Sequence record: KC801932
Direction: 5' to 3' (one strand)
DNA length: 64,000 nucleotides
From: Escherichia phage Lw1
In this document: in pieces, positions 1-64,000 of the stretch
How positions within the stretch are numbered: the first letter of the stretch is position 1
Layout: each line of letters starts with the position of its first letter
Translations under genes and position numbers: made by a program
The notes under the pieces: generated by a model
Seen by the model: only the letters and a program-made list of their open reading frames with translations
Told to the model about the DNA's origin: nothing
Database searches by the model: none

Positions 1-432
1 CGCAAAATGCCTGATGACCTGGGTATTGCAATCATGAACATCGCTCACGGTTTGGCCCGTCGATACAACTTCAACCGTTATTCCGAAGATTGGAAAATGG
101 ATATGATCGATGATGGTATTTCCGCTACGATTTCCGGTTTACACAACTTTGATGAAACCAAATATACAAACGTTTATGGGTATATCAATAAGGCTTGTTG
201 GCAAGCGTTTGTAACCCGCATTCTCTACGAAAAGAAAGAGAACGCGAAGAAATACAAATACTTCCTGGAACACGTTTACGATAGTGACGATGCTGATATG
301 ACTTCGATAGCTGATGAAACTTTCATTCAGGATATTCATGATAAATTAAATCAGTATGAAGAGTCCGCGAAAAAACCGAAGGATAAAATCGAGGTTGTGG
401 ACGAATCGCCAACTTTGGAAATGTTTCTATGA
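1..432 (+). CDS. 55: Late-transcription sigma factor gp55, C-terminal part (gene begins upstream of window)
   Basis: Frame open from nt 1; translation closely matches remembered T4 gp55 (GLAIM.IA.GL, HNFDETKY, DETFIQDI, YEES, VDDSP). Confidence 0.85.
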   Translation, partial: RKMPDDLGIAIMNIAHGLARRYNFNRYSEDWKMDMIDDGISATISGLHNFDETKYTNVYGYINKACWQAFVTRILYEKKENAKKYKYFLEHVYDSDDADMTSIADETFIQDIHDKLNQYEESAKKPKDKIEVVDESPTLEMFL

Positions 433-656
433 AAATTAAAATTGACCTGAACAAAATTTTAGCAGACGCTGAAAACGAAATTGATCTGCTTCCGTACCTC
501 GTGAAATTAGAGTTGCAGAACGTAGGGGTTCCGGTTATTATCGACCCTACTGATGTACGAGATCCAGACTTTGCTATAGAAAGCGGACGACTGGACTATG
601 TAATAAATGCCGAAACAATGATCATGGAGATCACTTACTATGACCGAGCAGCATGA
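429..656 (+). CDS. Hypothetical protein (75 aa)
   Basis: ORF with ATGA overlap to gp55 stop; no recognised motif. Confidence 0.35.
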   Translation: MKIKIDLNKILADAENEIDLLPYLVKLELQNVGVPVIIDPTDVRDPDFAIESGRLDYVINAETMIMEITYYDRAA

Positions 657-987
657 AGTAATCGACGAAGTAGTACACGACAAAACAGCCACAGAACTTC
701 GTGAAGAAGAACTGGAATCCCTGAAAGGTACGCGTGTTGAACAGGAAGCGCTAAGCAAAGCACAGAAGTATATGCGAAAGAACCGCGCTGAATGGAAACG
801 ACTTCACAAACACGCAGAAAATGCCCTGTTCGATGGTAACAAAGCACAGTATGTGTACGCTATCAAAAAGATGCGTGATATGCTTAAACAGCCATACAAC
901 GATGAACTGATTGAAACGATGTGGATCACTTCAAATCAACAGCTTAAAGATCTATTCGTAATGGCTTCCGAAAAATACGGCAAATAA
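640..987 (+). CDS. Hypothetical protein (115 aa), charged/coiled
   Basis: ATG-initiated ORF between 55 and 47; position where T4 carries a-gt, but no glycosyltransferase features. Confidence 0.4.
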   Translation: MTEQHEVIDEVVHDKTATELREEELESLKGTRVEQEALSKAQKYMRKNRAEWKRLHKHAENALFDGNKAQYVYAIKKMRDMLKQPYNDELIETMWITSNQQLKDLFVMASEKYGK

Positions 988-1004
988 ACCCCTTCGGGGG
1001 TTTT
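987..1004 (+). terminator. GC hairpin plus T-run (aaccccTTCGggggtttt)
   Basis: Perfect short stem followed by TTTT immediately upstream of gp47 RBS. Confidence 0.45.
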
Positions 1005-1013
1005 GAGGTATAT

Positions 1014-2033
1014 ATGAATTATGTGTTAATTGGCGATACACATGCAGGACTTCGCCAGGATAACCCCTGGAACGAAGATAACCTGTATGAAGTATTCAAA
1101 CAGATAGTAGCGTATTGCAAAGAACATGGGATCACTCGCGGTTTCCATGCGGGTGATTTCTTTGATGTTCGAAAAGCAACCACACAGACAACGATGAATT
1201 TCGTTCGTGAAAAGCTGGTTCCTCTTCTGACTGAGGCTGGGATCGTTATCGATACTTTGGTTGGCAACCACGATTGCCAATTTAAAGACAAAATCCGGCC
1301 CAACGCGCCGCGCGAGATACTCAGTCAGTATGAATGCTTTAATGTCATCGACGAACCGACCACAGTCGATTTAGGCGGTGGAAAATCGATTGACCTGATC
1401 CCGTGGATTTGTCAGGAAAACAGTCATAGGATTTTCGAGTTTATCAAACAGTCAAAATCAAATTTCTGTCTGGGACACTTCGAACTTTCTGGTTACTATT
1501 TCTACAAAAACAGTAAAGCGGATCACGGGCTTGAACCGGACTTCTTGAAAAAGTATGAACGCGTTTACTCTGGACACTATCACCATGCAAACGAAGGTGA
1601 TAACGTGTTTTACATCGGTACACCGCTTACTATGAGCGCCAACGATGAAGACGAAACACGCGGGTTTTATGTGTTCACTGGTAAACCTGAACTCACTTTC
1701 ATTGCAAACCCAGTGTGCCACCATCGCCGGATTATGTACCCGTCACAGAAAGATGTTGATCTGGAAGAGTACCGCAATTGTTCTGTGCGTCTGATCGTGA
1801 GTGAAGTTGACAACGGCCTTGCGAAGTTCCAGACGAAGATCGAAGAAATCGCATACGAAATCAGCATCATAGATAAAATTCAGACTGATGCAACCGTAGA
1901 TACTGACTTTGAGATCAAAACCGTCCGTGGGCTAATCAGCGAATATGTTGCTAATATGCAAATAAGCGACGACGAAAAAGAAGATGTTAACAAGCTGATA
2001 AGTGAACTTTACGCGGAGGTGTCAAGTGCATAA
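1014..2033 (+). CDS. 47: Recombination endonuclease subunit gp47 (Mre11/SbcD-like)
   Basis: 339 aa like T4 gp47; phosphoesterase motifs (IGDTHAG, GDFFD, GNHD, GHFELSG, SGHYH). Confidence 0.9.
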   Translation: MNYVLIGDTHAGLRQDNPWNEDNLYEVFKQIVAYCKEHGITRGFHAGDFFDVRKATTQTTMNFVREKLVPLLTEAGIVIDTLVGNHDCQFKDKIRPNAPREILSQYECFNVIDEPTTVDLGGGKSIDLIPWICQENSHRIFEFIKQSKSNFCLGHFELSGYYFYKNSKADHGLEPDFLKKYERVYSGHYHHANEGDNVFYIGTPLTMSANDEDETRGFYVFTGKPELTFIANPVCHHRRIMYPSQKDVDLEEYRNCSVRLIVSEVDNGLAKFQTKIEEIAYEISIIDKIQTDATVDTDFEIKTVRGLISEYVANMQISDDEKEDVNKLISELYAEVSSA

Positions 2034-2301
2034 ACGATATGAAAAATATTTTGGGGAAACCCCATTGTATTTGCCACTGCTTACGATGTTCGGTATTGAC
2101 CATATTGTAAGCGAAAGCGATGATAGTGTATGTTTGACGTTCGTTAAAGGGAACTGGCATTCTTCAAGAACGTTTTCTATCCTGATGCTTGATGCGTTAG
2201 ACGATGATACATTGTCATATGCTCTTGAGGTCGAACTCGTTAATATGGTTGCAGAACTTAGTGAAGGTATTTTAAGTGAAACTAAACTTCAAAAAAATTA
2301 A
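2026..2301 (+). CDS. Hypothetical small protein (approx 91 aa) between 47 and 46
   Basis: ORF bridging 47 stop and 46 start; likely GTG start at 2026 preceded by GGAGG; start uncertain. Confidence 0.3.
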   Translation: MHKRYEKYFGETPLYLPLLTMFGIDHIVSESDDSVCLTFVKGNWHSSRTFSILMLDALDDDTLSYALEVELVNMVAELSEGILSETKLQKN

Positions 2302-3967
2302 GTATCAGAATATTCTGTCGGTAGGGAATACCCCGATCGAACTTGAATTCGATACTGCAAAGAAAACCCTGATCACGGGTAAAAATGGTGGTGGTAAATC
2401 CACACTGATCGAAGCGTTGACGTATGCTCTTTTTGGTAAGTCATTTCGTGATTTAAAAGTCGGGCAACTGGTAAACAGTGTCAACAAAAAGAAATGTCTG
2501 GTTGAACTGGATATTGAATACGGGAAAGATTCGTACAAAGTCGTTCGCGGACAAAAGCCGAAAGTATTCGAGATCTGGAAAAACGGTGATAAGTTAGCAG
2601 AAGATTCAGCAGCGGGTGATTATCAATCTCAGCTTGAATCCATGCTCAATATTAACCTGGTTGGATTCAAACAGGTAATCGTTTTGGGTACTGCTGGCTA
2701 TACTCCATTCATGGAACTGAAAACACCGGATCGCCGTAAACTGGTTGAAGACCTGTTGTCGCTATCGGTTATCAGTGAAATGGATAAGCTGAACAAATCA
2801 TATGTCCGTGGTGTTAATCAGCAGTTGGATACCCTGTCAATGCAGGTTAACCACATCCAGCAGCAGATCGCTACACACCAGCGCTTCATTGATGAACAGC
2901 GAGCTAAAGCGAACCAGAACAACGCACGATACAAAGAGATCTACGATAGCCACGTTGAAACCGCTAAGAATATCAAAGCACAGCTTATGCAGTTGCAAGC
3001 GGAGATCGCAGAAACGGTGATCACTGGCGCAGACCGAACGGAAGATATAAACAAACTCCGTGATGGATATACGCGCCTCTCTATGACTGTAGAACAGTTT
3101 AAAAAGCTGGAAGTGATGTATCAGAAAGGTGGTGAGTGTCCGGCCTGTAAACAGGCGATTACGCCCACTCCTGAACGCATGGAAGAGATCGCAAACAACA
3201 TCAAAGCGGGTACGCAACGATTAACGCTGATCAAAACCAAACAGGACGAGTTGCAAGGCATTATGAACGAGTTGCTTCAACAGCAACGCGCACTGAATGC
3301 TATGAAAACGAAATACGAAGCCCTGAAAGGTACGCTGCAAAATGAAGTTGCCAACGCTAAACGCGCACAAGCGATCATGGAACAGGCAAGCGCGGAAGTT
3401 GTTATTGATGAAGAACCTGTTAAGCAGTTGCAACAACAGGAAGCAGATCTGAACGATAAACGTCAAGGATATGTGAAAGAAAAATATATCCGTGGTATCG
3501 TTACAGATATGTTAAAAGATTCGGGTGTAAAAGCCAGCATCGTAAAACGTTATATCCCGTACTTCAACAAGCAGATCGCATACTATCTGGATCTGTTGGG
3601 CGCTGACTACCAGTTCACGTTAGATGATGAATTCAACGAATCAATCAAATCACTGGGGCGCGATGATTTTAGTTACGCATCATTTAGCCAGGGTGAACGC
3701 GCACGAATCAACTTATCGATTCTGTTTACATGGCGCGACGTAACAAGCAAAGTTTCCGGCGTGGACCTGTCTCTTCTGATTATGGACGAAGTTTTCGATA
3801 ACGCTCTTGATAAAGAAGGTGCGTTTGCTGTAGGGGCTGTTCTGAATGGTATTGATGGTAATATCATGGTGATTAGCCACAACGATTTAGACCCTGGTGA
3901 TTTCGATCGTCATATCGTCATGGCTAAATTGGGGCGCTTCTCGAAGATGGAAATCAAGAAGTCTTAA
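2276..3967 (+). CDS. 46: Recombination endonuclease subunit gp46 (Rad50/SbcC-like ATPase)
   Basis: 563 aa; Walker A GKNGGGKST; coiled-coil middle with CPACK zinc hook; N-terminus matches remembered T4 gp46; GTG start. Confidence 0.9.
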   Translation: MKLNFKKIKYQNILSVGNTPIELEFDTAKKTLITGKNGGGKSTLIEALTYALFGKSFRDLKVGQLVNSVNKKKCLVELDIEYGKDSYKVVRGQKPKVFEIWKNGDKLAEDSAAGDYQSQLESMLNINLVGFKQVIVLGTAGYTPFMELKTPDRRKLVEDLLSLSVISEMDKLNKSYVRGVNQQLDTLSMQVNHIQQQIATHQRFIDEQRAKANQNNARYKEIYDSHVETAKNIKAQLMQLQAEIAETVITGADRTEDINKLRDGYTRLSMTVEQFKKLEVMYQKGGECPACKQAITPTPERMEEIANNIKAGTQRLTLIKTKQDELQGIMNELLQQQRALNAMKTKYEALKGTLQNEVANAKRAQAIMEQASAEVVIDEEPVKQLQQQEADLNDKRQGYVKEKYIRGIVTDMLKDSGVKASIVKRYIPYFNKQIAYYLDLLGADYQFTLDDEFNESIKSLGRDDFSYASFSQGERARINLSILFTWRDVTSKVSGVDLSLLIMDEVFDNALDKEGAFAVGAVLNGIDGNIMVISHNDLDPGDFDRHIVMAKLGRFSKMEIKKS

Positions 3968-4664
3968 ACTTACAGTTGTCAAAATGCCATCGTTTCATAT
4001 TGGTGGCATCACCAACTTTAGCGCAATGGGGGCAAGTTAATTGCTCCCTTTTCTTTTGTATTTTTCTGTCTGGGTTCTTGGTACAATATGGAATATGACT
4101 GTTCAAGTAATGCACTGTCGATTCTGTACCACAATGAGGACAAGAACCGCGCTCCGATACTACGTTTCTGTTTTTATGTGCTCGCATGACTCCTGCAAAT
4201 GCATTCACTTTCCCTTCATTGCCTGGCTTGTTCTTGCAGTTGTCGAAGTGCCAGCGGTTCATATTACCTACTAAGCCGGACGTATTGCAATGAGGACACG
4301 TAACCCTGTTCTGTTGAAGTTTGGCCTGTCTCATGCGTAAGCGTGTCTCTTCGCTGAACTCTTTTTGTTTCTGGGCTTCAAGTGCTTTTTCTTTTAACCA
4401 TCCATAGCGGCGGTTTGCTGTACGCGCAGACGATCGAGAAGTGCCGACTGTAAGCATGTTAGCAGCATAAATTAGTTTATGGTTGCCTGGATACATCTTA
4501 ACCAATAGCAGATGTGCTATGAAATGTTGACGTGCTGACAGTTCAACCAGATTTTCGGGATCGTCCGATCCTCCCATACATTTTGGAACGATGTGGTGTT
4601 TCTCTTTGTACTCTGCATCCGTTCCGGCAGTCATGAGTTGTTCGTAAATCTTATGATAATTCAT
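3954..4664 (-). CDS. Free-standing HNH homing endonuclease (Mob-like)
   Basis: HHIVPKCMGGSDDPENLVELSARQHFIAH HNH motif; C-terminal repeated CPHC/HFDNC zinc-binding modules; overlaps gp46 3' end on opposite strand. Confidence 0.8.
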   Translation of the reverse strand: MNYHKIYEQLMTAGTDAEYKEKHHIVPKCMGGSDDPENLVELSARQHFIAHLLLVKMYPGNHKLIYAANMLTVGTSRSSARTANRRYGWLKEKALEAQKQKEFSEETRLRMRQAKLQQNRVTCPHCNTSGLVGNMNRWHFDNCKNKPGNEGKVNAFAGVMRAHKNRNVVSERGSCPHCGTESTVHYLNSHIPYCTKNPDRKIQKKREQLTCPHCAKVGDATNMKRWHFDNCKFKTS

Positions 4665-4712
4665 GATGATAAACCCTGTTTGATAGTCCGTTAGATACCC
4701 CTATTTAGGAAC

Positions 4713-4910
4713 ATGATTATGTTAGAACGAGAATTTGAATTGATGACCTCTCCAGAAGCGGAGAGGTTTTATCTTCATAACGAACTGTTGGAAGAAAAAC
4801 ACGTTGTCACTATGGAAGATGTCAAAGAAGCCTTTAAAGACAATCAGTTAGAGCTAACGCGAATACTGAATAATAAATCGTCTATGTGGTTTCTCGAAAA
4901 AATCTATTGA
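4713..4910 (+). CDS. Hypothetical protein (65 aa)
   Basis: Small acidic ORF; followed by hairpin at 4937. Confidence 0.3.
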   Translation: MIMLEREFELMTSPEAERFYLHNELLEEKHVVTMEDVKEAFKDNQLELTRILNNKSSMWFLEKIY

Positions 4911-4936
4911 CATCAGAACATAAATACCTTAAAGTT

Positions 4937-4969
4937 GCCCGTGTACTGAGTTGCACGGGCTTTTATTTT
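4937..4969 (+). terminator. Hairpin plus T-run (gcccgtgtactgagttgcacgggc ttttatttt)
   Basis: Inverted repeat followed by T-rich tract, immediately upstream of RBS GAGGAA and ATG 4982. Confidence 0.45.
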
Positions 4970-4981
4970 GAGGAACGGAAA

Positions 4982-6679
4982 ATGATTAACGAAAAAATGA
5001 CACACCGCGAAGCGTTGGAAATCTTAGGGGCCACGGGTACTGAATCCAAAGCTGAAATGTCCAAACTCTTCAAACGTGCTTCTCTGCGTAATCACCCCGA
5101 TCGTGGTGGTAGCACAGAACTCATGCAAAAAATTAACCAGGCATATGACGTAGTAACGAGAACAAACAGTTCTGGTGAAACTATGATGGATATGCGAGCG
5201 CGTCACGCAGCGAATAAAAAAGCGTGGGAAGAAAAACTGGATGCGTATTTTGTTGTTGCTAAGAACTATTTCAGCACGAAATTTAACGCACAGGAATTCG
5301 CTGAATACTTCACCAAATACACCGGACAGCCGACGACCTTCACACAGGAAGTCAAGAAAGATACAATTTCCGTATCTGCTGTGTTCCGTTTCACTTCTGG
5401 TGATGCTCACTTTGATTTCGCTTTCTACTGCAAGCCAGAAGAAGGTAAAGGTTTGATGTCTCCTGATGCAAGCGCATTGGGTAGTGTTTCTGTCAATACT
5501 CTGGTACTGGTTGGAACCAAAAAACATAAAATGGCAAGCCGTGAATATCAATGGGGCAAAAACCCAGATAAGATCACACCGGAAAGCCTGTTCCCGTCCA
5601 AGAAACTTGCATCAATTTTCAGCCCGACACAAAAGAACCTCAAGTTCAAACGTGCTGACTATATGACTTCTTTCCGCAAGCACTTAGACGCAGAAATCAG
5701 CGGCAATGATATCTATGTTCCTGTAGGCGACCTGAAAGTTCGTTTCTATCGTCATGTAATGATGCGTAAAGGTGCGTATGTGTTTAGTGCGGTATACGAC
5801 CCAGCGGTAAGTAAATTCCGTTCTGCTGCAAACCTTCGCGGAACTATGTTCGAAGACGAAGACGGCGCATGTTTGGATATGATTATCGACACTTTCAAAG
5901 AAATGCAGAAAGCAAAACCGAACGTTAACGGTATTGTCAGTATCATTGACAAGATGAACGCAGAATTCGCAGCGGGACACCGTTCAGCATCTTTCGTCAA
6001 ACGTATGGCACAGCAAGCAGCAGCACCGAAGCCGGAAGAAAAGCCGAAACGCACTGTTAACCGTATCAGCAAAGATGATTATTTCAACGCATTGAAACAA
6101 GCGGGTGCAACATTCCGTAGCAACTACGGTGAGTTTGATAACGGCGCTGGATTGACTTTCCACTTCAAGCGCGAGATCAGCAACCGTAAAGGCTTCTGGA
6201 GTTTCAGCAGTTTTAATTTCATGCACTCCGGTCAACGTCATGTTGAATGGTTGAAAGATATCGACATTGACGAAGACAGCAAAGGTGCAAGTATCGGTCT
6301 GATGGTTGATACTCTGAAACAGTTGCGTGGTGTTGCTGATTGGTATACTGCAAGAAAGATCCTGGAAGCGATGCGCGATAACTTCAAAGCTGGTAAGTTC
6401 TCCGCACCACACGTTAAGAAAGAAGCCGAACAGAAACGCACTGAGGCGCAAGCTAAGGACGAGTTAGGCGCACAGCCTACCAAACCCCATGAAGCGAAGA
6501 AAGAAGCCCCAGCAGTTGATAAGGCTCACGAGGCGCAAATGGCGAAAGAGAAAGCACAGATGAATGCAACTATTCGTTCTATGCTCTCCGCTCTGGTTAA
6601 AGCTGGACGCAAAGACACGCCGGAAGAAATTAAAAAAGCAGTTGATGAAGCAATCGCTCTTTGGCGCTTGAAACACTAA
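4982..6679 (+). CDS. J-domain (DnaJ-like) protein, 565 aa, with Lys/Glu/Ala-rich C-terminal tail
   Basis: N-terminal J domain with HPD motif (LRNHPDRGGS...INQAYDVV); start placed at ATG 4982 with GAGGAA RBS rather than the upstream GTG of the ORF track. Confidence 0.7.
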   Translation: MINEKMTHREALEILGATGTESKAEMSKLFKRASLRNHPDRGGSTELMQKINQAYDVVTRTNSSGETMMDMRARHAANKKAWEEKLDAYFVVAKNYFSTKFNAQEFAEYFTKYTGQPTTFTQEVKKDTISVSAVFRFTSGDAHFDFAFYCKPEEGKGLMSPDASALGSVSVNTLVLVGTKKHKMASREYQWGKNPDKITPESLFPSKKLASIFSPTQKNLKFKRADYMTSFRKHLDAEISGNDIYVPVGDLKVRFYRHVMMRKGAYVFSAVYDPAVSKFRSAANLRGTMFEDEDGACLDMIIDTFKEMQKAKPNVNGIVSIIDKMNAEFAAGHRSASFVKRMAQQAAAPKPEEKPKRTVNRISKDDYFNALKQAGATFRSNYGEFDNGAGLTFHFKREISNRKGFWSFSSFNFMHSGQRHVEWLKDIDIDEDSKGASIGLMVDTLKQLRGVADWYTARKILEAMRDNFKAGKFSAPHVKKEAEQKRTEAQAKDELGAQPTKPHEAKKEAPAVDKAHEAQMAKEKAQMNATIRSMLSALVKAGRKDTPEEIKKAVDEAIALWRLKH

Positions 6680-6739
6680 CTGATTGTGTTATACTGGGAA
6701 CTGTTGAAAAGCAGTTCCCTTTTTTATGAGGAAAATACT

Positions 6740-7066
6740 ATGAGTTGTCCAACATGGGCGCATTTTGAAAATTTGAAAGAAGGTACGCAGAAACGCGTGT
6801 ATATCAATTTGGGTTGGATTCCACCAACTGATTTTGAATTAGCCGTAATAATGGTTAATGCCAGCAAAGAGATCAGCGAAACTTTCGAATGGGAAAGACT
6901 TACTTTGCCTGTTCATCCAGGGTTCTTTATGGCCCGTGAAAAGTTCGAAGAAATGAAACGAGCGGTAGAATGTATCAATGGGTTGACTACGCCATCTTTA
7001 CGTATGCACTACCGGAACCTATTCACCCTGAAAAAAGCATGGGAAATCGCGGAGGTTGAATTATGA
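6740..7066 (+). CDS. Hypothetical protein
   Basis: ORF with GAGGAA RBS before ATG 6740; no recognised motif. Confidence 0.35.
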   Translation: MSCPTWAHFENLKEGTQKRVYINLGWIPPTDFELAVIMVNASKEISETFEWERLTLPVHPGFFMAREKFEEMKRAVECINGLTTPSLRMHYRNLFTLKKAWEIAEVEL

Positions 7067-7344
7067 TTATTCAGGTATCCGTACAGGGTAATACTCTGAC
7101 CGTAACCTATTCAATTATGACCGCTATGGCTGCATGTCGTGATCATGTGTTGACAAAGCCGCCTGTGACTGAAATTCTGGAAATTGATATATGGAACGGT
7201 GGTGTAATTTGTGGATCTTATGGATTTACACCACTGGAAGAAAATTTAAACACAATGGAAGAATGGTTATATGGGAAATTGTACACCAATGAAACTACCA
7301 AAGCATACGACGCTGTTAACTCGCGAAAAACTACATTCTGTTGA
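7063..7344 (+). CDS. Hypothetical protein (93 aa)
   Basis: ATGA-coupled ORF upstream of frd. Confidence 0.3.
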   Translation: MIIQVSVQGNTLTVTYSIMTAMAACRDHVLTKPPVTEILEIDIWNGGVICGSYGFTPLEENLNTMEEWLYGKLYTNETTKAYDAVNSRKTTFC

Positions 7345-7546
7345 ATGGAGTCCGTTAGACGTGATGATCTTTGATATCGAATCACGGATCATTAATGCTC
7401 GTATGAACGGATTAGGAATCTTTTCTGTTGAATTCGAAAAGATTCGCGGTTATAATGCTGACTGTAAAAACAAGTTGCGCGTCATGGTGGAAGCAATGGG
7501 CTACATCGTGGATATTGAAGACAATAAAATGTGGATCGGATTATGA
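7271..7546 (+). CDS. Hypothetical protein, start uncertain
   Basis: ORF overlapping previous one in another frame; ends with ATGA overlap into frd. Confidence 0.25.
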   Translation: MGNCTPMKLPKHTTLLTREKLHSVEWSPLDVMIFDIESRIINARMNGLGIFSVEFEKIRGYNADCKNKLRVMVEAMGYIVDIEDNKMWIGL

Positions 7547-8124
7547 GCAAAGTAAAAGCAGTTTTCGCAGTCGGTAATGACGCATACGAAGAAGATTTTG
7601 CGTTTGGCTACCAGCAGGGTTTACCGTGGGGGCATTGCAAAGAAGATTTGCAGAAATTCAAAGCAGAAACTGCAAATAGCGTCCTGATCATGGGTGCGAA
7701 CACTTTTACTTCTCTGCCTGGTAAATTGTCAGGGCGAGTACATTGCGTTATGTCTGCATCCGGTCAACGTCTGGTAACGAAGAACGGAAATACCGCTGAT
7801 TACATCATCCACTGTGGCGGGTTGTCTGCTGCAATCGACGTGATGAAAGCAACGCATCCAGATAGTGATGTGTGTATCATTGGTGGTAAGGGGTTGCTTC
7901 TGGAAGCAATCAATAATACACTGGTTGATGAATTAGTCATAACTCACGTTTATGGACATCGTGTGTATAATGCACCAGCGTTTAAACGTGATGTCTCGTT
8001 TAGCGTCAAAGAATTCTATGATGCAGTCTTGAAGTATGGATATTGTGATTTTGAAACTATCCATATTCACGACAACGAACGCGTTGCAAAACTTGTGATC
8101 GACCGACATACGAAAAAGGCATGA
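7543..8124 (+). CDS. frd: Dihydrofolate reductase
   Basis: 193 aa; DHFR-like motifs (VFAVG, LPW, IMGANTF, IIGG); gene order frd-td as in T4. Confidence 0.88.
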   Translation: MSKVKAVFAVGNDAYEEDFAFGYQQGLPWGHCKEDLQKFKAETANSVLIMGANTFTSLPGKLSGRVHCVMSASGQRLVTKNGNTADYIIHCGGLSAAIDVMKATHPDSDVCIIGGKGLLLEAINNTLVDELVITHVYGHRVYNAPAFKRDVSFSVKEFYDAVLKYGYCDFETIHIHDNERVAKLVIDRHTKKA

Positions 8125-8125
8125 A

Positions 8126-8992
8126 ATGAAACAGTATCTTGATATTATAAACACAGTTCTAACACACGGTGTAGAATCAACGGATCGTACTGGTGTTGGT
8201 ACACTTCGCATCTTCGGAATGCAAACCCGTTGGAACCTCGCAGAAGGTTTCCCAGCAACAACCAGCAAACAACTATTCTTCAAACCGTGTAAGCATGAAT
8301 TGCAATGGTTCCTGTCCGGTTCTACTAACGTTGATGAACTACGTGAAATGACCTGGGGAATAGGAAGCGATAAACGCACTATTTGGGACGATAACTACGA
8401 AAATCAGGCTAAAGCACTGGGATACTCTCATGGTTATCTGGGGCCAATCTACGGCTACCAGTGGCGTTCGTTTGGTGGCAATGGTGAATTCGATGGTAAT
8501 TTCCCTGGTGTTGACCAGATCGCTCGAATCATCAAAGAACTGAAAGAGAAACCAGACGATCGCGGGATCATCGTTTCCGCATGGAATCCGGTTGATCTTG
8601 ATGCAATGGCTTTGCGTCCGTGTCACTGTTTCTTCCAGTTCGTCGTAATCAACGGTAAACTGTCTCTACAGTGGTATCAGCGTTCGGTTGATGTCTTCTT
8701 AGGGTTGCCGTTCAATATAGCCTCATACGCTCTCCTGACGCATATTATCGCTGATATTTGCGGGTATGAAGTAGGCGATCTGGTTTGGACTGGTGGTGAT
8801 GTTCATATCTACAAAAATGCAATTGAACAAGCGAAAGAACTATTGAAGCCGGAACGCACACCGTTACCGCTTCCGACTCTGGTAATGCCGAAGGTAAATA
8901 GCTTACTTGATTTGGATCAAGAATTCTTTGACTCCATCCATTTGAAAGACTATAATCACCACGGCTCGCTAAAAGCAGCTATGGCAGTATAA
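8126..8992 (+). CDS. td: Thymidylate synthase, uninterrupted
   Basis: 288 aa; conserved ThyA blocks (DRTGVGT, IVSAWNP, LRPCHCFFQF, QRSVDVFLGLPFNIASYALLTHI); single continuous ORF. Confidence 0.93.
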   Translation: MKQYLDIINTVLTHGVESTDRTGVGTLRIFGMQTRWNLAEGFPATTSKQLFFKPCKHELQWFLSGSTNVDELREMTWGIGSDKRTIWDDNYENQAKALGYSHGYLGPIYGYQWRSFGGNGEFDGNFPGVDQIARIIKELKEKPDDRGIIVSAWNPVDLDAMALRPCHCFFQFVVINGKLSLQWYQRSVDVFLGLPFNIASYALLTHIIADICGYEVGDLVWTGGDVHIYKNAIEQAKELLKPERTPLPLPTLVMPKVNSLLDLDQEFFDSIHLKDYNHHGSLKAAMAV

Positions 8993-8997
8993 ACAAA

Positions 8998-9018
8998 AGG
9001 GGCTACGGCCCCTTTCTT
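8998..9018 (+). terminator. GC hairpin after td (aggggc tac ggcccct)
   Basis: Perfect stem-loop followed by T-rich sequence. Confidence 0.45.
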
Positions 9019-9032
9019 AACAAGGTAAGATA

Positions 9033-11282
9033 ATGAGTGATATTAAAACAGTAGTAAAATCCTCTGGTGTAAGTCAACCATTCGACAAAGAAAAACTGTT
9101 TAAAGTCCTGAACTGGGCCAGTGTTGGAAAGAATATTGATGTTAACGCATTCCTTGAAAGTGTCGTTGACCTGCTTCGTGACGGTATGACTACCAAACAG
9201 ATCCAGGGCGTAGCTATCAAGTATGCAGCGGATCGCATTTCAGTAAAAGAACCTGACTGGCAGTATGTAGCGGCTAACCTCGAAATGTTCGCCCTTCGTA
9301 AAACCGTTTACGGGCAATTTGACCCGATCCCATTCTACGAACACATCACTAAGCTGGTTGAGGCTGGAAAATACGACAAAGAGATCCTAACCAAATGGAC
9401 TAAATCTGATATCGAATATTTCGAAGAGAACATTAAGCACGATAAAGATTTCGAGTTCTCTTACGCTGGTGTTCAGCAGTTGATCGGGAAATATCTGTTG
9501 CAGGATCGCACAAACGGTGACATCTACGAAACCCCGCAATACGCTTTCATGCTGATTGCTATGTGTCTGCATCAGGACGAACCGCGAACCCTGAGCGCAT
9601 TTAATCATGTGGTTGATTTCTACAACGCAATTTCGGATCGTAAGCTGTCGTTACCTACGCCTATTATGGCTGGTGTGCGTACTCCTACGCGTCAGTTTTC
9701 CAGTTGCGTAGTGATTGAATCAGGTGATTCACTGGGTTCTCTGAATGCTGTAACCTCTGCGATCGTGAAGTATATTTCACAACGTGCTGGTATCGGTGTA
9801 AACGCCGGACATATTCGCGCGATGGGTTCTAAAATCCGTGGTGGTGAAGCAGTTCATACAGGCGTGATCCCGTTCTGGAAACATATTCAGACAGCGGTTA
9901 AATCCTGTTCACAAGGTGGTGTTCGTGGTGGTGCTGCAACGTTGTATTATCCGATCTGGCATTTGGAAGTTGAAAACCTGCTGGTTCTGAAAAACAACAA
10001 AGGTGTTGAAAACAACCGTATCCGTCACCTGGATTATGGCGTACAGCTTAACGATTTGATGTATAAACGTTTGATGAATAACGATTACATCACTCTGTTC
10101 AGCCCTGATGTTGCTAACGATCGTCTGTATGATGCGTTCTATCAAGCGGATCAGACTGAATTCGAAGAACTGTATACCAGCCTTGAAAAAGACCCGACTG
10201 TACGCAAGAAACGTATTAAAGCGGTAGATCTGTTCCAGTTGCTTGCACAGGAACGCGCACAGACTGGACGCAAATATATTTTCAACAGTCATCACGTCAA
10301 TCAGCAGGGTAGTTTCTCTGTTCCGGTTCGTATGTCGAACCTTTGCTGTGAAATTGCGATCCCTACAAGTCCTCTGGATGACGATGATAAACTGGCTGGC
10401 GAAATTGGACTGTGTACGCTTATGGCTATCGTTCTCGATAATGCCGATATAAGCGAATTTCCGGCCCTTACGCGCATTGCAGTACGCGCACTGGATAACT
10501 TGCTGGATTACCAGAATTATCCTGTTGCAGCGGCACTGAAAGCTAAACAGCGTCGTTCTCTGGGTGTTGGTATCACCAACTATGCTTCGTGGCTGGCAAG
10601 TAACTATTGCGACTACTCAGAAGCATACGCCGGAAACGTTCATGAACTGATGGAAGCGTTTCAATATAACTTGTTGGTTGCCTCTATGGAACTGGCAAAA
10701 GAACGCGGCGCGTGTGGACTGTTCCACGAAACAAAATATTCACAGGGACTGTTACCGATCGATTGGTACTGCAAGAACGTTGATGAACTCGCATCACCTG
10801 TGTATAACTGCGACTGGGAATGGTTGCGTGGTGAAATCAAAAAATACGGCTTGCGTAACTCAACGCTTTCTGCTTTAATGCCATGTGAGAGTAGTTCTCA
10901 AGTAAGTAACTCCACAAACGGTATTGAACCGCCTCGCGGCCCTGTGAGTGTGAAATCTTCGAAGGAAGGTTCATTTAACCAGGTAGTTCCGAACCATAAT
11001 GACCAGATTGATTTCTATGATTATCTCTGGACAATGGCTAAACGCGGTAACAAAGGTTATCTGTCTCATGTTGCTGTTATGCAGAAGTTTGTTGACCAGG
11101 CTATCTCTGCAAACACCGACTATGATCCGGCTAACTATGCTGATGGTAAAGTTCCGACTGAGGAAATCTTAGATGACCTCCTGTACGCGAACTATTTCGG
11201 TGTTAAAACACTGTATTACCACAACACCCGCGATGGTGCTGGTGAAGATGAAGCGGAAGATTGCGAAGGTTGCAAGATTTGA
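9033..11282 (+). CDS. nrdA: Ribonucleotide reductase class Ia large subunit
   Basis: 749 aa; ATP-cone N-terminus; catalytic-site blocks (SSCVVIESGDS, NLCCEI, C-terminal redox cysteines). Confidence 0.93.
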   Translation: MSDIKTVVKSSGVSQPFDKEKLFKVLNWASVGKNIDVNAFLESVVDLLRDGMTTKQIQGVAIKYAADRISVKEPDWQYVAANLEMFALRKTVYGQFDPIPFYEHITKLVEAGKYDKEILTKWTKSDIEYFEENIKHDKDFEFSYAGVQQLIGKYLLQDRTNGDIYETPQYAFMLIAMCLHQDEPRTLSAFNHVVDFYNAISDRKLSLPTPIMAGVRTPTRQFSSCVVIESGDSLGSLNAVTSAIVKYISQRAGIGVNAGHIRAMGSKIRGGEAVHTGVIPFWKHIQTAVKSCSQGGVRGGAATLYYPIWHLEVENLLVLKNNKGVENNRIRHLDYGVQLNDLMYKRLMNNDYITLFSPDVANDRLYDAFYQADQTEFEELYTSLEKDPTVRKKRIKAVDLFQLLAQERAQTGRKYIFNSHHVNQQGSFSVPVRMSNLCCEIAIPTSPLDDDDKLAGEIGLCTLMAIVLDNADISEFPALTRIAVRALDNLLDYQNYPVAAALKAKQRRSLGVGITNYASWLASNYCDYSEAYAGNVHELMEAFQYNLLVASMELAKERGACGLFHETKYSQGLLPIDWYCKNVDELASPVYNCDWEWLRGEIKKYGLRNSTLSALMPCESSSQVSNSTNGIEPPRGPVSVKSSKEGSFNQVVPNHNDQIDFYDYLWTMAKRGNKGYLSHVAVMQKFVDQAISANTDYDPANYADGKVPTEEILDDLLYANYFGVKTLYYHNTRDGAGEDEAEDCEGCKI

Positions 11283-11287
11283 TTAAT

Positions 11288-11306
11288 GCCCCTTCGGGGG
11301 CTTTTA
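11288..11306 (+). terminator. GC hairpin after nrdA (gccccTTCGggggc tttt)
   Basis: Same hairpin style as at 987. Confidence 0.45.
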
Positions 11307-11318
11307 TAAGGTAAACTC

Positions 11319-12494
11319 ATGTTAACAGTAATGAACACAAACCCCGAACACAAACACTTAGAACAGCCGATGTTCTTCGGTGAGGATACGGGGGTTGCCC
11401 GATATGAAGAACAAAAACACAGTGTATTTGAAAAGCTGACTGAAAAACAACTGTCATTCTTCTGGCGACCGGAAGAAGTGGATCTGTCGATTGACCGTAT
11501 GCAGTATGCGAAAATGCCGGAACATGAAAAAATCATTTTCGATTCTAACCTGCAATATCAAACCCTACTGGATACCATTCAGGGACGCGGCCCTAACCTT
11601 GCATTTCTCCCGATTGCCTCTGATGTATCAATGGAAACGTGGATCGAAACATGGGCGTTCAGTGAAACAATTCACAGTCGCAGTTATACGCACATTCAGC
11701 GCAACCTGCATATCGATCCGGCTAAAGAGTTCGACAAAATCCTTCGTAACGAAGCGATCATGAAACGTTCTGCATCAATGACCAGTTATTACGATAACTT
11801 GATCAGCGAATGTCATGAACTGAAAAACATCGTTCTCAAGATCGAAATGATGACATCCCACGGATACCCAGACGAATCGATCGCTGAATACGAACAGAAA
11901 CGCAAAGAGCAAATGCGCAAATGTAAGGTTGCTCTTTATCTGTGTATGCACGCTGTCAACGCTCTGGAAGCGATTCGTTTCTATGTCTCGTTTACCTTTA
12001 CGTTCAACTTTGCCGAACAGGGCAAGATGGAAGGTAACGCAAAGATCATGCGTCTGATTGCCCGTGATGAAGCACTTCATCAGAAAGGTACTCAAAGCAA
12101 GATCCGACTCTGGCAGATGGGTAAAGATGACCCAGAAATGGCAGAAATCGCGTATCAGTACGAAGAAGAAGCAACACAGATTTTCCTCGAAGTTTACGAG
12201 CAGGAAAAAGAATGGGCTGAACACTTATTCAGTATTGGTGATGTTGACGGCGTGACACTGAAAAGTACAATCGCCTATATCGAACACTTAACCGACCAAC
12301 GTATGCGAGCGGTTGGGTTACAGTCTCCGTTTAAACCGAGTCCTAACCCGTATCCGTGGATGAACAAATGGTTGAAGTCTGACAACGTTCAGGTAGCCCC
12401 GCAAGAGGTTGAAGTAAGTTCTTACCTGGTTGGCAACCTCAACACTGAGATCAGCGACGAAGCCTATGCAAAATGGCGACAAAAATACGCTTGA
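11319..12494 (+). CDS. nrdB: Ribonucleotide reductase class Ia small subunit, uninterrupted
   Basis: 391 aa; di-iron/tyrosyl radical ferritin-like blocks (ETIHSRSYTHI, ARDEALH); continuous ORF. Confidence 0.93.
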   Translation: MLTVMNTNPEHKHLEQPMFFGEDTGVARYEEQKHSVFEKLTEKQLSFFWRPEEVDLSIDRMQYAKMPEHEKIIFDSNLQYQTLLDTIQGRGPNLAFLPIASDVSMETWIETWAFSETIHSRSYTHIQRNLHIDPAKEFDKILRNEAIMKRSASMTSYYDNLISECHELKNIVLKIEMMTSHGYPDESIAEYEQKRKEQMRKCKVALYLCMHAVNALEAIRFYVSFTFTFNFAEQGKMEGNAKIMRLIARDEALHQKGTQSKIRLWQMGKDDPEMAEIAYQYEEEATQIFLEVYEQEKEWAEHLFSIGDVDGVTLKSTIAYIEHLTDQRMRAVGLQSPFKPSPNPYPWMNKWLKSDNVQVAPQEVEVSSYLVGNLNTEISDEAYAKWRQKYA

Positions 12495-12777
12495 TTGTCG
12501 CGTCGTAAACAAGTATAAAGGTAACTGGGATGTCGATATTCAAAGAGGTACGAAGTTCGGCAATCCCTTTTACAAGGGAACACGGGGTGAAAACATTCTT
12601 AACTTCATCCCGTATTTCCAAAACTTGATTCGAACTGGCGTGATCACAATCGACGAACTGAAAGAACTGGACGGGAAGCGGTTAGGCTGTAGTTGCAAAC
12701 CCTTACCGTGTCACGGTGATTATATTGCTCACTGCGTCAATGTGTTGACCGGAAAGGTGAATAAGTTGGATATATAA
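12466..12777 (+). CDS. DUF4326-family protein (approx 103 aa)
   Basis: GNPF and C.CKPLPCHGD signature typical of DUF4326; ATG 12466 overlaps nrdB 3' end. Confidence 0.6.
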   Translation: MQNGDKNTLDCRVVNKYKGNWDVDIQRGTKFGNPFYKGTRGENILNFIPYFQNLIRTGVITIDELKELDGKRLGCSCKPLPCHGDYIAHCVNVLTGKVNKLDI

Positions 12778-13175
12778 TGGACGATGTAACGTTTGGTGTA
12801 ATATTTCCTTTGCGTCTGGGTTCAGACAAAAGGATAGATCGGAGTTTTGTTAAATGTGGTGAATTCCGGCATTGTGTATATTTTATTGAAATCGACGGTC
12901 GGATAGTGTATGTTGGCAAGTGTCGTGATTTGTGGAAGCGGTTAGACACATACCGCAATTCGAAATACTGGCGGGAAGCAAACCCCAGTAACATTTTGAA
13001 AACCGCACGTCTGGAAATGGCAATCAAAAAAGGTAAACGTGTAAATCTTATCGTGACAACACACGACGAAAGCACGTATCACGATTTTGAAATCAACATG
13101 ATCCGAAAAATTAATCCTGAATGGAACAAACAGCACTATGACAAATCTAACCAAAAATCAGAAAACCCTCTTTGA
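12777..13175 (+). CDS. denA: GIY-YIG-like endonuclease II (DenA-like)
   Basis: 132 aa; VYFIEIDGRIVYVGK ... NPEWN resembles T4 DenA layout; position nrdB-denA-rnlA as in T4. Confidence 0.5.
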   Translation: MDDVTFGVIFPLRLGSDKRIDRSFVKCGEFRHCVYFIEIDGRIVYVGKCRDLWKRLDTYRNSKYWREANPSNILKTARLEMAIKKGKRVNLIVTTHDESTYHDFEINMIRKINPEWNKQHYDKSNQKSENPL

Positions 13176-14295
13176 CCAGTTGATGAAACTGTGTAACGAA
13201 AGCGAATGCTTCTATTTCATTGATCAAAAAACCGTGATGCAAACCCATGTTCGCATCTTTAACTATCGCATGGCGAGCTATTCCGACTGGTTAAAACCTG
13301 GTGCGCTGGAATGTCGCGGTATCATGTTTGTGATGGATGGGGATACCCCCGTAAAACTCGTCAGTCGCCCGATGGAGAAGTTTTTCAACTATGCCGAAGT
13401 AAAGGCATGGGAAGCACTTAAAGCCGCTCCTGTAACGATTGGTGAAACCGTAGTTGATGTGATGATTAAGGAAGATGGTTCCCTTATTTCCACCTTCTGT
13501 GATTCCGGCTATCTGGGCGTTAAGTCTAAAGCATCAGTTCAATCTGAACAGGCTATGGACGCTATGAGCGTGATTCAGAGAAACCGCGCACTGTTCGATC
13601 GTCTGACCGAACTGGTTAATGATGGTTTCACAGTCAATATGGAATACGTCGCACCAACAAACCGTATCGTAATTGGTTATCAGGAACCAGCAGTGGTGAT
13701 CCTGAACATCCGTAATAACGACACGGGCGAATACGTCGATTATCAGGACATCTTCGCAGATAGTGTATTACGTCCGTTCCTGGTTGAGCGTGAGAAAATC
13801 GAAGTCACCGATCTGGATGCATTCATTACCGAAGCCTACACGAAAGAAGGTTTTGAGGGTTACGTAATCAAAACTGATAAAGGGTTCGTGAAAGCGAAAA
13901 CTAACTGGTACGTAAACCTACACCGCACGAAAGATAGCATCAACAATAATAAGGATCTGTTCTTAAATATTGTTGAAAATACCGTAGATGACCTGAAACA
14001 AATGTTCCTCGATGATATGTACGCACTCAAGAAAATTGACGCATTCGAAACGTTATTCCTTGATAGTCTGAATCGTCTGACTGCAAAAGCATTCCAGGCA
14101 ATCGAAGACACGAAAGGCAAATCACACAAAGATTACGCGATCGCCCTGAGTTCTGACTTAACCCCTGACGGTCGTATCATCTTCGGGCCTATGATGCGTT
14201 ATTTTGATGATACCGATAAGCAAAAGCTGGTCGATAACATCGTTGCATTAATGGCGAAGAACTACGAACAGTTTATACCGGAAGAATATAAATGA
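13138..14295 (+). CDS. rnlA: RNA ligase 1
   Basis: 385 aa; N-terminus matches remembered T4 Rnl1 (IFNYRMASYSDWL, ALECRGIMF, SRPMEKFFN); KEDGSL nucleotidyl-transfer motif. Confidence 0.85.
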   Translation: MTNLTKNQKTLFDQLMKLCNESECFYFIDQKTVMQTHVRIFNYRMASYSDWLKPGALECRGIMFVMDGDTPVKLVSRPMEKFFNYAEVKAWEALKAAPVTIGETVVDVMIKEDGSLISTFCDSGYLGVKSKASVQSEQAMDAMSVIQRNRALFDRLTELVNDGFTVNMEYVAPTNRIVIGYQEPAVVILNIRNNDTGEYVDYQDIFADSVLRPFLVEREKIEVTDLDAFITEAYTKEGFEGYVIKTDKGFVKAKTNWYVNLHRTKDSINNNKDLFLNIVENTVDDLKQMFLDDMYALKKIDAFETLFLDSLNRLTAKAFQAIEDTKGKSHKDYAIALSSDLTPDGRIIFGPMMRYFDDTDKQKLVDNIVALMAKNYEQFIPEEYK

Positions 14296-14618
14296 CATTA
14301 CCCGCCTTTCCAAAGTTAACTTCTTTGGTGTGGCCTGTACTTGTTGCCCTGTCTCTGGCAGGGCTTTTGTACATGACAATCACGCTGAAAAGTGAAAACG
14401 ATCAATTGGCTAAAGATATCAAAGAGTTACGCGATGATGTCAAAAAAGTCAAAGAGACAAACAACACCAATACGGTGATCTACGTCGAACAAAAAGCGAA
14501 GGATCAGCAGTTGGTCAAGGATGCCGGACGTAAAGACCTGTTGTTCAAGAAACCAGGACTGATCGAAATCAAGATCAATAAATCCTTCGAAGAGTATATG
14601 AGAGATTTCGAAAAATGA
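14292..14618 (+). CDS. Putative i-spanin (pseT.3-like)
   Basis: N-terminal TM helix then charged coiled-coil; directly precedes lipoprotein ORF and pseT. Confidence 0.55.
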   Translation: MTLPAFPKLTSLVWPVLVALSLAGLLYMTITLKSENDQLAKDIKELRDDVKKVKETNNTNTVIYVEQKAKDQQLVKDAGRKDLLFKKPGLIEIKINKSFEEYMRDFEK

Positions 14619-14941
14619 AAATAACGACATTAGCCCTTGTTCTGGGCGTTCTGTTGGTCGGGTGTGCTGAGAAGCCCCCTGAAAAGATTTTGCCGACTTT
14701 ACCCGCTAAGGTAAACCCTGTTGATGTGAAATGGAAAGTAATGGCGGAAGTAAGGGAAATCGACGGGAAGAAATATCTCGTTATGCCGTTTGACGGCAAC
14801 CCATACGTTGCGCTATCATATCCAGACTCATTGATTTTTCGTAGCTGGATGAATGACGTTAAGCGACAGAAAGATCAAACCGATAATATCCTATGTACCG
14901 TGGGATATTCCGAAAAATGCAAATTGAGAGATTCTAAATGA
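14615..14941 (+). CDS. Putative o-spanin lipoprotein (pseT.2-like)
   Basis: Signal peptide with lipobox LLVGC; ATGA-coupled to neighbours. Confidence 0.6.
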   Translation: MKITTLALVLGVLLVGCAEKPPEKILPTLPAKVNPVDVKWKVMAEVREIDGKKYLVMPFDGNPYVALSYPDSLIFRSWMNDVKRQKDQTDNILCTVGYSEKCKLRDSK

Positions 14942-15825
14942 ACCTGTTTATTACTGTAGGCGTACCAGGTAGCGGGAAAACTACATGGGCGAAAGAAAAA
15001 GCGCGTCAACTGGGGAACACTCTGACTGTTTCCCGTGACGATATCCGTCGAACCCTTTATTGTGCTGGCGGTGATCTAACTGGCTACCGCTTCACCGAAG
15101 AGAAAGAAAAACTGGTAACTCAGATGCAAACCAATATTGTTCTTAGTGCTCTGGGGCATGGAAAGAACGTTATTGTACACAATACGCATCTTAAACCAGG
15201 CGACCATATCTTCTGGAAAGAACTCGCGAAAGGAACAGGCGCGGAGTTGCATTTCGAATACTTTGATGTTGATATCGTCGAACTGCTGAAGCGCAACCAT
15301 AAACGCGGTGTAAATGCTTTGCCTGTCTCCCGTGTATGGGAAATGTTTACACAGTATCGTAAATTGCGTGGTTGGGTTCCGGCTATGCAGTACGCAGATC
15401 CAAACAAACCAAAATGCGTTATCTTCGACGTTGACGGAACGTTAACCAAAGTTGGACAGCGTAGCCCGTATGACTTTACGAAGGTAATCAACGATCCGGC
15501 TAACCCTCCGGTTCAGGAACTGTTCAGAATGTATAAAGCCTCTGGCTATGCCTGTGTTGTTGTATCGGGGCGTGAGGGTACTGTACAGTGCGCACATGAT
15601 ACCGCTGCAAGCCTGATCGGGTATGGTGTTGACCTGAGCGATGGTATTTTCATGCGCGAAGAAGGGGATCATCGTCACGATTTTCACGTAAAAGAGCAAA
15701 TACTTGTTGAAAAGATTCTCGATAAGTATTATCCTGTTCTTGCAGTGGACGACCGAGATACCCCTACCGGAATGTGGCGAATGAACGGTATCCCATGTTT
15801 CCAGGTTGATTACGGCGACTTCTAA
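14938..15825 (+). CDS. pseT: Polynucleotide 5'-kinase/3'-phosphatase
   Basis: P-loop GVPGSGKTT at N-terminus; HAD phosphatase motif VIFDVDGTLT in C-terminal half. Confidence 0.88.
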   Translation: MNLFITVGVPGSGKTTWAKEKARQLGNTLTVSRDDIRRTLYCAGGDLTGYRFTEEKEKLVTQMQTNIVLSALGHGKNVIVHNTHLKPGDHIFWKELAKGTGAELHFEYFDVDIVELLKRNHKRGVNALPVSRVWEMFTQYRKLRGWVPAMQYADPNKPKCVIFDVDGTLTKVGQRSPYDFTKVINDPANPPVQELFRMYKASGYACVVVSGREGTVQCAHDTAASLIGYGVDLSDGIFMREEGDHRHDFHVKEQILVEKILDKYYPVLAVDDRDTPTGMWRMNGIPCFQVDYGDF

Positions 15826-15831
15826 AAACAG

Positions 15832-15866
15832 TTGACAGTGATTGCGGGTATGATAAGATACCCGCA
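15832..15866 (+). promoter_or_regulatory. Sigma70-like promoter TTGACA-16-TAAGAT with hairpin in spacer
   Basis: -35 at 15832-15837, -10 at 15854-15859; inverted repeat gcgggtat/atacccgc spans spacer and -10; followed by AGGAG RBS and ATG 15885. Confidence 0.4.
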
Positions 15867-15884
15867 CACAAAAGGAGATATATT

Positions 15885-16151
15885 ATGATCGAACGTGAAA
15901 ATGTAAATGTAATAGTTGAACTGGGTGATCGTGTTAATGTTGATAATCCGGTTGATTTACAACTGAAACTGAACCAGTTAGGCCAGCGTCTTGTTGATCG
16001 GCTTCCTGCTGGTTACAACGTGAAACTTGTCCGTGACGGTCAGTTCTCCTTCCTGCTGGGGATTATTAGTCAACGTGGTATCGTTGAACAACAGTTCGGA
16101 ATCCAATGGAATCCGGTTTCTAAATTCGTAACGTGGGCTGGTGTATTATGA
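15885..16151 (+). CDS. Hypothetical protein (88 aa)
   Basis: ORF with strong RBS downstream of promoter. Confidence 0.4.
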   Translation: MIERENVNVIVELGDRVNVDNPVDLQLKLNQLGQRLVDRLPAGYNVKLVRDGQFSFLLGIISQRGIVEQQFGIQWNPVSKFVTWAGVL

Positions 16152-16399
16152 ACGAAGCTAAAAAGATCCATCAAGCATGGTTGTTGATGGATACCCGAAT
16201 GGTTCGATATGGTTGTGTTTTTGGTTTGGTTGACAACGATCCGACATTGGATATTGTAACAAGTCCGGTTGTTGAATACGAAATTCCTAGCGATAATTCG
16301 TATGTGATCGTGAAAACTCGTTCTGGTAGTACATATCATATTGTCGAACCAGACAACAATTTTCTGAAAGACCTTCTGAAATACATGGGCGACCGATGA
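16133..16399 (+). CDS. Hypothetical protein (88 aa)
   Basis: Overlapping-coupled ORF upstream of cd. Confidence 0.35.
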   Translation: MGWCIMNEAKKIHQAWLLMDTRMVRYGCVFGLVDNDPTLDIVTSPVVEYEIPSDNSYVIVKTRSGSTYHIVEPDNNFLKDLLKYMGDR

Positions 16400-16920
16400 A
16401 ATTACTTCATATGATCCGCGCCATAAAACACAGTCAGGGTTCTCGATGTGTATCGACCCGTGTAGGTGCGGTTATTGTAATGAATGGGCGCGTGGTGTCC
16501 CAGGGTTCGAATAATACGGTTGATTCCGATTGTCGTTGTGCTGATCATAACGAGCACATGCTGAATGATGAAGGTAAGCTGAAAGCTGTTCACCGTCCAG
16601 AACATTCAGCATGGTCGAACGACAACGAGATCCACGCCGAAATGAAAGCGTTGCTAAGTGCTCATACTAATGGTATCATGCTTAACAACGCAGAGTTGTA
16701 CACAACCACTTCACCGTGTCCGAACTGTGCAAAACACATCGAATGGTATGTTGCGATTGGTGCAATAACTGCTGTATACTACCTCGATAAATACGATCGT
16801 GGTAATGACGAATGGATTTCACGTTTGCAAAAATATGGTTGCAGAGTGGAACAAATTAAACGGGAAGAGTTGGAACCTCATATCAACTTTTCTAATTTAG
16901 TGTTTAACAACAATGAGTAA
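16396..16920 (+). CDS. cd: dCMP deaminase
   Basis: Zinc-binding deaminase motifs HAEMKAL and SPCPNCAK. Confidence 0.85.
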   Translation: MKLLHMIRAIKHSQGSRCVSTRVGAVIVMNGRVVSQGSNNTVDSDCRCADHNEHMLNDEGKLKAVHRPEHSAWSNDNEIHAEMKALLSAHTNGIMLNNAELYTTTSPCPNCAKHIEWYVAIGAITAVYYLDKYDRGNDEWISRLQKYGCRVEQIKREELEPHINFSNLVFNNNE

Positions 16921-16924
16921 CAAA

Positions 16925-17269
16925 ATGTCTGAATTGAAAGTAAAAGCATCTTTTGAATACGTGATTATCGAAGCAACTGCTCGACCGCAGGGTTCCGAAA
17001 TCGTATCATCAACTGGCATTGTAGTAGGTGTGCGTCAACAAGGGGAACAACCGTATTTTGGTAAAGTTGTTTCTGTAGGGCCGGAAGTACCGGAAGAAAA
17101 CGCAAAAGCCCTGTTGGGTAAAATGGTTCCGCTTCCACATGCTCAAATGGCGAATGTTCCAGATCCAGACCTGGTTGCTGGCTACATTTCCGAAAAAGAA
17201 GCAAAAGAGAAAGAAACGAAATACGTTTCTGCACATTACAAAGCTGTTCAGGCAATTTACGAGATCTAA
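16925..17269 (+). CDS. 31: Co-chaperonin gp31 (GroES-like capsid folding cofactor)
   Basis: approx 114 aa; matches remembered T4 gp31 pattern (GIVVG.R.QGE, SVGPEVPE, HYKAV); order cd-31-rIII as in T4. Confidence 0.7.
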   Translation: MSELKVKASFEYVIIEATARPQGSEIVSSTGIVVGVRQQGEQPYFGKVVSVGPEVPEENAKALLGKMVPLPHAQMANVPDPDLVAGYISEKEAKEKETKYVSAHYKAVQAIYEI

Positions 17270-17271
17270 TC

Positions 17272-17523
17272 ATGGCTAAATCAATTCAAAGCATTATCGC
17301 TGATACCGTCAGCAAGTCCAAAAAACTGTTCGACAAAGGCGATATCCTGGAAGCTCCGGCACGTATCGACGTGATGGCAGCAATGATCATCGATGCGCAT
17401 CAGGGTAAACTGAAATCTCGTGCCGATGAAGTCATGGCATATGTTGTCCAGTTTGAAGACGTATGCAAATACGCGAAGGGTGTAGACCCGCTGGTACAAG
17501 AGATCTACCGTAAGCAATTCTAA
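17272..17523 (+). CDS. rIII: rIII-like lysis inhibition accessory protein
   Basis: 83 aa ORF immediately downstream of gp31, the T4 rIII position; sequence identity not verified. Confidence 0.45.
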   Translation: MAKSIQSIIADTVSKSKKLFDKGDILEAPARIDVMAAMIIDAHQGKLKSRADEVMAYVVQFEDVCKYAKGVDPLVQEIYRKQF

Positions 17524-17529
17524 AAATTT

Positions 17530-17607
17530 GGCCCCTTAGCTCAATTGGTTAGAGCGAACCCCTCATAAGGGTGTGGTTTCCGGTTCAAGTCACGGAAGGG
17601 GCCACCA
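17530..17607 (+). tRNA. tRNA with anticodon CAU (Met or Ile2 type)
   Basis: Hand-folded cloverleaf: 7-bp acceptor stem GGCCCCT/AGGGGCC, D-arm GCTC/GAGC, anticodon loop CTCATAA, T-loop TTCAAGT, encoded CCA; A-G mismatch in anticodon stem and a bulged A in T-stem. Confidence 0.65.
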
Positions 17608-17760
17608 AATCAGGGTGCTGGCGCAATGCCGTTAAATGGTTCCGAATATGCAACCTTATCCATTGGATAGGCTCTGTTGGTATCGGGTAATAGGTTCCCC
17701 GGAATGCGGGGTGAAGTAAAGAAACTTCCAGCCCATCAAATTAACTTAAAGAGAAATGAA

Positions 17761-18192
17761 ATGAATACATCTGGTCTGATTACCCTGTTTAAACTGGCTC
17801 CGAAAATCCGTGCTGTTATTGCCTCGCGTTCAGAAGATCATCTCAACGCAGGGATCATGCAAGTATTTCAAGAAGAAATTCCTGATTTTGAACGTGTGTT
17901 CGGTGATGCGCTTACCGCATATTCTACACAGGGTTATCTCGCTGCACCGTTAGTGAACGACCCCAACGCATATCGACGGACATATTTCAACTGGCAGATC
18001 ATTACGCTGGTTAAGCGTAGCGGTATTACTCCGACAAACTACCAGCTTTTAACAGTTGACGCGTCGAAGTTTTTAATCCAATATCTGATGACAGGTGGAT
18101 TCAAAAACGAACTCGTACCTGTGGATAACGATGCGTTAATCAGAGAATTCGACGACGCAAAAAATCTAATCGAATCATTGAAATCTATGTGA
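17761..18192 (+). CDS. Hypothetical protein (approx 143 aa)
   Basis: ORF; start placed at ATG 17761 (MNTSGL) rather than the upstream extension across the tRNA-flanking region. Confidence 0.4.
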   Translation: MNTSGLITLFKLAPKIRAVIASRSEDHLNAGIMQVFQEEIPDFERVFGDALTAYSTQGYLAAPLVNDPNAYRRTYFNWQIITLVKRSGITPTNYQLLTVDASKFLIQYLMTGGFKNELVPVDNDALIREFDDAKNLIESLKSM

Positions 18193-18199
18193 GGTTTAT

Positions 18200-18481
18200 A
18201 TGAAGTTCCGTAAATATGATAGTCGCAATCATAACAGGTATGACGAAAGCTGTTTTATACCAATGAGCGCAAAAACATTTAAAGAGCGGTATGGGTATAG
18301 CTTTACTGAATGGAAATCTGAGTTAGATAAAGACGATTATCGTCGTAACTTTAAATTCAGTGAATGTTATTGTGACGATGATCCATATGATCAAGATATA
18401 TACGGGACAACAACACCTATCATTGAACGAACGATTGACGAACTTTATGATTCTGTTTGTTTGTCAGCAGACGAAATTTAA
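18200..18481 (+). CDS. Hypothetical protein (93 aa)
   Basis: ORF with RBS; no recognised motif. Confidence 0.4.
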   Translation: MKFRKYDSRNHNRYDESCFIPMSAKTFKERYGYSFTEWKSELDKDDYRRNFKFSECYCDDDPYDQDIYGTTTPIIERTIDELYDSVCLSADEI

Positions 18482-18522
18482 TCAACAGGCTATCTTCGGA
18501 TAGCCTTTTTTCTGGAGAAACT

Positions 18523-19092
18523 ATGCGCTATTTAAAATACGCAAGCTGGATCTTACTGGTTCCGGTAGACATTATCACAGGTATCCTGGCTATCTTGCTG
18601 GCCCCCTTCGTGGTTCCGTTCTATGACGAAAAAGTAGGACATTTGCCTAAAGGGTTCCGATGGATGGAAACCTACGACAACCCGATCGATGGTGACGGTG
18701 GACACATCGAACGCTGGAAAGATATTCGAAAATGGGGCGCTGTCGGTGTCTATGCTCAACGTGTAGCATGGCTATGGCGTAACAAGGCGTATAACTTCGC
18801 GTATCACGTGCTGGGACGTGAGTCTATATCACACACCTACTGGAAAGGAAACAAACTGGTAGACAGCAGTTCAAGCGATCCTAAACATCACGGCTTCCTG
18901 GTGATGTGGAACGAATCTGCATGGGGTGTGTTCGGCTTCGTGCCGTGGCTACGGGTGCATAACATTCAATTCTGTCTGCGTGTCTATTGCGGGTGGAAAC
19001 TGAAATCAGAAGTAAACAACCCAGACAACAAAGACCGTGTGATGCTGGCATTCCACATCAACCCGTTCCGGTTCTATAAGGTAAACACATGA
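18523..19092 (+). CDS. Hypothetical membrane-associated protein
   Basis: GGAG RBS before ATG 18523; N-terminal hydrophobic helix. Confidence 0.4.
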   Translation: MRYLKYASWILLVPVDIITGILAILLAPFVVPFYDEKVGHLPKGFRWMETYDNPIDGDGGHIERWKDIRKWGAVGVYAQRVAWLWRNKAYNFAYHVLGRESISHTYWKGNKLVDSSSSDPKHHGFLVMWNESAWGVFGFVPWLRVHNIQFCLRVYCGWKLKSEVNNPDNKDRVMLAFHINPFRFYKVNT

Positions 19093-19367
19093 TCGAAGAT
19101 ATCAAGGGGTATAAACCCCATACCGAAGAAAAGATTACGATTGTAAATCGTATCAAAGCAGTTGAAAATGAAATGGGTGCAATCCTCGATGATCTGGATA
19201 AACGATATTCAGGAGACTATGCGTGTTCAGATCTGGAATCACACACAGAAAAAGAACTTGATGAAATGCTCGAACGCACACATCAAATTCAACTGGCAAA
19301 AGACCGACTGAAAGAAGCCTCTATGTGGGCGTGTCGTGCGGTATTCCAGCCAGAAGAAAAGTATTAA
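19089..19367 (+). CDS. Hypothetical protein (92 aa)
   Basis: ATGA-coupled ORF; followed by weak hairpin and T-run. Confidence 0.4.
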   Translation: MIEDIKGYKPHTEEKITIVNRIKAVENEMGAILDDLDKRYSGDYACSDLESHTEKELDEMLERTHQIQLAKDRLKEASMWACRAVFQPEEKY

Positions 19368-19422
19368 AACCAAGCCGTTGCCGAAAGGTAGCGGCTTTTT
19401 TCGTTTTTATGAAAAATAATGC

Positions 19423-19451
19423 TTGCATCAAATACGGCTTTCTTGTATCTT
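19423..19451 (+). promoter_or_regulatory. Sigma70-like promoter TTGCAT-17-TATCTT
   Basis: Hexamers at 19423-19428 and 19446-19451, 17-nt spacer; upstream of GAGGA RBS and ATG 19493. Confidence 0.4.
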
Positions 19452-19492
19452 TAACCACGTAGGCAAGACAACTTAACTTTGAGGATGACATT

Positions 19493-19783
19493 ATGAAAAC
19501 TTACAACATGAAAGACCTGGTTTGCTTCAAAACTCGCCGTGAAGCCCGTGCGTATGTTTTGGCGGCTGGTAAGAATACCTCTGCTGTAATCGACCTGGGT
19601 ACTGATAAAGAGGTTGGTGCTCGTTGGGCCGCTGTTGTGGTTATCGCTGTCCCTGTTACCCCTGCTAAAACTCTGGTTCTGGGTGCTCGCAACAGCGAAA
19701 CTCTGAACACCAGCACTTGCAATAACAGAGGCGTTCATAGTGTCAAAGTGTTCAAACGTCGCAGCATTGGCGCGAGGGTTTAA
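19493..19783 (+). CDS. Hypothetical protein (96 aa) with MKTY N-terminus
   Basis: Strong RBS; locally GC-rich, Ala/Val-rich; N-terminus MKTYNMKDL loosely resembles T4 internal-protein capsid-targeting leader. Confidence 0.45.
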   Translation: MKTYNMKDLVCFKTRREARAYVLAAGKNTSAVIDLGTDKEVGARWAAVVVIAVPVTPAKTLVLGARNSETLNTSTCNNRGVHSVKVFKRRSIGARV

Positions 19784-19786
19784 ACA

Positions 19787-20014
19787 ATGAGTTCTATTAA
19801 CACAGAAAAAGATTTTGTGATGTTTGTCGGGGTACAGACTGTAAAGAAAGATATCTTCGGTAAACTGTACCTGTCAAACGACGATCGCAACCCTGCATCA
19901 TTCGAAACCGATGAAGATGCATATATCGCGAAGAACATCAGCGATAATGAAGACATTCGCCAATATGCGCGGATCTATAACCGTGAAGTAACAACCCGTC
20001 TGGAGAGAGCGTGA
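19787..20014 (+). CDS. Hypothetical protein (75 aa)
   Basis: ORF in operon context. Confidence 0.35.
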   Translation: MSSINTEKDFVMFVGVQTVKKDIFGKLYLSNDDRNPASFETDEDAYIAKNISDNEDIRQYARIYNREVTTRLERA

Positions 20015-20244
20015 TGAAATACATTCTCGAATATCATGAGCATCAAATAACAGAACCAATGATCGATAAGATGCGGTGTTATAACCAAAACATCATCAGC
20101 ATCAAACCGCTGTCAGTATATCGTGAATTTGTGGGATACTCCTTCGCGATGTACACAAATTCCGAAGATGACGCAACCGCTTATCTGAAAAGTATCGGTG
20201 CAATCTTCGACAAATTCGACAAAGTATGGAAGGTAGGTTTCTAA
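20011..20244 (+). CDS. Hypothetical protein (77 aa)
   Basis: ATGA-coupled ORF. Confidence 0.35.
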   Translation: MMKYILEYHEHQITEPMIDKMRCYNQNIISIKPLSVYREFVGYSFAMYTNSEDDATAYLKSIGAIFDKFDKVWKVGF

Positions 20245-20706
20245 TGAAACAATATTTTATTGAAGCGGCAGATCGTATCGTTCTGGCTATGCTGAACTGG
20301 AACCGTCGTCAGGATGTTTCTATCATGGCATCAACCAACGGGACAACATACGACCGTTATGATCCGGCGCGTGGACTCCATGAACCCTATGAGGTGAAAG
20401 AGTGAATGTCGAAACGATGGATGTAATGTTGGTCATTGTATCTTTTATTTTGGGTTATTGGGCGGCATCATGAAATACTATGGATTCAAAACGAGTCATT
20501 TCGGTAAAGCATACCGCACTGACAACATCGATCGCAAACGTCCGTACTATGATTCCCTTGTACGTGCAGGGCGCAAACGTGCTCGCCAGGAAGGGAAGAA
20601 GCAAGGAGAATCCGAGCTATGAACTGGAAACAAATAGTCGGAATTATTGCAGGTGTTATCATCGGACGCGGTTTGTATGATCTAATCTTTTCGGCGGGGG
20701 TTCATT

Positions 20707-21147
20707 GTGGACATTGGTTCGGGTAGTCAATATCCATCATGTGCATTGAGCAACTTCGCCCCGCATCCGTTCACTTTTGACGGGGTAGAATGTGCATCAA
20801 TGGAGGGTTTTTTACAAAGCCTGAAATACAGCAACCCAGATATGCAAGCGCATGTGTGTACTCTGGTAGGTAAAGCCGCCAAGTTCAAAGGCAAGAAAAA
20901 GAAATGGTATCGCGATCAGACCCTATACTGGAAAGGTACACCGATTCACCGTGAGTCCGAAGCGTATCAGATTCTTATCGAAAACGCGTACAATGCTCTT
21001 TTCCTGAATGACGGGTTTCGCCGTGCGTTGAAAGCAACCGGAAAAAGCACCTTGACTCATTCAATGGGAAAGAATAAGATGAATGAAACAGTGCTCACCG
21101 AACGTGAGTTTGTTCGAAATTTAACCCGACTAAGGGATCTGCTATGA
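20707..21147 (+). CDS. NADAR-domain protein (YbiA-like, ADP-ribose/N-glycosidase family)
   Basis: LSNF.PHPF..DG....S.EGFLQSLK signature of NADAR/DUF1768; probable GTG start at 20707 preceded by GGGGG. Confidence 0.6.
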   Translation: MDIGSGSQYPSCALSNFAPHPFTFDGVECASMEGFLQSLKYSNPDMQAHVCTLVGKAAKFKGKKKKWYRDQTLYWKGTPIHRESEAYQILIENAYNALFLNDGFRRALKATGKSTLTHSMGKNKMNETVLTEREFVRNLTRLRDLL

Positions 21148-21353
21148 TTGATTATTCAGTCATTCAAATGTATACCGGGAACTGGCGACTGTTTTATTAT
21201 TTTCGTTGGTTTCCGTGGTATAAATGGACCCCGACCTTCGGTGACGGTTGCGGAAATGATACTGGTATTCCGGTTGAATACAACCAAAAGAATGATGTTA
21301 TTGATTGGCATCGTAAGAACGAACAACTAAAAGAAAGGTTGAAATTATTATGA
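21144..21353 (+). CDS. Hypothetical protein (69 aa), Trp/aromatic-rich
   Basis: ATGA-coupled ORF. Confidence 0.3.
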   Translation: MIDYSVIQMYTGNWRLFYYFRWFPWYKWTPTFGDGCGNDTGIPVEYNQKNDVIDWHRKNEQLKERLKLL

Positions 21354-21556
21354 TCTATTTCGCAATCGTGGTTGGTGTCTTGATATACCTTGCTATTGGT
21401 GTATACTGTGCAGCACGGTTTACCTGGTGTTTTGGTGTAAGTCATAACGGCTACCATACATTCTGGGGTACTGTGTTACAATATACCATTTTCCCGTTGA
21501 TTGTGCTGTTTTGGCCTTTCTTCGCGTTGTGGTTCATTTTTGCATTATTTGTTTGA
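21350..21556 (+). CDS. Hypothetical small membrane protein
   Basis: Two predicted hydrophobic helices. Confidence 0.35.
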   Translation: MIYFAIVVGVLIYLAIGVYCAARFTWCFGVSHNGYHTFWGTVLQYTIFPLIVLFWPFFALWFIFALFV

Positions 21557-21563
21557 GGTTATT

Positions 21564-21827
21564 ATGAGTGATGAAAGAGTAACATGTGCGTTCTTGTTCA
21601 AAGGCGCGATTAACCCGCTGGCATTACTCCATGCACAGGGTGCTTTGAGTTCTACCCTGATTATGGGTGTTGTCTATAAAGCGGGTGTGTATTACGTCAC
21701 AATTGGCGCAAACAACATGAACGTAATCAACAGCTATGTTGAAAAGTGTAATGTTAAAGGCATTGTGTTTAACAAAGTTGAAATGGATGTTCCTGGTTTC
21801 GACGCTGTTTATATGTACAGGGGTTGA
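21564..21827 (+). CDS. Hypothetical protein
   Basis: GAGG RBS before ATG 21564. Confidence 0.35.
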   Translation: MSDERVTCAFLFKGAINPLALLHAQGALSSTLIMGVVYKAGVYYVTIGANNMNVINSYVEKCNVKGIVFNKVEMDVPGFDAVYMYRG

Positions 21828-21829
21828 TA

Positions 21830-22050
21830 TGAGTTATGTAGTGTATTTTGACTGTTCGGATCTCGACCCGTTTGTTCTGCAACAGGCGAAGAAATACCAT
21901 CAGGATATCGTTGGCATCAGTGTAACAAATGATGATATGCTGTGCATTGAATTTGATTATTATCGTACATTCGAACGTGATTATTTCATGGGTGAACTGA
22001 ACGCGTTCAAAAGTACCCTTTTCTTTGATCGTTATGAGGTTAAATCTTGA
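21830..22050 (+). CDS. Hypothetical protein
   Basis: AGGGG RBS before ATG 21830. Confidence 0.35.
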
Positions 22051-22664
22051 AACCAGTTATTCTTACCGATATTGACGGGATCGCCGTAAAATGGCAAAGC
22101 GGCCTCCCGTTCTTTTTGTCTAAACACAATATGCCTACTGATATTGCTCTGGACATGGTCACCGATGAAAGATTTCGTGATATGACCGAAATATTCGGGT
22201 GTGATCACCAACTGGCTAAAATCCTGATGGAAGAATATAACAACAGTTCGTTTATTCGCTATCTAAGCGCGTATGACGATGCGTTAGTTGTGATCAACCG
22301 TCTGAAAGCCAAATATGATTTCGTCGCTGTCACGGCGCTGGGAACCACTCCTACGGCAAGTCTGAACCGTATTGCAAACCTGAACACATTGTTCCCGTCT
22401 GCATTCAAAGAAGTGATGGTCGTCGGACATGGTGAAACAAAAACACATCGTTACCTGGAAGCAAAAGCCAAATACGGATCGCGGTTGGTTTGCTTTGTTG
22501 ATGACCTTGCGGTAAACTTAAACGAGTGTCATAACGTCATCAGTCAGTTGCCGTTATTTCACATGTTGCGTGGTGAACGTGAACAACCAAATGTTCCGCA
22601 CAGTATCGTAAAATCATGGTTTGAAATTGAAGAGAAATTAGATGATCTTATCAATATTGAATGA
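22047..22664 (+). CDS. HAD-superfamily hydrolase (possible 5'(3')-deoxyribonucleotidase)
   Basis: N-terminal DxDG motif (ILTDIDGIA) and later FVDD; TTG start with AGGT RBS. Confidence 0.45.
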   Translation: MKPVILTDIDGIAVKWQSGLPFFLSKHNMPTDIALDMVTDERFRDMTEIFGCDHQLAKILMEEYNNSSFIRYLSAYDDALVVINRLKAKYDFVAVTALGTTPTASLNRIANLNTLFPSAFKEVMVVGHGETKTHRYLEAKAKYGSRLVCFVDDLAVNLNECHNVISQLPLFHMLRGEREQPNVPHSIVKSWFEIEEKLDDLINIE

Positions 22665-24165
22665 ACTTGCATCGACTCTGAAAACCTCAGAGAAGGAAGC
22701 AATTTTAAAACGTAATGCAAACAACCTATTGTTGAAAGAGATTTTCCGAATTACGTACACAAAACAGATTATGTTCTATGTGCGTAAGTTTCCCCAGGTG
22801 GACGGCAAACCAGGAACAACCCCGCTATCAAATGCAATCGCGGACCTGATGTCCGATTTAGCATCGCGGAAGTATACAGGTAATGCAGCCCGCGATCGCC
22901 TGATGGATATTGTGTCATCAGTAAACGAGAACGATCGCGAAGTGTTGCGCCGTATCATTAACCGCGATCTTGAATGTGGTGCGGGTACAACTCTGCCAAA
23001 CCGCGTATGGAAGAAACTTATTCCAGAACAGCCTCAATGCCTCGCTACGCCGTTTAGTGAAAAAGCCTTAAAACGTATTCGCTTCCCTGCTTACTCTCAG
23101 CTTAAAGCCGATGGTGCGCGTTGTATGTCGGATCTGTTAGAAGACCAGATTCGCAAAGCAACCCGCGCGGGAAATGAGTATACAGGTTTGGTTGATCTGG
23201 ATAAGGATTTGAAAAAGATCCGCGAATATCTGGGTTATGATGTTGTGCTGGATGGAGAATTGATTTATGTCCCTGGTGGAAAATCCGTTGAAGTTCCTGT
23301 GTCTCCTGTTACGTTTAGCCTTGCTGGGTTTATGGGCGATGACGATGATTCTGTTACTGACTTTGTGGCTGATGTTAGGCGGGAAGCCACCGAGGGAGAA
23401 AAACAGGAAGAGGCGAAACGCGAAGAAGGAAACGGAATCGTAAACAAATCCCTGAAAGGCACTATCAGCGACGAAGAACAACAGAACATCGTTTATGTTG
23501 TCTGGGACATCATACCGTATGAAGTTTATTATGGTGATGCTCCGAGTGTTCAGCCTTACAAAGATCGCTTGTCTATCCTTGATGGTGTTATCGCTGGCAC
23601 TGGTGTAACATCGGTTCAGTTGATTCCTTCTATCCTGGTGCAAACCATCGCGGAAGCAAAACAGGATTACAACAATTACCGCAATGACGGTAAAGAGGGT
23701 TCAATCCTGAAAAACGTTGATTTCGTCTGGAAGGATTCACGCGTTGCGGATCAGGTTAAGTTGAAGAACAAAACCCCGATCGAACTACGAATCATCGACG
23801 TATACGCGCACACCAAAGAACCTCATAAGGTCGGCGGGTTTGTTGTTGAGGACTTATCAGGAGAAGCCAGGACGAACACAGGTTCCGGTTTAACTGATAC
23901 AGACTACCGTTACGATGAAGACGGTGTTACCCGCGTGTATATCCCGTTAGACGAACGTGGAGAACTGGATCGCGAGTATATCATGACGAACAAAGATGAC
24001 TATATTGGCGCTATCGTCGAAATGGAAGTTGACGGACTCCAGAAGTCTAAAACGCGTAAGAAGGGCGAACCTGAATACAGTTTCTTCTTGCCAATCATCA
24101 AGAAGATTCGACGCGATAAGACGGAACCTGATGATATTCATGTGGTTTTTGCCGATCTGTTTTAA
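22642..24165 (+). CDS. 30: ATP-dependent DNA ligase
   Basis: 507 aa; N-terminus matches remembered T4 gp30 (MIL.ILNE.AS, LTY, LECGA, IPEQPQ); KADGAR adenylation motif. Confidence 0.9.
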   Translation: MILSILNELASTLKTSEKEAILKRNANNLLLKEIFRITYTKQIMFYVRKFPQVDGKPGTTPLSNAIADLMSDLASRKYTGNAARDRLMDIVSSVNENDREVLRRIINRDLECGAGTTLPNRVWKKLIPEQPQCLATPFSEKALKRIRFPAYSQLKADGARCMSDLLEDQIRKATRAGNEYTGLVDLDKDLKKIREYLGYDVVLDGELIYVPGGKSVEVPVSPVTFSLAGFMGDDDDSVTDFVADVRREATEGEKQEEAKREEGNGIVNKSLKGTISDEEQQNIVYVVWDIIPYEVYYGDAPSVQPYKDRLSILDGVIAGTGVTSVQLIPSILVQTIAEAKQDYNNYRNDGKEGSILKNVDFVWKDSRVADQVKLKNKTPIELRIIDVYAHTKEPHKVGGFVVEDLSGEARTNTGSGLTDTDYRYDEDGVTRVYIPLDERGELDREYIMTNKDDYIGAIVEMEVDGLQKSKTRKKGEPEYSFFLPIIKKIRRDKTEPDDIHVVFADLF

Positions 24166-24183
24166 ATAGCACTTTTTGTTTAA

Positions 24184-24239
24184 AAAGCCCTTGCATACGT
24201 GCGAGGGCTTTGTTATATTACACACATCGAAACGAAACA
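24184..24239 (+). promoter_or_regulatory. PeSL-like promoter cassette, copy 1: TTGCAT-17-TATATT with spacer hairpin and conserved leader
   Basis: -35 24191-24196, -10 24214-24219 (TGT extended -10), hairpin aaagccc/gggcttt; leader ACACACATCGAAACGAAACAG. Confidence 0.55.
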
Positions 24240-24256
24240 GACAAAAGGAACATCCC

Positions 24257-24529
24257 ATGCAAATCACTAAAGAACTCGAAGGCAAAGTAATCAACCTGAC
24301 ATACCGTGCGCGTTTTGAAAAACTGGCTAATGGTGGCGAATCTTTGGGTGAAGCGGTAGCGTTATTCGAAAGACTTCGGGTTAAACGTGTTGTTGATGGT
24401 TGGGTTATTGCTCTCCCTGTTGCAGATGAAGATAAAGCAGTATATGACCCAGTTGCCGATTCATGGGATATTGAAATCTGTTTAGTTAACGTTGAAGTAG
24501 AACTTTGCTTCGAAGAAGAAAATAATTGA
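24257..24529 (+). CDS. Hypothetical protein (90 aa)
   Basis: First ATG after cassette 1 with AAAGGAA RBS. Confidence 0.45.
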   Translation: MQITKELEGKVINLTYRARFEKLANGGESLGEAVALFERLRVKRVVDGWVIALPVADEDKAVYDPVADSWDIEICLVNVEVELCFEEENN

Positions 24530-24537
24530 AATAGTTC

Positions 24538-24590
24538 TTGTATTGTGTGTAGGGTAGTGTGGTATCTTACACACATCGGAACAAAGGAGA
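24538..24590 (+). promoter_or_regulatory. PeSL-like promoter cassette, copy 2 (divergent: TTGTAT-19-TATCTT, related leader)
   Basis: Leader ACACACATCGGAACAAAGGAGAG followed by ATG 24597. Confidence 0.45.
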
Positions 24591-24596
24591 GACACC

Positions 24597-24887
24597 ATGA
24601 AAAATAAAGAATACGACCCAGCAGAAATTAAAGAACGGTTATCAGTAGCAAGGAGATTCCTTGAATCTATCGATCCAGATAAACTTGGAAAACTCCCAGA
24701 CACGATTTGTTTAAATTGTGGTCGCTGTGTGTTGGTTGGTAAATGTTGCGACAACCCAAACATTGTCGTCATGGAACGGAAAGAAGTTTCGCCGGAAGTG
24801 TGGGATAAGATTCAGGAAATCATCAAAAACCCTCCAGAACCAACGAAACGTTTACGAGAACTTATGAGCAAGGAATACACGTTATGA
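24597..24887 (+). CDS. Hypothetical Cys-containing small protein (96 aa)
   Basis: AAGGAGAG RBS; CLNCGRC..GKCC cysteine cluster. Confidence 0.45.
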   Translation: MKNKEYDPAEIKERLSVARRFLESIDPDKLGKLPDTICLNCGRCVLVGKCCDNPNIVVMERKEVSPEVWDKIQEIIKNPPEPTKRLRELMSKEYTL

Positions 24888-25264
24888 AAAATGAACCAAG
24901 CAAGACTGTACGCCTTATCCGTTGGGAAGGCAACGAACTCCGTTATGAAGACGGCGACCGCGAATTCGTTCATGAAATGCTGGCGCATAATCTGGGATTG
25001 AAAAACGCTAACCTGGTGCAGATGCAGCAGACAGCAGATCCTGACACATGGCAATGTGTTATTGTTGAACTGAATCCTAACAAGGAATACACGGAAGATG
25101 AACTCTTTGTGCTTGTCCAGGACGTTCCAGCGCGTCAGAAATGTTTTATGATAGACATGCCACGGGAAAACTACGAGAACATCAAAAAAGCCCGTCAGAA
25201 GCCCAAAAACAACGTATTCGATCTGTTTATGGGCTATCATGAAGAACCACAAACAACGGCCTAA
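24884..25264 (+). CDS. Hypothetical protein (126 aa)
   Basis: ATGA-coupled to previous ORF; convergent with following minus-strand gene. Confidence 0.4.
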   Translation: MKNEPSKTVRLIRWEGNELRYEDGDREFVHEMLAHNLGLKNANLVQMQQTADPDTWQCVIVELNPNKEYTEDELFVLVQDVPARQKCFMIDMPRENYENIKKARQKPKNNVFDLFMGYHEEPQTTA

Positions 25265-26364
25265 GCCTCGCTTGTTTTGCTGTTATCGTTAGTCGCAGCA
25301 GCCACCTGTACACATTCCAATGTTTGCAGGTGGAAATCTTTTGATACGTCACGGATACATTCAACGATCAAATACTTACCCGCGTATTCATCCCCCAACA
25401 CTTCAATCATCCCCCCTACTTTAACATCCATTCGACCCTGATTAATATCAAACTTAATCCGTTTTTCATAACCGGACAGTAACTGACATTTAACCGCCTG
25501 GAATGGCTGGCCTTGTTTGTCGGGGTTCTGGAAGTTGGTATTGTATACCGCGTTCCGGTTCATTGTGATCCACGCGTTTTCAACGTCTGTACTTGCGAGT
25601 ATATCGCTGTATAACTTCTTGTCAGTCATCGAGAAACTAAAGAAACTTGCATCCCCTAACAGGGTAGTGTTATCCTTATACGTAATGTATTCAGCTTTCG
25701 TGAATACCAAAGAATCACCTAAAAACGGATTGCTTACGTTATACTTGTAAGCCTTTAACGGGGTTTGTGCTAGGATCTCCGTATTGCTTCGCATAAAGAT
25801 ACCGGAACCATCTTCCCACAAATAACAGAAGTCTGACGAATCAACGCTCTGACCGTTATCCCTTATGTAATCAAACACGGTTTCATACGTCCCGCTTAAA
25901 CATGCCGGAGGTATACGCACGTTTGAAGCATCAATGGTCGGGGTAATCAGCTTCATATCGTTGTATAGTGCCGTCATACACTCTGTAATCGTCTGTACGG
26001 CGTTATTACTGAATGAACGGGAGAACTTACGACGAAATACCGTATGCACCGGAGAAAGGTTTAGGCGCAATATAGAACGGTTCATATCATCGGTTTCGAC
26101 GTTCGAATACAGAACACCATAGTAATGCTGTTCCAACGTCTGATTATACTTGAAAGATACCTGAATAATTGGTTTCTCTGTCAACTGATAGATTAACTGG
26201 TTATCGTAGATCTGCATCAATGTTTCAGAAGTACCGTTGATAATAGTTTTCTCACTCATTGAGACAAGGGCAGGTAGCAATTCAAGATAGACGTTATCCG
26301 CAAACTTTTCATATGTTGGATATAATTTAACCGATACAATACGGTTTATAACTTTATTGGACAT
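25261..26364 (-). CDS. Putative baseplate hub subunit (possibly gp27-like)
   Basis: 367 aa; AGGGAGGA RBS; divergent from gp28-like gene; assignment by context and size only. Confidence 0.3.
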   Translation of the reverse strand: MSNKVINRIVSVKLYPTYEKFADNVYLELLPALVSMSEKTIINGTSETLMQIYDNQLIYQLTEKPIIQVSFKYNQTLEQHYYGVLYSNVETDDMNRSILRLNLSPVHTVFRRKFSRSFSNNAVQTITECMTALYNDMKLITPTIDASNVRIPPACLSGTYETVFDYIRDNGQSVDSSDFCYLWEDGSGIFMRSNTEILAQTPLKAYKYNVSNPFLGDSLVFTKAEYITYKDNTTLLGDASFFSFSMTDKKLYSDILASTDVENAWITMNRNAVYNTNFQNPDKQGQPFQAVKCQLLSGYEKRIKFDINQGRMDVKVGGMIEVLGDEYAGKYLIVECIRDVSKDFHLQTLECVQVAAATNDNSKTSEA

Positions 26365-26424
26365 TAGACATCCTCCCTTTATTCTATTTACTAAATAGTA
26401 AATATCGGGATACTTGAGGCGATT

Positions 26425-27000
26425 ATGAACAAAAAGAACACACTTGATAAATTTATGGTTACTCGTTTAAACATCAAGAACAGCAAAAGCAAAATAGTTA
26501 CCTTGCCTACTGGTGAGAAAGTCACGATCCCGCGTCTGGGTTATCGTCATTTCACCCAGATTAAAGCAATGAAAGACCCTATGCAGTTGCTTGAATATAT
26601 CATCAACGAGATCAAACCGCGTGAGTTAACCGCAGCAGAAACTGAATTCCTTCTGATCCATTTGCATTACCATAATGATGATAAAGCAATGGAAGCATTA
26701 AAAGAGATCGGAATCAATCTGGATGATATGAAAATCAGCGAGGCTAAGTATGAATACACTTTCGATAACATTCGATTGGTATTCAATAAACCGACCTTGA
26801 TGCTGGATGATTTGGCTTTACTGATTAAAGAAGCATACGACAACGGGGAACCGATCGAACTTACGGACGATAACCGAATTCAATTAATTAACAGCCTGTA
26901 TCGTTATGAATATGACGATGTAAAACGTGGTGTACTCCAGGAAGTTTATATTGTGCATGAGGGGAAAACCATCAAAGGGCTTAACATCATCGGTGAATGA
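26425..27000 (+). CDS. 28: Putative baseplate distal hub subunit (gp28-like)
   Basis: 191 aa, first gene of colinear block ending in gp54/gp25; by position and size. Confidence 0.45.
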   Translation: MNKKNTLDKFMVTRLNIKNSKSKIVTLPTGEKVTIPRLGYRHFTQIKAMKDPMQLLEYIINEIKPRELTAAETEFLLIHLHYHNDDKAMEALKEIGINLDDMKISEAKYEYTFDNIRLVFNKPTLMLDDLALLIKEAYDNGEPIELTDDNRIQLINSLYRYEYDDVKRGVLQEVYIVHEGKTIKGLNIIGE

Positions 27001-28748
27001 TAATGGCTAACAATCCATATTACAGCGACGAACAACGCCGCAGGATGCAAAATCCAAAACCACAGCCACAACCCACCGTTCGTAAGATTAACGCAACGTT
27101 GGATAAGGCTTCGATGCAGGAATTGAAGGACATCAACGACAACACTCTCGAAACCGCGTTGAATACGCTGGATATCAAAGACAGTGTGAAGTCCTTCGAA
27201 GACCGTTTTAAAGAGAAATTTGCAGGGTTCCAGGAACAGTACGAACAGGATCAACAACCGTTAGCCGACCAGTTACCGGATTTTGTTGGTCCTTCTCGTC
27301 CTTCTGTTCTGACTGATAACAGCACGAATAGTGTTGATAATTCTGTTAGCGTATCAAATCAGAACAATCCGTTTAGTAAGCTGGAAGCACACACCAGCAC
27401 TATCGCAGACGCTATCACGAAGTTTATTGAACTGGCAAGCAAAAAGCCCGAACCAGCGCCGGAACCTGAACCCGTACCGGAAGAAGAACCAGAAGTTGAT
27501 AAGAAGAAAAAGAAAATACGCGATAAAGACAAAGACGAAAAGAAATTCAGTAAGAAAGTTCTGTTTCTTCTGGATGCGATCAAAAGCAATACGTCAGCTC
27601 TGTTGTCTCGTTTCATTGGTTATTCTCTGGAAACGATAGCGAAGTTTGCGAAGTGGACGTTGATTATCGGCAGTATCGTATTCGCGATCGAGGTGTTGGG
27701 TAAAGTTATTGCCTCGTGGTTTAATGATTTACTTAATGATGGGGAAGCATCCAAACAACTTTTTGGATCATATTTCAACAATATAAAGGCGTTGGCAAAA
27801 AGTATAGATGAAGGATTAGATAAATTAGGTGATAAAGATGCAACATTAGCAGAAAAATTAAAAGCTCTGTTAGTAGAACCATTTAAGATTCTGGGTAATA
27901 CCATTAAAACCGCAATCACGGAAGGTATCGGTAATCTGATTTACGCTCTGGGTGAATATACCGGATCTGAAACGATTACCAACGCCGGACGCGGAATGAA
28001 AGTATCAGCACTGCGCGACAAACAAAAATACGGTCTTGAAATTGATCCCGATGACCTGATTATGCTGAAAGAGCAAGAGATTCAGGATCAGAAAGATAAA
28101 ATCACACAGGCCCGTGAAAAGGTTGTTGAGCAAGTCAAAGCAACACAAGGCATGTTTAGCTATGGTTTCGGGCAACAGACAGAAGCACAACAGGTTCAGT
28201 CTAAGCACCTTGAAGAACTCCGTAACCAGGTTGATCTTGAAGAACAGATCACGAAGGAGAAAGAGAAAGAACTCCAGATGCTGAAAGATAACCCTAACCT
28301 GCTTAAAAAGCAAGTGTTGAAGGAAAACACCGCGAACGCTAAACGTGTTGATGATGCTAAACAGGTGGAAGCAGCGCAAAAGGCTACCAAACCAAAAGCA
28401 GAAAGTGAATTCGATCGGGGTGATGCTATTCTGGATAAAGACGAGATCACTGGCAAAGACAAAGAGTTAATGGAAAAGATCCTTGAATCTCTGGAAGAGA
28501 AGAACAATTCCAAAAAGCTCGATGAAGATGACAGCGAACGATATCGTTCTATGCTCGACCAATGGCAGAACAAAATTGCTGTTGTACCGGAAAGCAGCGC
28601 ATCAATCGACAAACAACCGGAACCTGTACGCGCACCTGTTGAAGCAACCGCATCAAACAATGTTCAGGTAAACAACAAAACAGTAAATAACACGGTTCAA
28701 CATTCTGTTCAACGAACCGAACGTAAACCGTTGATTGCATTAGCATAA
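26997..28748 (+). CDS. 29: Putative baseplate hub / tail length determinator (gp29-like)
   Basis: 583 aa (T4 gp29 approx 590), highly charged coiled-coil-rich, ATGA-coupled. Confidence 0.5.
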   Translation: MIMANNPYYSDEQRRRMQNPKPQPQPTVRKINATLDKASMQELKDINDNTLETALNTLDIKDSVKSFEDRFKEKFAGFQEQYEQDQQPLADQLPDFVGPSRPSVLTDNSTNSVDNSVSVSNQNNPFSKLEAHTSTIADAITKFIELASKKPEPAPEPEPVPEEEPEVDKKKKKIRDKDKDEKKFSKKVLFLLDAIKSNTSALLSRFIGYSLETIAKFAKWTLIIGSIVFAIEVLGKVIASWFNDLLNDGEASKQLFGSYFNNIKALAKSIDEGLDKLGDKDATLAEKLKALLVEPFKILGNTIKTAITEGIGNLIYALGEYTGSETITNAGRGMKVSALRDKQKYGLEIDPDDLIMLKEQEIQDQKDKITQAREKVVEQVKATQGMFSYGFGQQTEAQQVQSKHLEELRNQVDLEEQITKEKEKELQMLKDNPNLLKKQVLKENTANAKRVDDAKQVEAAQKATKPKAESEFDRGDAILDKDEITGKDKELMEKILESLEEKNNSKKLDEDDSERYRSMLDQWQNKIAVVPESSASIDKQPEPVRAPVEATASNNVQVNNKTVNNTVQHSVQRTERKPLIALA

Positions 28749-28759
28749 GGGAAATTTAC

Positions 28760-29854
28760 ATGAAAATCAAAGTTTTACAAGATACTGTGCAATCATTTGC
28801 AAAAATCAAAAATGCTGGCATCCCCTCTGGGGGTGCTACAACAACTAAAAACGCGTTGACACAACCAATCGTAACAGCGGAATTTCCTTCCCAACGTGCA
28901 GCAGGTATTGATAACGCTTATAACGCATCAAGCCTGTATAATAACGGCTTGCTGTTCACTGCATATGAATTCACTGGTGGATTTGCACCAGGCAGTAAAG
29001 ATAACTACCGTTCACTACGTCAAGCAGCACAGAACGCACAACAGATCCTGAGCGCGAATACAGGCAACGTTCGATATAAACAAGTTTTGAATACCCGTAC
29101 TATGGGTACGCTCAACCCCATTTGTCAAATACTTTTACCGCGAAGCCTGAACGATAACGAGGTTAACAGCCACCGTTACCAGGATGCAACCGATAGTATC
29201 GTTGCTAAAGGACCGTCAAGAGTTGTGTCTAACGTTATCTGGGGCGTTATTGAGTCTGCTAGTGGTGGTATTTTGGCAGACCGTAGAGAAGCAGTTGATG
29301 TTGGTACGAAAGCAGCGTTTCAAGGTTCTGATAAGCGCACAAAGATGTATTACAATACATTCGTTATCGAAAGTCGTTATGACCTGCTGGAACTTATTAA
29401 AATCTATTATCTGTTCACGGTGCTGGGATATGGTACGACATCAGGAGGAACTGCCGCTGAAATAGCAGAATTAGCTAAACAAACAATTAATAAAGCATCA
29501 ACAACAGGGGCAAAACTTATTAATAATGCAGCCGCTGGAAATGGCCCTACACCTACTGTATCTAATGGTTCGATTATAAGCGATCAGATGGTTGATTTTG
29601 TAACTAACATTGAAGTTATTAAATCACCTCCTGTATGGTTTATACGTGATTTCCAGACGGGCGACAGTTTACGGTTCCCTCATTCTACATTTGGGCCAGC
29701 AGGGATCACCAGCGTTCGTTTCGGGCGCACGATGGACAATATCGTAAATACGTTAAGAGAATCACCCAACACGCCAATATCCGTTGAAATCGAAATACAG
29801 TTCATGGAACTAATCGATATGCGTCAAGATTCGATTTTCGATGTTCAATACTAG
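28760..29854 (+). CDS. 48: Putative baseplate tail-tube cap (gp48-like)
   Basis: 364 aa, same length as T4 gp48; immediately upstream of gp54. Confidence 0.5.
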   Translation: MKIKVLQDTVQSFAKIKNAGIPSGGATTTKNALTQPIVTAEFPSQRAAGIDNAYNASSLYNNGLLFTAYEFTGGFAPGSKDNYRSLRQAAQNAQQILSANTGNVRYKQVLNTRTMGTLNPICQILLPRSLNDNEVNSHRYQDATDSIVAKGPSRVVSNVIWGVIESASGGILADRREAVDVGTKAAFQGSDKRTKMYYNTFVIESRYDLLELIKIYYLFTVLGYGTTSGGTAAEIAELAKQTINKASTTGAKLINNAAAGNGPTPTVSNGSIISDQMVDFVTNIEVIKSPPVWFIRDFQTGDSLRFPHSTFGPAGITSVRFGRTMDNIVNTLRESPNTPISVEIEIQFMELIDMRQDSIFDVQY

Positions 29855-29862
29855 GGGGAATA

Positions 29863-30726
29863 ATGTTCTATAGCGTAGATGAATTTTTGTCAGGAATGGC
29901 AAACCGTGACTTTCAGCGAAGCAACCTGTTTAGTGTTGTGTTTGCAACCAGTCCAGCATCACGCATTCTGGATAGTACGATCGGGAGTATCCGCGACACG
30001 TTAATTGATGGCACAATGAGTTCCATTAACGCGAACAACCCGAACGAGTTCATGAACGCTATCACAGGGGGTGTAAGAAAGCTATTCAGCTACACAGTTG
30101 ATAAGGCTATTATGTCCCTGAACAAAACCGGGTTTAGTAAGATTATGGGGGCGTTAAGCCCTCGTCTGATTACTTCCCTGTTTGGTGACAGCGTTTACGG
30201 GCAACTCTTAACAGAATTCCGTGATAAAATGATGTACAATATGGGTTTGAGTATCGTCGGTGTTCAGTTGCCTGGTAAAACATTAGGCTATGAATACGTG
30301 TACAACGGCGGTGTTCCTCAGATCCGATTTACCCGACCGGAGAACGGCGAATTGTCGTTAACGTTCCGTGTTGACTCAGAAGCACGTAACCTGAAAGTAT
30401 TCAATGAGTGGATGTCTGCTATTCGTGATGATATCACCGGACAGTTTGCATTCATTGATGAAGTATCAAGCGCGATCCAGGTTAACTTACATAACCGTGA
30501 CGGTGTTCCGCACAGCACATATGTATTCCAGAAATGTCTACCTGTCAAGGTAAGCAGTCCTGAATTAAGCTATGAGAACAACAACGAAATCTGGACATTC
30601 ACCGTTGACTTTGCGTATAAAACAGGTTGGCTTGTTGAAGCAGATAAAGAAGGTTGGGACGGGTTCAAACAATCCATCATCGAAGGTGCAGCAATTGCCG
30701 TTCGTGGTGTGGTATCAGGACAATAA
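29863..30726 (+). CDS. 54: Baseplate tail-tube initiator (gp54-like)
   Basis: Conserved blocks recalled from T4 gp54 (DFQR.N.FS.VFAT.P; IQVNLH.R.G.PH; SPELSY; FTVDFAYK). Confidence 0.7.
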   Translation: MFYSVDEFLSGMANRDFQRSNLFSVVFATSPASRILDSTIGSIRDTLIDGTMSSINANNPNEFMNAITGGVRKLFSYTVDKAIMSLNKTGFSKIMGALSPRLITSLFGDSVYGQLLTEFRDKMMYNMGLSIVGVQLPGKTLGYEYVYNGGVPQIRFTRPENGELSLTFRVDSEARNLKVFNEWMSAIRDDITGQFAFIDEVSSAIQVNLHNRDGVPHSTYVFQKCLPVKVSSPELSYENNNEIWTFTVDFAYKTGWLVEADKEGWDGFKQSIIEGAAIAVRGVVSGQ

Positions 30727-30753
30727 GGGGCTTTATGCCCCTTTGAGGTTAGC

Positions 30754-31497
30754 ATGATTGATATAATTCGCGTCAAACTACCCACAGGGGTAAAGCGTTT
30801 CCCTATGTTCACTGTTCGTGACCAGTTGAGTTTCTTGCTCACCAGTGCAGATATGGAAGGGAAAACGCTAACAGAACAACAACAGATGCTGGATGAAATT
30901 CTGGATATTCTTTATCCGGGTTACTCCCGTACAGAGCAAGAGAATATATTCACGCGGGTATATTGTGTATCATTCGGTAAGAGTGTAATCAAAATCCGTA
31001 TGAAAAATAAAGACAGTTACACAGAAGCATTCATGCAGGTTCATGATTATGTTTTGAATAATGAATATGCGCTTGATGATTCTATTACCCTGGGATTCAC
31101 ATTTCCTAAGAATCGAGACAACAGCGAACATCTATTCATTGAGTGTATCCAGTATGTGAAACAGGACGGTGAACGCTACGAATGGAAAGCGTTAGACGAT
31201 GACACGAAGAATGCTATTTTGGATCTGGTGTCTATCGAGGACATGGAGAACATCATTAAGCTGTTGCGCAAGTCGTGCCATGTTACTGTTCGTGATATCG
31301 AGTTTAGTGATTTGCTCACGTTGTACAAGATCCTGTTTAATAAAGCAGAATTGAATGAGTTCTTCAAAACCAACTATTTGTTAAATAAGAATGCAGTACA
31401 CATTGAACCTATAATGAATGCAAGCCCGATGGAACGTTCAATATACGTTGCATTACTGGCAGAAGATTTGAAACGAAAAGAGAATCCAAATGCGTAA
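30754..31497 (+). CDS. 51: Putative baseplate hub assembly catalyst (gp51-like)
   Basis: 247 aa (T4 gp51 approx 249); position before gp26/gp25. Confidence 0.4.
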   Translation: MIDIIRVKLPTGVKRFPMFTVRDQLSFLLTSADMEGKTLTEQQQMLDEILDILYPGYSRTEQENIFTRVYCVSFGKSVIKIRMKNKDSYTEAFMQVHDYVLNNEYALDDSITLGFTFPKNRDNSEHLFIECIQYVKQDGERYEWKALDDDTKNAILDLVSIEDMENIIKLLRKSCHVTVRDIEFSDLLTLYKILFNKAELNEFFKTNYLLNKNAVHIEPIMNASPMERSIYVALLAEDLKRKENPNA

Positions 31498-32047
31498 ACA
31501 TACTCCCAGACATATCCAAAAATATAATGTAACATATCGCCCTTTGACTGTTGGTGATGTCGGTGACACGGATAACTTCATTTTAGAAGGGAAGGTGTTC
31601 AAGCATCAACGCGATTATGTTTATCTTATGGCCCTGTTTGATACAATCAATAAGGATACTGTAGATCTGCAAATCAAATGTCCTGAATGTGGGGAACTGA
31701 TTAAGTTCACTCTGAATCGTCATCATATCCTGGTGGATGAATTCGAAGAAAAACTGTTTGGTAATGAAATTAAGATTTCGGTCGAACCACATACAACCGG
31801 AAAAGAAGAGTTACCCGAACTGATTAAGTTTGTTGTGATCGACGGGGAACAAATCTTATGGGACGATTGTAAGGAGTCCGAGAAAGAGGCTGTACTTGAT
31901 AGCATTGACTATCAGGTGTTTAAATCGATAAATACCGCTCTGGATAAGCCAGCAATGGTCGCAAACATTCCGGTTGGGTGTTCGTGTGGCTACAAACACA
32001 TAGTCTCTCTACGTGGCTTAGAGGCGTTTTTAAAGGTGGTTGGATAA
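31490..32047 (+). CDS. 26: Putative baseplate hub subunit (gp26-like)
   Basis: 185 aa with CPECG and CSCG cysteine pairs; position before gp25. Confidence 0.4.
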   Translation: MRKHTPRHIQKYNVTYRPLTVGDVGDTDNFILEGKVFKHQRDYVYLMALFDTINKDTVDLQIKCPECGELIKFTLNRHHILVDEFEEKLFGNEIKISVEPHTTGKEELPELIKFVVIDGEQILWDDCKESEKEAVLDSIDYQVFKSINTALDKPAMVANIPVGCSCGYKHIVSLRGLEAFLKVVG

Positions 32048-32440
32048 ATGGCTGTTAACCTTCGCTTACTATACAGCGATATCGACCCGAACTTAACGAA
32101 AGACTGGAACAAAGACGTTACCTCCTCGAAAGGGGCGGCAGCAGTAAAGAACAGTCTAATCGGTATCGTAACGACACAAAAAGGCACACGTCCTTTCGAT
32201 AGCAACTTTGGTTGTGAGATAGGAGAGCAGATTTTCGAGAACATGAACCCGTTAACAGCGGAATCAGTAAGAACCTCGATTGTATCCGCGATCCGCGCAT
32301 ACGAACCCCGTGTTTACAATCTGAATGTTGAAGTGATCCCACAGTATGACGAAAACGCGATCACCGTAACCGTTTACTACAGTATCATTGATGAACCGGA
32401 AGAGATTGAAAAAATCAAACTCCAGCTATCATCCTCATAA
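32048..32440 (+). CDS. 25: Baseplate wedge subunit gp25
   Basis: 130 aa; strong match to remembered T4 gp25 (LYSDIDP, DWNKDV, KNSL.GI.TT.KG.RPFD..FGC, FENM.PLTA, IKLQL.SS). Confidence 0.8.
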   Translation: MAVNLRLLYSDIDPNLTKDWNKDVTSSKGAAAVKNSLIGIVTTQKGTRPFDSNFGCEIGEQIFENMNPLTAESVRTSIVSAIRAYEPRVYNLNVEVIPQYDENAITVTVYYSIIDEPEEIEKIKLQLSSS

Positions 32441-32442
32441 CA

Positions 32443-32476
32443 AAAAGCCCCTTCCTTTCGGTTGGGGCTTTTTTAT
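32443..32476. terminator. Bidirectional hairpin terminator (aaaagcccc ttcctttcggtt ggggctttttt)
   Basis: Stem with A-run on one side and T-run on the other, between convergent gp25 and minus-strand ORF. Confidence 0.5.
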
Positions 32477-32477
32477 G

Positions 32478-32711
32478 TTAACGGGTTTTGAGATTAACCA
32501 GCCATGAAGTTTGTGTTTCTAAGCTAATCGCTTTCCAGTCATACGCGACACTATATCCAGAATAAGTTTGACACACAACAGCATTTTCATTCAGAAACTT
32601 AACTTTGTGCTTCGCTTCCTCTTCGTTCAAAGCAGCGCACACGAAGTTCTTTTCATACACGCCACCGTTAGGCTGGATAATGGTTTCTTCAATCAGATAT
32701 ACACTGTTCAT
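32478..32711 (-). CDS. Hypothetical protein (77 aa)
   Basis: ORF ATGA-coupled to upstream ORF. Confidence 0.4.
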   Translation of the reverse strand: MNSVYLIEETIIQPNGGVYEKNFVCAALNEEEAKHKVKFLNENAVVCQTYSGYSVAYDWKAISLETQTSWLVNLKTR

Positions 32712-32923
32712 GCTAATTCCTTCTCGATTGCTTCGATGATGTGGAGAACGTAACCGTTCAATTCTTTTGCTTTGTTGGCGGCTTCAACCATACCGTAACG
32801 AGGAACTTCTAAAACGTTCGCACCTTCGAGCAGGTTGCTTTCGATGTCTACGATTACGTAGCTTTCACCGATTACCGCGCCTTTTCTCCAGTCTTTTACG
32901 AATTTCATCATTTTAGCTTTCAT
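32708..32923 (-). CDS. Hypothetical protein (71 aa)
   Basis: First ATG (32923) after PeSL cassette, AAGGAA RBS. Confidence 0.45.
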   Translation of the reverse strand: MKAKMMKFVKDWRKGAVIGESYVIVDIESNLLEGANVLEVPRYGMVEAANKAKELNGYVLHIIEAIEKELA

Positions 32924-32940
32924 TTTCTCGTTCCTTTTGG

Positions 32941-32998
32941 CTGTTCCGTTTCGATATGTGTAATATAGCAAAGCCCTCACCATTAGGCAAGGGCTTTT
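32941..32998 (-). promoter_or_regulatory. PeSL-like promoter cassette, copy 3 (TTGCCT-17-TATATT, hairpin, conserved leader)
   Basis: On minus strand: -35 at 32985-32990, -10 at 32962-32967, leader CACATATCGAAACGGAACAG. Confidence 0.55.
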
Positions 32999-33005
32999 TG
33001 TATTT

Positions 33006-33650
33006 TTAGAACTTATTATACAGGATGAAGTTTATTCCTATAGAATTCAATGCTTTACATGCAGCATCGAGGTCTTTAGGTTCTATTTCGATGCTATACT
33101 TAATGCTCTTGAGTACAGGAACTGTTTCGGATTCAAAAGAATCAAGAGTAGGAGTTTCCTGAACTGGTTCTGATGATTTCGTAATCACAATTGATTCCAG
33201 TTCGGATTGAAAGCGCGAAATCGCTTTCTTGTTTGCATACTTGAATTCTTTTGCGTATGCAAACAGCGCACGAATTTTCGAACGGGTTGTGACTACCGTA
33301 CTTTCCTTGTACTCAGCACTACGCAGAAACGATTTGTTGTTGATAAACATTTCTGCTGCAACCAGATTGTTTTTGTTGAAGTATGCTATCATTTCGCTCC
33401 GAGAATGAGTATATACAAATACATACACTTCACGATCTACTGTATACAGACGAGTATATACATGGGCTAAAAATAGATTTTCGCATACCTTATTAAAACG
33501 GTCTTCATTACTGATTGTTGAATTTCGTCTTTCTTTTGTATACGCGGAAAATGCAGAGGATTTGAAGTTCTTAGAGAGTTCTTCTATTTCCTCAATCGTT
33601 TTACCGACCATTAACCTCAACAGTTTTTCATTTTTTGATACATAAGCCAT
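33006..33650 (-). CDS. Hypothetical protein (214 aa)
   Basis: Long ORF, Lys-rich; no confident motif. Confidence 0.45.
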   Translation of the reverse strand: MAYVSKNEKLLRLMVGKTIEEIEELSKNFKSSAFSAYTKERRNSTISNEDRFNKVCENLFLAHVYTRLYTVDREVYVFVYTHSRSEMIAYFNKNNLVAAEMFINNKSFLRSAEYKESTVVTTRSKIRALFAYAKEFKYANKKAISRFQSELESIVITKSSEPVQETPTLDSFESETVPVLKSIKYSIEIEPKDLDAACKALNSIGINFILYNKF

Positions 33651-33666
33651 ATTTCAATTTCTCTTT

Positions 33667-33957
33667 TTAGTGCATAAAAGATTTGATGTAGGTCACAATA
33701 TGTTCCCGACACGAGTCTACTGAGGTGTTTTCAGCAATAGCTGCATTGCAGAAGATTTCACCATCAAGCCAAAACGACAGCAGATATTGAATATCCCTTC
33801 CTTCGTTTTCCTCCTGGTGTTTCTTGATCCGTTCAAAGGCATCTTCGACGCTTTCGGTAGCGGTCAACAGTTCAGAATCACCATCAACCCCAGCCATTTC
33901 CCCAGCTTCTTCGCTGAATTCGCTTTCCAGTTCTTCCCAGTATACGATCGTTATCAT
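33667..33957 (-). CDS. Hypothetical acidic protein (96 aa)
   Basis: ORF; Glu/Asp-rich. Confidence 0.4.
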   Translation of the reverse strand: MITIVYWEELESEFSEEAGEMAGVDGDSELLTATESVEDAFERIKKHQEENEGRDIQYLLSFWLDGEIFCNAAIAENTSVDSCREHIVTYIKSFMH

Positions 33958-34090
33958 TGATTACCCCAAACAGATTTTACATTTACAGAGAGGACATTCT
34001 GCCTCTTTAACGCGTAGGCGTTTCGTTGTTGTCTTCTTTGCCGTATTGTGATCATATACATGAAGACAACGGAAGCAGATCACCAAACGT

Positions 34091-34558
34091 TTAGCCGTCA
34101 TAACCGCCACCGCATTTAACATCACCTTCAATGAACAGTTCGCGGTTGTCTCTCAAAAGATTGTATTTCTTTTCGAGTTCCGGCCCGAATGCGTCAGCGT
34201 CTTCATAATAGCTATAATTATAACAACCGCATTCATCATCCCATTCAGGATCATCACCGCATTCGTTGAAATGTACCACTTTGATATCATCAACGCCCAG
34301 TTCTTTCATTTTATTCCAGATATACCGGATGTCAACGCTATGATAACTGAATGCTTCAAGGGTGATACTATCACCATCAATTTGAGGAATACCCCATTTA
34401 GAACGTTGGTCATCGGTAATGATATCCAGTAAAGATTCTACGTTTTCATGTCCGTAAATCTTCGCGACCTCTTCCTCTTTACCAGGACGAACAAGCCCGA
34501 TCCCGATAATAAAGCTACTGCTTGAACTGTTACTTACAAAACCAGAACGGATCTTCAT
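34091..34558 (-). CDS. Hypothetical protein, MKIRSGFVSNSSSSSF family member A (155 aa)
   Basis: N-terminal 17 aa identical to ORF 37968-38480; C-terminus Cys/acidic (ECGDDPEWDDECGC). Confidence 0.5.
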   Translation of the reverse strand: MKIRSGFVSNSSSSSFIIGIGLVRPGKEEEVAKIYGHENVESLLDIITDDQRSKWGIPQIDGDSITLEAFSYHSVDIRYIWNKMKELGVDDIKVVHFNECGDDPEWDDECGCYNYSYYEDADAFGPELEKKYNLLRDNRELFIEGDVKCGGGYDG

Positions 34559-34746
34559 CGTCTTACCTCGTATTTCGCGTTCTCAGCGATTTTTTCTTGA
34601 TAGATGTTATATGACATTACCAGAGGCGCAATCGCCACGATAAGCCCTATAAAGCACACAGAGAACTCACGTTTATTGAAAGCCAGGAACGCAATTGCGC
34701 TCCCGACTACAAACACACCTAATGCCAGTAAGAAGAATAGCGTCAT
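34555..34746 (-). CDS. Hypothetical small membrane protein (63 aa)
   Basis: Two hydrophobic helices; ATGA-coupled on both sides. Confidence 0.4.
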   Translation of the reverse strand: MTLFFLLALGVFVVGSAIAFLAFNKREFSVCFIGLIVAIAPLVMSYNIYQEKIAENAKYEVRR

Positions 34747-35360
34747 TTCGGCAACGTGTCCATTTTGCGTGATTTTTCCAACAGGGTTTTGATTACCGTA
34801 TCCATCGCCTGTTCTGTATCACCATCATGATAGATGATCGCGGTTTGATGCAAACCTTTCACCAAACGATTAATAATGTACGCCATTTCGGTCGGTAACA
34901 GTTTACCCGTTTCGTTGAATTTTTCAAACAGTTTGAACAGTTCTTCGTTATTCCCTTTCTTACTGAAATTGAAATTGTGCATACCAGACAGAAGACCATC
35001 CAGATACAGAACTGTTTTGTTATCAGAGCGGAGGTGTCCACCGATTTTGTAGTAGTTGCTGAAAACGTATGGCGCTTCACGAACATCATTGATTTCTAAA
35101 CCAGCATCATCGATATTGCCTACGTGGGAGAAGAAATCCGCATCGTTATCGAACAGGTTGATCGCGCCTTTCTTGTACGGGAAGCCAGCCAGATTAATGA
35201 CCCCCTTTTCATACGCATTATCGTTATCAACGACAACGTATTCAGGAAGCATAGGGGCATACGGTTTGTTTTTGTCGTGGTTTTCGCGATACGCTAAAGG
35301 TTCAGCCAGATAGAGGATATCGCCTTGTTTGACTTCATCCCAAAAGATATTACGTGACAT
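34743..35360 (-). CDS. Hypothetical protein (approx 205 aa)
   Basis: Start placed at ATG 35360 (MSRNIF) with GAGGAA RBS downstream of hairpin. Confidence 0.45.
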   Translation of the reverse strand: MSRNIFWDEVKQGDILYLAEPLAYRENHDKNKPYAPMLPEYVVVDNDNAYEKGVINLAGFPYKKGAINLFDNDADFFSHVGNIDDAGLEINDVREAPYVFSNYYKIGGHLRSDNKTVLYLDGLLSGMHNFNFSKKGNNEELFKLFEKFNETGKLLPTEMAYIINRLVKGLHQTAIIYHDGDTEQAMDTVIKTLLEKSRKMDTLPK

Positions 35361-35400
35361 ATTAAATTCCTCAATATGCCCCCTTTCGGGGGCTATTTCA

Positions 35401-37620
35401 TTACAGTTTAACTTCTTTTTCTTCCAGAACGATTTCGCAATCGAATGTTGCATCTTTCCAGAACTCATGCGGGATGATTTTGTCTGCTTTAACCGATACT
35501 TTGGTTTCTTCAAAATCCAGATCCGCAAACCAGGCGTGGCCTACAACGATACCGTACATTACACGGCTCAGGCGCTTGTTCAGTGCGCGTACTTCGTTGA
35601 TGGTTGCCTTTGTTTCTTTATCAAGGTACTCGATTACCTTATCCTTGTCAAGCGCTGCGAGTTCAGCTTTAACAGCATCGTAAGCCCACAGGATGATCAG
35701 GTCGCCGTTGTTCAGTTTCTTCTTACCTTCGGCACGTTTCGCAACAGTTGCCGCTACAGCAGGAAGGGAGGAAACACCCTTGATTTTCAGATTCAGTTCT
35801 TTCGACATATAAACATCAGTCGAATCGGTACGGGTTACTTTCGGGGAGAATCCATAATCACGAATACCCTGTTCAGATAACCATTCACCAGCGGCTTCAC
35901 CGTATTTCTGTTTCAGACCTTCGGCATTACGTAAACCGATCGCGTCGTCACGGAAGAACTTCATCACCTTCTGACGACCTTTCAGGATTTCCAGACGGAT
36001 AGAGTCGTTTACATACTCTTTACCGGAGATCCCGCGAGTCATCGCACGGTTAACCAGAGGCAGACTTGTAAAGTCAACCAGTACCGACATGCGGTCTTCA
36101 CCGATTTTTGCCAGCGGCTTGATAGTCAAACCAGAAGCGCGAAGGTTTTTCAGTGTCGGAATATCGGTTTCCAGTGGCAGAACCTTAACGTTTACGATCC
36201 CATCTTTAACGATGGTGAAGTTACGCACCTGCTTAGTTTCGATTTTTTCCGGCAGTCCCAGTTCTTTCTGTTTGCTTTCTGGGATAGTTACGTAACCTTG
36301 CAGATCCGTGTTAATGGAAATGTTAGGACGTGAACTGTTGCCGACCAGATGTTTAACCGATACTTTGGTTGTTGTCTGGGTAAATTTCGGTGTCCATATT
36401 TCGTGCGTTACCATTTGTGCGGCTAATGCTTTGCGTTCTTCCGGTGTTTTCGCATTTGCGATCTGTTCTGACAGTTGATCCAGAGTATCATCTTCTTTCT
36501 GTACTGTCTGACGGCCTGTACGGTTGTACGCCCAGTGTTCAGAAGACAGGTCGATCACTGTGTCAGTTTCTGCCAGCAGTTCGAGAGCATCAACCAGAGT
36601 GAATGCGTTTTCGTCTGGAACCATGTTGTAATCAACACCTTCAATCAGACGTTTACCCGCATCAACTACCGCTTCCGCGATCAGGTCTTTGGCGTTGGAA
36701 TAATCCTGCTTAGTAAAGCAGTTATCGTAAGCCTTAATCAGACGAACGTCACCGACTTTTTTCAGCACTTTCCATGCCAGATCAGGGTTCATGGTATGAA
36801 GTGCATGATACAGAACCACGTACAGAACCTGTTCACCTTCCATCGTAGCCGGATCAAATCCGTCGATATCGTTGATTGCGTTTTCACCCAGCGCCCAGAT
36901 GTTTTTGATGTGTTCTGGAACCAGTACAACACCATTTGCAGCGTTCAGGACATACACGCGCCCTTCGTCCAGATAGATCGCATGGGTAGCGTCACCGACC
37001 TTGACTTCAACACGCGGTGATGTTTGCGCGGTGATGATTTCAGCAAATGCTGGCTCGTATGCGTCGAAACCTTCAACGAATTTATGCAATGCGTTGGTTG
37101 CTTCTGCCATTTTTTCCAGCAGCGGACGGTTTACATAATAACCGTATTCCAAGAACGCGATGCTGTTAAAAGTCAGCGGGAGAACCGCACACGCTTTCAG
37201 GATGTCATCGGTACGCCAGCAGTTATCATAACCATCCGTAAGGAAGATCAGGCTGTTCAGATTGCCGTTTTCGGATTGCAGATCAGTTGCGATTTCCGCA
37301 GCCAGGTTCAGAGGTTCAACGAAACCAGTACAACCAGTGGGTTTCAGATAGCGGTCGATCGCGGTGCAGATGTTAGTCAGATCGGATACGTTGCTAACCT
37401 TCTCACCACGGAACACAGTACCGTAATCGCCTTTGCTGGAGAAGTACAGAATCGAAACTGTATCATCCTGTTTAACCAGACTCGCCAGGTTTGCTTTCAG
37501 ATGTTTACGGATTTTCGGGAGTTCGTTATACATAGAACCGGAAACGTCACACACGAAAACGTGGTTGGTCGGAGTCGGCTTCGATACTGCGTTTTTGAAT
37601 TCGATATTTGTAATTGACAT
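35401..37620 (-). CDS. von Willebrand factor A (vWA) domain protein, 739 aa
   Basis: N-terminal vWA fold with MIDAS-like DVSGS and later LTDGYD; large uncharacterised C-terminal region. Confidence 0.65.
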   Translation of the reverse strand: MSITNIEFKNAVSKPTPTNHVFVCDVSGSMYNELPKIRKHLKANLASLVKQDDTVSILYFSSKGDYGTVFRGEKVSNVSDLTNICTAIDRYLKPTGCTGFVEPLNLAAEIATDLQSENGNLNSLIFLTDGYDNCWRTDDILKACAVLPLTFNSIAFLEYGYYVNRPLLEKMAEATNALHKFVEGFDAYEPAFAEIITAQTSPRVEVKVGDATHAIYLDEGRVYVLNAANGVVLVPEHIKNIWALGENAINDIDGFDPATMEGEQVLYVVLYHALHTMNPDLAWKVLKKVGDVRLIKAYDNCFTKQDYSNAKDLIAEAVVDAGKRLIEGVDYNMVPDENAFTLVDALELLAETDTVIDLSSEHWAYNRTGRQTVQKEDDTLDQLSEQIANAKTPEERKALAAQMVTHEIWTPKFTQTTTKVSVKHLVGNSSRPNISINTDLQGYVTIPESKQKELGLPEKIETKQVRNFTIVKDGIVNVKVLPLETDIPTLKNLRASGLTIKPLAKIGEDRMSVLVDFTSLPLVNRAMTRGISGKEYVNDSIRLEILKGRQKVMKFFRDDAIGLRNAEGLKQKYGEAAGEWLSEQGIRDYGFSPKVTRTDSTDVYMSKELNLKIKGVSSLPAVAATVAKRAEGKKKLNNGDLIILWAYDAVKAELAALDKDKVIEYLDKETKATINEVRALNKRLSRVMYGIVVGHAWFADLDFEETKVSVKADKIIPHEFWKDATFDCEIVLEEKEVKL

Positions 37621-37629
37621 TTAAATTTC

Positions 37630-37968
37630 TCAGTATTTGGTTGTTTTATGTGCGTTTAAAATGCTTTGGATTTTTTCGGAAATCGTTTGCTGGTCTGGTT
37701 CACATCCCAACTTACCGCCAATCACCTTATAAAAATCTTCAACAGAGCTTACGTTAAAATCCGACATATCGAAACCTAAAGAATACATATGTGGATTTGT
37801 AAATTTGTAAACACCTACATCATACTCGTTAAGGTCGAAACGTTCAAGATATTTCTTCAAAGAGAATAAATCGAACGGTAGCGGAAGATGTTGTTCAATC
37901 GATACAGGTTCCCCCAGCTTATGCGCTTTTAGCGTTGCCGCTTTCGTGTACGTCATTTCTTCTTTCAT
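37630..37968 (-). CDS. Hypothetical protein (112 aa)
   Basis: ORF immediately upstream of vWA gene. Confidence 0.4.
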   Translation of the reverse strand: MKEEMTYTKAATLKAHKLGEPVSIEQHLPLPFDLFSLKKYLERFDLNEYDVGVYKFTNPHMYSLGFDMSDFNVSSVEDFYKVIGGKLGCEPDQQTISEKIQSILNAHKTTKY

Positions 37969-38480
37969 CAGTGGTGACTCTTTGATGTATGTTCAAGGTT
38001 ACGGAAGATGTCGCCGTGTTCCATTTGTGTTCCAACAGGTCCGCATTCATCCGAGTAAGTAAACTCGTAGATAAACACACCGTTCTGATTACCGTACTTC
38101 ATGTTGTACTCTTCATACAACCACATCTTGATCAGAGCGTCTTTCTCTTCGGTTTCTAAATCGTACCAATCCCGACCATCATATGCAAGCGCAATTTGAG
38201 GATTTGAACGATAACGGGTTTCCGCGCTATCTTCGGTTTCCCAATCATAACGCTTATCGTCATAAAACGATTCAAAGCTGTTACCCATATGACCGCCCAA
38301 ATCACGGTGTACATGGTTGATCACTTCTTCGGATGTCAGCGACGGGGTATAGTAACCGCACGTAGGATGACAGTCACCCATCATTTCGCGCAGGTTGTCG
38401 ATATTAGTCGGATCTTTCGGGAACCGGACAATGAAACTACTTGATGAGCTATTGCTCACAAAACCAGAACGGATTTTCAT
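37968..38480 (-). CDS. Hypothetical protein, MKIRSGFVSNSSSSSF family member B (170 aa)
   Basis: Same N-terminus as ORF 34091-34558 with divergent C-terminus. Confidence 0.5.
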   Translation of the reverse strand: MKIRSGFVSNSSSSSFIVRFPKDPTNIDNLREMMGDCHPTCGYYTPSLTSEEVINHVHRDLGGHMGNSFESFYDDKRYDWETEDSAETRYRSNPQIALAYDGRDWYDLETEEKDALIKMWLYEEYNMKYGNQNGVFIYEFTYSDECGPVGTQMEHGDIFRNLEHTSKSHH

Positions 38481-38728
38481 TGTGCATCCTCAAAATTAAT
38501 TAAATCTTTTGTAATCGTAGGTATGTCTTTTTTCGAAACGGTCGCGTTACACAACAGTTTCCCCGTGAAACCATCGTATATACTGACGCTATAATAGGCA
38601 CACGTACATTTGACTTTCTCTAGTCTTTTCATTTCGTCAATGATTACATGGATGGAAACGGATGTCGCCTTTAAATCAACTAATTCATAATAATCATGCG
38701 ATACAGTTTCAAGAGTATAGATATTCAT
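38477..38728 (-). CDS. Hypothetical protein (83 aa)
   Basis: ATGA-coupled ORF. Confidence 0.35.
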   Translation of the reverse strand: MNIYTLETVSHDYYELVDLKATSVSIHVIIDEMKRLEKVKCTCAYYSVSIYDGFTGKLLCNATVSKKDIPTITKDLINFEDAQ

Positions 38729-38934
38729 GGTTTGCCTTTTGTTTCGGATTTCAGGACGATGTTACTGTAAGGATCTTTTGCTACCAGTTCCCACAGGTCG
38801 CCAGGGTGTTCACCGCTACGGTAAACCGACGAACATATAATCTCATTAAATTTGCTTACGGCTTCGTCGATGTCGTCATACCCGTGTTTGAGGGGCTTAC
38901 GATTACACCGGATGAAAAACATTTCTTTATTCAT
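38725..38934 (-). CDS. Hypothetical protein (69 aa)
   Basis: ATGA-coupled ORF. Confidence 0.35.
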   Translation of the reverse strand: MNKEMFFIRCNRKPLKHGYDDIDEAVSKFNEIICSSVYRSGEHPGDLWELVAKDPYSNIVLKSETKGKP

Positions 38935-39205
38935 TGACTTTCACCATATTAGACATTATTTCTTCAAATGTCACGGGAATTTCTTTAGGATCGCGATCAC
39001 CATCGTCCCATTCCTCTCGATGTCCTTTAATTTTGCTAACTGCGATCTTTTTGTCGTTTTCCCACACGGTTACTTCAATGCGGTCGCCAACGTAAGGAAA
39101 GCTGGGGTGTTTGTTGATTGCATCAACACAGGTTTGGAGGGATTCAGAGACTTGAATGACTTCACCGAAATCATAATCTCCATGACGGGCCAGAACATAG
39201 ATCAT
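38927..39205 (-). CDS. Hypothetical protein (92 aa)
   Basis: Overlap-coupled ORF. Confidence 0.35.
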   Translation of the reverse strand: MIYVLARHGDYDFGEVIQVSESLQTCVDAINKHPSFPYVGDRIEVTVWENDKKIAVSKIKGHREEWDDGDRDPKEIPVTFEEIMSNMVKVNE

Positions 39206-39375
39206 AGAACCCCCAGGGTGCGCCCCATTTTACTCATGATATCAGCAAATATCATGAAGTTGACAATAAACACAACGACAATACAAATATTAGATGTTAT
39301 GCGATGCCCTCGTTCGGCACATGCCATAGAAAGATATAACAACACATAAAGGAAAACAATTATTAGCCATAGCAT
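39202..39375 (-). CDS. Hypothetical small membrane protein
   Basis: Start placed at internal ATG 39375 (MLWLIIVF) to avoid overlap with upstream ORF; two hydrophobic helices. Confidence 0.3.
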   Translation of the reverse strand: MLWLIIVFLYVLLYLSMACAERGHRITSNICIVVVFIVNFMIFADIMSKMGRTLGVL

Positions 39376-39385
39376 AATATAATCC

Positions 39386-39589
39386 TCACTGGATATAGCG
39401 GTTGTAGTTGACGTGCCACATGAGACTTGACACAACATCATAAGCAAGCAAAGAGAACAAGACAAAAGTCACTATCAAAAGGATAGCTAACCAAGTAGTT
39501 CCGATCTGGTGTTTTGAAGATAACAACAAACACACGATACTGACAAAAGAAAGTACAGTGATAACAAGCATCACGATTGAAGGGGCCAT
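39386..39589 (-). CDS. Hypothetical small membrane protein (67 aa)
   Basis: Two hydrophobic helices; preceded by hairpin terminator at approx 39606-39625. Confidence 0.35.
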   Translation of the reverse strand: MAPSIVMLVITVLSFVSIVCLLLSSKHQIGTTWLAILLIVTFVLFSLLAYDVVSSLMWHVNYNRYIQ

Positions 39590-39630
39590 AATACAATCCT
39601 CACAAAAGCCCCTTTCGGGGCTTGATTTAA

Positions 39631-39909
39631 TCAGTGTCCGAACACACCACGAATTGATTCAGCGAAAGCGTAGAACGCGGGGTTGTTTTCTTTCAACATT
39701 GCTTCTGATTTCAAAAGATACTCACCTTTAAACTTAGTACCAAACAGACAGTAAGAGAAAGAGCGATCCCACATGAAGCAGTTGTAATACTCACCACAAC
39801 GAACTTCAACCATCACGTAACCAGGATTAGAACCTTCGGCATACTCTTTCAGGAGGTTGTATTTCGCATCAGCACCAGGAAAACCAGCCAGCAAATCGTT
39901 GTAAGTCAT
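39631..39909 (-). CDS. Hypothetical protein (92 aa)
   Basis: ORF preceded by degenerate PeSL-like leader (GAAACGAAACCGAAAAAGGAATACATC). Confidence 0.4.
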   Translation of the reverse strand: MTYNDLLAGFPGADAKYNLLKEYAEGSNPGYVMVEVRCGEYYNCFMWDRSFSYCLFGTKFKGEYLLKSEAMLKENNPAFYAFAESIRGVFGH

Positions 39910-39981
39910 GATGTATTCCTTTTTCGGTTTCGTTTCAACAAGGACACTGTATTATAATTCAATCATCATTGCAAGCACTTT

Positions 39982-40236
39982 TTAAAAAAGATGCGTTAAA
40001 TGTCCTGCATTGCTGGGGTATTCGACGTAATCACCACGGAAGATGTTCAAATCTTTATCAAATTTAAACCCATGTCCTTGAACATCTTCATGACGAGATA
40101 CATAAGATACTCCATACTTTTCAAGGTCTTCCATATACATTTCGGTGATTCTCTTCGCTTTATCCAATCCGCGTCCCTCAAATCGAGAACGTCGATAATT
40201 CGCAAGAAGAAACGCATATAATTCTTCGTATGTCAT
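39982..40236 (-). CDS. Hypothetical protein (84 aa)
   Basis: ORF ATGA-coupled into methyltransferase gene. Confidence 0.4.
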   Translation of the reverse strand: MTYEELYAFLLANYRRSRFEGRGLDKAKRITEMYMEDLEKYGVSYVSRHEDVQGHGFKFDKDLNIFRGDYVEYPSNAGHLTHLF

Positions 40237-41144
40237 TTCAATACCTTTCTGATTTGTTTCGCTATGGCTTCGATCACGGGTATTGAAACTGAATTTCCCG
40301 CTTGACGATATGCCTGTTTTTTACTATCCGGTATGATAAATGAATCAGGGAATCCCTGCAAACGAAAACACTCACGGGGAGTAAGTCTTCTGGGGTTCTT
40401 TCCTTCCTGCAACACCAGACATTGAACGCCGTCCTTGTAATACTGCTGGGTTATCGTCCCAGTGTGCGTAGAATCGCTTGTGACGGCCTGATAACCAAAC
40501 CCCTTACCATTCGCCTTGTTTCGTTCCTTACGCTCTCTAAAGCCTTTCCACGCGTTATCTGATAGGGTGTATGAATCATCAGCATCTTCGAGGATATCGC
40601 CCACTCTCGTAGGGGTACGCGGAGGAACAGGAAACGAAAAGAATACATCATCCAGGAAGCAAACAATAAACACACGTTCACGTCTTTGTGGTAGTCCGAA
40701 ATCTTTTGTATTCAGTCGTTGATAGAATACGTTATATCCTTCGGCCTCCAGAAGCCCGTAAATCGTTTTAAACGTCTTCCCCTTGTCATGGGTTAGTAGT
40801 TCAGGCACGTTCTCAAAGAACAGCACACGGGGCTTTTTAGCGCGTATGATGCGGAGTATTTCAAAGAACACAGTACCGCGAACATCATCGAACCCCAGTT
40901 TTAATCCTGCTTTACTGAATGCCTGACACGGGAACCCAGCCAACAGGATATCGTGATCAGGTACTTCGGTTTCTTTTATCTGGAACAGATCTCCCTGTAG
41001 GTTATCATTGCCCCAGTTTTCGATATATGTTTGCTGTGCGAACTTGTCGATTTCAGACGTTAAAAGGCATTCGACACCGCCGAACGCCTTATCAAATCCT
41101 AATCGAACCCCGCCCACACCAGCACAGAGGTCAATTATTTTCAT
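40233..41144 (-). CDS. DNA (cytosine-5)-methyltransferase
   Basis: Canonical C5-MTase motifs: I DLCAGVGG, IV GFPCQAFS, VI ENV, VIII QRRERVF, C-terminal X. Confidence 0.85.
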   Translation of the reverse strand: MKIIDLCAGVGGVRLGFDKAFGGVECLLTSEIDKFAQQTYIENWGNDNLQGDLFQIKETEVPDHDILLAGFPCQAFSKAGLKLGFDDVRGTVFFEILRIIRAKKPRVLFFENVPELLTHDKGKTFKTIYGLLEAEGYNVFYQRLNTKDFGLPQRRERVFIVCFLDDVFFSFPVPPRTPTRVGDILEDADDSYTLSDNAWKGFRERKERNKANGKGFGYQAVTSDSTHTGTITQQYYKDGVQCLVLQEGKNPRRLTPRECFRLQGFPDSFIIPDSKKQAYRQAGNSVSIPVIEAIAKQIRKVLK

Positions 41145-41401
41145 ACGTCAAAATCAATCTCGTCAATTTTGTATGAGTTTTCGTCAATGTCCGCCCATAG
41201 GGTTACATTGACGTGTTTACTATCTTCGTACAGATTACGCCCGTTCATCCCGCCCGTGTAATTGCTTTCGGTACGTTCAGTAACTTCCAGTCGGAGGCTA
41301 TCGCGCATGATCTGAACAACAGCCTGTTCCAGCGTAACCGCGTCTGGGTTTTTGGTATCGCCCAGTACAACGTCTTTAACGTTCAAAATAACATCAGTCA
41401 T
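41141..41401 (-). CDS. Hypothetical protein (86 aa)
   Basis: ATGA-coupled ORF. Confidence 0.35.
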   Translation of the reverse strand: MTDVILNVKDVVLGDTKNPDAVTLEQAVVQIMRDSLRLEVTERTESNYTGGMNGRNLYEDSKHVNVTLWADIDENSYKIDEIDFDV

Positions 41402-41685
41402 TAGTAAAATTTCCCATAGGTGTTGAAATTTACGTGCGTCGGGCTTGCTTCTTCAACACGAATTTCATAATCATAATCCTCATTTGTTACGGAACGATCA
41501 TGTTTGATGACATCAACGATATATACCCGGAAGAATGCATGATACAGCGCATCGCGGATCTTTTCAGCAAGTACCGGAGGCTCACTATACAGGTTAATCA
41601 TATCGGAAACAATATCCTCTACGCGAGGAATATCGCGTTTATCAATATAACCAGTATATAAATTTACTTCTTTCATTAATGCCAC
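41401..41685 (-). CDS. Hypothetical protein (94 aa)
   Basis: Coupled ORF. Confidence 0.35.
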   Translation of the reverse strand: MALMKEVNLYTGYIDKRDIPRVEDIVSDMINLYSEPPVLAEKIRDALYHAFFRVYIVDVIKHDRSVTNEDYDYEIRVEEASPTHVNFNTYGKFY

Positions 41686-41921
41686 TCCGTTTCGATACCG
41701 TATTTGTATGCGTCAATCCCCAGAGGGGTGATCAACAGACACATATCAGTATTTTCGTTTGGCGACTTAAACGCCGCAGTTGCGTAACCTTTTTCAATCA
41801 GGGCATTACGCCCTGATTTACTGGGTACGTCATCGAAATCCAATGTTAACACCTGTGATGCATATCTGTAAAGTTTATACAGCACGTCAATTTCAGCACC
41901 GGATAATTTCGGGAATGTCAT
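41676..41921 (-). CDS. Hypothetical protein (81 aa)
   Basis: Coupled ORF. Confidence 0.35.
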   Translation of the reverse strand: MTFPKLSGAEIDVLYKLYRYASQVLTLDFDDVPSKSGRNALIEKGYATAAFKSPNENTDMCLLITPLGIDAYKYGIETEWH

Positions 41922-42916
41922 TTGTAGTACCCCACAACGTGATCGCGATAAACGCGTTCGATAAAGTCGTTCCAGAACTCGCGATCAACCTCTTTCGGAT
42001 AATTAGAGACTGCTGCAAGGCGTTCGACTTCACCCATGATTTCTTCCAGCTTTTCCTGGACAAAAGTGAAAGGTTTCGTTCCGGCTTTAACTTCTTTTAA
42101 AAGCTGGCTCTCTTCCAGAGGATATACGATATCACCATGTTTGTAAATGCTGATAAGCTGTAAGCCTCCGCGCAATGCGTGAGAAAGTGCTTTCCAGTCG
42201 ATCCCGTTGTTGGCTTCTGCCTGTCTTGCTCGTTCACCATATTCGTCCCAGAGTTTATACACTGACTTTTTCATTTCAGCTACGGTGATCGTAGACTGGA
42301 ATTTGCGCCCCAGCACTTCATAGAAGTCCTGACAACCGGATTTCAGGGTTTTGTCTGTAGTGAATCGACAGAACTCATTGGTCGGGAATGTGTGAGAGAC
42401 TTCACCAACTTTGATGTGATGTGTTGCGTCACCCAGATTAGACGGCATACGAACAATGCGGCTATTTGGTGTATCCTGCAACACATCGTATACTTCACGC
42501 AGTGCAGCCAGGCGAGAACCTTTAACGCCATACTTCGCCGCTTGCTTACGAACATAACCAAACAGGCCAGTTAGTTCCGTAGTGTAGAAACGTGAACGGT
42601 TAGCGCGGATATACTGCCAGATTTCGGAGTTAGCGATCATCTTACTATCATCAGCATGAAGCATATCGAGCGCTACGGTATCACCATCACACGCAAGGCT
42701 AATGAACTTAGGCAGACTATACAACTGACGGTCGATGTCGTCTACGGTGTTCTTAGAGCTTTTATCGCCCGTGCTCGTGTCGATAGTCTTCGGGGCTTTA
42801 CCCAGTAAGATATCGCGTGGATGCGGGAGAAAGATCCCTTTATAATCTTTGTCGCTTGTCGGGGTGTTCAGTCCATACAGGTGAGAACCGAACACAGTTT
42901 CCATTACAATTTTCAT
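41918..42916 (-). CDS. Nucleotidyltransferase-fold protein (Pol-beta superfamily), 332 aa
   Basis: N-terminal GS...SDxD signature (FGSHLYGLNTPTSDKDYKGIF). Confidence 0.5.
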   Translation of the reverse strand: MKIVMETVFGSHLYGLNTPTSDKDYKGIFLPHPRDILLGKAPKTIDTSTGDKSSKNTVDDIDRQLYSLPKFISLACDGDTVALDMLHADDSKMIANSEIWQYIRANRSRFYTTELTGLFGYVRKQAAKYGVKGSRLAALREVYDVLQDTPNSRIVRMPSNLGDATHHIKVGEVSHTFPTNEFCRFTTDKTLKSGCQDFYEVLGRKFQSTITVAEMKKSVYKLWDEYGERARQAEANNGIDWKALSHALRGGLQLISIYKHGDIVYPLEESQLLKEVKAGTKPFTFVQEKLEEIMGEVERLAAVSNYPKEVDREFWNDFIERVYRDHVVGYYK

Positions 42917-43311
42917 AGTTCAATACCTAATGTTTTTGCGATATCTTTCAGTTGAAATGTAGCGATTTCGGGAACAACAACATAATGAGTACCGAACTCT
43001 TTTCGTATTTTTTCGCACAGTTCAGTACGATACTGAATTTCATTGTATACAGTTTCGCTGCGATACATATAAAATCCACCCCATCCACCACCAGAACCCG
43101 AAGTCAACCCGCACTTACGATCGACTTTCTCAACGTTCCAGTCTTTCGCGTCAGCATCTTTGTTGGTGGATGCGTACAAGTATTGACGAGCAACCTTGAT
43201 TACGTGAAACACGCGAGGATTTTCGACTCTGCGATTATTGTAATTTCTTGTACCCGGATCGTAAATGGTATCACCCACTTTCACATCAGTTAAATCTTTC
43301 AAATTATTCAT
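42913..43311 (-). CDS. Hypothetical protein (132 aa)
   Basis: ATGA-coupled ORF; Gly-rich loop GSGGGWGG. Confidence 0.4.
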   Translation of the reverse strand: MNNLKDLTDVKVGDTIYDPGTRNYNNRRVENPRVFHVIKVARQYLYASTNKDADAKDWNVEKVDRKCGLTSGSGGGWGGFYMYRSETVYNEIQYRTELCEKIRKEFGTHYVVVPEIATFQLKDIAKTLGIEL

Positions 43312-43559
43312 TTCATTTTCCAGCAGTTTTTCTTTTCACAGTAGAATAACGGGAGTTTAGACAGCACCGGAGTAACCACATCTTCGCCCGTTTTCGTATT
43401 ATGTGTCAGTTCAACAGTCAACGACTGACCAGAAGCAGATTTCACAATATCCAGTTCTAGGATCTCACGATTACCCTTTGTATTGATTTCCGCAACATAG
43501 TAATCATGCCCGTTGATATCGACAACATCGCCCATCAGAATGCTTCTGGTATGTTTCAT
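43308..43559 (-). CDS. Hypothetical protein (83 aa)
   Basis: ATGA-coupled ORF. Confidence 0.35.
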   Translation of the reverse strand: MKHTRSILMGDVVDINGHDYYVAEINTKGNREILELDIVKSASGQSLTVELTHNTKTGEDVVTPVLSKLPLFYCEKKNCWKMK

Positions 43560-44131
43560 TTGAATGTCACCTTCGTATACAGCGAGGACATCAAAGAACG
43601 GTCAACACCGTCAATAACAATCATACCCTGGTACGCGTCTTTGTCTTTGCGGGAGTACATACGGCACAGCAGCGAACCATCTTTTGCGATGTATTCAACC
43701 TGGTATGTGCGACGTTCTGTTTTCAGAATATCACCAATAGCAACCGGACGTTCTACCTTTTCACGAGTATTGAGCGCGAACGATAATACATTGTCACCAT
43801 CACAAACGACCGCTGTATCTTTCGCGGATACATCGCGACTGTCAATGCTATGGATGCTCACGGAATAAACACTATCGGAAATCAACATATGTGCATCACC
43901 GGAACCTACTTTAGCGATGATAGTTGATGCGGTCTTAGTACGCGTATCGGAAGCAAACACATACACAGTAATCGGTACACCACTTTGAGTGTCTTTCGCA
44001 ACAGATTGAACAGTGAACGATTCTTTTAACCCACGAGATCGTGAGTGATTGATATAAACACTATCACCAGGGATCAGAGCGCGACGGACAACTTTGGTTT
44101 CTTCGGTTTTAATAAATGCAGTTTTGTTCAT
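43556..44131 (-). CDS. Hypothetical protein (191 aa)
   Basis: ATGA-coupled ORF. Confidence 0.4.
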   Translation of the reverse strand: MNKTAFIKTEETKVVRRALIPGDSVYINHSRSRGLKESFTVQSVAKDTQSGVPITVYVFASDTRTKTASTIIAKVGSGDAHMLISDSVYSVSIHSIDSRDVSAKDTAVVCDGDNVLSFALNTREKVERPVAIGDILKTERRTYQVEYIAKDGSLLCRMYSRKDKDAYQGMIVIDGVDRSLMSSLYTKVTFK

Positions 44132-44397
44132 AATGATTTCCTCTCAAATTCTTCATCAGATTTCCAGTACACGTTAAAGTTACGGCAATCATGATCAGAA
44201 GTCAACGTATATTTTTCACTTGTTTTTTCATCGGTGATAACCATCGTTTCATTTTCGATAGAGTCAACACCATACACAAACACTTTATCACCGCGCGTAT
44301 TCAGGAACGCGTCACCTTCTTCAATCAACTGCCAACAGTTCACTGGTAAACCGCCCGTGCTTATCGGACGGCTAACAAGACAGTAAGGACGTTTCAT
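44128..44397 (-). CDS. Hypothetical protein (89 aa)
   Basis: ATGA-coupled ORF. Confidence 0.35.
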   Translation of the reverse strand: MKRPYCLVSRPISTGGLPVNCWQLIEEGDAFLNTRGDKVFVYGVDSIENETMVITDEKTSEKYTLTSDHDCRNFNVYWKSDEEFERKSL

Positions 44398-44582
44398 TAA
44401 TCAGCAAGCCTTATGTTATTTGGATCTGGAACGAAAGTATCTTTCTGGGTAATCATGAACACCAGGAAAGCGGCGATTTCAGGATCATCAATAACGTTGA
44501 ACTTGCGTTTGCCTTTCCAGCGTACCGCGATTTTACCATCATCGAGTTTTCTGATTGCTGCAACTTCTGCTTTCTGAGTCAT
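44397..44582 (-). CDS. Hypothetical protein (61 aa)
   Basis: First ATG (44582) after PeSL cassette, AGGAGG RBS. Confidence 0.4.
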   Translation of the reverse strand: MTQKAEVAAIRKLDDGKIAVRWKGKRKFNVIDDPEIAAFLVFMITQKDTFVPDPNNIRLAD

Positions 44583-44589
44583 AATTACC

Positions 44590-44648
44590 TCCTTCGTTTC
44601 GATGCCCCTAATATAACAAAAGCCCTCACGCGAACGCAAGGGCTTTTT
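44590..44648 (-). promoter_or_regulatory. PeSL-like promoter cassette, copy 4 (TTGCGT-18-TATATT, hairpin, related leader)
   Basis: On minus strand: -35 at 44634-44639, -10 at 44610-44615; leader GGGGCATCGAAACGAAGGAGG. Confidence 0.5.
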
Positions 44649-44750
44649 TAATCTTTTTATCGACAGAAAGGACAACTAAACTTATCGCCGCTTCCACCAT
44701 GACGAGGACAGCAAATTTTTTCGATTGGTGTCATTGTTAAAATTTTCATT

Positions 44751-45809
44751 TTAAAGTCCAGTAAACGCAACGATAATCTGATAGTGGTCATCGAAGAACT
44801 CACCACGTTTCTGTTTGACTTCGTGCATAGGCATCCAGAACGCCTCTGCTGCATCGTCAGCGCCTCCCATAATACGGGGCAGACTTCCATCATTGTTAGG
44901 CTCTAACTTGATGTATTGCGCTACAGTCGGTTTTGAGAAGTGTACGGAACGCTTCGGATGGTCGAACAGCATAGAATTGCGGATTGAACCACGGATAACC
45001 TTTTCAGGAACCTTGATCCGAACTTCTTCGAGCAATTCGCGGATCGCACAATCCAGGAACGTTTCATTCGCGTTTTTGTGTCCACCTGGCAGGGCTAATG
45101 CGCCTTTACCTGGTGCAAACTTACGACGAATCACTAACACATGGTTATTACAAACAACCACGCTATCACCAGTACAACAGTTTAACGCGTCGGGGTATGG
45201 GTACGCTTTGAACTTCTCCAGTTCATCTTCCCATTTCTCGAACTCGTAGTACAAGCGCCAGAACGTATCGGTCATCATCCATCCGTTAAGAGAACCCACG
45301 ACAGCAGCAGGAACATAACGGGCGATCTTCTCGTCCCATCCATTTTTATGTAAAAAGATGGTTGGACGCAGGTCGGTAGCAGATAAATCTTTGCCGTCAA
45401 CCTTAACCGGATCAACCGGAACATGAGTCCATCCGAACGCTTTAAGCCAGTACGAATCAGCATCTTTTTCGTAACCGTAGATCGCGATGTTATCGCCTTT
45501 GGTTTCGTCGATTGCTGTACGAACAGAGGTTTTCCATTTTTCTTCATTGTAAAGGTAATCTGGAATCGGCTTGAATTGCACACGGGCTACATCTTCGTAT
45601 TTGAACTCAGACAGTAACCAGCTTGTAATCATACGTTCCCGTTCGGTTGCCGTCAGCGGGTTTAAAACGTTAGGGTAAGCATAAGCTGAACCCAGGAGGA
45701 TATAAACGGTCTTCGACTCTTCCAGTGCTTTACGCACCATTGCCGCGTGACCATTATGGAAGGGTTGGAATCTGCCAATTACGACAGCTTTATCAAATTT
45801 GTATTTCAT
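44751..45809 (-). CDS. natV: Bifunctional NMN adenylyltransferase / Nudix hydrolase (NadM-Nudix, NatV-like)
   Basis: N-terminal GRFQPFHNGH nucleotidyltransferase motif; C-terminal Nudix box GGHKNANETFLDCAIRELLEEV; start at ATG 45809 with GGAG RBS. Confidence 0.8.
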   Translation of the reverse strand: MKYKFDKAVVIGRFQPFHNGHAAMVRKALEESKTVYILLGSAYAYPNVLNPLTATERERMITSWLLSEFKYEDVARVQFKPIPDYLYNEEKWKTSVRTAIDETKGDNIAIYGYEKDADSYWLKAFGWTHVPVDPVKVDGKDLSATDLRPTIFLHKNGWDEKIARYVPAAVVGSLNGWMMTDTFWRLYYEFEKWEDELEKFKAYPYPDALNCCTGDSVVVCNNHVLVIRRKFAPGKGALALPGGHKNANETFLDCAIRELLEEVRIKVPEKVIRGSIRNSMLFDHPKRSVHFSKPTVAQYIKLEPNNDGSLPRIMGGADDAAEAFWMPMHEVKQKRGEFFDDHYQIIVAFTGL

Positions 45810-45956
45810 AACGTGCTCCACGTTTAAAGGGTAATCATAAAACAGACGCAATAATCAATACACCAAGCAAACCGCCAATAAAGCCGAAGAATAGCGAAAT
45901 GAAGATAGATAAGATGATCTGTTTTATGTTCATTATAGTATTCTCGTTCTAAGAAT

Positions 45957-45982
45957 CAAGCCCCCAGTGCGGGGGCTTTAAA
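45957..45982 (-). terminator. Hairpin terminator after SPFH gene
   Basis: Minus-strand aaagcccccgcactgggggctt stem-loop. Confidence 0.45.
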
Positions 45983-45985
45983 ATC

Positions 45986-46912
45986 TTATTTACGGGAATC
46001 GAAAATCACTTTACCAGCGTAATCCGAACCCATGACAGTCTGAGGTACACCACCTTTATAACGGGTAGAGTAGTTCATCTGTACATCCAGTTCTTTCCAG
46101 CGGATCATTTCTGGGGTAATTGTGCGTTGCAGTACGGCGTTAGCCTCCGCTTCTTTCTTCGCTGCGTACAGTTTAGCATCAGCATCACGTTCGTTGGCAA
46201 TCGCATCGTTTTCACGCGCCTGACGATTTGCTTCCGCTTGTTTTACCTGTTGCTGTGAAGTCTGTTCGACTTTTGCCAGTTCCGCACGAGCGGCGTTAAC
46301 CTGTTCTTCACGAATTTTCGTGTTAGTTACCTGTTCCATGATAACATCCGGCAGGGTGATATCCTGCAAGAATACCTGTTTCACGGTGTAACCGTAAGGA
46401 CGCGCATACTCTTCGACTTCCTGTTGAATTGCGGTCTGCAACTGGTTCTGGATCTTAGCATCAAACAGATCCTGTGCTTTTGGAACCGATTTGCCGAACT
46501 CGCGAACGGTTGACAGCAGTTTTTCGGTTACATACTTATCCAGTGCCTGTTCCTGGTCTCCCGCGTTGATGCGGTTGATAGGCGCTTTGTTACCGTCAAA
46601 TTGCAGCATAACGGTCATATCAACAGTGGATTTAAACTTATCCTGTGAAGGAACCTGCAATTTATCGAACTTCTTCGCAATGTCTTTCGTGCTGAAAGTA
46701 TCGAAATCAGCCAGCGGGTTTACGATATGGAAACCAGGCAGTACAGGTTTCGGAGAAACCTTACCCATGAAGGTCTGAGTTTTGACCGTGCCGTCCTGTA
46801 CTACTGTAAAGGAGTTCGGAACCAGCCACAGTGCGGCTACTACGCCCAGAGCGATCAGAGTGGTTTTCTTCGGGTTGTTCAGGATAGTATTCATATTCAT
46901 AGTATGTCTCAT
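45986..46912 (-). CDS. SPFH / band-7 (HflK/C, stomatin-like) membrane protein
   Basis: N-terminal TM helix, SPFH core, long Ala/Glu/Gln coiled-coil C-terminus typical of HflK/C. Confidence 0.65.
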   Translation of the reverse strand: MRHTMNMNTILNNPKKTTLIALGVVAALWLVPNSFTVVQDGTVKTQTFMGKVSPKPVLPGFHIVNPLADFDTFSTKDIAKKFDKLQVPSQDKFKSTVDMTVMLQFDGNKAPINRINAGDQEQALDKYVTEKLLSTVREFGKSVPKAQDLFDAKIQNQLQTAIQQEVEEYARPYGYTVKQVFLQDITLPDVIMEQVTNTKIREEQVNAARAELAKVEQTSQQQVKQAEANRQARENDAIANERDADAKLYAAKKEAEANAVLQRTITPEMIRWKELDVQMNYSTRYKGGVPQTVMGSDYAGKVIFDSRK

Positions 46913-46976
46913 TTAAGTTTATGTTTCAATTCGATAGTTATTCTATCATCACCATTCAGCTTGTCAAATACTTTTT

Positions 46977-47360
46977 TTAAGAAAGTTTTGTCAGCTTGTA
47001 AATCGTTTGATAGCACAAGCCTTTTATCTCGTCCAGGATGTTCTTCAATGAACTATCAACTGCGTCGTAGATTTCTTCGGCTTCGGCGGCTATTTTACGG
47101 AGATACGCTACCGTGTCAAGCACATTTTCAACTTTTAATACGGGTTTGTACCTTCCGGTAATGCCTATATGGATTTCGGTGAACTTATCGACCAGATCCT
47201 GCATATCTTCGTAAAACCCTTCATATGCTTTATGCTGTGAGTATGAACCAGTCGCAAAGTGTGCGCTGTGCATATACGTAACAGACATTAGGCATGTGCC
47301 GATAAAGGCATCGATCTTACTTGTGGTATCGCGTTCTGTAATTTCGTTAAACGTCTGCAT
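46977..47360 (-). CDS. Hypothetical protein (127 aa)
   Basis: ORF; helical. Confidence 0.4.
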   Translation of the reverse strand: MQTFNEITERDTTSKIDAFIGTCLMSVTYMHSAHFATGSYSQHKAYEGFYEDMQDLVDKFTEIHIGITGRYKPVLKVENVLDTVAYLRKIAAEAEEIYDAVDSSLKNILDEIKGLCYQTIYKLTKLS

Positions 47361-47370
47361 CTTTCATCCC

Positions 47371-47685
47371 TTATGAACGATGAATAGAAGCGAATTCAGT
47401 TGCTACCCTAAGCCCTAAGCGTTTGCATTCAGGTTCAGATTTACACTGTTTCTGCTGCCATTTTCGTTCCATATAATTATAGAAAAGTTCACTTGTATTT
47501 ACGCTGGGAGGGATGGTGTCTAGATACACCTGTAGCGCTGCATTGATGTAGTAGTCGAATTCTTTCGGTACGACTGAATCATCTGCGTGTGATGCTGGAG
47601 ACAAGATTAACAAACCAAACATCAGCGCTTTGGATATGCGTTTAATGTTCATAAGCAATTTCTCTACGTGCTTACGGATCACCAA
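47371..47685 (-). CDS. Hypothetical secreted protein (104 aa)
   Basis: N-terminal signal peptide (LLILSPASHA). Confidence 0.4.
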   Translation of the reverse strand: MVIRKHVEKLLMNIKRISKALMFGLLILSPASHADDSVVPKEFDYYINAALQVYLDTIPPSVNTSELFYNYMERKWQQKQCKSEPECKRLGLRVATEFASIHRS

Positions 47686-47712
47686 TAGACCCGTTCCTGT
47701 ATATATTTATAG

Positions 47713-47737
47713 CAAAAAAGGGGCAATAAGCCCCCTT
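47713..47737 (-). terminator. Rho-independent terminator (aagggggcttattgcccctttttt on minus strand)
   Basis: GC stem followed by T-run downstream of minus-strand tk operon. Confidence 0.5.
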
Positions 47738-47760
47738 ATGTTAAATCGATATAAAAATAA

Positions 47761-48153
47761 TCAGGTTATGTCATACCAGCATAAGCTACGCTCATATGCG
47801 CGGATCTTGTTGGCGTTTTCGATGTTTTCATCCCACCCAATTACACCAGCTTTCATCCGGCGCAATTCCTGACGCATCTTTTCACGAACTTTTGAATCTA
47901 TGCGCTTCTTTGCAATTTCGAGCATAACGGAAATGTCACCATGTGCTTTGTTACCGTCGCGGTTCACGTTCTTATCAAACCGGATATATGCGCAACCTGA
48001 TTTGTGTTTCCAATTGGTTGTATACCAACGTAAACCATCAGGGCTTTCCCCGTGTTGTGCATAATACTGTGAAAATGCTTTTGTCTCTTCGATCTGTTCG
48101 ATAGAGGACTTATCACGGGCTGGAACATATTTGTTACGGTAAGTACGGCTCAT
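47761..48153 (-). CDS. Hypothetical protein (130 aa)
   Basis: ORF downstream of tk. Confidence 0.4.
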   Translation of the reverse strand: MSRTYRNKYVPARDKSSIEQIEETKAFSQYYAQHGESPDGLRWYTTNWKHKSGCAYIRFDKNVNRDGNKAHGDISVMLEIAKKRIDSKVREKMRQELRRMKAGVIGWDENIENANKIRAYERSLCWYDIT

Positions 48154-48183
48154 AATGACTCTCCTTTGTTGTCTGATTACACC

Positions 48184-48768
48184 TTAACAGTTCACACCGA
48201 CTTTATCAAGCACCTTTTCATGATAATGCTTGCGACACAACGAAACGTATTTGTCTTCGGCTCCGATTTCGACTTGCGCCCCTTCTGTTACGAAGTTGCC
48301 TTGTGCGTCGATACGGGCGACCGTAGTTGCTTTACGTCCACAGTGACACATTCCCCTCAGTTCGCGGATCTCGTCAGCCCAGGCAAGCAACCAGTAAGAA
48401 CCCTCGAACAGATTCAACTGAAAGTCGGTACGCAACCCGTAGCACATCACAGGAATTTCGAGTTCATCGACAATACGACACAGATCGAAAACGTTTTTCT
48501 TCGAGAGGAATTGCGCTTCATCAACGAAGATACAAGAGATATTATTCCGGCGCAGGATATCCCAGAACAGATCCATTCTGGGTGCAATCAGTTCACAATT
48601 TGCACTTAGCCCAACACGAGAAGCAACAGTGTGTGATGTGCGAGTATCAAGCATAGGCTTGTAGATCACAACGTTCATACCGCGTTCTTTGTAGTTGTAT
48701 GCGTCTGTTAACAGACGCGCACTTTTGCCAGCGTTCATTGATGCGTAGTGATAATACAGTTTAGCCAT
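48184..48768 (-). CDS. tk: Thymidine kinase
   Basis: 194 aa; P-loop MNAGKSA, FVDEAQF, C-terminal zinc ribbon CHCG ... SLCRKH; close to remembered T4 Tk. Confidence 0.9.
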   Translation of the reverse strand: MAKLYYHYASMNAGKSARLLTDAYNYKERGMNVVIYKPMLDTRTSHTVASRVGLSANCELIAPRMDLFWDILRRNNISCIFVDEAQFLSKKNVFDLCRIVDELEIPVMCYGLRTDFQLNLFEGSYWLLAWADEIRELRGMCHCGRKATTVARIDAQGNFVTEGAQVEIGAEDKYVSLCRKHYHEKVLDKVGVNC

Positions 48769-48973
48769 GTTTAGCCCGTTCCTCTGCTACTGCATCAAAC
48801 ACCGCGTCTTCAACTTCTTTTTCGACGAATGAAATGATTTCATCAACCATGCGATCGATGTATAATTGGTTGACATTGCGCGAATCTGGATCATCTTCTG
48901 CTGCATAATCCTGGTAAAGTTCTCCCAGTTCTTTCAGCTTGTGTTTTAACACTTTTTCTTCTTGAACTCTCAT
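48761..48973 (-). CDS. Hypothetical acidic protein (70 aa)
   Basis: Coupled ORF upstream of tk. Confidence 0.35.
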   Translation of the reverse strand: MRVQEEKVLKHKLKELGELYQDYAAEDDPDSRNVNQLYIDRMVDEIISFVEKEVEDAVFDAVAEERAKHG

Positions 48974-49142
48974 TCTCTCGCCTCTTTACGTTCTTTATCG
49001 ATTAAGTCATCAACGAAACTGACAATATCATCCCACCAGTCCAATGCTTCCTGTGATGCTTTCGCGTCACCTTCGAGGAAACGATCGCGGGACTTTACGA
49101 AGTTCTCTACTTTCTTATAGAGTTTTTCTTTATCTGCGTTGA

Positions 49143-49619
49143 TCATAATTCCACCTTACGCATATCAATAGACGGATCGAAGTGTACCACGATGGTCGGA
49201 TAGTCGCCAGTAGAATCGTTTATAATGTCTTTAATGCGTTCCCAGTCGCCTCCAGCAAGCCCCGCACCAATAAGAGGGTAACGTTCAGGACACGCCCTGG
49301 CGCTTTCCACGGCGCTTTCAAAGCATGAACGGATTGCGTCGTAATCCACTTGTGGGCCAGCACCCCAGAACTTAAACTGGGTATAGGCGTTGAACACCAT
49401 ACGACCATCCTCTTGAACATAAACAGAGTTACGGCCCAGTTTTTTCTGGTTGCCTTTAAGCGTCATTGCATCCATTCGAAACGCGCCAGGGATTTTCTTC
49501 TTTACTTCTTTTGCAATCCCCGCACCCATATTACAGAAGCAGTTACACCCATGAATCAGGTGTACGTCACGACGAAGGAACAACTCAACAGCGTTCCCTT
49601 TAATCTCTTTGATAATCAT
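49143..49619 (-). CDS. Macro domain protein (ADP-ribose binding / hydrolase)
   Basis: Macro-like glycine-rich motifs (GCNCFCNMGAGIA, IGAGLAGGDW). Confidence 0.7.
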   Translation of the reverse strand: MIIKEIKGNAVELFLRRDVHLIHGCNCFCNMGAGIAKEVKKKIPGAFRMDAMTLKGNQKKLGRNSVYVQEDGRMVFNAYTQFKFWGAGPQVDYDAIRSCFESAVESARACPERYPLIGAGLAGGDWERIKDIINDSTGDYPTIVVHFDPSIDMRKVEL

Positions 49620-49850
49620 TCTTTATTACCCATTTTATAGCCGATCCCAATGACCAGCCCCATCAAAATAACCGCGCTTATCAAAAGCGCGAATTGTAGA
49701 CCTATGCTCATTTAAATTGATCGTCCCATAGTTGCCACGCTTCCAGTTCATCATTGTATTCAGGGAGTGAACGTTCCCCTGGTTTCTTGACGTAATACCA
49801 GATAATGATAGCAACGGCGATAACAGTACCGTAAAAGATAATTAATCCCA

Positions 49851-50177
49851 TTAGTATAATCCTATTCCGGCGTTATATTCATCCACCAGATAGGTACGCA
49901 GTTTTTCGCAGCGTTCCTTATTCGGTGCGCGGGTACAGAGTTTCATCATTGGTTCAGACTGCAAGAACTCGCGTTGTTTAGCCAGCTTTTGACGTTTGTA
50001 CAAGTGCGCGTTTTCTTCGCCCCACACATAAGCCGCGTCCAGTTGTTCCGCGATCACCTGGTAACATACCACAGTATCTTTAATGTCTCGATGGTCGCAG
50101 AGTTCAGACAGACGGTTGTCATCAACAGCGAACACGGAACCAGAAACCAAAGTCAGCAACAGCGCAAGTTTTTTCAT
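49851..50177 (-). CDS. Hypothetical periplasmic protein (108 aa)
   Basis: Signal peptide MKKLALLLTLVSGSVFA. Confidence 0.4.
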   Translation of the reverse strand: MKKLALLLTLVSGSVFAVDDNRLSELCDHRDIKDTVVCYQVIAEQLDAAYVWGEENAHLYKRQKLAKQREFLQSEPMMKLCTRAPNKERCEKLRTYLVDEYNAGIGLY

Positions 50178-50179
50178 TA

Positions 50180-50581
50180 TTACTCTCCAAGTACGTAAAC
50201 AAAGCGGTCTTCGATTGAATCGTTAACACATTCGTAAATTCCCCCAGCGCGTACAGCTTTACGAATGCCGGATTTTACGATTTCCATGATCTCTTTGTTG
50301 CTTCCCCATACATTCAAATTGAAGTATAGCGCACATTCGATTGGATAGTCTTCTACGTTGCGATACACATCATCACTTTCACATACAAACAGTATGCGCT
50401 TTTCTTCTCCATATTCGAAGTAAATGCTAAACGCGTTCATACTGTTTTTATCAACAGTGATTTGAGTGATTTTAACGTTCGGTTTGCTTTTGAGTTCAGC
50501 AAGAACACTCTGAATAATAGATAACGCATTCAGTTTAATAAGTCCGCATTTTCCTACAATAACACGATGTGATGTACTCAT
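50180..50581 (-). CDS. Hypothetical protein (133 aa)
   Basis: ORF downstream of hairpin-promoter at 50610. Confidence 0.4.
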   Translation of the reverse strand: MSTSHRVIVGKCGLIKLNALSIIQSVLAELKSKPNVKITQITVDKNSMNAFSIYFEYGEEKRILFVCESDDVYRNVEDYPIECALYFNLNVWGSNKEIMEIVKSGIRKAVRAGGIYECVNDSIEDRFVYVLGE

Positions 50582-50609
50582 AATTCAACCCTCAATAGTT
50601 GGTACACAC

Positions 50610-50640
50610 ATAATAAAAAAGCCCCTGCAAAAATGCAAGG
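50610..50640 (-). promoter_or_regulatory. Terminator hairpin doubling as promoter spacer (TTGCAT-17-TATTAT)
   Basis: Minus strand: -35 50633-50638, -10 50610-50615; spacer forms hairpin gcccttgca/tgcaggggc followed by T-run. Confidence 0.4.
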
Positions 50641-50648
50641 GCTTTCGA

Positions 50649-51296
50649 TTAAATAATTTGCTTTTCTTCTAACAGTTTCGCGGTATGGTTAACCATGCGA
50701 GCATAATCACGGGCTTCTTTCTTCGTATACTTGAAGCCAGCGTTATAGCTTGCCAGCGCCTTTTTCAAGTCGCCTTTGTGGTAATCAAGCCAGTATTCCA
50801 GTTCATGAATGGCAAACTTAGAACCTCCCCGAAGGGATTCGAGCTTATTGATTACTACGCGTTTGGAATATGATTTATCCATCCGTGCGGAAGCACTGTT
50901 TACAGTGACTTGCCAACAGCCATAAGCATGATGACCTTTTTTGCCCTTTCCGGTGTTCTCACATGCGCGAGATTCGATCCAGGCAATAGCCGCTAAATGA
51001 TATCCCAAACGTTTCGATTTTTCTTTTTCAGCAGGTTTTGCAGTCGTTAGATCATAGTCGTTGCCAACTCTGAAAGCATACTCCAAAACCTTTTTCTGCT
51101 TTGGTGTAATTTCGTCCAATTCCTTGACATATGCAGGGGCATTGGCTGGTGCTTTCTTGATCACTGTTGCCTGTTGAAGCGGAAGTGTTGACTGAACAGC
51201 AGGAAGTTTTTCGATGAATTCTCCTAGCGGATCTGTCTTTGCGTGACCAGAAAAAGAGCATAAGAAAATGCTGGTCGCTAAAATAATTTTCTTCAT
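50649..51296 (-). CDS. Lytic transglycosylase-like protein with signal peptide
   Basis: Signal peptide; SLT-like catalytic region (AIAWIESR) and YNAG motif. Confidence 0.5.
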   Translation of the reverse strand: MKKIILATSIFLCSFSGHAKTDPLGEFIEKLPAVQSTLPLQQATVIKKAPANAPAYVKELDEITPKQKKVLEYAFRVGNDYDLTTAKPAEKEKSKRLGYHLAAIAWIESRACENTGKGKKGHHAYGCWQVTVNSASARMDKSYSKRVVINKLESLRGGSKFAIHELEYWLDYHKGDLKKALASYNAGFKYTKKEARDYARMVNHTAKLLEEKQII

Positions 51297-51356
51297 TGAT
51301 TAGTACCTTTTGTAACAAGAGAGGGCAATGATACCCTCACCTTATTATTTACGCAA

Positions 51357-51917
51357 CTAAAATTCTGGTTCTTCCGACTCACCCAGTTTATTGATGATGA
51401 ATTCAGCAACGTTATAGTTTGAAATCGACTTATTGGGATCGTACAGGGAAACGAGTTTTTCGAAAGATACTTGTACGACTTTCTTAAAGTGGACACCCCA
51501 GTTAGTAAAAAAGATCTCACTATTATCGAAACCACAATCAGGACTGAATAAAGCGCGATACTTATATCCGCTATAACCTTCCAGTCGGCTACTATGGTGT
51601 GCGTTACTGGTGATAAGGAAACGCCCCTGATGTGTTTCAACAACATAAAAGAAACCCAGACGTTCTTTATCATCAAATATACTGACAAATTTACGATGTG
51701 ATTCCTCGCGTTCAACACGGGTTTCAATGGCTTTCCATGTTGGTTCGTATTCAGGCCAGTCGTGTTCAACAACAACAGCCTTTAACGGTTCTTTACCATC
51801 ACGGGAACGCTGGCGTTCAACCCGTCGCGCAATAAAACGCAACTTTAGTTGGTCTTCGTATGACATTTTATCTACATCAGACAGTTTGATCACGATATAC
51901 TTTTGTTCGCGTTCCAT
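51357..51917 (-). CDS. Hypothetical protein (186 aa)
   Basis: ORF; TAATG-coupled to upstream Zn-ribbon ORF. Confidence 0.4.
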   Translation of the reverse strand: MEREQKYIVIKLSDVDKMSYEDQLKLRFIARRVERQRSRDGKEPLKAVVVEHDWPEYEPTWKAIETRVEREESHRKFVSIFDDKERLGFFYVVETHQGRFLITSNAHHSSRLEGYSGYKYRALFSPDCGFDNSEIFFTNWGVHFKKVVQVSFEKLVSLYDPNKSISNYNVAEFIINKLGESEEPEF

Positions 51918-52093
51918 TATTTCACCACGATTTTATTATGACAGATAGGACAGGTGATCATTCTGTAGGTATCACGACCACCAGTGTAATCAGTATGCGT
52001 TTCTTCACGCACGTCTGTAGCATCATAGGAAAGAAGTGTTTCACATTTCCGACAGATCACTTCTTTTGGTTGCATCTTAACGACTTGTACCAT
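51917..52093 (-). CDS. Small zinc-ribbon protein (approx 58 aa), paralog 1
   Basis: Hand-translated ORF below ORF-track size cutoff: CRKC ... ITCPIC; similar to next ORF. Confidence 0.35.
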   Translation of the reverse strand: MVQVVKMQPKEVICRKCETLLSYDATDVREETHTDYTGGRDTYRMITCPICHNKIVVK

Positions 52094-52100
52094 AATAACC

Positions 52101-52298
52101 TCAGTTCAGATTTAAGTTGACTTTACTACCGCACTTAGGGCAGGTAATGAACTTCTTCACGATGTAGTCAGCAGGACTATAAAACCCGTTGTAAATGGTT
52201 ACTGTCTTGCTTTGAATGTCTTCCAGTTCGTATTCTAACCCAGTACGACAGGATTCACAAACAGTAATTAATTTTGGCGAAACGATAATTTTGATCAT
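52101..52298 (-). CDS. Small zinc-ribbon protein (approx 65 aa), paralog 2
   Basis: CESC ... ITCPKC; start placed at ATG 52298 (MIKIIV). Confidence 0.4.
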   Translation of the reverse strand: MIKIIVSPKLITVCESCRTGLEYELEDIQSKTVTIYNGFYSPADYIVKKFITCPKCGSKVNLNLN

Positions 52299-52335
52299 GT
52301 ATACCTCACGAAAAAAGGGGCCGAAGCCCCTTTGA

Positions 52336-53679
52336 TTAAAAGTTGTCTTCGACGAATGCTGCCAGGCGTCCACGATACACAGTATTCAGGATTATGTGAC
52401 TAGCATGGTCATATTCTTTAAGTTTTTCAACAGCATAGACAAAACCGTTGTTTACAGCAGTGTTTCGCGGGTTGTCAATCTGCTTAATATTCCCGCATAG
52501 TATCAGAAGTGTATTCTCTCCGCAACGGGAAATAATGGATTTTATTTCATGGTTGCTCAAGTTTTGACATTCGTCAACAATCAGCACTGAACCTTTACCA
52601 GGATCTGGGTGTCCGATAGAACGCCCACGGAAGTAATACAGGCTAGGGAACTGCACCACGCCTTTTTCCAGAAGTCCTTCAACGTACTTGTCAACTTCCG
52701 GTTGATCCTTAAACAGAATATTCAGGCTCGTGATACACGGTTCAACCGATGGTCGGAGTTTTTCACCCAGAGTACCAGGCAAGAACCCTATTTCACCAGA
52801 CAGCGGACTATCTGCCTTGACATACATCAGGTTTGCGAAGTGTCCCGCGTTAACCATGTGCATTGCGCCAGCAACCGCCAGCATTGTTTTACCCGAACCC
52901 GCCGCACCCATGATGGTCACAACGTCATTGTTCTTGTCCAGGATCGCATCAACGAATGACGCTTGCAGAGCATCGCGGGGCTGAATTGTTTTCATCAGCT
53001 TACGCTTTAACGCTTGTTCGTGCTTAATAGGCAACACTTCAAGCTGAAACTCTCCAGCAGCCACCACACGCCCTACAATCTCACCATCCGATAGAATGTA
53101 TTGGTTAGGGTAGAAATCCGCGTCAGGAAGCGATGAATACGTTATAACGGCAACAGGCCCGACATACTCCATGACTTCGACAGTTTCCCAGAACAGCGGC
53201 AGGTCGATATAACCTGAATACAACACATCACTATCTTTCAGCGAGTCATCGCCAGTGTATTGAAGAACCGGACAACCTTTAGACATCGCGATCAACAGCA
53301 TGTTAATGTCACGAGTCACCAGCGTTGCGCCCTGTTGAATACAGGTTGCAATGATCCGCGCATCCTGTTTATCGAGAGGGAACTCTTCGGGGCCGACATA
53401 ATCGACAATTTTGAGTGTTACACTTTCCGGTACTGCTGGGTTTGTTAAGTTTAACGAAACCCCTGTTTGGGTAATTGCTTCATAATTTTGTCCCAGGATT
53501 GCTTTGGACAATAGCCGGATCGCCAGTCGTGCTTCATGAGCGGTTCGCTCTTTGCTTTTCAGGTGATCCAGTTCTTCCATCGTTGCAGCAGTGATAATAA
53601 TTTCAGTATCAGGTTCGATGAAAGAGTAAACTGAATAGGGGTTCGAGATCAAAACGTTTGTATCGAGAACATATTTCAT
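52336..53679 (-). CDS. phoH: PIN-PhoH fusion protein (PhoH2/YlaK-like ATPase)
   Basis: N-terminal PIN (MKYVLDTNVLIS), C-terminal PhoH P-loop GAAGSGKT and DEAQN-like box (VDECQN). Confidence 0.8.
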   Translation of the reverse strand: MKYVLDTNVLISNPYSVYSFIEPDTEIIITAATMEELDHLKSKERTAHEARLAIRLLSKAILGQNYEAITQTGVSLNLTNPAVPESVTLKIVDYVGPEEFPLDKQDARIIATCIQQGATLVTRDINMLLIAMSKGCPVLQYTGDDSLKDSDVLYSGYIDLPLFWETVEVMEYVGPVAVITYSSLPDADFYPNQYILSDGEIVGRVVAAGEFQLEVLPIKHEQALKRKLMKTIQPRDALQASFVDAILDKNNDVVTIMGAAGSGKTMLAVAGAMHMVNAGHFANLMYVKADSPLSGEIGFLPGTLGEKLRPSVEPCITSLNILFKDQPEVDKYVEGLLEKGVVQFPSLYYFRGRSIGHPDPGKGSVLIVDECQNLSNHEIKSIISRCGENTLLILCGNIKQIDNPRNTAVNNGFVYAVEKLKEYDHASHIILNTVYRGRLAAFVEDNF

Positions 53680-53727
53680 AGAAATTTCCTGTTAATTGCG
53701 GGAACGAGGATTCGCCCCGCACTGCAA

Positions 53728-54195
53728 TTACATACCCAAACGGATGATATGGATATATGGGAACGGGTGTAAATGGCTACGCATACAATAAGTGAGTGTG
53801 CGCACCAGTTCGTAACGTTCGTCCCTTGTTGTGTCGCATTCATCGAAAATCAGGTTGATCGCCTGATGTTCAATTCTACGACCGCGAAATATCGAATCCA
53901 GATCCTGTTTAACTGATAACAGAACTGTATTGTCGCAGTTTTTATCAAGTTCGTATCGAGTAGCACTGTCGATCGCCATATGCTTAGTCGGCGCAACGTA
54001 GATATTCAACACACCTTTTGATTGTTTGATGATATCAAACGCCGCTTTGGTTTTGCCACTCATACGCCCCATATCCAGAGCGGTTTCAAATACTGATACT
54101 TCCCCGATCTGTTCGCCCCATCGACCTTCAATGATACGGGACAGGTGCATATTTCTCGACTGCCTTACAGCGTCAACATAAAATTGTGAAATCAT
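53728..54195 (-). CDS. Hypothetical protein (155 aa)
   Basis: ORF. Confidence 0.4.
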   Translation of the reverse strand: MISQFYVDAVRQSRNMHLSRIIEGRWGEQIGEVSVFETALDMGRMSGKTKAAFDIIKQSKGVLNIYVAPTKHMAIDSATRYELDKNCDNTVLLSVKQDLDSIFRGRRIEHQAINLIFDECDTTRDERYELVRTLTYCMRSHLHPFPYIHIIRLGM

Positions 54196-54204
54196 GTTAT
54201 CGCC

Positions 54205-54600
54205 TTACGCAAGTTCAATATGCGGCGCGTCGATGAACTTAGTTTCAATAGGAAGACGCGGATCATTCTTCCAGTTGATACCGAAACGCAGTTTCACGCC
54301 CAGTTCATCACCAGCTTTTTTCATTGCGTCCAGGACAGGCAACCACACTTTCGGGTTTTTCTGCCAACCTTCCGGCAGTACACTAGGATACAGATCCACA
54401 GCATCGCCAGTGATGTGCTTTGATGCCATTGTCTGAGATACACCCTGGCGCACGTATTCGCGCTGTTGCTCTACGGTACGCAGACCTTCACGTACACCGA
54501 AATCAACGGTTGAGAGTTCAAGAGCACGGTTTACAACCTTAACCAGTTCAGGCTTAACACCTTTCAGGTTGTTCAGGCTTTTCTGACTAAATTTAAACAT
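54205..54600 (-). CDS. Peptidase M15-family cell wall hydrolase (endolysin candidate)
   Basis: Zn-peptidase signature SKHITGDAVDL and C-terminal H (PHIEL), as in L-Ala-D-Glu peptidase endolysins. Confidence 0.55.
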   Translation of the reverse strand: MFKFSQKSLNNLKGVKPELVKVVNRALELSTVDFGVREGLRTVEQQREYVRQGVSQTMASKHITGDAVDLYPSVLPEGWQKNPKVWLPVLDAMKKAGDELGVKLRFGINWKNDPRLPIETKFIDAPHIELA

Positions 54601-54666
54601 ACATACCTCTTTATGAAAATACCCTATGGGCTACACAGGGTATTTACGGTTTAAGAGGCGCAACAG

Positions 54667-55089
54667 TTACATTTCCCAGAGAGCATCATCCGCTCTACGG
54701 ATGGTCCATTCTCTGTGCATTTTACGACTTTCTTCTCTGATTTCGAGAGGCAGATTATCGTTGTTGATTTGGTCAACATATTCCCGTGCATCTTTTTCGC
54801 TAAGGAAAAAAGCATGGAAATTATAATGATTGCGCCCCAATACATTTCGATCCATCAATGAACATCGACTATGATTTTCCCAGTCATTGTAAATGGTAAT
54901 ACACTTAACAAATAACCCGATTCCACGATGATTATACGGGAATCCAGTGATGATATGTTTACGACCCATTTCTGCTTTAACACCAGTGATGCTAAACACT
55001 TCATACAGAATAGCACCAGGTTTAATGTCTTTCAGTTGAGCACGTTTTTCAAAAGCATTCATAATATACACCTCACAATTAGTTTTCAT
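54667..55089 (-). CDS. Hypothetical protein (start uncertain)
   Basis: ORF; alternative start at MNAFEK. Confidence 0.35.
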   Translation of the reverse strand: MKTNCEVYIMNAFEKRAQLKDIKPGAILYEVFSITGVKAEMGRKHIITGFPYNHRGIGLFVKCITIYNDWENHSRCSLMDRNVLGRNHYNFHAFFLSEKDAREYVDQINNDNLPLEIREESRKMHREWTIRRADDALWEM

Positions 55090-55117
55090 ATACAGATTAC
55101 CATAGTCAGGTTATCTG

Positions 55118-55438
55118 TCAACAGGGATTATCGTTTTTTGATGGAAAAGTTAACTGGAACAAACGGTCATGCAACGCGTCGATACGTTCACACGCTTGCT
55201 TGAGTATCACTTTATCCCCCGCGCTGGTTGTCTCAATGCAGCCCAGTTCGTCCGCATCAATCGCGATCACATCATCCATCAGTGAAGCGAATATGTTCAC
55301 GTCAGGGTGAGTCAGTTCCTGTATTTCCAATATCATCCCGTCATGCTGGGATAACAGTTCGATGATATCTCTTTGCAGATCTCCCTGGTACGGGAAACCT
55401 GTTTGAAGATGGTTGATTATTCTTTCTGCTTTGGTCAT
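55118..55438 (-). CDS. Hypothetical acidic protein (106 aa)
   Basis: ORF downstream of terminator hairpin. Confidence 0.35.
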   Translation of the reverse strand: MTKAERIINHLQTGFPYQGDLQRDIIELLSQHDGMILEIQELTHPDVNIFASLMDDVIAIDADELGCIETTSAGDKVILKQACERIDALHDRLFQLTFPSKNDNPC

Positions 55439-55447
55439 ATTTCACCT

Positions 55448-55470
55448 ACAAAAAAGCCCCTTTCGGGGCT
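55448..55470 (-). terminator. Rho-independent terminator (agccccgaaaggggcttttt on minus strand)
   Basis: Perfect GC stem with tetraloop and T-run. Confidence 0.5.
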
Positions 55471-55476
55471 TCTGGA

Positions 55477-55740
55477 TTAAAGTTCACAGCAACGGCACAC
55501 ACCGTAATTGCTGAAAGGTTCTTCGCCGCTCAAATAAGCCCAGAAGTCGCAAGCCTGTTCAGCGGTTTCGAAGATTGCAGCCTCGTAGAAACCACGTTCT
55601 TCATTACCTGCTTCGTTGATATAAACCGGAGTCCAGAGGCTCGGTTTGAAGCAGTCAGAAACAACTACCCAACCATCTTTCGCTTTCATTGCTTCTTTAT
55701 TCGCTTCAACCATTTCCAGAATTTCGTTCAGTAAGCTCAT
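55477..55740 (-). CDS. Hypothetical protein (87 aa)
   Basis: ORF. Confidence 0.35.
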   Translation of the reverse strand: MSLLNEILEMVEANKEAMKAKDGWVVVSDCFKPSLWTPVYINEAGNEERGFYEAAIFETAEQACDFWAYLSGEEPFSNYGVCRCCEL

Positions 55741-55811
55741 TTTGAATCCCCTTTAATCCGTTTCGTTGTCTACGAGAGAGATATTATCATACTGGGGATT
55801 CATGTCAACAC

Positions 55812-56075
55812 TTATTCGAAACGAATCGTGCTATTTTTGAAAAACATTCCAGAGCACACAGCACCAGCGATCGGTTTACCGTTTACGCCCGTAGCCGTAA
55901 ATCCGGTTGCGTATGTATCCTTTTCAGAACAGGAAAACCAGCTATATCCTGTGAACTGAATATTCGAATACCCTTGCGCTTCCAGGATACGCTGTGCTTC
56001 TCGTTCGTCGGTACAGCTTGATTGCAATAGAACGAGAACCACAACCAGTAAGACACATCCAATAACTTTAAACAT
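55812..56075 (-). CDS. Hypothetical lipoprotein-like small protein
   Basis: Signal peptide ending LLQSSC (lipobox-like). Confidence 0.35.
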   Translation of the reverse strand: MFKVIGCVLLVVVLVLLQSSCTDEREAQRILEAQGYSNIQFTGYSWFSCSEKDTYATGFTATGVNGKPIAGAVCSGMFFKNSTIRFE

Positions 56076-56077
56076 AA

Positions 56078-56554
56078 TTACACTCTTTTTAAGTTGGTTT
56101 TACCTGCTTGAACCCAGCTAACACCTAAAGAACCACAACGGAAACCGCTGATAGCACCGAGACATACAGTTGTATGACTGAAAGTGTTAGGTAAATCGAC
56201 CTGGTTATCAGGAGAGATACCCAAATCATGTACGCTTACATCAGTTGCATACAGATAACCACCAGACACATACAGGGAATTGATCGAACCGAACGCGTCA
56301 TTAGGCCATTTAAAACGGTATTTGTCGCCCCATAGCTCAACTTCATACACCTGATATTCATCGAACAGAGGATCGTTACCCTTCGTTGCTGTATAAAGAG
56401 CACTACGCCATTCATACAGCTTTGCTTCAATGTCACTGACATTGATTTCTTTGCCAGCGCTTAAATCATCAAGCACTTGCTCAAGTTCGCGGATTGCTCC
56501 GCTTAATTCACAAGAAAGATTCATACAATACCCTCTTCTTTGAGCACTTCCCAA
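56078..56554 (-). CDS. Hypothetical protein (158 aa)
   Basis: ORF. Confidence 0.35.
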   Translation of the reverse strand: MGSAQRRGYCMNLSCELSGAIRELEQVLDDLSAGKEINVSDIEAKLYEWRSALYTATKGNDPLFDEYQVYEVELWGDKYRFKWPNDAFGSINSLYVSGGYLYATDVSVHDLGISPDNQVDLPNTFSHTTVCLGAISGFRCGSLGVSWVQAGKTNLKRV

Positions 56555-56880
56555 ATAAGTTTATCCAGGTGCATTAGGTTCCACATAACAGAGTCATACG
56601 AACCCAGCGAGCGGGAGTAAATTACACCCCATGAACGATATGCTTTTTGAAACTCTTCCGCGCTGTTTGTATCGCACGGCATATCATCACCAGAAGCGAT
56701 CAGCAGTTTAAACACCATCAGGCTGTTGAGCAGTTTTGAACTTGCGTCCTGTTCTCTCAGCTTAGACCAATACCGTTCGATAATCGCTTTTGCTTTCGGT
56801 TCAGTAATACGCCCATTACTACAACGTTCACGATACACATACATCAGTTCATCGAGTATTTCTGTCATAACACACCCCAT
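56521..56880 (-). CDS. Hypothetical protein (119 aa)
   Basis: ORF. Confidence 0.35.
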   Translation of the reverse strand: MGCVMTEILDELMYVYRERCSNGRITEPKAKAIIERYWSKLREQDASSKLLNSLMVFKLLIASGDDMPCDTNSAEEFQKAYRSWGVIYSRSLGSYDSVMWNLMHLDKLIWEVLKEEGIV

Positions 56881-57191
56881 TTACTTTTGATTCTGTTGCA
56901 TTCTTCCGCACACTCTTTTTCCGCAAGGATTTTGCGAACAACCGCGTTTCTGATTTTCCAGAGATAATCGATCATCTGCATATCTTCGGGAGTGTGATAA
57001 CCTTTCATATCGCATTCAAATACGATAGCATCGCGTTCTGACATTGCCATTATCGCGGTAGCCGAACAAATGGTCATCCCACTATATTTTTCAATCAACG
57101 ATTCCAGTGTACGCTTTTCTGCCGGAATGTCAACAGTTATCGGAACAGGACGGATTCTTGTAGTCGAATCGTCGAAGGATTGATAAATCAT
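56865..57191 (-). CDS. Hypothetical protein (108 aa)
   Basis: ORF directly downstream of radical-SAM-like gene. Confidence 0.35.
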   Translation of the reverse strand: MIYQSFDDSTTRIRPVPITVDIPAEKRTLESLIEKYSGMTICSATAIMAMSERDAIVFECDMKGYHTPEDMQMIDYLWKIRNAVVRKILAEKECAEECNRIKSKWGVL

Positions 57192-58342
57192 TTTAACTCC
57201 ACTGCATAAACATCGGTTTCGGGGGCTTTGTGTACGCGCATATCTTTACCACATACCGCATAAGCCGGACAGTTGCGACAACCGTTATGATCCGTGTTGC
57301 CTGTCAGTTCTTTACGGAACTGTTTTGTTTTCGGGTGTTCCCAGATATCTTTGATAAAATCATCGGCTTCAAGGACATTCAAACCTTCACCCCAGCCACC
57401 TTCAACCCAACGTTCGGTAAACGAGCAAGGGAAGAATTCGCCTTTTTCGTTGATGTAAGAGCTAAACATCGTCGCTTCACAATCTTCCGCATACTGCTTG
57501 TATTGTTCGAAGTTCGGGTGTCCCTCCATCGCTTCAACGAAAGCTGGGGCTGAACAGCTATCGAATCCAAATCCTACACCAGAATCAAGGCAGTATTCAA
57601 CAAGTTTTTTGTATTGTTCGCGGGTGACTGTATCCCAGTTCTTACCACGTCCCTTTTGTTTCAGACCCAGGAACACGATCGCGTTGACTTGTTTCAGGCG
57701 CGGATCATTACGCACAGCATCAACAACGGTAAACGCATCATCATAGGTCTTTGAGCTAACCATGAAATGTAGGTTGATTTGCTGTTGTCCTGCTTCTGCC
57801 AGGTTTGCGACGGAATCGAAAGCAACATCGAAGCCAGCATGTTTATAAACCGATACTGCAACAGCCCCAGCAACCGCCGCTAAACGCGCTGCAACGTCTT
57901 TTGATACATCAGCAATGGTAAGGTTCGGTACAATGCCTTTAGAACGCGCATAGGCCATCATATCGAACATATCAGGGTTTGTTTGTCCCTGTGCATCAGC
58001 ACCGAGTGCGCATTGGGTTAACCAGGGCATTTTATCAATGATGGATTTGAAAGAAGCAAGATCCATATTGTAGCCGTTCGGGTTATTGGACTTGTAACAG
58101 AAACCACACAGCTTACCAGCGGGGCCATTACATTTAGTTGTGATCTCGATATCGAGGATAAAAGGAAAATGACTATAAATAGGATCGTCAGCAGGAGTTT
58201 TGCCCCAAGTCATCATATGACCTGTTTTCATATCAAAATTAAAATTAACCTCTTCGGAACGATAGATTTTCTTTCCTTTCGCTTCCAGTAGAAGTCCAAC
58301 AGGCGTTTTGATATGTTTGGCGTTTACTTTAACGTGTCTCAT
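57188..58342 (-). CDS. Radical-SAM-like Fe-S enzyme (approx 384 aa), non-canonical Cys spacing
   Basis: TTKCNGPAGKLCGFCY (Cx7Cx2C) near N-terminus, further Cys cluster CRNCPAYAVC near C-terminus; start at ATG 58342 with AGGT RBS. Confidence 0.45.
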   Translation of the reverse strand: MRHVKVNAKHIKTPVGLLLEAKGKKIYRSEEVNFNFDMKTGHMMTWGKTPADDPIYSHFPFILDIEITTKCNGPAGKLCGFCYKSNNPNGYNMDLASFKSIIDKMPWLTQCALGADAQGQTNPDMFDMMAYARSKGIVPNLTIADVSKDVAARLAAVAGAVAVSVYKHAGFDVAFDSVANLAEAGQQQINLHFMVSSKTYDDAFTVVDAVRNDPRLKQVNAIVFLGLKQKGRGKNWDTVTREQYKKLVEYCLDSGVGFGFDSCSAPAFVEAMEGHPNFEQYKQYAEDCEATMFSSYINEKGEFFPCSFTERWVEGGWGEGLNVLEADDFIKDIWEHPKTKQFRKELTGNTDHNGCRNCPAYAVCGKDMRVHKAPETDVYAVELK

Positions 58343-58354
58343 AGGAACCTCATA

Positions 58355-59083
58355 ATGTATTACGTTTACAGAATCACAAATGTTATAGAGAACAAGCACT
58401 ATTATGGATCAAGAAAACCTAAAAAGTCAATGCTTGCTTCCGACGATTTAGGGAAACACTATTTCAGTAGTTCCCGTGATAGTCATTTCATCCAAGATCA
58501 GAAGGAAAATCCAGGACACTACAAATATAAAGTAATCGTATCGGGGTTGTCAAGGGAAAAGGCGATGAAACTTGAGAAAAGGTTACACGAAATCTACAAG
58601 GTGGACACGAACCCACATTTTTATAACAAACACATACACAACAGCGTTGATTTTTCATGTACACCAGAAACAGGAAAGAAGATTTCACAAACACACCAGA
58701 AATATGCAGCAAAGAAAATTTCAGAATCACATAAAAGGCGATTCAAGGAAGGTATAGCATCACATAAAGGAGAGAACAACCCACGATACAACGATCATCG
58801 GTCTTATGAAGAGATACACGGAGAAGAAAAAGCGGAGACTATACGCAAAGCACAATCTGAATCAAGAAGAGGAAAAGGCAATTCCCGCGCGGTTACGTGG
58901 AAATTTACTTCCCCTAATGGAGAAGAATTTTTAGTTGAAGGAGAATGTAAAAAGTTTTGCAAAGACAGAAATATTTCCATGCGTAAACTGAAAACCTATC
59001 TGGGTGAAGTCATCACAACATGCGATAAACCCTACTATATCTCTAAGAATACCGTAGGATGGAAATTAGAAAAGATTATTTGA
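58355..59083 (+). CDS. Free-standing GIY-YIG homing endonuclease (Seg-like)
   Basis: N-terminal YYVYRITNVIENKHYYGSRK GIY-YIG motif from ATG 58355 (AGGAA RBS); basic C-terminal DNA-binding region; sole plus-strand gene in minus-strand island. Confidence 0.7.
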   Translation: MYYVYRITNVIENKHYYGSRKPKKSMLASDDLGKHYFSSSRDSHFIQDQKENPGHYKYKVIVSGLSREKAMKLEKRLHEIYKVDTNPHFYNKHIHNSVDFSCTPETGKKISQTHQKYAAKKISESHKRRFKEGIASHKGENNPRYNDHRSYEEIHGEEKAETIRKAQSESRRGKGNSRAVTWKFTSPNGEEFLVEGECKKFCKDRNISMRKLKTYLGEVITTCDKPYYISKNTVGWKLEKII

Positions 59084-59330
59084 ATCTTCTTTTACGTTCG
59101 TCAGCCAATTCTTGTTTGTACGTTTTAATGTACTTCCCGTTAAGAATTCGAAGTTGCTGGAAAACTTTGTTGCACAAAGCACGTTTCGCTTTGTATTCTG
59201 GTGTATTGCGGATTGATTCGATCGTCATACCCATTTCGTTTTTAGGGTAAGCGCTCAACTCCCTGCCGATCTCTCTGTACCAGTTGCTTAACTGGTCACG
59301 CTTTGCTTTGTACTCTTCAAAAGTTAACAT
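59076..59330 (-). CDS. Hypothetical protein (84 aa)
   Basis: ORF convergent with GIY-YIG gene. Confidence 0.35.
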   Translation of the reverse strand: MLTFEEYKAKRDQLSNWYREIGRELSAYPKNEMGMTIESIRNTPEYKAKRALCNKVFQQLRILNGKYIKTYKQELADERKRRFK

Positions 59331-59644
59331 AACAATCTCCGGTTTAGTTTCTATGTGTGTAAGGTATCATTACCATACACACAAAGCAAGCTATATTTTC
59401 AAAATTAATCGGAATAATACAAAACAGAACACAGCAGAAAACACCCAACATACAACGAAGAACAACGCGATTCTTTTCAAATCATTCAAGGAATCTTCCA
59501 AAATCGGTTGCAACATCTTTCGGATCTGCTTCAAGTTCATACAGTTCACGAGCTAACGAACTTGGTTTGATATCACGCCCTAAATGGGCACTAACGGCAC
59601 TTAACCACTTAATGTAAGGATCGAACTTGCTCATGGTATGCCTT

Positions 59645-59896
59645 TTATTTGATGCGTACTGCGTTGAAAGCCTGGTTACGAAGTTCGAAAGCCTGTTCAA
59701 GCTGTTCCGTGGTGAACAGAGGGCTGTCAGTGTTCGTAGTGAAACTGCAAATCGTTTTGCTGTCTGCGTTGACTTCTTCAACAACGATATCATAACCCCA
59801 GATCCCGCTAAGTTCGCACTTCACATTCCGGTACTTGATGTATACCGCAACAACATCTTCTTTCTTATAATTCCGGCTTTTGTAGATGATTTCCAT
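59645..59896 (-). CDS. Hypothetical protein (83 aa)
   Basis: ATG 59896 with AGGAGG RBS just downstream of conserved leader. Confidence 0.45.
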   Translation of the reverse strand: MEIIYKSRNYKKEDVVAVYIKYRNVKCELSGIWGYDIVVEEVNADSKTICSFTTNTDSPLFTTEQLEQAFELRNQAFNAVRIK

Positions 59897-59899
59897 GAT

Positions 59900-59932
59900 A
59901 TCCTCCTTCGTTTCGATGTGTGTAATATAACA
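59900..59932 (-). promoter_or_regulatory. PeSL-like cassette, copy 5 (extended -10 TGTTATATT plus conserved leader; no -35 or hairpin)
   Basis: Minus strand TGTTATATTACACACATCGAAACGAAGGAGG; upstream half of cassette absent. Confidence 0.4.
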
Positions 59933-59967
59933 GATCAGGGTTATCGAGTTTTAGCAATTCGTGCTAA

Positions 59968-60246
59968 TTATGCCATTTTCTTAGCGATTTTCCAGGCGGC
60001 TTTGAACGCTGGAACGTCTTCAATCTCAACCCAGAAACCAGATCCGAAACCATCATTGTAGCAAGGACAACCGTCGCAGTAGTTTTCCCAGGTCATCACT
60101 TCACCACCAACAGAAGCACCAGTTTCCATAGCGCGTAACGCATCTTCAACTTTTTCCAGTTTTTCGGCGTTGTCGTCGTAAATGGTGAAGTACCATTTGC
60201 CGTTGTATTCGTTACCCAGTTTGATTGCTTCGCGAACAAGTTTCAT
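59968..60246 (-). CDS. Hypothetical protein (92 aa)
   Basis: Start at ATG 60246 (MKLVRE) downstream of cassette 6; CDGCPC motif. Confidence 0.45.
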   Translation of the reverse strand: MKLVREAIKLGNEYNGKWYFTIYDDNAEKLEKVEDALRAMETGASVGGEVMTWENYCDGCPCYNDGFGSGFWVEIEDVPAFKAAWKIAKKMA

Positions 60247-60261
60247 GATGATTTCCTTTTT

Positions 60262-60320
60262 GTCTGTTTCGTTTCGATGTGTGTAATATAACAAAACCCC
60301 TCACCATAGGCAAGGGGTTT
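60262..60320 (-). promoter_or_regulatory. PeSL-like promoter cassette, copy 6 (TTGCCT-17-TATATT, hairpin, full conserved leader)
   Basis: Minus strand: -35 60308-60313, -10 60285-60290; leader ACACACATCGAAACGAAACAGACAAAAAGGAAA nearly identical to copy 1. Confidence 0.55.
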
Positions 60321-60335
60321 CTTTAACAAAACGTG

Positions 60336-60584
60336 CTATTTTGTTTCTTCGAGGATTCGAAGGATTTCGGCGCGGGGGATCGGATGTTTTGCCAGCTCAC
60401 GGATCGCATGATCAAGATGCGTTTTACACATCAAGAATTCTTTCCCGCATTTGTGGCATGTCGCATACATATCACCATGTATACGGTCGATTCCATCCAT
60501 CACATAATACTTCATAAAGACGTAAGGTGTTCCACCATTCCAGCCCCGCGCAACGTGATTACACTCTCGATTGAACCATGACAT
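60336..60584 (-). CDS. Hypothetical protein (82 aa)
   Basis: ORF; CHKCGKEF zinc-ribbon-like motif. Confidence 0.35.
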   Translation of the reverse strand: MSWFNRECNHVARGWNGGTPYVFMKYYVMDGIDRIHGDMYATCHKCGKEFLMCKTHLDHAIRELAKHPIPRAEILRILEETK

Positions 60585-61186
60585 CAGTAATACCCTGGAT
60601 CTTTGAAGTGTGCTTTCATGTATCGCAGAATTTCATGAAGCATCTGGATTTGCTCATGTCCACGTTGTGAAGACATATCGATCATGACGCGAGTCATTTC
60701 GACGTTCTCCAGGCTTGATATACGCTGTTTTAAGGCGTTGTTTTCCTCTTCCAACTCAACCATACGGTCATATGCTTTGATACGCTCCAGAGGCATATCA
60801 GGGCGCTGTTTGAGGACACGGGCGCGGGACACTTCGCATTCGTGATTTGCTTTCCAGTGATCACGTTCACTAGCAATTTTATCGTTCTCCTGGTGTAGAC
60901 GTACAATCTCTTTAAGGAGGCGTTCAGTGGTATCGGGATCAAACGAAACCATGTATTGCATCAGGGATTGCAACCACAGATCCTCTAGCACCGACTGTAA
61001 CGCTTTAGGCCCAATAATGGTAAACGCGCGTTTCTTCATGTTGCTACCGAAACCGTAGTTAACGTTACCCGTAATCGAACCTGGTTGATTCGTACCATCC
61101 CACTTGTCACCGATAACAGGTTTTACTTGCTGAATAGCACGATTCAGTATTTCTAATTCTTCATCTAAAATCATTTCATATCCCAT
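60584..61186 (-). CDS. Hypothetical protein (200 aa)
   Basis: ORF with coiled-coil C-terminal half. Confidence 0.4.
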   Translation of the reverse strand: MGYEMILDEELEILNRAIQQVKPVIGDKWDGTNQPGSITGNVNYGFGSNMKKRAFTIIGPKALQSVLEDLWLQSLMQYMVSFDPDTTERLLKEIVRLHQENDKIASERDHWKANHECEVSRARVLKQRPDMPLERIKAYDRMVELEEENNALKQRISSLENVEMTRVMIDMSSQRGHEQIQMLHEILRYMKAHFKDPGYY

Positions 61187-61575
61187 AATTCATATTGTGA
61201 GCGAAGGATAGCGTAAAGGCTACCGATATGGATCGTGTCTACCGGACACTGGAACAGATCCCCGCGCATCATGTTAAACTCGATATCGTTACGTTCAACA
61301 TAGTTGCCGATCATTGATGTCCAGCCCATCACCAGGTTGTAACCATCTTCCGATAACCCATAAGCCAACTTAACCAAGATGCATCGCTTATCAGCCAGTT
61401 CTACGCGCATATGGGTACTGGTATGGGTGACCTTGTTCGGGAATCTGCGAAACATTTTAGTAAGGAGTTTTGCGGTTTCAATATTGAACGCCAGTTCTTG
61501 ATCCTTACTGGTCTGGTTATCATGACGACGATCCAGATATTTCTTCATTTTCGGATTCAGATTCACATGTTGCAT
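61171..61575 (-). CDS. Hypothetical protein (134 aa)
   Basis: ORF. Confidence 0.35.
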   Translation of the reverse strand: MQHVNLNPKMKKYLDRRHDNQTSKDQELAFNIETAKLLTKMFRRFPNKVTHTSTHMRVELADKRCILVKLAYGLSEDGYNLVMGWTSMIGNYVERNDIEFNMMRGDLFQCPVDTIHIGSLYAILRSQYELWDMK

Positions 61576-61784
61576 AATATATCCCTCACAGGTTTATAAC
61601 GTTCTTTTCCAGTGCCGTTGCATGAACTGCATTTTGGCGATCCGTGGTTATCATATCGCCCCGAACCATTACATGCAACACATTTCCGTAATTTCCAGCC
61701 ATACACGAACCGCATGTAATAATCGGTTCGTGCTGCCTTGCGCTCATGGAAGTTCATACTTTGTTGTAAACCTGAACAACCCAC
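61563..61784 (-). CDS. Small DnaJ-type zinc finger protein
   Basis: Two CxxCxGxG repeats (CVACNGSG, CSSCNGTG). Confidence 0.4.
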   Translation of the reverse strand: MGCSGLQQSMNFHERKAARTDYYMRFVYGWKLRKCVACNGSGRYDNHGSPKCSSCNGTGKERYKPVRDILCNM

Positions 61785-61957
61785 ATTTCGATGTTCGGCG
61801 CGTAAGTAACGTTTACCATCGGCATAGTGCGGTATTTGTAAGCGGCTTTGTACGCATCGAGTTCAGTTGGAACACAGAAAGAGAAACCGTTGTCATAACG
61901 TTCTGCGTTAGAAACTTCATAACCAACTACAGCAGCAATATTTTTGTTCATGTTCAT
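61754..61957 (-). CDS. Hypothetical protein (approx 67 aa)
   Basis: Start at ATG 61957 with AAAGGAAAA RBS downstream of cassette 7. Confidence 0.4.
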   Translation of the reverse strand: MNMNKNIAAVVGYEVSNAERYDNGFSFCVPTELDAYKAAYKYRTMPMVNVTYAPNIEMWVVQVYNKV

Positions 61958-61969
61958 GATGTTTTCCTT

Positions 61970-62030
61970 TCTGTGTTTCGTTTCGATGTGTGTAATATAC
62001 AAAAAAGCCCCTGCATTGCAAGAGGCTTTT
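61970..62030 (-). promoter_or_regulatory. PeSL-like promoter cassette, copy 7 (TTGCAA-16-TATATT, hairpin, conserved leader)
   Basis: Minus strand: -35 62016-62021, -10 61994-61999; leader ACACACATCGAAACGAAACACAGAAAGGAAAA. Confidence 0.5.
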
Positions 62031-62033
62031 GAA

Positions 62034-62993
62034 TTATTTTGGCAATTTTTTGATTAATGCTTGTAAGTCGTTGATTTTAGAAAACAGTTCATCGCTATAT
62101 CGCATCAATTCCTGTCTGCGTTTCGCAGCCCATGAAACCAATGTTTTTGCATCATCAACACCATAAGTGTATCCATCAGCGGATAGACGAATGATCGCAC
62201 GAGAACCGTAGTCAGCATTTGCATGTTCGATTAAAAACTTCACCGCTTCGAGAAGTTCGGAATCTTCCTTACTGACTAGAACACCGTTATCATCAGGAAA
62301 TTCGTTTTCATCATGAACACTTGCAAAATCAAGGTCGATATAATCATCCTGATTCACCTGGCGGCGCGTGTTGTCTTCGAGACTTTCAATCTGTGAAACC
62401 ATAGTTTCGACCGGATCTCTTTCAATTGGTTCTCTGTCGGTTCCTACTTCTTCCAGGAACATCAACAACCAACCAGGGATCAACGAATCAAAAGAACGCT
62501 GAATATGGCTTGCATGGTCACTACCCAGTATTTTCAACGCACAACCGTCTTTAGTAGCGGTATGGATATAGATAACATTACGGTCACGCATACGGCGGCT
62601 ACCATGAGAAAGATAGCGACGTAGCGAAGTGTTATGTCCATAGCGTCCCAGATCCAGGTTACACAGGGAATCAATAGCCCCACGGTTAGCAATCCGGTAG
62701 CGCGTACCAGTTTCAAATCGCAACTTTTCGGTAGTCACTGGTGTGAATTCTTCGTAAAGAATGTAATATTCTTTCGGGATCTCGCGATCAAGAACTCTCA
62801 ATACACCATTCTCCGAAGGAGTGAGCACAGAACGAACATTACCGTTCGCATCGCAATGTACCTGCATGACTTGAGGATAATAGAACCCTTTAGCCTTTAG
62901 GGTGTATTCATGCAAACGACTCAAGCGCTTTCTGTAGTACCATTTACCAGTAACAAACGGGGTTGCAGATCCTGCTAAACTAATTGGTTTCAT
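62034..62993 (-). CDS. Hypothetical protein (319 aa)
   Basis: Long ORF ATGA-coupled to DUF262-like gene. Confidence 0.4.
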   Translation of the reverse strand: MKPISLAGSATPFVTGKWYYRKRLSRLHEYTLKAKGFYYPQVMQVHCDANGNVRSVLTPSENGVLRVLDREIPKEYYILYEEFTPVTTEKLRFETGTRYRIANRGAIDSLCNLDLGRYGHNTSLRRYLSHGSRRMRDRNVIYIHTATKDGCALKILGSDHASHIQRSFDSLIPGWLLMFLEEVGTDREPIERDPVETMVSQIESLEDNTRRQVNQDDYIDLDFASVHDENEFPDDNGVLVSKEDSELLEAVKFLIEHANADYGSRAIIRLSADGYTYGVDDAKTLVSWAAKRRQELMRYSDELFSKINDLQALIKKLPK

Positions 62994-63523
62994 TTTGTGG
63001 CCTTATACATTTCAATTACGCGTTTCATGTGCTCTTGTGATTGAGGCACACCAGCGAAGTTCAATTTAATGAAGAATTCAAGACGATCCTTTTTGGTGCA
63101 TTCATCCAGCCCCAGGGCAGGTAATGACAAGTTTTCAAAGGCTCGTTGTTCATGTCGTTGCATATCATCCCAGAACAGACGGGAACCATCCGGCATAGGA
63201 ATCCCAATCTCACCCTCATAGACTTTGATGATAGTCGTCAGGCGTTGTTTCCCGTCGATTACTTCTACCCAATGGGATTCATTGAATTCACTATCAACGG
63301 CAATCGCGATAATACCACATGGGAAACCAGTGATCAACGTAGTCAGGAATTCATCTTGTTCTTTCTGCGTCCACACGTAGGGGCGCTGATACGATGGATT
63401 CAGATCCAGATCCTTATTTTTCCACCAGTGAATATAACTTCCAACCATGATCGCATGTTCACGACTTTTGAAAGTTATCCGTTCACGAATTCGGTTACGG
63501 GCTGGGATATCATCTTTAGACAT
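62990..63523 (-). CDS. DUF262 / ParB-like nuclease domain protein (177 aa)
   Basis: VIDGKQRLTTI (DGQQR-type motif) and upstream QRPYVW block. Confidence 0.5.
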   Translation of the reverse strand: MSKDDIPARNRIRERITFKSREHAIMVGSYIHWWKNKDLDLNPSYQRPYVWTQKEQDEFLTTLITGFPCGIIAIAVDSEFNESHWVEVIDGKQRLTTIIKVYEGEIGIPMPDGSRLFWDDMQRHEQRAFENLSLPALGLDECTKKDRLEFFIKLNFAGVPQSQEHMKRVIEMYKATK

Positions 63524-63845
63524 TATGGATCACCCACAGCAATAAACAAGAATTGATAACCGCGAAAGTGGTACAAATTGCAGCAAAAACACGCGCATTA
63601 TGAACATCAGTTTTCAGTTCTGCGATCTCTTGATCCTTTTCGCTTTCGAATTCGTCGCGGGTTCCATAGTAACCAGGATCAGCAGGGGTAGCAATACGCA
63701 CAGCATCTTTTTCTACAATAGTCGCATAACCATTGTTTACATTTGTTGCACCGTACCAATCACCACGGTCATTGTTAATGATCAGGTGTTGTCCCTTTTC
63801 ATTGTGCTTTGCTTCACCAGTGACAACTACACGTTTACCGTTCAT
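63516..63845 (-). CDS. Hypothetical protein with C-terminal TM anchor (109 aa)
   Basis: ORF; C-terminal hydrophobic helix. Confidence 0.35.
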   Translation of the reverse strand: MNGKRVVVTGEAKHNEKGQHLIINNDRGDWYGATNVNNGYATIVEKDAVRIATPADPGYYGTRDEFESEKDQEIAELKTDVHNARVFAAICTTFAVINSCLLLWVIHNV

Positions 63846-63848
63846 AAT

Positions 63849-64000
63849 TTATTCCTTCACATGTTGTAACAGGAAGTCTAACAGCTTTCCTTCCTCTTGC
63901 ATAGCATAAACTTTATTAAGTTTTGCGATGTTTTGAAAATCAGTGGTGTCGGCATATTCCCAGACACCATCATCAGAAACAATAGCACCCACTGATAAAC
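63849..64000 (-). CDS. Hypothetical protein, C-terminal fragment (gene starts beyond window end)
   Basis: Open minus-strand frame running into window end, stop at 63849-63851. Confidence 0.3.
   Translation of the reverse strand, partial: LSVGAIVSDDGVWEYADTTDFQNIAKLNKVYAMQEEGKLLDFLLQHVKE

Follow-up and report, generated by a model that had tools for sequence, protein, structure and literature searches.

The natV locus

The window analysed here, a stretch of 64,000 nucleotides from the genome of Escherichia phage Lw1 (sequence record KC801932), a T4-like Pseudotevenvirus, is about 90-93% identical at the nucleotide level to RB16, Miller and CfP1. An intact open reading frame of 352 codons on the minus strand, designated natV, fills positions 44751-45809 exactly, starting with an ATG at 45809 and ending with a TAA at 44751-44753 (Table 1). 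A longer, TTG-initiated reading of the gene (to 45851) is unnecessary since this ATG and the Shine-Dalgarno element preceding it are invariant in RB16, CfP1 and KP27. The base composition of natV is normal (46% GC compared to 43%), and the gene is situated in an early region of the tk / rI / nrdC type. A Tk.4-like gene encoding an ADP-ribose-handling Macro domain is located 3.3 kb from natV. This Macro domain is the only other NAD-pathway component found among the 20 neighbouring proteins, within which NadR, PnuC, NADAR, ART and a second Nudix protein are absent.

Table 1. Features of the natV cassette of phage Lw1 and of its predicted product (positions refer to the window).
Feature	Position	Strand	Remarks
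Stem-loop 3' of the upstream SPFH gene	45958..45979	-	Terminator-like, weak T-tract; 8-bp GC stem, -16 kcal/mol, z -3.3
Promoter-like site 5' of natV, sigma-70 / T4-early type	45932..45959	-	TTGATT-16 nt-TATAAT; 10/12 matches; putative function
32-aa hydrophobic micro-ORF (MNIKQIILSIFISLFFGFIGGLLGVLIIASVL)	45835..45933	-	Membrane peptide; between promoter and natV; conserved in relatives
Shine-Dalgarno element GGAG	45816..45819	-	6 nt 5' of the natV ATG; invariant in RB16, CfP1, KP27
natV, bifunctional NMN adenylyltransferase / Nudix (ADP-ribose pyrophosphatase) gene	44751..45809	-	352 aa plus stop; ORF, PRK05379, PHROG 395, PDB 2QJO, RB16p129
N-terminal NadM-type NMN adenylyltransferase domain (about aa 1-155)	45345..45809	-	Pfam, NCBIfam and PDB matches
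HxGH motif HNGH (aa 18-21)	45747..45758	-	ATP-binding signature of HIGH-type nucleotidyltransferases
SxTxxR motif SATDLR (aa 143-148)	45366..45383	-	Second NMNAT signature; alignments to 2QJO/2QJT
C-terminal Nudix hydrolase domain (about aa 212-352)	44754..45176	-	Pfam NUDIX aa 216-340; PHROG 1198
Nudix box GHKNANETFLDCAIRELLEEVRI (aa 243-265)	45015..45083	-	Catalytic R257, E258, E261, E262; RExxEE intact
30-aa Cys/His micro-ORF (MKILTMTPIEKICCPRHGGSGDKFSCPFCR)	44657..44749	-	CxxH...CxxC; begins 1 nt past the natV stop
Intrinsic terminator, end of natV cassette	44618..44647	-	13-bp stem plus T-run, -18.9 kcal/mol, z -4.85

natV occupies its own terminator-promoter-terminator cassette. The stem-loop following the SPFH gene is conserved, and the CfP1 record annotates a terminator at this place. 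The position of the promoter-like site is kept in the relatives, where it reads TTGACA-16-TATAAT in KP27, whose record annotates the corresponding site as a promoter, and TTGACT-16-TACAAT in RB43 and GuL6. The terminator closing the cassette is conserved in four relatives and annotated as such in CfP1 and KP27. A dedicated promoter of the sigma-70 type probably drives early transcription of natV; no T4 late promoter (TATAAATA) was found near natV on the coding strand. The start codon of the 32-aa micro-ORF and the -10 box of the promoter-like site share nucleotides, which makes the transcript structure uncertain.

The 120 nt between promoter and natV were considered as a structured leader RNA (riboswitch or attenuator), yet their predicted folding is no stronger than that of shuffled sequences (z -0.28), and there is no Rfam match within the window. 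This reading was rejected. The codon substitutions suggest that the leader rather holds a short protein-coding gene, namely the 32-aa micro-ORF, which differs from its KP27 counterpart by 10 synonymous and five conservative codon changes. It is found in RB16, CfP1, RB43, GuL6, EcRAM-01 and KP27 but annotated in EcRAM-01 only. The 30-aa micro-ORF is conserved in CfP1, RB43, GuL6 and EcRAM-01, being annotated in the last of these, and is replaced by an unrelated stretch of about 100 nt in RB16 and KP27. Neither of the two has a match in PHROG, and they may well be unrelated small genes of a kind abundant in T4-like genomes. That the encoded peptides act as partners or regulators of NatV or, separately, that the Nudix domain serves a NadV-independent role, such as the removal of ADP-ribose-derived products or signals of defence systems, strikes us as distinctly improbable.

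NatV is a NadM-Nudix type protein

NatV matches the NCBIfam model PRK05379 (bifunctional NMNAT/Nudix) over its full length (E 1e-78) and PHROG 395 with an E-value of 5e-100. Its residues 2-350 align to residues 4-338 of PDB entry 2QJO (E 7.6e-54), and residues 4-347 to residues 6-342 of 2QJT (E 6.5e-46). Matches of this strength lie far outside the range of chance. Both of its Pfam matches, NUDIX (E 7e-15) and CTP_transf_like (E 1.5e-8), exceed the gathering score. The latter covers residues 10-70 of the N-terminal domain, which, over residues 3-153, is also recognised by PRK13793 (E 1e-25) and by the archaeal NMNAT model TIGR01527 (E 7e-15), and which in addition matches the archaeal NMNAT structures 1F9A and 1EJ2.

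The HNGH motif of this domain aligns to HLGH of 2QJO and to HKGH of 2QJT, all three agreeing with the pattern (H/T)xGH, and the SATDLR motif aligns to SSTAIR (2QJO) and NATEFR (2QJT). In an alignment of 10 phage NatV sequences His18, Gly20 and His21 of the first motif as well as Thr145 and Arg148 of the second are nearly invariant. Within the Nudix box Arg257, Glu258, Glu261 and Glu262 are invariant in all 10 phage homologues, and the usual penultimate glycine is replaced by an arginine, as is likewise the case in 2QJO (EETRL). Further, family-specific motifs of the C-terminal domain, FDxPxRS, DDAxxAxW and DHxxI, are common to 2QJO and the phage homologues. The sequence-only reading had assigned the gene to the NadM-Nudix type on account of an HxGH motif combined with a Nudix box, and had made this assignment dependent on an alignment. 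Both motifs are indeed present, they hold when aligned with 2QJO, 2QJT and the 10 phage homologues, and the alignment to the two structures is collinear over the full length.

RefSeq records and PHROG 395 carry the label “cytidyltransferase”, and the N-terminal Pfam match is to the generic CTP_transf_like family, which might suggest that the natV product is a cytidyltransferase, or else an inactive relic, rather than an NMN adenylyltransferase. However, the label is a superfamily name; the best specific matches are all to NMNATs (PRK05379, PRK13793, TIGR01527) and to solved NadM-Nudix structures, and the catalytic motifs are all intact and kept across distant phages, so that we regard such a product as extremely improbable. 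NatV does stay below each of the equivalog cut-offs of the seven PRK05379 sub-models, the best being NF003786 with 265 bits versus 397, which places it in a phage clade (PHROG 395) and not in a curated bacterial subfamily. This limits automatic naming of the protein and leaves its assignment at the family level unaffected.

The partner gene nadV

A tblastn search of the 64-kb window with the NadV protein of the Pseudotevenvirus phi5, which is 92.5% identical to RB16 NadV, returned chance matches only (E of at least 2.8), in agreement with the earlier observation that no NadV partner is visible in this stretch. An intact nadV is present in all 12 relatives checked, including RB16, RB43, Miller, CfP1, IME-CF2 and GuL6, in which six its product is 91-93% identical to the query. 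In RB16, RB43, Miller, CfP1 and GuL6 natV and nadV are separated by 71-72 kb; the coordinates in RB16 (HM134276) are 77775-78836 for natV and 150521-151951 for nadV. Such a distance from natV would place the gene beyond the window's right end, which accounts for its absence from the window, and Lw1 presumably encodes it there.

At the level of genomes the co-occurrence of NatV and NadV is essentially complete. With a threshold of at least 60% identity 175 records contain a homologue of NatV and 178 one of NadV, the genus counts being near-identical. According to a passage in PMC7139368, which cites Lee et al. 2017, all 50 phages with NatV known in 2017 have nadV. Furthermore, the Nampt (NadV) of both RB16 and CfP1 is tabulated as “Nmnat-associated”, the state which defines NARP2 (Osterman et al. 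2024, Table S2, 10.1101/2024.02.11.579819).

The large distance between the two genes, the placement of natV in its own promoter-terminator cassette, the absence of nadV from the 64-kb window and the Macro-domain gene in the vicinity of natV could also be taken to mean that NatV works independently of NadV in this phage group. It would then re-adenylylate NMN originating from host LigA turnover, or imported NMN or NR, or would mainly serve the clearance of ADP-ribose or molecules derived from it by means of its Nudix domain. We hold this to be improbable in view of the co-occurrence described above. Moreover, the genes are apart in phages of the KVP40 genus too (in phi-ST2 nadV is not found within 6 kb of natV), and yet the KVP40 pair works jointly, and in some other phages natV and nadV are adjacent.

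Proposed function and anti-defence role

Taken as a whole, NatV is very probably the Pseudotevenvirus orthologue of the phage NatV proteins, a bifunctional NadM-Nudix enzyme which together with NadV constitutes NARP2. On the strength of its characterised homologues, NatV is predicted to use its N-terminal domain to bind ATP via its HxGH and SxTxxR motifs and to convert NMN and ATP to NAD+ and PPi. The C-terminal Nudix domain, again by homology, would cleave ADP-ribose to AMP and ribose-5-phosphate and hydrolyse NAD(H) more weakly. NadV would feed NatV by forming NMN from nicotinamide and PRPP, and the two proteins would make up the NARP2 pathway, yielding NAD+ from nicotinamide, PRPP and ATP. 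Such a pathway may keep the phage replicating while host NADases of the SIR2, TIR, SEFIR or RES type deplete NAD+, and the Nudix activity may recycle the ADP-ribose fragment, its ribose-5-phosphate being converted to PRPP via host Prs.

The connection between phage NAD salvage and the counteraction of NAD-depleting defences, put forward in the sequence-only reading, is documented for NadV and NatV of KVP40 (10.1101/2024.02.11.579819; 10.64898/2026.01.28.702374). These two proteins form NARP2, which is effective against type I Thoeris and further defences that deplete NAD+. NARP2 increases the NAD+ level of infected cells, and as a knock-in it enables a phage to escape type I Thoeris in part (10.1101/2024.02.11.579819); the two proteins also cancel aRES defence (10.64898/2026.01.28.702374). 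All functional data behind the role of NatV concern the KVP40 genes (about 41% identical) and bacterial NadM-Nudix enzymes; a search of the literature found no experimental study of any Pseudotevenvirus NatV or NatV/NadV pair.

natV, along with nadV, might instead be a general auxiliary metabolic gene which enlarges or maintains the NAD+ pool for the nucleotide and energy metabolism of the rapidly replicating phage and was not selected primarily for counter-defence. The placement of natV in the early region and its base composition, which is consistent with long residence, would suit such a role. In the study by Lee et al. from 2017, KVP40 nadV and natV are reported to be expressed early and delayed-early, alongside nucleotide-precursor genes, which would suit it as well. 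NARP2 lifts NAD+ even in defence-free cells and so produces it with or without a defence system (10.1101/2024.02.11.579819). By sequence, an anti-defence function and a general NAD supply are inseparable. Against a mainly metabolic role stand the direct experiments with the KVP40 genes, which show rescue from NAD-depleting defences, and the cost or toxicity of NARP2 to cells, which argues for a strong specific benefit. We consider this alternative possible but unlikely, and one role need not preclude the other.

Under the preferred assignment to NARP2, natV likely marks Lw1 as a carrier of this pathway, and as such the phage is predicted to be resistant to SIR2-HerA, DSR1/2, type I Thoeris and aRES. 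Knowledge of the NARP2 status would be of use in the choice or engineering of therapeutic phages directed against Enterobacteriaceae. Given the toxicity of the KVP40 operon to E. coli, pseudotevenviruses infecting E. coli or Citrobacter would offer a convenient opportunity to study NARP2 in its native phage. The significance of natV in itself extends little beyond correct annotation; the RefSeq family label “cytidyltransferase” obscures its NAD-related function.

Comparison with known systems

Among bacterial enzymes, slr0787 of Synechocystis (PDB 2QJO) and NadM of Francisella tularensis (PDB 2QJT, 2R5W) are collinear with the whole of Lw1 NatV, with which they share the HxGH and SxTxxR motifs, the Nudix box and the C-terminal FDxPxRS, DDAxxAxW and DH motifs. 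Unlike these NadM-Nudix proteins, Lw1 NatV is phage-encoded, is preceded by a putative phage promoter and scores below the NCBIfam equivalog cut-offs. The NadR-type NMNAT of NARP3 (Bas30_86, together with PnuC) possesses a homologous NMNAT domain of the HIGH type and leads to the same end product, NAD+. In NadR, however, the NMNAT domain is fused to a ribosylnicotinamide kinase domain, and the partner is the transporter PnuC (PMC13464706). NadR models match NatV at residues 6-154 only (E 6e-12 to 6e-9), and neither PnuC nor a kinase domain was found among the 20 neighbouring proteins scanned. As the C-terminal domain of NatV is a Nudix domain and the partner in the relatives is NadV, membership of NatV in the NadR / NARP3 group was rejected.

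NatV of phi-ST2, a phage of the KVP40 genus (Schizotequatrovirus), is 41% identical to Lw1 NatV over 98% of the length (E 4e-61). NatV of the KVP40 type is the Nmnat component of NARP2 and has the same two-domain order and the same motifs as the Lw1 protein. As in the relatives of Lw1, NadV is encoded elsewhere in the genomes of the KVP40 genus and does not adjoin natV. The hosts of these phages are Vibrio, whereas those of Pseudotevenvirus are Enterobacteriaceae.

Within Pseudotevenvirus, orthologues of NatV are also present in the Citrobacter phages Miller, CfP1 and IME-CF2. The 3' side of natV in Lw1, with its 30-aa Cys/His micro-ORF, resembles that of CfP1 and RB43 and differs from that of Escherichia phage RB16 (HM134276), which harbours an unrelated stretch. 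On the upstream side RB16 shares with Lw1 the neighbouring SPFH/band-7 gene, rI.-1, rI and tk as well as the terminator, the promoter and the 32-aa micro-ORF. RB16p129 itself is 96.9% identical to Lw1 NatV over the full length, about 3% of the amino acids being different. The function of natV is already known in so far as this orthologue was annotated in 2010 as [quoted passage not shown].

Domain architecture of NatV

The sequence-only reading had proposed a NatV-like bifunctional NMN adenylyltransferase/Nudix gene. This gene, natV, is on the minus strand, and its product NatV does possess the NadM-Nudix architecture. Two Pfam matches exceed the gathering score: aa 10-70 match a cytidylyltransferase-like domain of the HIGH nucleotidyltransferase type, and aa 216-340 match NUDIX. 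The seven top NCBIfam models are without exception PRK05379 sub-models, named 'bifunctional nicotinamide-nucleotide adenylyltransferase/Nudix hydrolase' in NCBIfam, which match end to end (best E 1e-78), and PHROG 395 is matched with E 5e-100. The two top matches among solved structures are characterised bacterial NadM-Nudix enzymes, namely Synechocystis slr0787 (2QJO; E 7.6e-54, query 2-350 on chain 4-338) and Francisella NadM (2QJT/2R5W; E 6.5e-46). This agreement is far beyond chance.

The HxGH and Nudix motifs are present and are upheld by an alignment of ten phage NatV homologues with identities as low as 30%. None of the four Nudix catalytic residues varies within this set; at least nine of the sequences retain His18, Gly20, His21, Thr145 and Arg148, and the C-terminal family motifs FDxPxRS, DDAxxAxW and DH are conserved as well. 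Hence, NatV displays all sequence-level features which define NadM-Nudix enzymes, except that it remains below the NCBIfam equivalog cut-offs (265 versus 397 bits) and is therefore placed in a phage clade, not in a curated bacterial subfamily.

RefSeq versions of related records name the orthologue 'cytidyltransferase', following the PHROG label. We rejected this identity, as we did the reading of NatV as a dead enzyme, because every specific match is to an NMNAT family and the catalytic motifs are all conserved. In the older RB43 record AY967407 (919-1977, minus strand) NatV has GKIYLRPIYDQPSF in place of the GKDLSATDLRPTIF shared by all relatives; a short compensated frameshift, which may reflect an error in sequencing or a genuine lesion of the isolate, erases the SxTxxR motif.

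Positions of natV, its protein motifs and other features of the window
Feature	Position	Strand	Details
natV	44751-45809	-	352 aa plus stop
HNGH (HxGH motif)	aa 18-21		NatV N-terminal domain
SATDLR	aa 143-148		second NMNAT signature of NatV
Nudix box GHKNANETFLDCAIRELLEEVRI	aa 243-265		R257, E258, E261, E262
Intrinsic terminator	44618-44647	-	strong, closes natV unit; 13-bp stem, z -4.85
Cys/His micro-ORF MKILTMTPIEKICCPRHGGSGDKFSCPFCR	44657-44749	-	30 aa; CxxH-x9-CxxC, zinc-knuckle-like; start 1 nt past natV stop
Hydrophobic micro-ORF MNIKQIILSIFISLFFGFIGGLLGVLIIASVL	45835-45933	-	32 aa; very hydrophobic, GRAVY 2.1; between promoter-like site and natV
Promoter-like site	45932-45959	-	sigma-70/T4-early-type, TTGATT-16-TATAAT, 10/12 matches
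Hairpin	45958-45979	-	GC-rich, after upstream SPFH gene; z -3.3
SPFH/Band-7 gene	45986-46912	-	308 aa, N-terminal hydrophobic segment; directly upstream of natV
Promoter-like site of SPFH/Band-7 gene	46940-46967		strong, TTGACA-16-TAGAAT
Macro-domain gene	49143-49619	-	158 aa, Tk.4-like/Poa1p-like; 3.3 kb upstream of natV
PhoH-like ATPase gene	52336-53679	-	447 aa, fused to N-terminal PIN nuclease domain
C-5 cytosine DNA methyltransferase gene	40233-41144	-	Pfam E 9e-93
tRNA-Met	17530-17607	+	only tRNA gene in the window

Gene extent and expression signals

The natV reading frame is uninterrupted up to its end at 44751 and opens, in the mechanical ORF list, with a TTG at 45851. The true start is likely the ATG at 45809, since a GGAG Shine-Dalgarno sequence is located 6 nt 5' of it, since both elements are invariant among the aligned relatives and since the annotated coding sequences of CfP1 and RB43 are equally long (1059 nt). 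The extent proposed from the sequence alone thus coincides exactly with the gene.

The promoter-like site upstream of natV is overlapped by the GC-rich hairpin, and its counterpart in KP27 is a perfect TTGACA-16-TATAAT, annotated as a promoter there. A T4 late promoter motif was not found near natV. Together with the terminator, this layout fits autonomous and presumably early expression of natV.

Both micro-ORFs flanking natV recur in relatives. The hydrophobic one is conserved in RB16, CfP1, RB43, GuL6, EcRAM-01 and KP27, most of the differences being synonymous or conservative (10 and 5 codon changes, respectively, versus KP27). Of seven relatives, EcRAM-01 alone has it annotated, and PHROG gives no match to it. 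Its ATG overlaps the -10 box TATAAT, so that it would be translatable only from transcripts crossing the upstream hairpin. The Cys/His micro-ORF is conserved in CfP1, RB43, GuL6 and EcRAM-01; in RB16 and KP27 it is replaced by an unrelated stretch of about 100 nt directly 5' of the same conserved terminator.

Relatives and genomic neighbourhood

The 4 kb around natV match 177 phage records, all of them T4-like Straboviridae of enterobacteria. The best matches are to Escherichia phage RB16, at 95.2% identity across 90% of the query, and to the Citrobacter phages CfP1, Miller and IME-CF2, at 91.5-92.3% across 98-100%. A 25-kb comparison with relatives yields 90-93% identity at 85-91% coverage. 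From these identities the window derives from a Pseudotevenvirus. The gene order (nrdC.11, small ORFs, natV, SPFH/band-7 gene, rI.-1, rI, tk) is that of RB16, whose orthologue RB16p129 is 96.9% identical to NatV and annotated in the RB16 record as 'putative bifunctional protein: NMN adenylyltransferase/NUDIX hydrolase'; equivalent names appear in several further records. Accordingly, natV is the orthologue of a gene annotated with the same function since publication of the RB16 genome, and is already known and ordinary.

The SPFH/Band-7 protein matches Pfam Band_7 (E 2e-15) and PHROG 200 'lipoprotein'. The Macro-domain protein, found in about 2700 phage records, matches Pfam Macro (E 1e-5), PDB 2FG1/2AFC (E 1.6e-6) and PHROG 335 'phosphatase' (E 1e-53), and its gene, beside natV itself, makes a second one in this region for handling ADP-ribose. 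Between tk and the RB16p137 homologue the window is about 650 nt longer than RB16, which therefore lacks the Macro-domain gene at this position; IME-CF2 carries it (86% identity). The cytosine methyltransferase is typical of the RB16/RB43 group. No Rfam family reaches the gathering threshold in the window (1-64000). The shift of the genes from the plus to the minus strand near 32 kb coincides with a reversal in the sign of the GC skew.

The nadV partner

NadV (Nampt), the nicotinamide phosphoribosyltransferase which would act together with NatV, had been reported missing from the window, and tblastn with Pseudotevenvirus NadV indeed found no nadV there (best match E 2.8). The same query retrieved intact, full-length nadV in close relatives: RB16 and GuL6 (92.5% identity each), RB43 (91.8-93.1%), Miller, CfP1 and IME-CF2 (91.2%), and about 45 Enterobacter, Cronobacter and Klebsiella pseudotevenvirus records (96-100%). 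In RB16, natV (77775-78836) and nadV (150521-151951) are about 72 kb apart, and a spacing of 71-72 kb also occurs in RB43, Miller, CfP1 and GuL6. By synteny the window corresponds to about 33-97 kb of RB16, so nadV is expected well past its right end, and the Lw1 genome probably contains it.

Such separation is not unusual. The two genes adjoin in GAP32, phiM7 and CcrBL9, and 3.8 kb separates them in Aeromonas phage AS-gz; phi-ST2, of the KVP40 genus, has no nadV within 6 kb of natV. At a threshold of at least 60% identity, 175 records of the phage collection harbour a NatV and 178 a NadV homologue, with nearly identical genus distributions. According to PMC7139368, citing Lee et al. 2017, nadV occurs in every one of the 50 phages that were known in 2017 to have NatV, and Nmnat is also present in 94% of phages with KVP40-type Nampt (10.1101/2024.02.11.579819), RB16 and CfP1 Nampt being listed as 'Nmnat-associated' in Table S2 of that work. 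NatV may have a role independent of NadV, but this near-complete co-occurrence counts against it.

Proposed function and comparison with known systems

By homology, the N-terminal domain would convert NMN and ATP to NAD+ and PPi, and the Nudix domain would cleave ADP-ribose to AMP and ribose-5-phosphate, with NAD(H) as a weaker substrate. These two activities have been measured for bacterial NadM-Nudix enzymes; for KVP40 NatV, Lee et al. in 2017 reportedly measured NMN adenylyltransferase activity and hydrolysis of ADP-ribose and NAD(H). With NadV making NMN from nicotinamide and PRPP, NatV would complete a two-step rebuilding of NAD+.

The suggested link between phage NAD salvage and NAD-depleting defences is borne out in the literature for this pair, named NARP2, which counters such systems, raises NAD+ in infected cells and, when knocked into a phage, enables it to escape type I Thoeris in part (10.1101/2024.02.11.579819); it also cancels aRES, which defeats NARP1 (10.64898/2026.01.28.702374). 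A defence-related benefit of natV to Lw1 would be in line with this. It is plausible that the same enzyme serves general NAD supply instead, since NARP2 produces NAD+ with or without defence (10.1101/2024.02.11.579819); the two roles are not exclusive. The window gene shows the homology to NatV which characterises NARP2. The NadR/NARP3 architecture does not apply, as the C-terminal domain of NatV is a Nudix domain and that of NadR-type proteins a kinase.

What the first reader, a model, noticed from the sequence alone, without database searches (positions are those of the whole stretch)
45986..46912. SPFH/band-7 (HflK/C-like) membrane protein encoded by the phage
A 308-aa protein with an N-terminal TM helix, SPFH core and long Ala/Glu-rich coiled coil resembles HflK/HflC, which regulate the FtsH protease. 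A phage copy could modulate host membrane proteolysis or membrane microdomains. A 32-aa hydrophobic micro-ORF (45835-45933) lies directly downstream.
Basis: partly seen in the sequence, partly recalled or inferred. Interest (0 to 1): 0.45.

Follow-up and report, generated by a model that had tools for sequence, protein, structure and literature searches.

The report
Phage SPFH membrane-scaffold gene, known, function open
This is a real, strongly conserved phage gene for a membrane-anchored SPFH (band-7) scaffold protein that public records have annotated since 2006, that is not specifically HflK/C-like, and whose role in infection is still unknown.

Summary
ORF 45986-46912(-) encodes a protein with a TM anchor, an SPFH core, a long Ala/Glu/Gln-rich helix and a conserved tail (Pfam Band_7, 57.5 bits against a cutoff of 23.6). 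The conserved start is probably M5 (46900), giving 304 aa.

The window is an RB16-like T4-type phage. RB16 already annotates this gene as SPFH/band 7, and a 2006 paper tabulated the domain in RB43, 44RR and Aeh1. The family occurs in 722 of 50,697 phage records, including T5 (T5.080, 76% identical), and evolves under dN/dS of about 0.07-0.10. T5.080 knockdown had no fitness effect in a CRISPRi-ART screen.

"HflK/C-like" is only partly right. No HflK or HflC model matches. The family profile aligns end to end with QmcA (96%) but not with HflK (3.7%). Structure searches hit every cage-forming SPFH protein about equally. Charge bias and lipobox-bearing relatives predict a periplasm-facing domain, as in HflK/C. 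The common "lipoprotein" label is wrong for this protein.

The 32-aa micro-ORF is a real conserved gene in this lineage, but its link to the SPFH gene is not statistically supported.

Best reading: an early-expressed, accessory, periplasm-facing SPFH cage of about 24 subunits with an unknown client.

The parts
46940..46967 (-). Sigma-70 early-type promoter for the SPFH gene: TTGACA-16-TAGAAT with TGn extended -10 and an upstream A-tract
   Evidence: Consensus scan gives 11 of 12 matches. The element is conserved in RB16, CfP1, RB43, L006 and L008 upstream regions but is not evident in JC221. Activity is inferred, not measured.
45986..46900 (-). SPFH/band-7 protein CDS, most probable form (304 aa plus stop); the longest ORF extends to 46912 (308 aa)
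   Evidence: ORF list; Pfam Band_7 57.5 bits; phrog_200 E=1.5e-79; RB16p130 and Miller_00141 annotated as 915 nt; conserved start; dN/dS 0.07-0.10.
46814..46873 (-). N-terminal signal-anchor TM helix (residues 14-33 in 308-aa numbering), preceded by Lys-Lys
   Evidence: AF2 secondary structure and hydropathy/charge analysis. Over 32 homologs there are 128 K/R before the TM and 55 after it, and none has a lipobox.
46355..46810 (-). SPFH alpha/beta core (residues 35-186), containing the invariant VPSQDK and FGK...AQDL motifs
46121..46348 (-). CC1-type wall helix (residues 189-264, 76 aa), Ala/Glu/Gln-rich
   Evidence: AF2 model; composition; segment length in the family is quantised at 76, 87 or 98 aa.
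46061..46114 (-). CC2-type helix (residues 267-284), following the conserved LQ.TITPEM..W hinge
   Evidence: AF2 model; conservation; compared with the CC1-CC2 architecture described in PMC12624060.
45989..46060 (-). C-terminal tail (residues 285-308): low pLDDT in the monomer model but sequence-conserved (GGVPQTV.G); candidate cap-forming segment
   Evidence: pLDDT below 50 for residues 286-308; nearly invariant G287, V289, P290, T292, V293 and G295. The cap role is inferred by analogy with solved cages.
45958..45978 (-). GC-rich 8-bp hairpin just after the SPFH stop codon (AAGCCCCC-loop-GGGGGCUU), with no U-tract
   Evidence: Free energy -19.1 kcal/mol, z=-4.2. Stems are conserved while the loop differs between relatives, and JC221 has one compensatory C-G to U-A change. 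The T-poor tail makes it a weak terminator or a 3' stabiliser (inference).
45932..45959 (-). Second promoter-like site (TTGATT-16-TATAAT; TTGACA in relatives) whose -10 hexamer overlaps the micro-ORF ATG; probable promoter for the NMNAT/Nudix gene
   Evidence: Scan; annotated as a promoter in phage KP27; conserved except in JC221.
45835..45933 (-). 32-aa single-TM micro-protein gene (SxxxSxxxGxxxG and GxxxG helix face)
   Evidence: Open in all 12 relatives inspected. Variable columns by codon position are 9/2/13. JC221 has an in-frame 3-nt indel and a TGA to TAA stop change. A GAG lies 9 nt upstream in all relatives. Annotated as a CDS in Roth23 and UPEC03. Motifs.

Best explanation
The gene encodes an accessory phage inner-membrane scaffold of the SPFH superfamily.

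Shown:
- It is a bona fide SPFH protein with the full cage-former layout: TM anchor, SPFH core, long wall helix, second helix and a conserved tail.
- It belongs to a family carried mainly by phages.
- It is under strong purifying selection.
- It is shared among unrelated virulent phages.

Inferred:
- It is transcribed early from its own sigma-70-type promoter.
- It inserts N-in/C-out, so the SPFH domain and helices lie in the periplasm.
- It self-assembles into a closed homo-oligomeric dome of roughly 24 subunits on the periplasmic face of the inner membrane.
- The dome fences off a membrane patch and the host or phage membrane proteins inside it, changing their access to proteolysis or their lipid environment.

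By analogy with QmcA, HflK/C and prohibitins, the leading candidate client is the FtsH-type membrane protease. The client is not identified. The benefit is conditional, because the T5 ortholog is dispensable on a laboratory host.
For: Domain and fold:
- Pfam Band_7 at 57.5 bits and an AF2 model at pLDDT 79.6.

Oligomeric wall:
- The helix aligned to residues 189-264 is 76, 87 or 98 aa long in 25, 6 and 1 of 32 homologs, i.e. steps of exactly 11.
- The CC and tail residues are highly conserved.
- The published regression of subunit number on CC1 length (y=0.1782x+10.22, PMC12624060) gives about 24 subunits for 76 aa.

Topology:
- K/R counts are 128 before the TM and 55 after it over 32 homologs.
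- In the wider family 76 members have more K/R before the TM than after it and 17 have the reverse. Nine of 113 relatives carry lipoprotein signal peptides, which oblige export.

Selection and spread:
- dN/dS is 0.07-0.10.
- 722 phage records carry it, across T4-like, T5-like, ~90 kb, Aeromonas and Vibrio phages.

Stand-alone cassette:
- It has its own promoter and a following hairpin.
- Neighbours differ between lineages.
- It is absent from T4 at the same site.

Accessory status: T5.080 is scored 'Not Fit' in CRISPRi-ART (PMC11879866, supplementary file 16).

FtsH prior: SPFH1, SPFH3 and prohibitins all interact with FtsH-type proteases (PMC2636767; PMC12048511).
Against: - Oligomerisation, topology, timing and any client are predictions; nothing here tests them directly.
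- The profile does not align with HflK, so the HflK Arg191-FtsH contact cannot be assessed.
- No consistent partner gene across lineages points to a client.
- The subunit estimate extrapolates a regression from other families and depends on AF2 helix boundaries.
- Dispensability in T5 means any effect on an essential protease such as FtsH must be subtle or host-specific.
- The promoter call is a consensus match only, and the number of such matches in the region is no higher than in shuffled sequence.
Confidence: 0.45

Rival explanations
1. It is a membrane stabiliser. The SPFH assembly acts like bacterial flotillins or the PspA-linked SPFH proteins. It rigidifies or repairs the inner membrane and preserves proton-motive force during DNA entry, long latent periods or lysis inhibition, without enclosing a specific client.
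For: - In T4-like phages the gene sits next to the rI antiholin and rI.-1 in every lineage checked.
- SPFH proteins are tied to envelope-stress responses (PMC8581546 abstract).
- No conserved partner gene exists.
- Dispensability on a lab host fits a stress-conditional role.
Against: - T5-like, ~90 kb and T7-like carriers have no rI neighbour, so the rI synteny may simply reflect a hyperplastic insertion site.
- The envelope-stress SPFH example retrieved here (B. subtilis YdjI, PMC8581546) acts from the cytoplasmic side with PspA, whereas this protein is predicted to be periplasmic.
Confidence: 0.2
2. It is a superinfection-exclusion or anti-defence shield. An early periplasm-facing cage either covers an inner-membrane component that other phages need for DNA entry, or blunts membrane-targeting abortive-infection effectors.
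For: - It has the profile of classic exclusion and counter-defence genes: early promoter, membrane location, dispensable in the lab, strongly conserved, and horizontally shared among competing virulent coliphages at 76-79% identity between T4-like and T5-like copies.
- It lies beside an NAD-salvage NMNAT/Nudix gene.
Against: - There is no PADLOC hit, although that library holds defence rather than anti-defence models.
- The literature searches run here turned up no SPFH protein with such a role.
- Chromosomal copies in Morganella and Providencia sit in ordinary metabolic neighbourhoods, not in defence islands.
Confidence: 0.15
3. It is a true HflK/C mimic. The phage protein co-assembles with host HflK/C, or replaces it, and directly reprogrammes the FtsH-HflKC holoenzyme.
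For: - The predicted orientation matches HflK/C (PMC10434171).
- The predicted subunit number of about 24 matches the 24-mer HflK/C cage.
Against: - No HflK or HflC NCBIfam match.
- hhalign gives 3.7% to HflK and only a 45-column local hit to HflC, against 96% full-length to QmcA.
- Identity to the HflK/C structures is 13-18%.
- It is a single gene, not a heteromeric pair.
- It lacks HflK's long N-terminal extension; the TM begins at residue 80 in HflK and at about residue 14 here.
Confidence: 0.07
4. It is a lipoprotein, as PHROG 200 and many GenBank/RefSeq records label it.
For: - phrog_200 'lipoprotein' matches at E=1.5e-79.
- Nine of 113 distant relatives do carry lipobox-type signal peptides.
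Against: - The protein contains no cysteine at all.
- None of 32 close homologs has a lipobox and 29 of 32 have no Cys.
- The N-terminal hydrophobic segment is about 20 residues long and preceded by KK, which is typical of a signal anchor.
Confidence: 0.01

Closest known systems
RB16p130 / RB43ORF139c / T5.080 (PHROG 200): the same phage gene family
   Same: The product is 99.7% identical to the RB16 protein, and the DNA is 97.9% identical over 1.4 kb. It is 76% identical to T5.080. The layout and conserved motifs are the same. The SPFH domain was tabulated in 2006 for RB43, 44RR and Aeh1 (PMC1524935).
   Different: Nothing of substance; this window is another isolate of a known gene. No member has an assigned function, and a June 2026 paper calls its presence in phage genomes unclear (PMC13239085).
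E. coli QmcA (YbbK), p-stomatin / SPFH1 subfamily
   Same: It is the best sequence relative among solved structures (phmmer E=7e-6) and among the three E. coli paralogs tested, HflK, HflC and QmcA (hhalign 96%, 255 columns end to end). It shares the TM-SPFH-CC-tail architecture and forms a homo-oligomeric cage (PDB 8z5g, 26 identical chains).
   Different: QmcA faces the cytoplasm (PMC10434171), whereas the phage protein is predicted to face the periplasm. qmcA is paired with the NfeD gene ybbJ, and no NfeD gene is near the phage gene. Identity is only about 20-25%.
E. coli HflK/HflC (SPFH3), regulator of FtsH
   Different: The phage has a single gene rather than an obligate paralog pair. No HflK or HflC model matches, and the profile match to HflK is negligible. 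FtsH binding is untested.
Prohibitins and bacterial p-prohibitins (SPFH4 of Hinderhofer et al. 2009)
   Different: Sequence similarity to prohibitins is marginal (phmmer E 0.03-0.06). Eukaryotic prohibitins are PHB1/PHB2 heteromers. The SPFH4 subfamily models were not available to test.
Other virus-encoded SPFH proteins (Vibrio phage pVa5, Rhizobium phage Pasto, Streptomyces phage StarPlatinum, giant viruses)
   Same: They share the fold and overall length (Foldseek E 1e-17 to 1e-12 against BFVD). This shows that virus-borne SPFH genes are common.
   Different: Identity is only 14-22%, so these are separate acquisitions or very old divergence. None has a known function either.

Membership tests
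SPFH / Band 7 superfamily (Pfam PF01145) | Score above the Pfam Band_7 gathering threshold | tested here: met
   57.5 bits against a cutoff of 23.6, E=2.3e-15, residues 46-220.
SPFH / Band 7 superfamily (Pfam PF01145) | Alpha/beta SPFH fold | tested here: met
Cage-forming SPFH proteins (HflK/C, QmcA, prohibitin, erlin, stomatin, flotillin) | N-terminal membrane anchor, SPFH1/2, long CC1, CC2, C-terminal tail in that order | tested here: met
   TM 14-33, core 35-186, helix 189-264, helix 267-284, conserved tail. The architecture is as described in PMC12624060.
Cage-forming SPFH proteins (HflK/C, QmcA, prohibitin, erlin, stomatin, flotillin) | Assembly into a closed ring or dome of 20 or more subunits | not testable with these tools
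   Only monomer prediction is available. Indirect support comes from helix length quantised in 11-residue steps and a highly conserved CC and tail.
HflK / HflC (SPFH3) | Match to the HflK or HflC family models | tested here: not met
   There is no relevant NCBIfam hit at E<=0.1. hhalign probability is 3.7% to E. coli HflK, and 77% to HflC over 45 N-terminal columns only.
HflK / HflC (SPFH3) | Two adjacent paralogous genes forming a hetero-oligomer | tested here: not met
   The gene is single in the window and in every related locus examined. E. coli has hflK-hflC in tandem.
HflK / HflC (SPFH3) | Periplasm-facing SPFH domain (N-in/C-out) | tested here: inconclusive
   It is predicted to be met, from positive-inside bias (128 against 55 K/R) and from lipoprotein-type relatives (9 of 113). 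There is no experimental topology.
HflK / HflC (SPFH3) | Binding of the FtsH periplasmic domain (HflK Arg191 to FtsH 62-64) | not testable with these tools
   The contact is described in PMC12048511. No usable alignment to HflK exists to locate an equivalent residue, and no complex prediction is available.
p-Stomatin / QmcA (SPFH1) | Closest sequence similarity to stomatin-type SPFH proteins | tested here: met
   hhalign 96.2%, E=2.7e-9, 255 columns to QmcA. phmmer E=7e-6 to 8z5g_A.
p-Stomatin / QmcA (SPFH1) | Operon with an NfeD-family gene | tested here: not met
   The neighbours are rI.-1 (DUF5856), the 32-aa micro-ORF and NMNAT/Nudix. None matches NfeD in Pfam, whereas qmcA is followed by ybbJ.
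p-Stomatin / QmcA (SPFH1) | Cytoplasm-facing SPFH domain | tested here: inconclusive
   The opposite orientation is predicted. QmcA's orientation is taken from PMC10434171. This rests on prediction only.
p-Prohibitin (SPFH4, Hinderhofer 2009) | Single gene, no NfeD, N-terminal TM, non-cytoplasmic orientation, similarity to prohibitins | tested here: inconclusive
Bacterial lipoprotein (the PHROG 200 / RefSeq label) | Signal peptide ending in a lipobox with an invariant Cys | tested here: not met
   There is no Cys anywhere in the protein. No lipobox occurs in 32 of 32 close homologs. Only distant relatives have one.
NfeD (as a possible identity for the micro-ORF) | TM segment(s) plus a C-terminal OB-fold NfeD domain | tested here: not met
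   The micro-ORF is 32 aa, a single hydrophobic helix with no soluble domain. It has no Pfam, PHROG, NCBIfam or PADLOC hit.

The most novel reading that the evidence does not exclude
The phage SPFH protein builds a periplasm-facing cage. In the RB16/KP15 lineages it does so together with the co-transcribed 32-aa glycine-zipper TM micro-protein. The cage captures a specific inner-membrane machine, either FtsH or a DNA-entry or holin-related component. This would protect phage membrane proteins, prolong lysis inhibition, or exclude competitors. If true, it would be the first functional assignment for any virus-encoded SPFH protein, and a naturally minimal homo-oligomeric SPFH system in model phages (T5, RB16).
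Probability: 0.1. Interest if true: 0.6.

Novelty: already known. Interest (0 to 1): 0.3.

Why it matters
The function of SPFH scaffolds is poorly understood even in E. coli. Here a single-gene, strongly conserved version sits in about 1.4% of sequenced phages, including the model phage T5. Purifying selection is strong (dN/dS about 0.07-0.10), yet the gene is dispensable in the laboratory. That marks it as a conditionally important accessory gene, the class that has repeatedly turned out to be exclusion, counter-defence or host-takeover functions.

Three practical points follow:
- The 'lipoprotein' label in RefSeq and other phage annotations of this gene is wrong for this protein and should read 'SPFH domain membrane protein'.
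- The HflK/C analogy should not be used to infer FtsH regulation without a test.
- A 32-aa membrane micro-protein gene is missing from the RB16, Miller and KP27 records examined; Roth23 and UPEC03 do annotate it.

Tried and rejected
1. PADLOC scan of the SPFH protein, the micro-ORF and rI.-1 gave no hits.
2. NCBIfam gave no relevant match for the SPFH protein or the micro-ORF.
3. The 'lipoprotein' label is rejected for this protein because it has no Cys and no lipobox.
4. The afdb50 fold library was unavailable.
5. The micro-peptide was too short for the search for homologous proteins. tblastn against the phage collection found nothing, probably because of the low-complexity filter. An unfiltered local tblastn found it only in the Pseudotevenvirus/Slopekvirus/JC221 group.
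6. The 'prohibitin' hit in the CRISPRi-ART paper was a text match to 'prohibiting'. A full-text search for 'T5.080' found no paper.
7. I first took the family to be a sharply discrete clade. The exhaustive HMMER scan showed a smooth gradient of ~300-aa relatives down to 25% identity, with 22, 144 and 578 clusters at E<=1e-30, 1e-10 and 1e-3, so I withdrew that claim.
8. I tested whether a small TM ORF downstream of the SPFH gene is a recurrent partner. It appears in 3 of roughly 10 lineages: the window group, the T7-like L058 (stop-overlapping 30-aa peptide) and an Aeromonas phage (pilin-like 75-79 aa). The background rate after long ORFs in the same sequences is 12%, giving P of about 0.11, which is not significant.
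9. A Fourier test for heptad or hendecad hydrophobic periodicity in the long helix was uninformative.
10. The rI synteny as a functional clue is weakened because non-T4-like carriers lack rI, and T4 shows that the site is a variable insertion point.
Full report
**What is there.** The minus-strand ORF 45986-46912 is present exactly as described: 308 codons with an ATG start. It scores 57.5 bits on Pfam Band_7 against a gathering cutoff of 23.6 (E=2.3e-15) and E=1.5e-79 on PHROG 200.

An AlphaFold2 model built from 32 diverse homologs has mean pLDDT 79.6. It shows a TM helix (residues 14-33), an alpha/beta core (35-186), one uninterrupted 76-residue helix (189-264), a second helix (267-284) and a disordered tail. 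Residues 189-284 are 17% Ala, 12% Glu and 10% Gln.

There is one correction. RB16 and Miller annotate a 915-nt CDS. Relatives share the start MN[ML]N but not the four preceding codons, and a GAG lies 7 nt upstream of the ATG at 46900. The product is therefore probably 304 aa.

**Where the window comes from and what is already known.** The 1.4-kb region is 97.9% identical to Escherichia phage RB16 and 90-95% identical to RB43, Miller, CfP1 and IME-CF2. This makes the window a Pseudotevenvirus, a T4-like phage that is not one of the T-evens. RB16 annotates the gene as 'putative SPFH domain-containing protein/band 7 family protein'. The SPFH domain of RB43ORF139c, 44RRORF098c and Aeh1ORF064c was tabulated in 2006 (PMC1524935). 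A June 2026 paper still states that the reason the domain occurs in a phage genome 'remains unclear' (PMC13239085). The identification is thus not new, and the function is open.

**Distribution and selection.** tblastn finds the protein in 722 of 50,697 phage records. These include Klebsiella, Enterobacter, Cronobacter and Citrobacter T4-likes, Aeromonas and Vibrio phages, ~90-kb Salmonella phages (7-11, SE131) and, most numerous, T5-like phages. Phage T5's copy is T5.080, annotated only as a conserved single-TM protein.

Copies in T4-like and T5-like phages, which are otherwise unrelated, are 76-79% identical in protein while synonymous sites are near saturation. dN/dS is 0.07-0.10. In a scan of one genome per bacterial species, only Providencia chromosomes carried a copy in an ordinary bacterial neighbourhood (54% identity; LysR, racemase, bestrophin-like and PTS genes; no NfeD or FtsH nearby), and a homolog search found near-identical proteins on large Morganella contigs. 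The other loci in that scan, apart from one weak partial match that was not examined, were whole phage genomes or phage replication modules.

An exhaustive HMMER scan of 1.84 billion representatives found 22, 144 and 578 clusters at E<=1e-30, 1e-10 and 1e-3, with identity falling smoothly to about 25%. The phage clade is therefore the core of a small wider family rather than an island. One relative at 50% identity lies in a ~39-kb T7-like phage contig.

**Which kind of SPFH protein.** No NCBIfam model matches, including the HflK and HflC equivalogs. Among solved structures, phmmer ranks QmcA first (E=7e-6) and the prohibitins next (E about 0.03). hhalign of the family profile against E. coli proteins fetched here gives these results:

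| E. coli protein | hhalign probability | Aligned columns |
|---|---|---|
| QmcA | 96.2% | 255, end to end |
| HflC | 77% | 45, N-terminal only |
| HflK | 3.7% | 45 |

**Topology.** By the positive-inside rule (established knowledge), the flank with more Lys and Arg stays in the cytoplasm. Across 32 homologs there are 128 K/R, counting the N-terminal amine, before the hydrophobic segment and 55 in the 15 residues after it. In 113 wider relatives the bias is the same in 76 and reversed in 17. Nine have lipoprotein-type signal peptides ending in a lipobox Cys, which can only place the domain outside the cytoplasm.

I therefore predict N-in/C-out with the SPFH domain in the periplasm. This is the orientation of HflK/C and the opposite of QmcA (PMC10434171; PMC2636767). 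A single gene with no NfeD partner and a non-cytoplasmic domain matches the 'p-prohibitin' SPFH4 layout of Hinderhofer et al. 2009, but I could not test membership. The protein has no cysteine, and none of 32 close homologs has a lipobox. The 'lipoprotein' label from PHROG 200 and RefSeq is therefore wrong for this protein. It probably derives from the lipobox-bearing distant members.

**Evidence for an oligomeric wall.** The segment aligned to helix 189-264 is 76 aa in 25 homologs, 87 aa in 6 and 98 aa in 1, which are steps of exactly 11 residues. Eleven residues is three turns of a slightly under-wound helix (established knowledge), so these insertions keep the same face of the helix in register. 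That is expected if the helix packs side by side with neighbours, as CC1 helices do in solved cages (PMC12624060).

The helix, the LQ.TITPEM..W hinge and the GGVPQTV.G tail are among the most conserved parts of the protein. This is unusual for a passive linker. The published regression of subunit number on CC1 length (y=0.1782x+10.22) gives about 24 subunits for 76 aa, and about 26 and 28 for the longer variants. That figure is an extrapolation.

**Expression signals and context.**
- A TTGACA-16-TAGAAT site with a TGn extended -10 and an upstream A-tract lies in the 64-nt spacer after rI.-1. It is conserved in the close relatives but not evident in JC221.
- After the stop codon comes an 8-bp GC hairpin (-19.1 kcal/mol, z=-4.2). 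Its stems are conserved while its loop differs between relatives, and JC221 has one compensatory C-G to U-A change. It lacks a U-tract, so read-through is likely (inference).
- In T4-like phages the order tk, rI antiholin, rI.-1 (DUF5856), SPFH, then usually NMNAT/Nudix, recurs. An Aeromonas phage differs: there tk and one small gene precede the SPFH gene and the antiholin lies about 3 kb downstream.
- T4 itself goes straight from rI.-1 to mobD.5. In T5-like, ~90-kb, ~152-kb and T7-like carriers the neighbours are unrelated.

The gene therefore behaves as a self-contained cassette in a variable region.

**Experimental data on the family.** In the CRISPRi-ART transcriptome-wide screen of T5, the T5.080 guides were scored 'Not Fit', meaning no detectable fitness effect on the laboratory host (PMC11879866, supplementary file 16). 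[quoted passage not shown] I did not verify that this protein belongs to the same family.

**The micro-ORF.** The 99-nt ORF 45835-45933 is intact in all 12 relatives inspected. Variable columns fall 9/2/13 by codon position. The most divergent relative, Yersinia phage JC221, differs by an in-frame 3-nt indel and a TGA to TAA stop change, yet keeps the peptide C-terminus FGFIGGLxGVLIIASVL over variable third positions. A GAG 9 nt upstream of the ATG is invariant. Roth23 and UPEC03 annotate it as a CDS, while RB16, Miller and KP27 do not.

I conclude that it is a real gene for a single-pass membrane micro-protein with an SxxxSxxxGxxxG / GxxxG face. A conserved promoter-like site has a -10 TATAAT that overlaps the ATG. 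Transcripts from that site would lack the start codon, so the micro-ORF would have to be translated from SPFH-promoter read-through RNA (inference). JC221 keeps the ORF but not that promoter.

The micro-ORF is absent downstream of the SPFH gene in T5-likes, ~90-kb phages, L052 (a ~167 kb T4-like metagenomic contig), L054 (Morganella phage vB_Mm5) and the Providencia chromosomes. Unrelated small TM ORFs follow the SPFH gene in a T7-like phage (30 aa, TAATG overlap) and in an Aeromonas phage (pilin-like). However, 12% of long ORFs in the same sequences are followed by such an ORF, so 3 of roughly 10 lineages gives P of about 0.11. A functional SPFH-micro-protein pair is possible but not supported.

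**Most likely mechanism, and how sure.** I commit to an early, accessory, periplasm-facing homo-oligomeric SPFH cage that encloses a patch of inner membrane and modulates the proteins inside it (confidence about 0.45). FtsH is the leading candidate client only by family analogy. The rivals are:

| Rival reading | Confidence |
|---|---|
| Client-independent membrane stabiliser | 0.2 |
| Superinfection-exclusion or anti-defence shield | 0.15 |
| Genuine HflK/C mimic | 0.07 |
| Lipoprotein | about 0.01 |

Shown here: domain identity, fold class, conservation, distribution and absence of a lipobox. Shown by others: dispensability of the T5 ortholog. Inferred: topology, oligomeric state, timing and client.

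**Verdict.** The feature is already known and annotated. Its interest is modest and rests on the unexplained, strongly selected presence of a minimal SPFH scaffold in many virulent phages.

Noticed in passing
window 44751-45809 (-): A bifunctional NMN adenylyltransferase/Nudix (NadM-type) gene lies directly downstream. Pfam matches NUDIX and CTP_transf_like. NCBIfam PRK05379-type models match at E=1e-78 but below the equivalog cutoffs. It is an NAD-salvage gene that travels with the SPFH gene in many T4-like phages and is absent from T4 at this site.
   Followed up: partly
window 46977-47360 (-) and 47371-47685 (-): rI.-1 (DUF5856) and the rI antiholin lie immediately upstream of the SPFH gene. 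PHROG and RefSeq label rI.-1 a 'starvation-inducible transcriptional regulator', which looks like an unverified transferred name.
   Followed up: no
window 47761-48153 (-): A 130-aa ORF between tk and rI matches phrog_7774 (unknown function) at E=1e-85 and has no Pfam hit.
   Followed up: no
window 47717-47737: A GC-rich hairpin reads as terminator-like on both strands. It sits between the 130-aa ORF and rI. Miller annotates a terminator at the equivalent place.
   Followed up: no
L046 3968-4930 (Providencia heimbachae chromosome); P0121 (Morganella morganii): Morganellaceae chromosomes carry a 54% identical copy of the phage SPFH gene in an ordinary metabolic neighbourhood, next to a bestrophin-like channel gene. 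This is either a domesticated phage gene or the bacterial source of the phage family.
   Followed up: partly
L053 356-2976 (152-kb phage contig): In a ~152-kb phage the SPFH gene is preceded by a TelA (toxic anion resistance) gene and a PRTase_3 gene with one uncharacterised ORF between them, and is followed, after a 117-aa ORF, by a cell-wall hydrolase gene. This is a Ter-type stress-module context not seen in the other lineages.
   Followed up: no
L058 4942-5034 (T7-like 38.8-kb contig): A 30-aa single-TM ORF (MNGLTLLGAVCLWLFVVWAMTRDGDPPAYP) starts with an ATG that overlaps the stop codon (TAATG) of a lipobox-type SPFH homolog (50% identity). The layout looks translationally coupled. The peptide is unrelated in sequence to the window's micro-ORF.
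   Followed up: partly
L051 3975-4214 (Aeromonas phage 60AhydR15PP): The gene after the SPFH gene encodes a 75-79-aa protein with a type IV pilin-like N-terminus (FTLIELMV...). This matches the 2006 report of an 'N-terminal methylation motif' ORF (44RRORF097c) next to the SPFH ORF098c.
   Followed up: no
L045 (178,077-bp 'Flagellimonas marina' contig); P0002 ('K. pneumoniae plasmid', 174,256 bp); P0033 ('Enterobacter asburiae', 177,325 bp): Contigs of whole-phage-genome size (174-178 kb) of this phage group are deposited as bacterial contigs or plasmids. This is probably contamination or carrier-state phage DNA in bacterial assemblies.
   Followed up: no
OR847704.1 (hit H83): A 1,903-bp record named 'Listeria phage LM 4-11-1' carries a T5-like copy of this Gram-negative phage gene (78% identity). 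It is probably mislabelled.
   Followed up: no
L055 2887-3084 and L056 2402-2860 (E. coli K-12): In E. coli, hflKC is followed by the small membrane-protein gene yjeT (DUF2065), and qmcA is followed by the NfeD gene ybbJ. Membrane-protein genes directly after SPFH genes are thus a familiar layout, even though the test here found no significant excess in phages.
   Followed up: partly
window, near 32,000: GC skew and AT skew change sign around 32 kb (positive before, negative after). This is consistent with a switch of the predominant coding strand.
   Followed up: no

Follow-up and report, generated by a model that had tools for sequence, protein, structure and literature searches.

The macrodomain gene and its surroundings

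In the 64-kb window of DNA analyzed here, from the T4-like coliphage Lw1 (Escherichia phage Lw1; sequence record KC801932), an ATG-to-TGA open reading frame (ORF) on the minus strand fills positions 49143–49619 exactly and encodes a 158-amino-acid (aa) product that is 100% identical to Lw1_gp142. An earlier note, made from the letters alone, had called a macro domain protein here, with exact coordinates and no mention of the strand, and had named an HMM search as the check. This search matched the macro profile: Lw1 gp142 aligns with Pfam Macro (PF01661) over profile positions 1–117 of 118 and scores 25.8 bits (E = 1.1e-5) against a gathering cut-off of 22 bits. The protein also matches PHROG 335 at E = 1.3e-53, and its AlphaFold model, with a pLDDT of 91, has a macro fold. 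In both NCBIfam and PADLOC, the single match is to DarG (antitoxin_DarG in the former) and is confined to DarG's macrodomain portion. The margin over the Pfam cut-off is narrow; the GuL6 homolog, whose core strand is intact (discussed below), scores 34.3. A database search at a cut-off of E ≤ 1e-5 returned 1253 homologs, tblastn found a match in 2727 phage records, and the dN/dS of the gene is ~0.10 relative to IME-CF2 and GuL6. The ORF encodes a genuine macrodomain protein of an already known family, and the earlier prediction of ADP-ribose binding or hydrolysis is supported.

The macro gene is part of a string of small genes, all on the minus strand, arranged in the order vs > 47 aa > 31 aa > macro > 58 aa > 70 aa > tk. 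The upstream synteny anchor is a vs homolog (49851–50177; phrog_1256 at 1.4e-22) of a family annotated as valyl-tRNA synthetase modifier, and the downstream anchor is the thymidine kinase gene, tk (48184–48768; Pfam TK at 9e-49). Upstream of the macro gene lie a 47-aa micro-ORF whose product has a transmembrane segment at its N-terminus and ends in an acidic tail (49708–49851; phrog_10683 at 1.1e-35) and a 31-aa single-pass hydrophobic micro-ORF (49616–49711; phrog_16377 at 2.8e-6); downstream are a 58-aa ORF, which is a variable cassette (48970–49146; phrog_19420 at 6.6e-34), and a 70-aa ORF (48761–48973; phrog_12899 at 1.8e-44). The ORFs flanking the macro gene match PHROGs and have no Pfam match above the family cut-off, and, by the same two resources, no darT gene is adjacent. 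A scan for sigma-70-like promoters found three sites, versus 9.8 in shuffles, none of them upstream of the gene string.

The stop and start codons of neighboring genes overlap throughout much of this string. TAATG joins the end of the vs-like gene to the start of the 47-aa ORF, whose stop overlaps the ATG of the 31-aa ORF (ATGA); the TGA of the latter overlaps the ATG of the macro gene in the same way, the macro stop is ATGA-coupled to the 58-aa ORF, and the 70-aa ORF is also ATGA-coupled. Inspection of the sequence found no good Shine–Dalgarno of its own upstream of the macro gene. The earlier note had described ATGA coupling to a chain of tiny hydrophobic micro-ORFs at 49620–49850. The coupling can be read directly from the sequence, and the hydrophobic character holds, each micro-ORF having one strongly hydrophobic 19-residue segment (Kyte–Doolittle means of 2.56 and 2.31), but the chain amounts to two PHROG-matched ORFs, since the overlaps place only those of 31 and 47 aa. 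The 47-aa ORF is full length in 60/60 Pseudotevenvirus records matching the locus, and the 31-aa ORF is intact in 15 phage records, at 77–100% identity. We considered that the 31-aa ORF might be a non-coding spacer with a terminator, as it holds a terminator-like hairpin (49692–49672) where CfP1 annotates a terminator. This was rejected because RB43 and GuL6 lose the hairpin yet keep the ORF, with 19 nucleotide changes relative to Lw1 (10 at third positions) and seven residue changes, all conservative, and because the ORF is annotated as a gene in Miller and RB43-GVA.

Within Pseudotevenvirus, the macro gene is missing from the sister phages RB16 and Miller, excised at ATGA stop/start junctions. 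Break-points from blastn against RB16 and the junction sequences identify two copies of a 7-nt direct repeat, AGAATGA, at 48970–48976 and 49616–49622 (minus strand), flanking the 639 bp (58-aa and macro genes) that RB16 is without. The 58-aa cassette is present in Miller and absent from CfP1, IME-CF2, and RB16. That the gene was inserted in Lw1 rather than lost from RB16 and Miller was rejected, since T4, Aeromonas phage 31, RB43, GuL6, CfP1, and IME-CF2 all carry the macro gene at this locus. Its absence from RB16 and Miller indicates that the gene is not needed for growth, and its presence in some members of the genus and absence from others is in keeping with a putative counter-defence gene that is needed only conditionally.

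The earlier note had also grouped the macro gene with two further ADP-ribose/NAD-related genes, NADAR and NatV, and both were located. The NADAR-superfamily gene (20707–21147, plus strand), identified by tblastn and Pfam (Phage_30_3 at 1e-55), is 41.7% identical to T4 gp30.3/AdfN (E = 7e-26, tblastn), which has an anti-DarTG1 function (PMC11825919). The NatV-like gene (44751–45851, minus strand) combines the Pfam domains CTP_transf_like and NUDIX, as in a bifunctional NMN adenylyltransferase/Nudix (ADP-ribose pyrophosphatase) protein; its best NCBIfam matches are bifunctional NMNAT/Nudix models at 3e-79, below their equivalog cut-offs, and an ATG within the ORF may be its actual start.

Fold and active site

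The structural results described here rest on an AlphaFold run with a 63-sequence alignment; a single-sequence model (pLDDT of 35.6) was discarded. The predicted structure of Lw1 gp142 is a three-layer α/β/α macro fold, whose nearest folds are BT1257, DarG, TARG1, and SCO6735. Alignments confirm both glycine-rich macro motifs on which the earlier note had relied, MGAGIA (residues 31–36) and IGAGLAGG (117–124). The first, phosphate-binding loop (codons H23-G-C-N26-C-F-C-N-M-G-A-G-I-A36; 49512–49553, minus strand) contains the motif N30-MGAGIA-36, and the second loop (I117-GAGLAGGDW-126) is encoded at 49242–49271 on the same strand. Across 63 homologs, H23, G24, C25, N26, M31, G32, and G34 of the first loop and G118, G120, and G124 of the second are invariant.

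Gln81 (codon 49377–49379, minus strand) is likewise invariant among the 63 homologs and falls in the column of the catalytic lysine, i.e., Lys84 of TARG1 and Lys80 of DarG, where SCO6735 has Gln85. Lw1 Q81 aligns with SCO6735 Q85 and the BT1257 glutamine, and the counterparts of H23 and N26 in SCO6735 are H24 and N27; T4 Tk.4 also has Gln in the catalytic-lysine column. Of the two DNA-binding lysines of SCO6735, K34 has Ala33 of Lw1 gp142 in its column, and K89 lies opposite Lw1 K83 in a phmmer alignment, a placement that depends on a gap and has no lysine counterpart in T4 Tk.4. A DarG-type catalytic lysine was considered, as phmmer set the second lysine of M. tuberculosis (Mtb) DarG opposite K83; it was rejected because MAFFT alignments with TARG1, SCO6735, BT1257, and PhiKZ put Gln81 in the catalytic column and because T4 Tk.4 has no nearby lysine. 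Judged from these alignments, the active site of Lw1 gp142 is of the SCO6735 glutamine type rather than the DarG/TARG1 lysine type, so its mechanism should be modelled on SCO6735 and not on DarG. SCO6735, which confers protection against DarT, cleaves thymine-linked ADP-ribose, and the Q85A substitution abolishes its activity on both DNA and protein substrates (PMC9411070). U-ADPr on RNA and PARP1 Glu-ADPr are further substrates of the enzyme. As SCO6735-type enzymes act on uracil-ADPr RNA and Glu-linked protein ADPr, DNA thymine is not the sole candidate substrate for Lw1 gp142.

Proposed function and competing explanations

Lw1 gp142 and T4 Tk.4 are 35% identical by BLASTP over their full length (residues 1–151 vs 1–155; E = 3e-27), the T4 gene order is vs > tk.4 > tk.3 > tk.2 > tk.1 > tk, and the macro gene is annotated as tk.4 in RB43 and Aeromonas phage 31. 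By its position on the early-gene strand and by sequence, then, the Lw1 macro gene is the ortholog of T4 tk.4. The T4 gene is needed to resist DarTG2 and has been named adfM (anti-DarT factor Macrodomain): HIDEN-SEQ on a DarTG2 host returned tk.4 as the sole significant hit, and a clean knockout was sensitised. This genetic evidence has a single source, a 2025 preprint in which enzymatic removal is termed only ‘likely’ (bioRxiv 10.1101/2025.11.20.689424).

By analogy with T4, we favor, with moderate confidence, the view that Lw1 gp142, as the counterpart of Tk.4/AdfM, is an ADP-ribosylglycohydrolase that consists of a macrodomain alone and is directed against DarTG2, and we infer that the Lw1 allele is active on the same substrate. 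The gene would be expressed early in infection, within the translationally coupled small-gene string from vs to tk. Its product would bind ADP-ribose placed on thymine of single-stranded phage DNA by a DarT2-type toxin of the host, and would cut the ribose–base bond, releasing free ADP-ribose and allowing replication to go on. In the cleft, Gln81 would act together with His23 and Asn26 to position the distal ribose and water, with no Schiff-base or general-base lysine. Lw1 gp142 would, in effect, be an ‘orphan antitoxin’ against DarTG2, and the product of the NADAR gene (20707–21147) would have the corresponding role for guanine-linked ADP-ribose made by DarTG1. The presence of this AdfN homolog in the Lw1 genome supports the anti-DarTG2 reading of the macro gene.

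Lw1 gp142 could instead be an eraser of broader or different specificity, acting on uracil-ADPr RNA, Glu/Asp-linked protein ADPr, or the marks of other host ART toxins or defences, in which case anti-DarTG2 activity would be one facet of its function or absent; we regard this as unlikely. The RNA and PARP1 activities of SCO6735, the nearest characterised active-site type, point this way. So do the bacterial homologs (45–48% identity), whose neighbors include a Tox-ART-HYD1 ADP-ribosyltransferase toxin domain, a hydrolase of the ARH family, and a TIR protein (TIR_2); the five bacterial contexts inspected showed no DarT gene (0/5). These neighborhoods are settings of ADP-ribose/NAD conflict, which also speaks for the favored reading. 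Against it, the T4 tk.4 phenotype is specific to DarTG2, no Tk.4-family protein is known to use another substrate, and carrying tk.4 does not spare T-even phages from CmdTAC, a defence that ADP-ribosylates RNA (PMC11618068).

A second rival, about as unlikely, accepts the ancestry and denies the activity: a core-strand deletion would have crippled the Lw1 enzyme, as a step towards loss as in RB16 and Miller. DNA alignment with IME-CF2 and CfP1 locates the junction of a 12-nt in-frame deletion (LPIVT -> Y114) at 49281–49282 on the minus strand, where it shortens the β-strand leading into the second glycine-rich loop. The four missing residues, which include conserved hydrophobic strand residues, are kept in 62/62 aligned homologs, so that the deletion is unique among the 63 aligned sequences, and Glu112 now sits at the position of a buried Ile/Leu. 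In the model, the strand is only four residues long (116–119), with a lower pLDDT of 80–82. Decay would also be in keeping with the repeated loss of the gene within the genus and with the isolation of Lw1 on BL21(DE3) (PMC3861415), a host in which nothing known would select for the macro gene. A frameshift in one RB43 record might be added as a further sign, but the gene is intact in the RB43-GVA isolate, which weakens the point; the shifted frame may reflect variation between isolates or an old error in the sequence. Conversely, the Lw1 gene keeps its reading frame, every invariant residue, and ATGA coupling on either side, the remainder of the model is confident (although AlphaFold confidence is no test of protein stability), and the helix-to-strand link left by the deletion is, as read from the alignment, only ~two residues shorter than that of TARG1. 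The dN/dS of ~0.1 points the same way, though it mostly reflects history before the deletion. Since the deletion is absent from all 62 other sequences, the activity of the Lw1 allele is uncertain, and an allele with a shortened core strand may be weakened or dead.

It is improbable that Lw1 gp142 is a small-molecule enzyme, either an ADP-ribose-1''-phosphate phosphatase or an O-acetyl-ADP-ribose deacetylase, that feeds NAD salvage with NatV. Names such as the old ‘A1pp phosphatase’ have been carried over by annotation transfer and do not amount to tests. In its nearest structures and in its active-site pattern, Lw1 gp142 belongs with the TARG1/DarG/SCO6735 glycohydrolase clade; the macro gene and NatV, 3.3 kb apart, are members of different gene strings; and the T4 tk.4 phenotype is defence-specific. 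Least credible of all is that Lw1 gp142 regulates transferases of the Alt/ModA/ModB type by undoing the ADP-ribosylation of host proteins that the phage itself carries out: T4 encodes three such enzymes and, to our knowledge, no other obvious ADP-ribose eraser, but these transferases modify arginine, a linkage that TARG1/DarG-class macrodomains are not known to have as a target, no Alt homolog was found in the 64-kb window, not even after DNA ligase, the place of alt in T4, and the T4 tk.4 phenotype depends on DarTG2.

For the favored anti-DarTG2 role, the genus offers a natural comparison set that needs no engineering, with RB16 and Miller as knock-outs, CfP1, IME-CF2, GuL6, and RB43-GVA as carriers of intact alleles, and Lw1 as the carrier of the strand-deletion allele. 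The practical value of the analysis is in annotation: Lw1 gp142 can be read as a putative ADP-ribosylglycohydrolase of the Tk.4/AdfM family, and so can the proteins of T4-like phages that are listed, by the hundreds, as ‘hypothetical protein’ or ‘phosphatase’. Together with the gp30.3/AdfN homolog, the macro gene would give Lw1 a two-enzyme kit against DarTG1 and DarTG2, beside a NatV-like NAD-salvage gene. Current understanding is unchanged by these results and is extended to one more genus.

Comparison with known macrodomains

Tk.4 of the Tequatrovirus T4, like Lw1 gp142, is a stand-alone macrodomain (~155 aa) of PHROG 335 encoded between vs and tk, and the start of its gene overlaps the upstream gene, as the Lw1 macro start does. 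The two proteins have HGCNCF...MG.G, YTQ, and IGAG motifs in common. They differ in that vs directly adjoins tk.4 in T4, whereas two transmembrane micro-ORFs intervene in Lw1; in the sequence IGKGNW of T4 versus LAGGDW of Lw1; and in the four-residue strand deletion, which is unlike T4 Tk.4. Moreover, Lw1 gp142 is nearer to its bacterial and metagenomic homologs (45–48% identity) than to T4 Tk.4 (35%).

Among cellular proteins, SCO6735 from S. coelicolor (PDB 5e3b) and Bacteroides BT1257 (2afc/2fg1) are the best PDB matches in both sequence and structure. These Gln-type ALC1/TARG1-like macrodomains have the same H-x-C-N motif, glutamine-for-lysine replacement, and LAGG-x-W loop as Lw1, at ~28–31% identity, and have no phage context. 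DarG of the DarTG2 systems of T. aquaticus, M. tuberculosis, and Thermosipho differs, with a catalytic Lys80 in FPTKKHW where Lw1 has Gln81, and with ~340 aa that include a C-terminal DarT-binding domain, in contrast to the 158 aa of Lw1 gp142, which is macrodomain only. The NCBIfam DarG model NF048014 scores 26.1 bits with Lw1 gp142, far below its equivalog cut-off of 250, over model positions 15–149 of 338. Human TARG1 (OARD1/C6orf130) uses a Lys84/Asp125 dyad, and Lw1 gp142 has Gln81 and Ala122 at these positions.

The chimallivirus PhiKZ encodes a DarG2-like antitoxin, gp104 AdfM, which is also a stand-alone phage macrodomain (162 aa) that counters DarTG2, and which removes ADPr from DarT2-modified DNA in vitro. 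PhiKZ gp104 is only 27% identical to Lw1 gp142 and, unlike it, keeps the DarG-type TVNVVGVMGAG and FPTK (Lys) motifs; it is also imported into the phage nucleus, a structure that T4-like phages do not have. With DarG-type motifs in PhiKZ and glutamine in Lw1 and T4, the two phage ‘AdfM’ groups are different branches of the clade, and were probably separate acquisitions. A wider reading, possible but doubtful, would join these observations: T4-like phages and chimalliviruses would have recruited two TARG1/DarG branches for the same counter-defence job, the T4-like branch being lysine-less and able to erase base-linked ADP-ribose broadly, from DNA and RNA alike, with a Pseudotevenvirus cassette gained and lost at ATGA junctions and an Lw1 variant that is a hypomorph or has an altered cleft. 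Within this reading, the Gln-type kinship with SCO6735 and with bacterial immunity-like proteins would argue for a broad-spectrum eraser rather than a copy of DarG.

Macrodomain class and genomic setting

The 158-codon ORF at 49143–49619 (minus strand, ATG to TGA) aligns along the full Pfam Macro profile (PF01661) with 25.8 bits (gathering score 22) and matches PHROG 335 at 1.3e-53, so a profile search bears out the macro domain that the earlier note had read there. In a collection of 5.8 billion proteins, 1253 sequences are homologous at E ≤ 1e-5, and the majority of these have Macro hits already computed. In a 63-sequence alignment, H23, G24, C25, N26, M31, G32, G34, N77, Y79, and Q81 are invariant, as are P115, I117, G118, G120, G124, D125, and W126. 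AlphaFold reached a pLDDT of only 36 on the single sequence, and we used the model built with the 63-sequence alignment (pLDDT 91, pTM 0.88). Among the macrodomains compared with this model, Bacteroides BT1257 scored highest (18.0), followed by the M. tuberculosis DarG macrodomain (15.9), human TARG1 (15.8), yeast Poa1p (14.9), and Thermosipho DarTG (14.7), with viral, MacroD, and PARP macrodomains at 12.6 or less. Foldseek and phmmer against PDB sequences returned the same relatives plus SCO6735. With BT1257, DarG, TARG1, and SCO6735 as its nearest set, the protein belongs to the ALC1/TARG1/DarG-like class. The sole NCBIfam hit is antitoxin_DarG, far under the equivalog cut-off, and the sole PADLOC hit is DarG; both cover the macrodomain part only.

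The gene lies in a minus-strand string whose neighbors touch or overlap. In transcription order, this comprises a 133-aa ORF (50180–50581), the vs homolog (49851–50177; phrog_1256), a 47-aa ORF (49708–49851), a 31-aa ORF directly 5′ of the macro gene (49616–49711), the macro gene, a 58-aa ORF directly 3′ of it (48970–49146), a 70-aa ORF (48761–48973), and thymidine kinase, tk (48184–48768; Pfam TK 9e-49). From the vs homolog onward, the junctions read TAATG and then ATGA four times; the ATGA coupling of the macro gene noted earlier is thus real, at both its ends. The macro start has no convincing Shine–Dalgarno sequence, so translation would probably rely on termination–reinitiation from the 31-aa ORF. 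On the minus strand, two strong terminator-like hairpins with a T-run after each lie at 50617–50646 (13 pairs) and 47717–47737 (8 pairs), flanking the string from the 133-aa ORF to a 130-aa ORF past tk; the pair suggests a single transcription unit of ~2.9 kb. Immediately upstream of the string, no sigma-70-like promoter was detected.

The products of the 47-aa ORF (MGLIIFYGTVIAVAIIIWYYVKKPGERSLPEYNDELEAWQLWDDQFK) and the 31-aa ORF (MSIGLQFALLISAVILMGLVIGIGYKMGNKE) each have one transmembrane-grade hydrophobic segment and a PHROG match. The former is intact in all 60 locus-matching Pseudotevenvirus records (77–100% identity), and 15 records hold an intact copy of the latter. A terminator-like hairpin with a T-run lies inside the 31-aa coding sequence at 49672–49692 (minus strand); its equivalent is annotated as a terminator in CfP1, and the ORF is unannotated in RB16, RB43, and GuL6. 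In RB43 and GuL6 the hairpin is gone and the ORF persists, with 19 nucleotide changes from Lw1, 10 at third positions, and all seven residue changes conservative. From this pattern of persistence and substitution, we conclude that both ORFs are genuine small membrane-protein genes. In the Lw1/RB16/CfP1 lineage, the hairpin could still act as an attenuator ahead of the macro gene.

The count of three ADP-ribose/NAD-related genes in the window is correct. The NADAR gene (20707–21147, plus strand) shares 42% identity with T4 gp30.3/AdfN (E = 7e-26; Pfam Phage_30_3 1e-55) and lies upstream of DNA ligase (22642–24165), as in T4; AdfN is a NADAR enzyme that removes the guanine-linked ADP-ribose made by DarTG1 (PMC11825919). 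The NatV-like gene (44751–45851, minus strand) combines CTP_transf_like and NUDIX domains, and its best NCBIfam matches are bifunctional NMN adenylyltransferase/Nudix models, under their equivalog cut-offs. No Alt-type transferase was found within the 64-kb window. At 41918–43311, some 1.4 kb away from the NatV-like gene and on its strand, a gene for an RlaP-family nucleotidyltransferase (RNA repair pathway, Pol-beta-type) is directly followed by one for a phage ProQ C-terminal-like domain; the two may form an RNA-related pair. Further minus-strand genes encode a C-5 cytosine DNA methyltransferase (40233–41144; Pfam DNA_methylase, 9e-93), in line with the Dcm-site methylation reported for Lw1 DNA, and a 447-aa protein with a PIN domain fused N-terminally to a PhoH-like ATPase (52336–53679), which relatives annotate only as PhoH-like.

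Orthology with T4 tk.4, gene loss, and the Lw1 allele

At 100% identity, the protein corresponds to Lw1_gp142 of Escherichia phage Lw1 (genome 176,227 bp), an RB43-group ‘pseudo-T-even’ phage from a lysed BL21(DE3) culture that was sequenced by the 454 method (PMC3861415). Public databases already contain the macro gene, and a function has been named for its family. In T4, tk.4 occupies the place between vs and tk.3/tk.2/tk.1/tk; it is annotated as ‘phosphatase; contains A1pp motif’, and its product is 35% identical to the Lw1 protein over the full length (E = 3e-27). By sequence and position, the macro gene is the tk.4 ortholog, the name that copies in RB43 and Aeromonas phage 31 already carry; tblastn found a homolog in 2727 of 50,697 phage records. 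In the Vibrio phages Gary and K354, the homolog adjoins genes for ribose-phosphate pyrophosphokinase and nicotinamide phosphoribosyltransferase, a physical link to NAD salvage that the Lw1 window does not have.

The DNA flanking the macro gene is 97–99% identical to RB16 and about 88–90% identical to the Citrobacter phages CfP1, IME-CF2, and Miller. Gene orders from vs to tk, taken from blastn break-points and annotations with small ORFs named by aa length, are vs–47–31–macro–58–70–tk in Lw1, vs–47–31–70–tk in RB16, vs–47–31–58–70–tk in Miller, vs–47–31–macro–70–tk in CfP1 and IME-CF2, and vs–47–31–macro–61–60–tk in GuL6 and the resequenced RB43-GVA. All differences among these sister phages start and stop at ATGA stop/start overlaps (48761–50177), so translational coupling is kept; recombination seems to have recurred at these junctions without breaking it. 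The stretch missing in RB16 measures 639 bp and is flanked in Lw1 by a 7-nt direct repeat, AGAATGA (48970–48976 and 49616–49622). Since T4, Aeromonas phage 31, and most of the genus carry the macro gene here, RB16 and Miller have lost it. In the RB43 record (NC_007023.1, 1593–2085), tk.4 is frameshifted inside HGCNCF and annotated as ORF148c plus tk.4, whereas RB43-GVA (HE858210.2, 793–1281) has an intact gene of 489 nt; the discrepancy comes either from a difference between the isolates or from an old error in sequencing. Wide conservation with repeated loss fits a conditionally useful counter-defense function.

The Lw1 protein has 158 residues, compared with 162–163 in close relatives, owing to a clean in-frame 12-nt deletion. 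CfP1 and IME-CF2 read CCT AAA CAA TTT CCT ATA GTT ACC CCT (P-K-Q-F-P-I-V-T-P) at this site, and Lw1 reads CCT GAA CGT TAC CCT (P-E-R-Y-P). As 454 errors are homopolymer indels, the gap is probably genuine. The four missing residues are present in all 62 other aligned sequences and form a strand of pattern x-I/L-x-x-P running into the IGAGLAGG loop; in the Lw1 protein, Glu112 falls where other homologs have Ile or Leu. The model keeps a strand of only four residues there, with pLDDT down to 80–82. We consider impairment of the Lw1 allele unlikely. Purifying selection has acted on the gene over its history (dN 0.07 and dS 0.68 against IME-CF2; 0.15 and 1.58 against GuL6), values that are silent on the period since the deletion.

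Phage and bacterial relatives

In a HIDEN-SEQ transposon screen of T4 on a DarTG2-expressing host, tk.4 was the single significant hit; its clean deletion sensitized T4 to DarTG2, and the gene was renamed adfM, with removal of ADP-ribose from DNA proposed by the authors without an assay (bioRxiv 10.1101/2025.11.20.689424). The chimallivirus macrodomain PhiKZ gp104, also called AdfM, strips DarT2-added ADP-ribose from TNTC motifs in vitro and also relieves the toxicity of DarT2 (PMC13309987).

Bacterial homologs are nearer to the Lw1 protein (45–48% identity) than T4 Tk.4. In Vibrio rhizosphaerae, the homolog is found in an RHS toxin locus, after a gene with a Tox-ART-HYD1 domain; in Undibacterium, it overlaps an ARH-family ADP-ribosylglycohydrolase gene; and on a metagenomic contig, it occurs with TIR_2 and HipA_2 genes, the overlap being with TIR_2 and HipA_2 then following. 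These loci with partners span L009 5207–6459, L010 5066–6459, and L015 3628–6259 (the TIR_2 locus), and may be immunity or defense modules. Two further homologs lie in toxin–antitoxin or defense-rich stretches without an obvious partner, and no recognizable DarT stood beside the homolog in any of the five contexts examined. Such surroundings support a general role in undoing toxic ADP-ribosylation, leaving room for substrates besides DarT2 marks.

Active-site type and comparison with known enzymes

We aligned the active sites of the Lw1 protein, T4 Tk.4, two Pseudotevenvirus homologs, bacterial homologs, and PhiKZ gp104 with SCO6735, BT1257, M. tuberculosis DarG, and TARG1. The catalytic lysine column (TARG1 K84, DarG K80, and the lysine of PhiKZ ‘FPTK’) holds glutamine in the Lw1 protein (Q81, ‘AYTQ’), T4 Tk.4, SCO6735 (Q85), and BT1257, and Ala122 of the Lw1 protein occupies the TARG1 D125 column. 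The ADP-ribose binding or hydrolysis suggested earlier from the glycine-rich motifs is supported. On balance, we favor an AdfM-type orphan-antitoxin glycohydrolase that, by analogy, would counter DarTG2 with SCO6735-like chemistry; the main uncertainties are substrate breadth and the strand deletion peculiar to the Lw1 allele.

SCO6735 removes ADP-ribose linked to thymine in DNA and confers protection against DarT; its Q85A mutant loses all activity, from which its authors propose a water-mediated mechanism, unlike TARG1/DarG (PMC9411070). It also acts on uracil-linked ADP-ribose in RNA (PMC13036486). The first loop of the Lw1 protein, H-G-C-N, resembles H24-V-C-N27 of SCO6735 and differs from the T-V-N-C of DarG and PhiKZ. 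With the glutamine column, this H-x-C-N loop marks the T4-like ‘AdfM’ proteins as putative SCO6735-type enzymes and PhiKZ AdfM as DarG-type: gp104 (L011, the phiKZ locus, 12518–13006) keeps the catalytic lysine (FPTK), whereas T4 Tk.4 and the Lw1 protein have the glutamine (YTQ). PhiKZ AdfM is 27% identical to the Lw1 protein, and the two phage proteins named AdfM are separate branches of the macro clade. Calling the Lw1 protein ‘a DarG’ fails on three defining features, namely the lysine, the C-terminal DarT-binding domain, and the partner toxin. That it would work like DarG stands by analogy, through the precedent of SCO6735.
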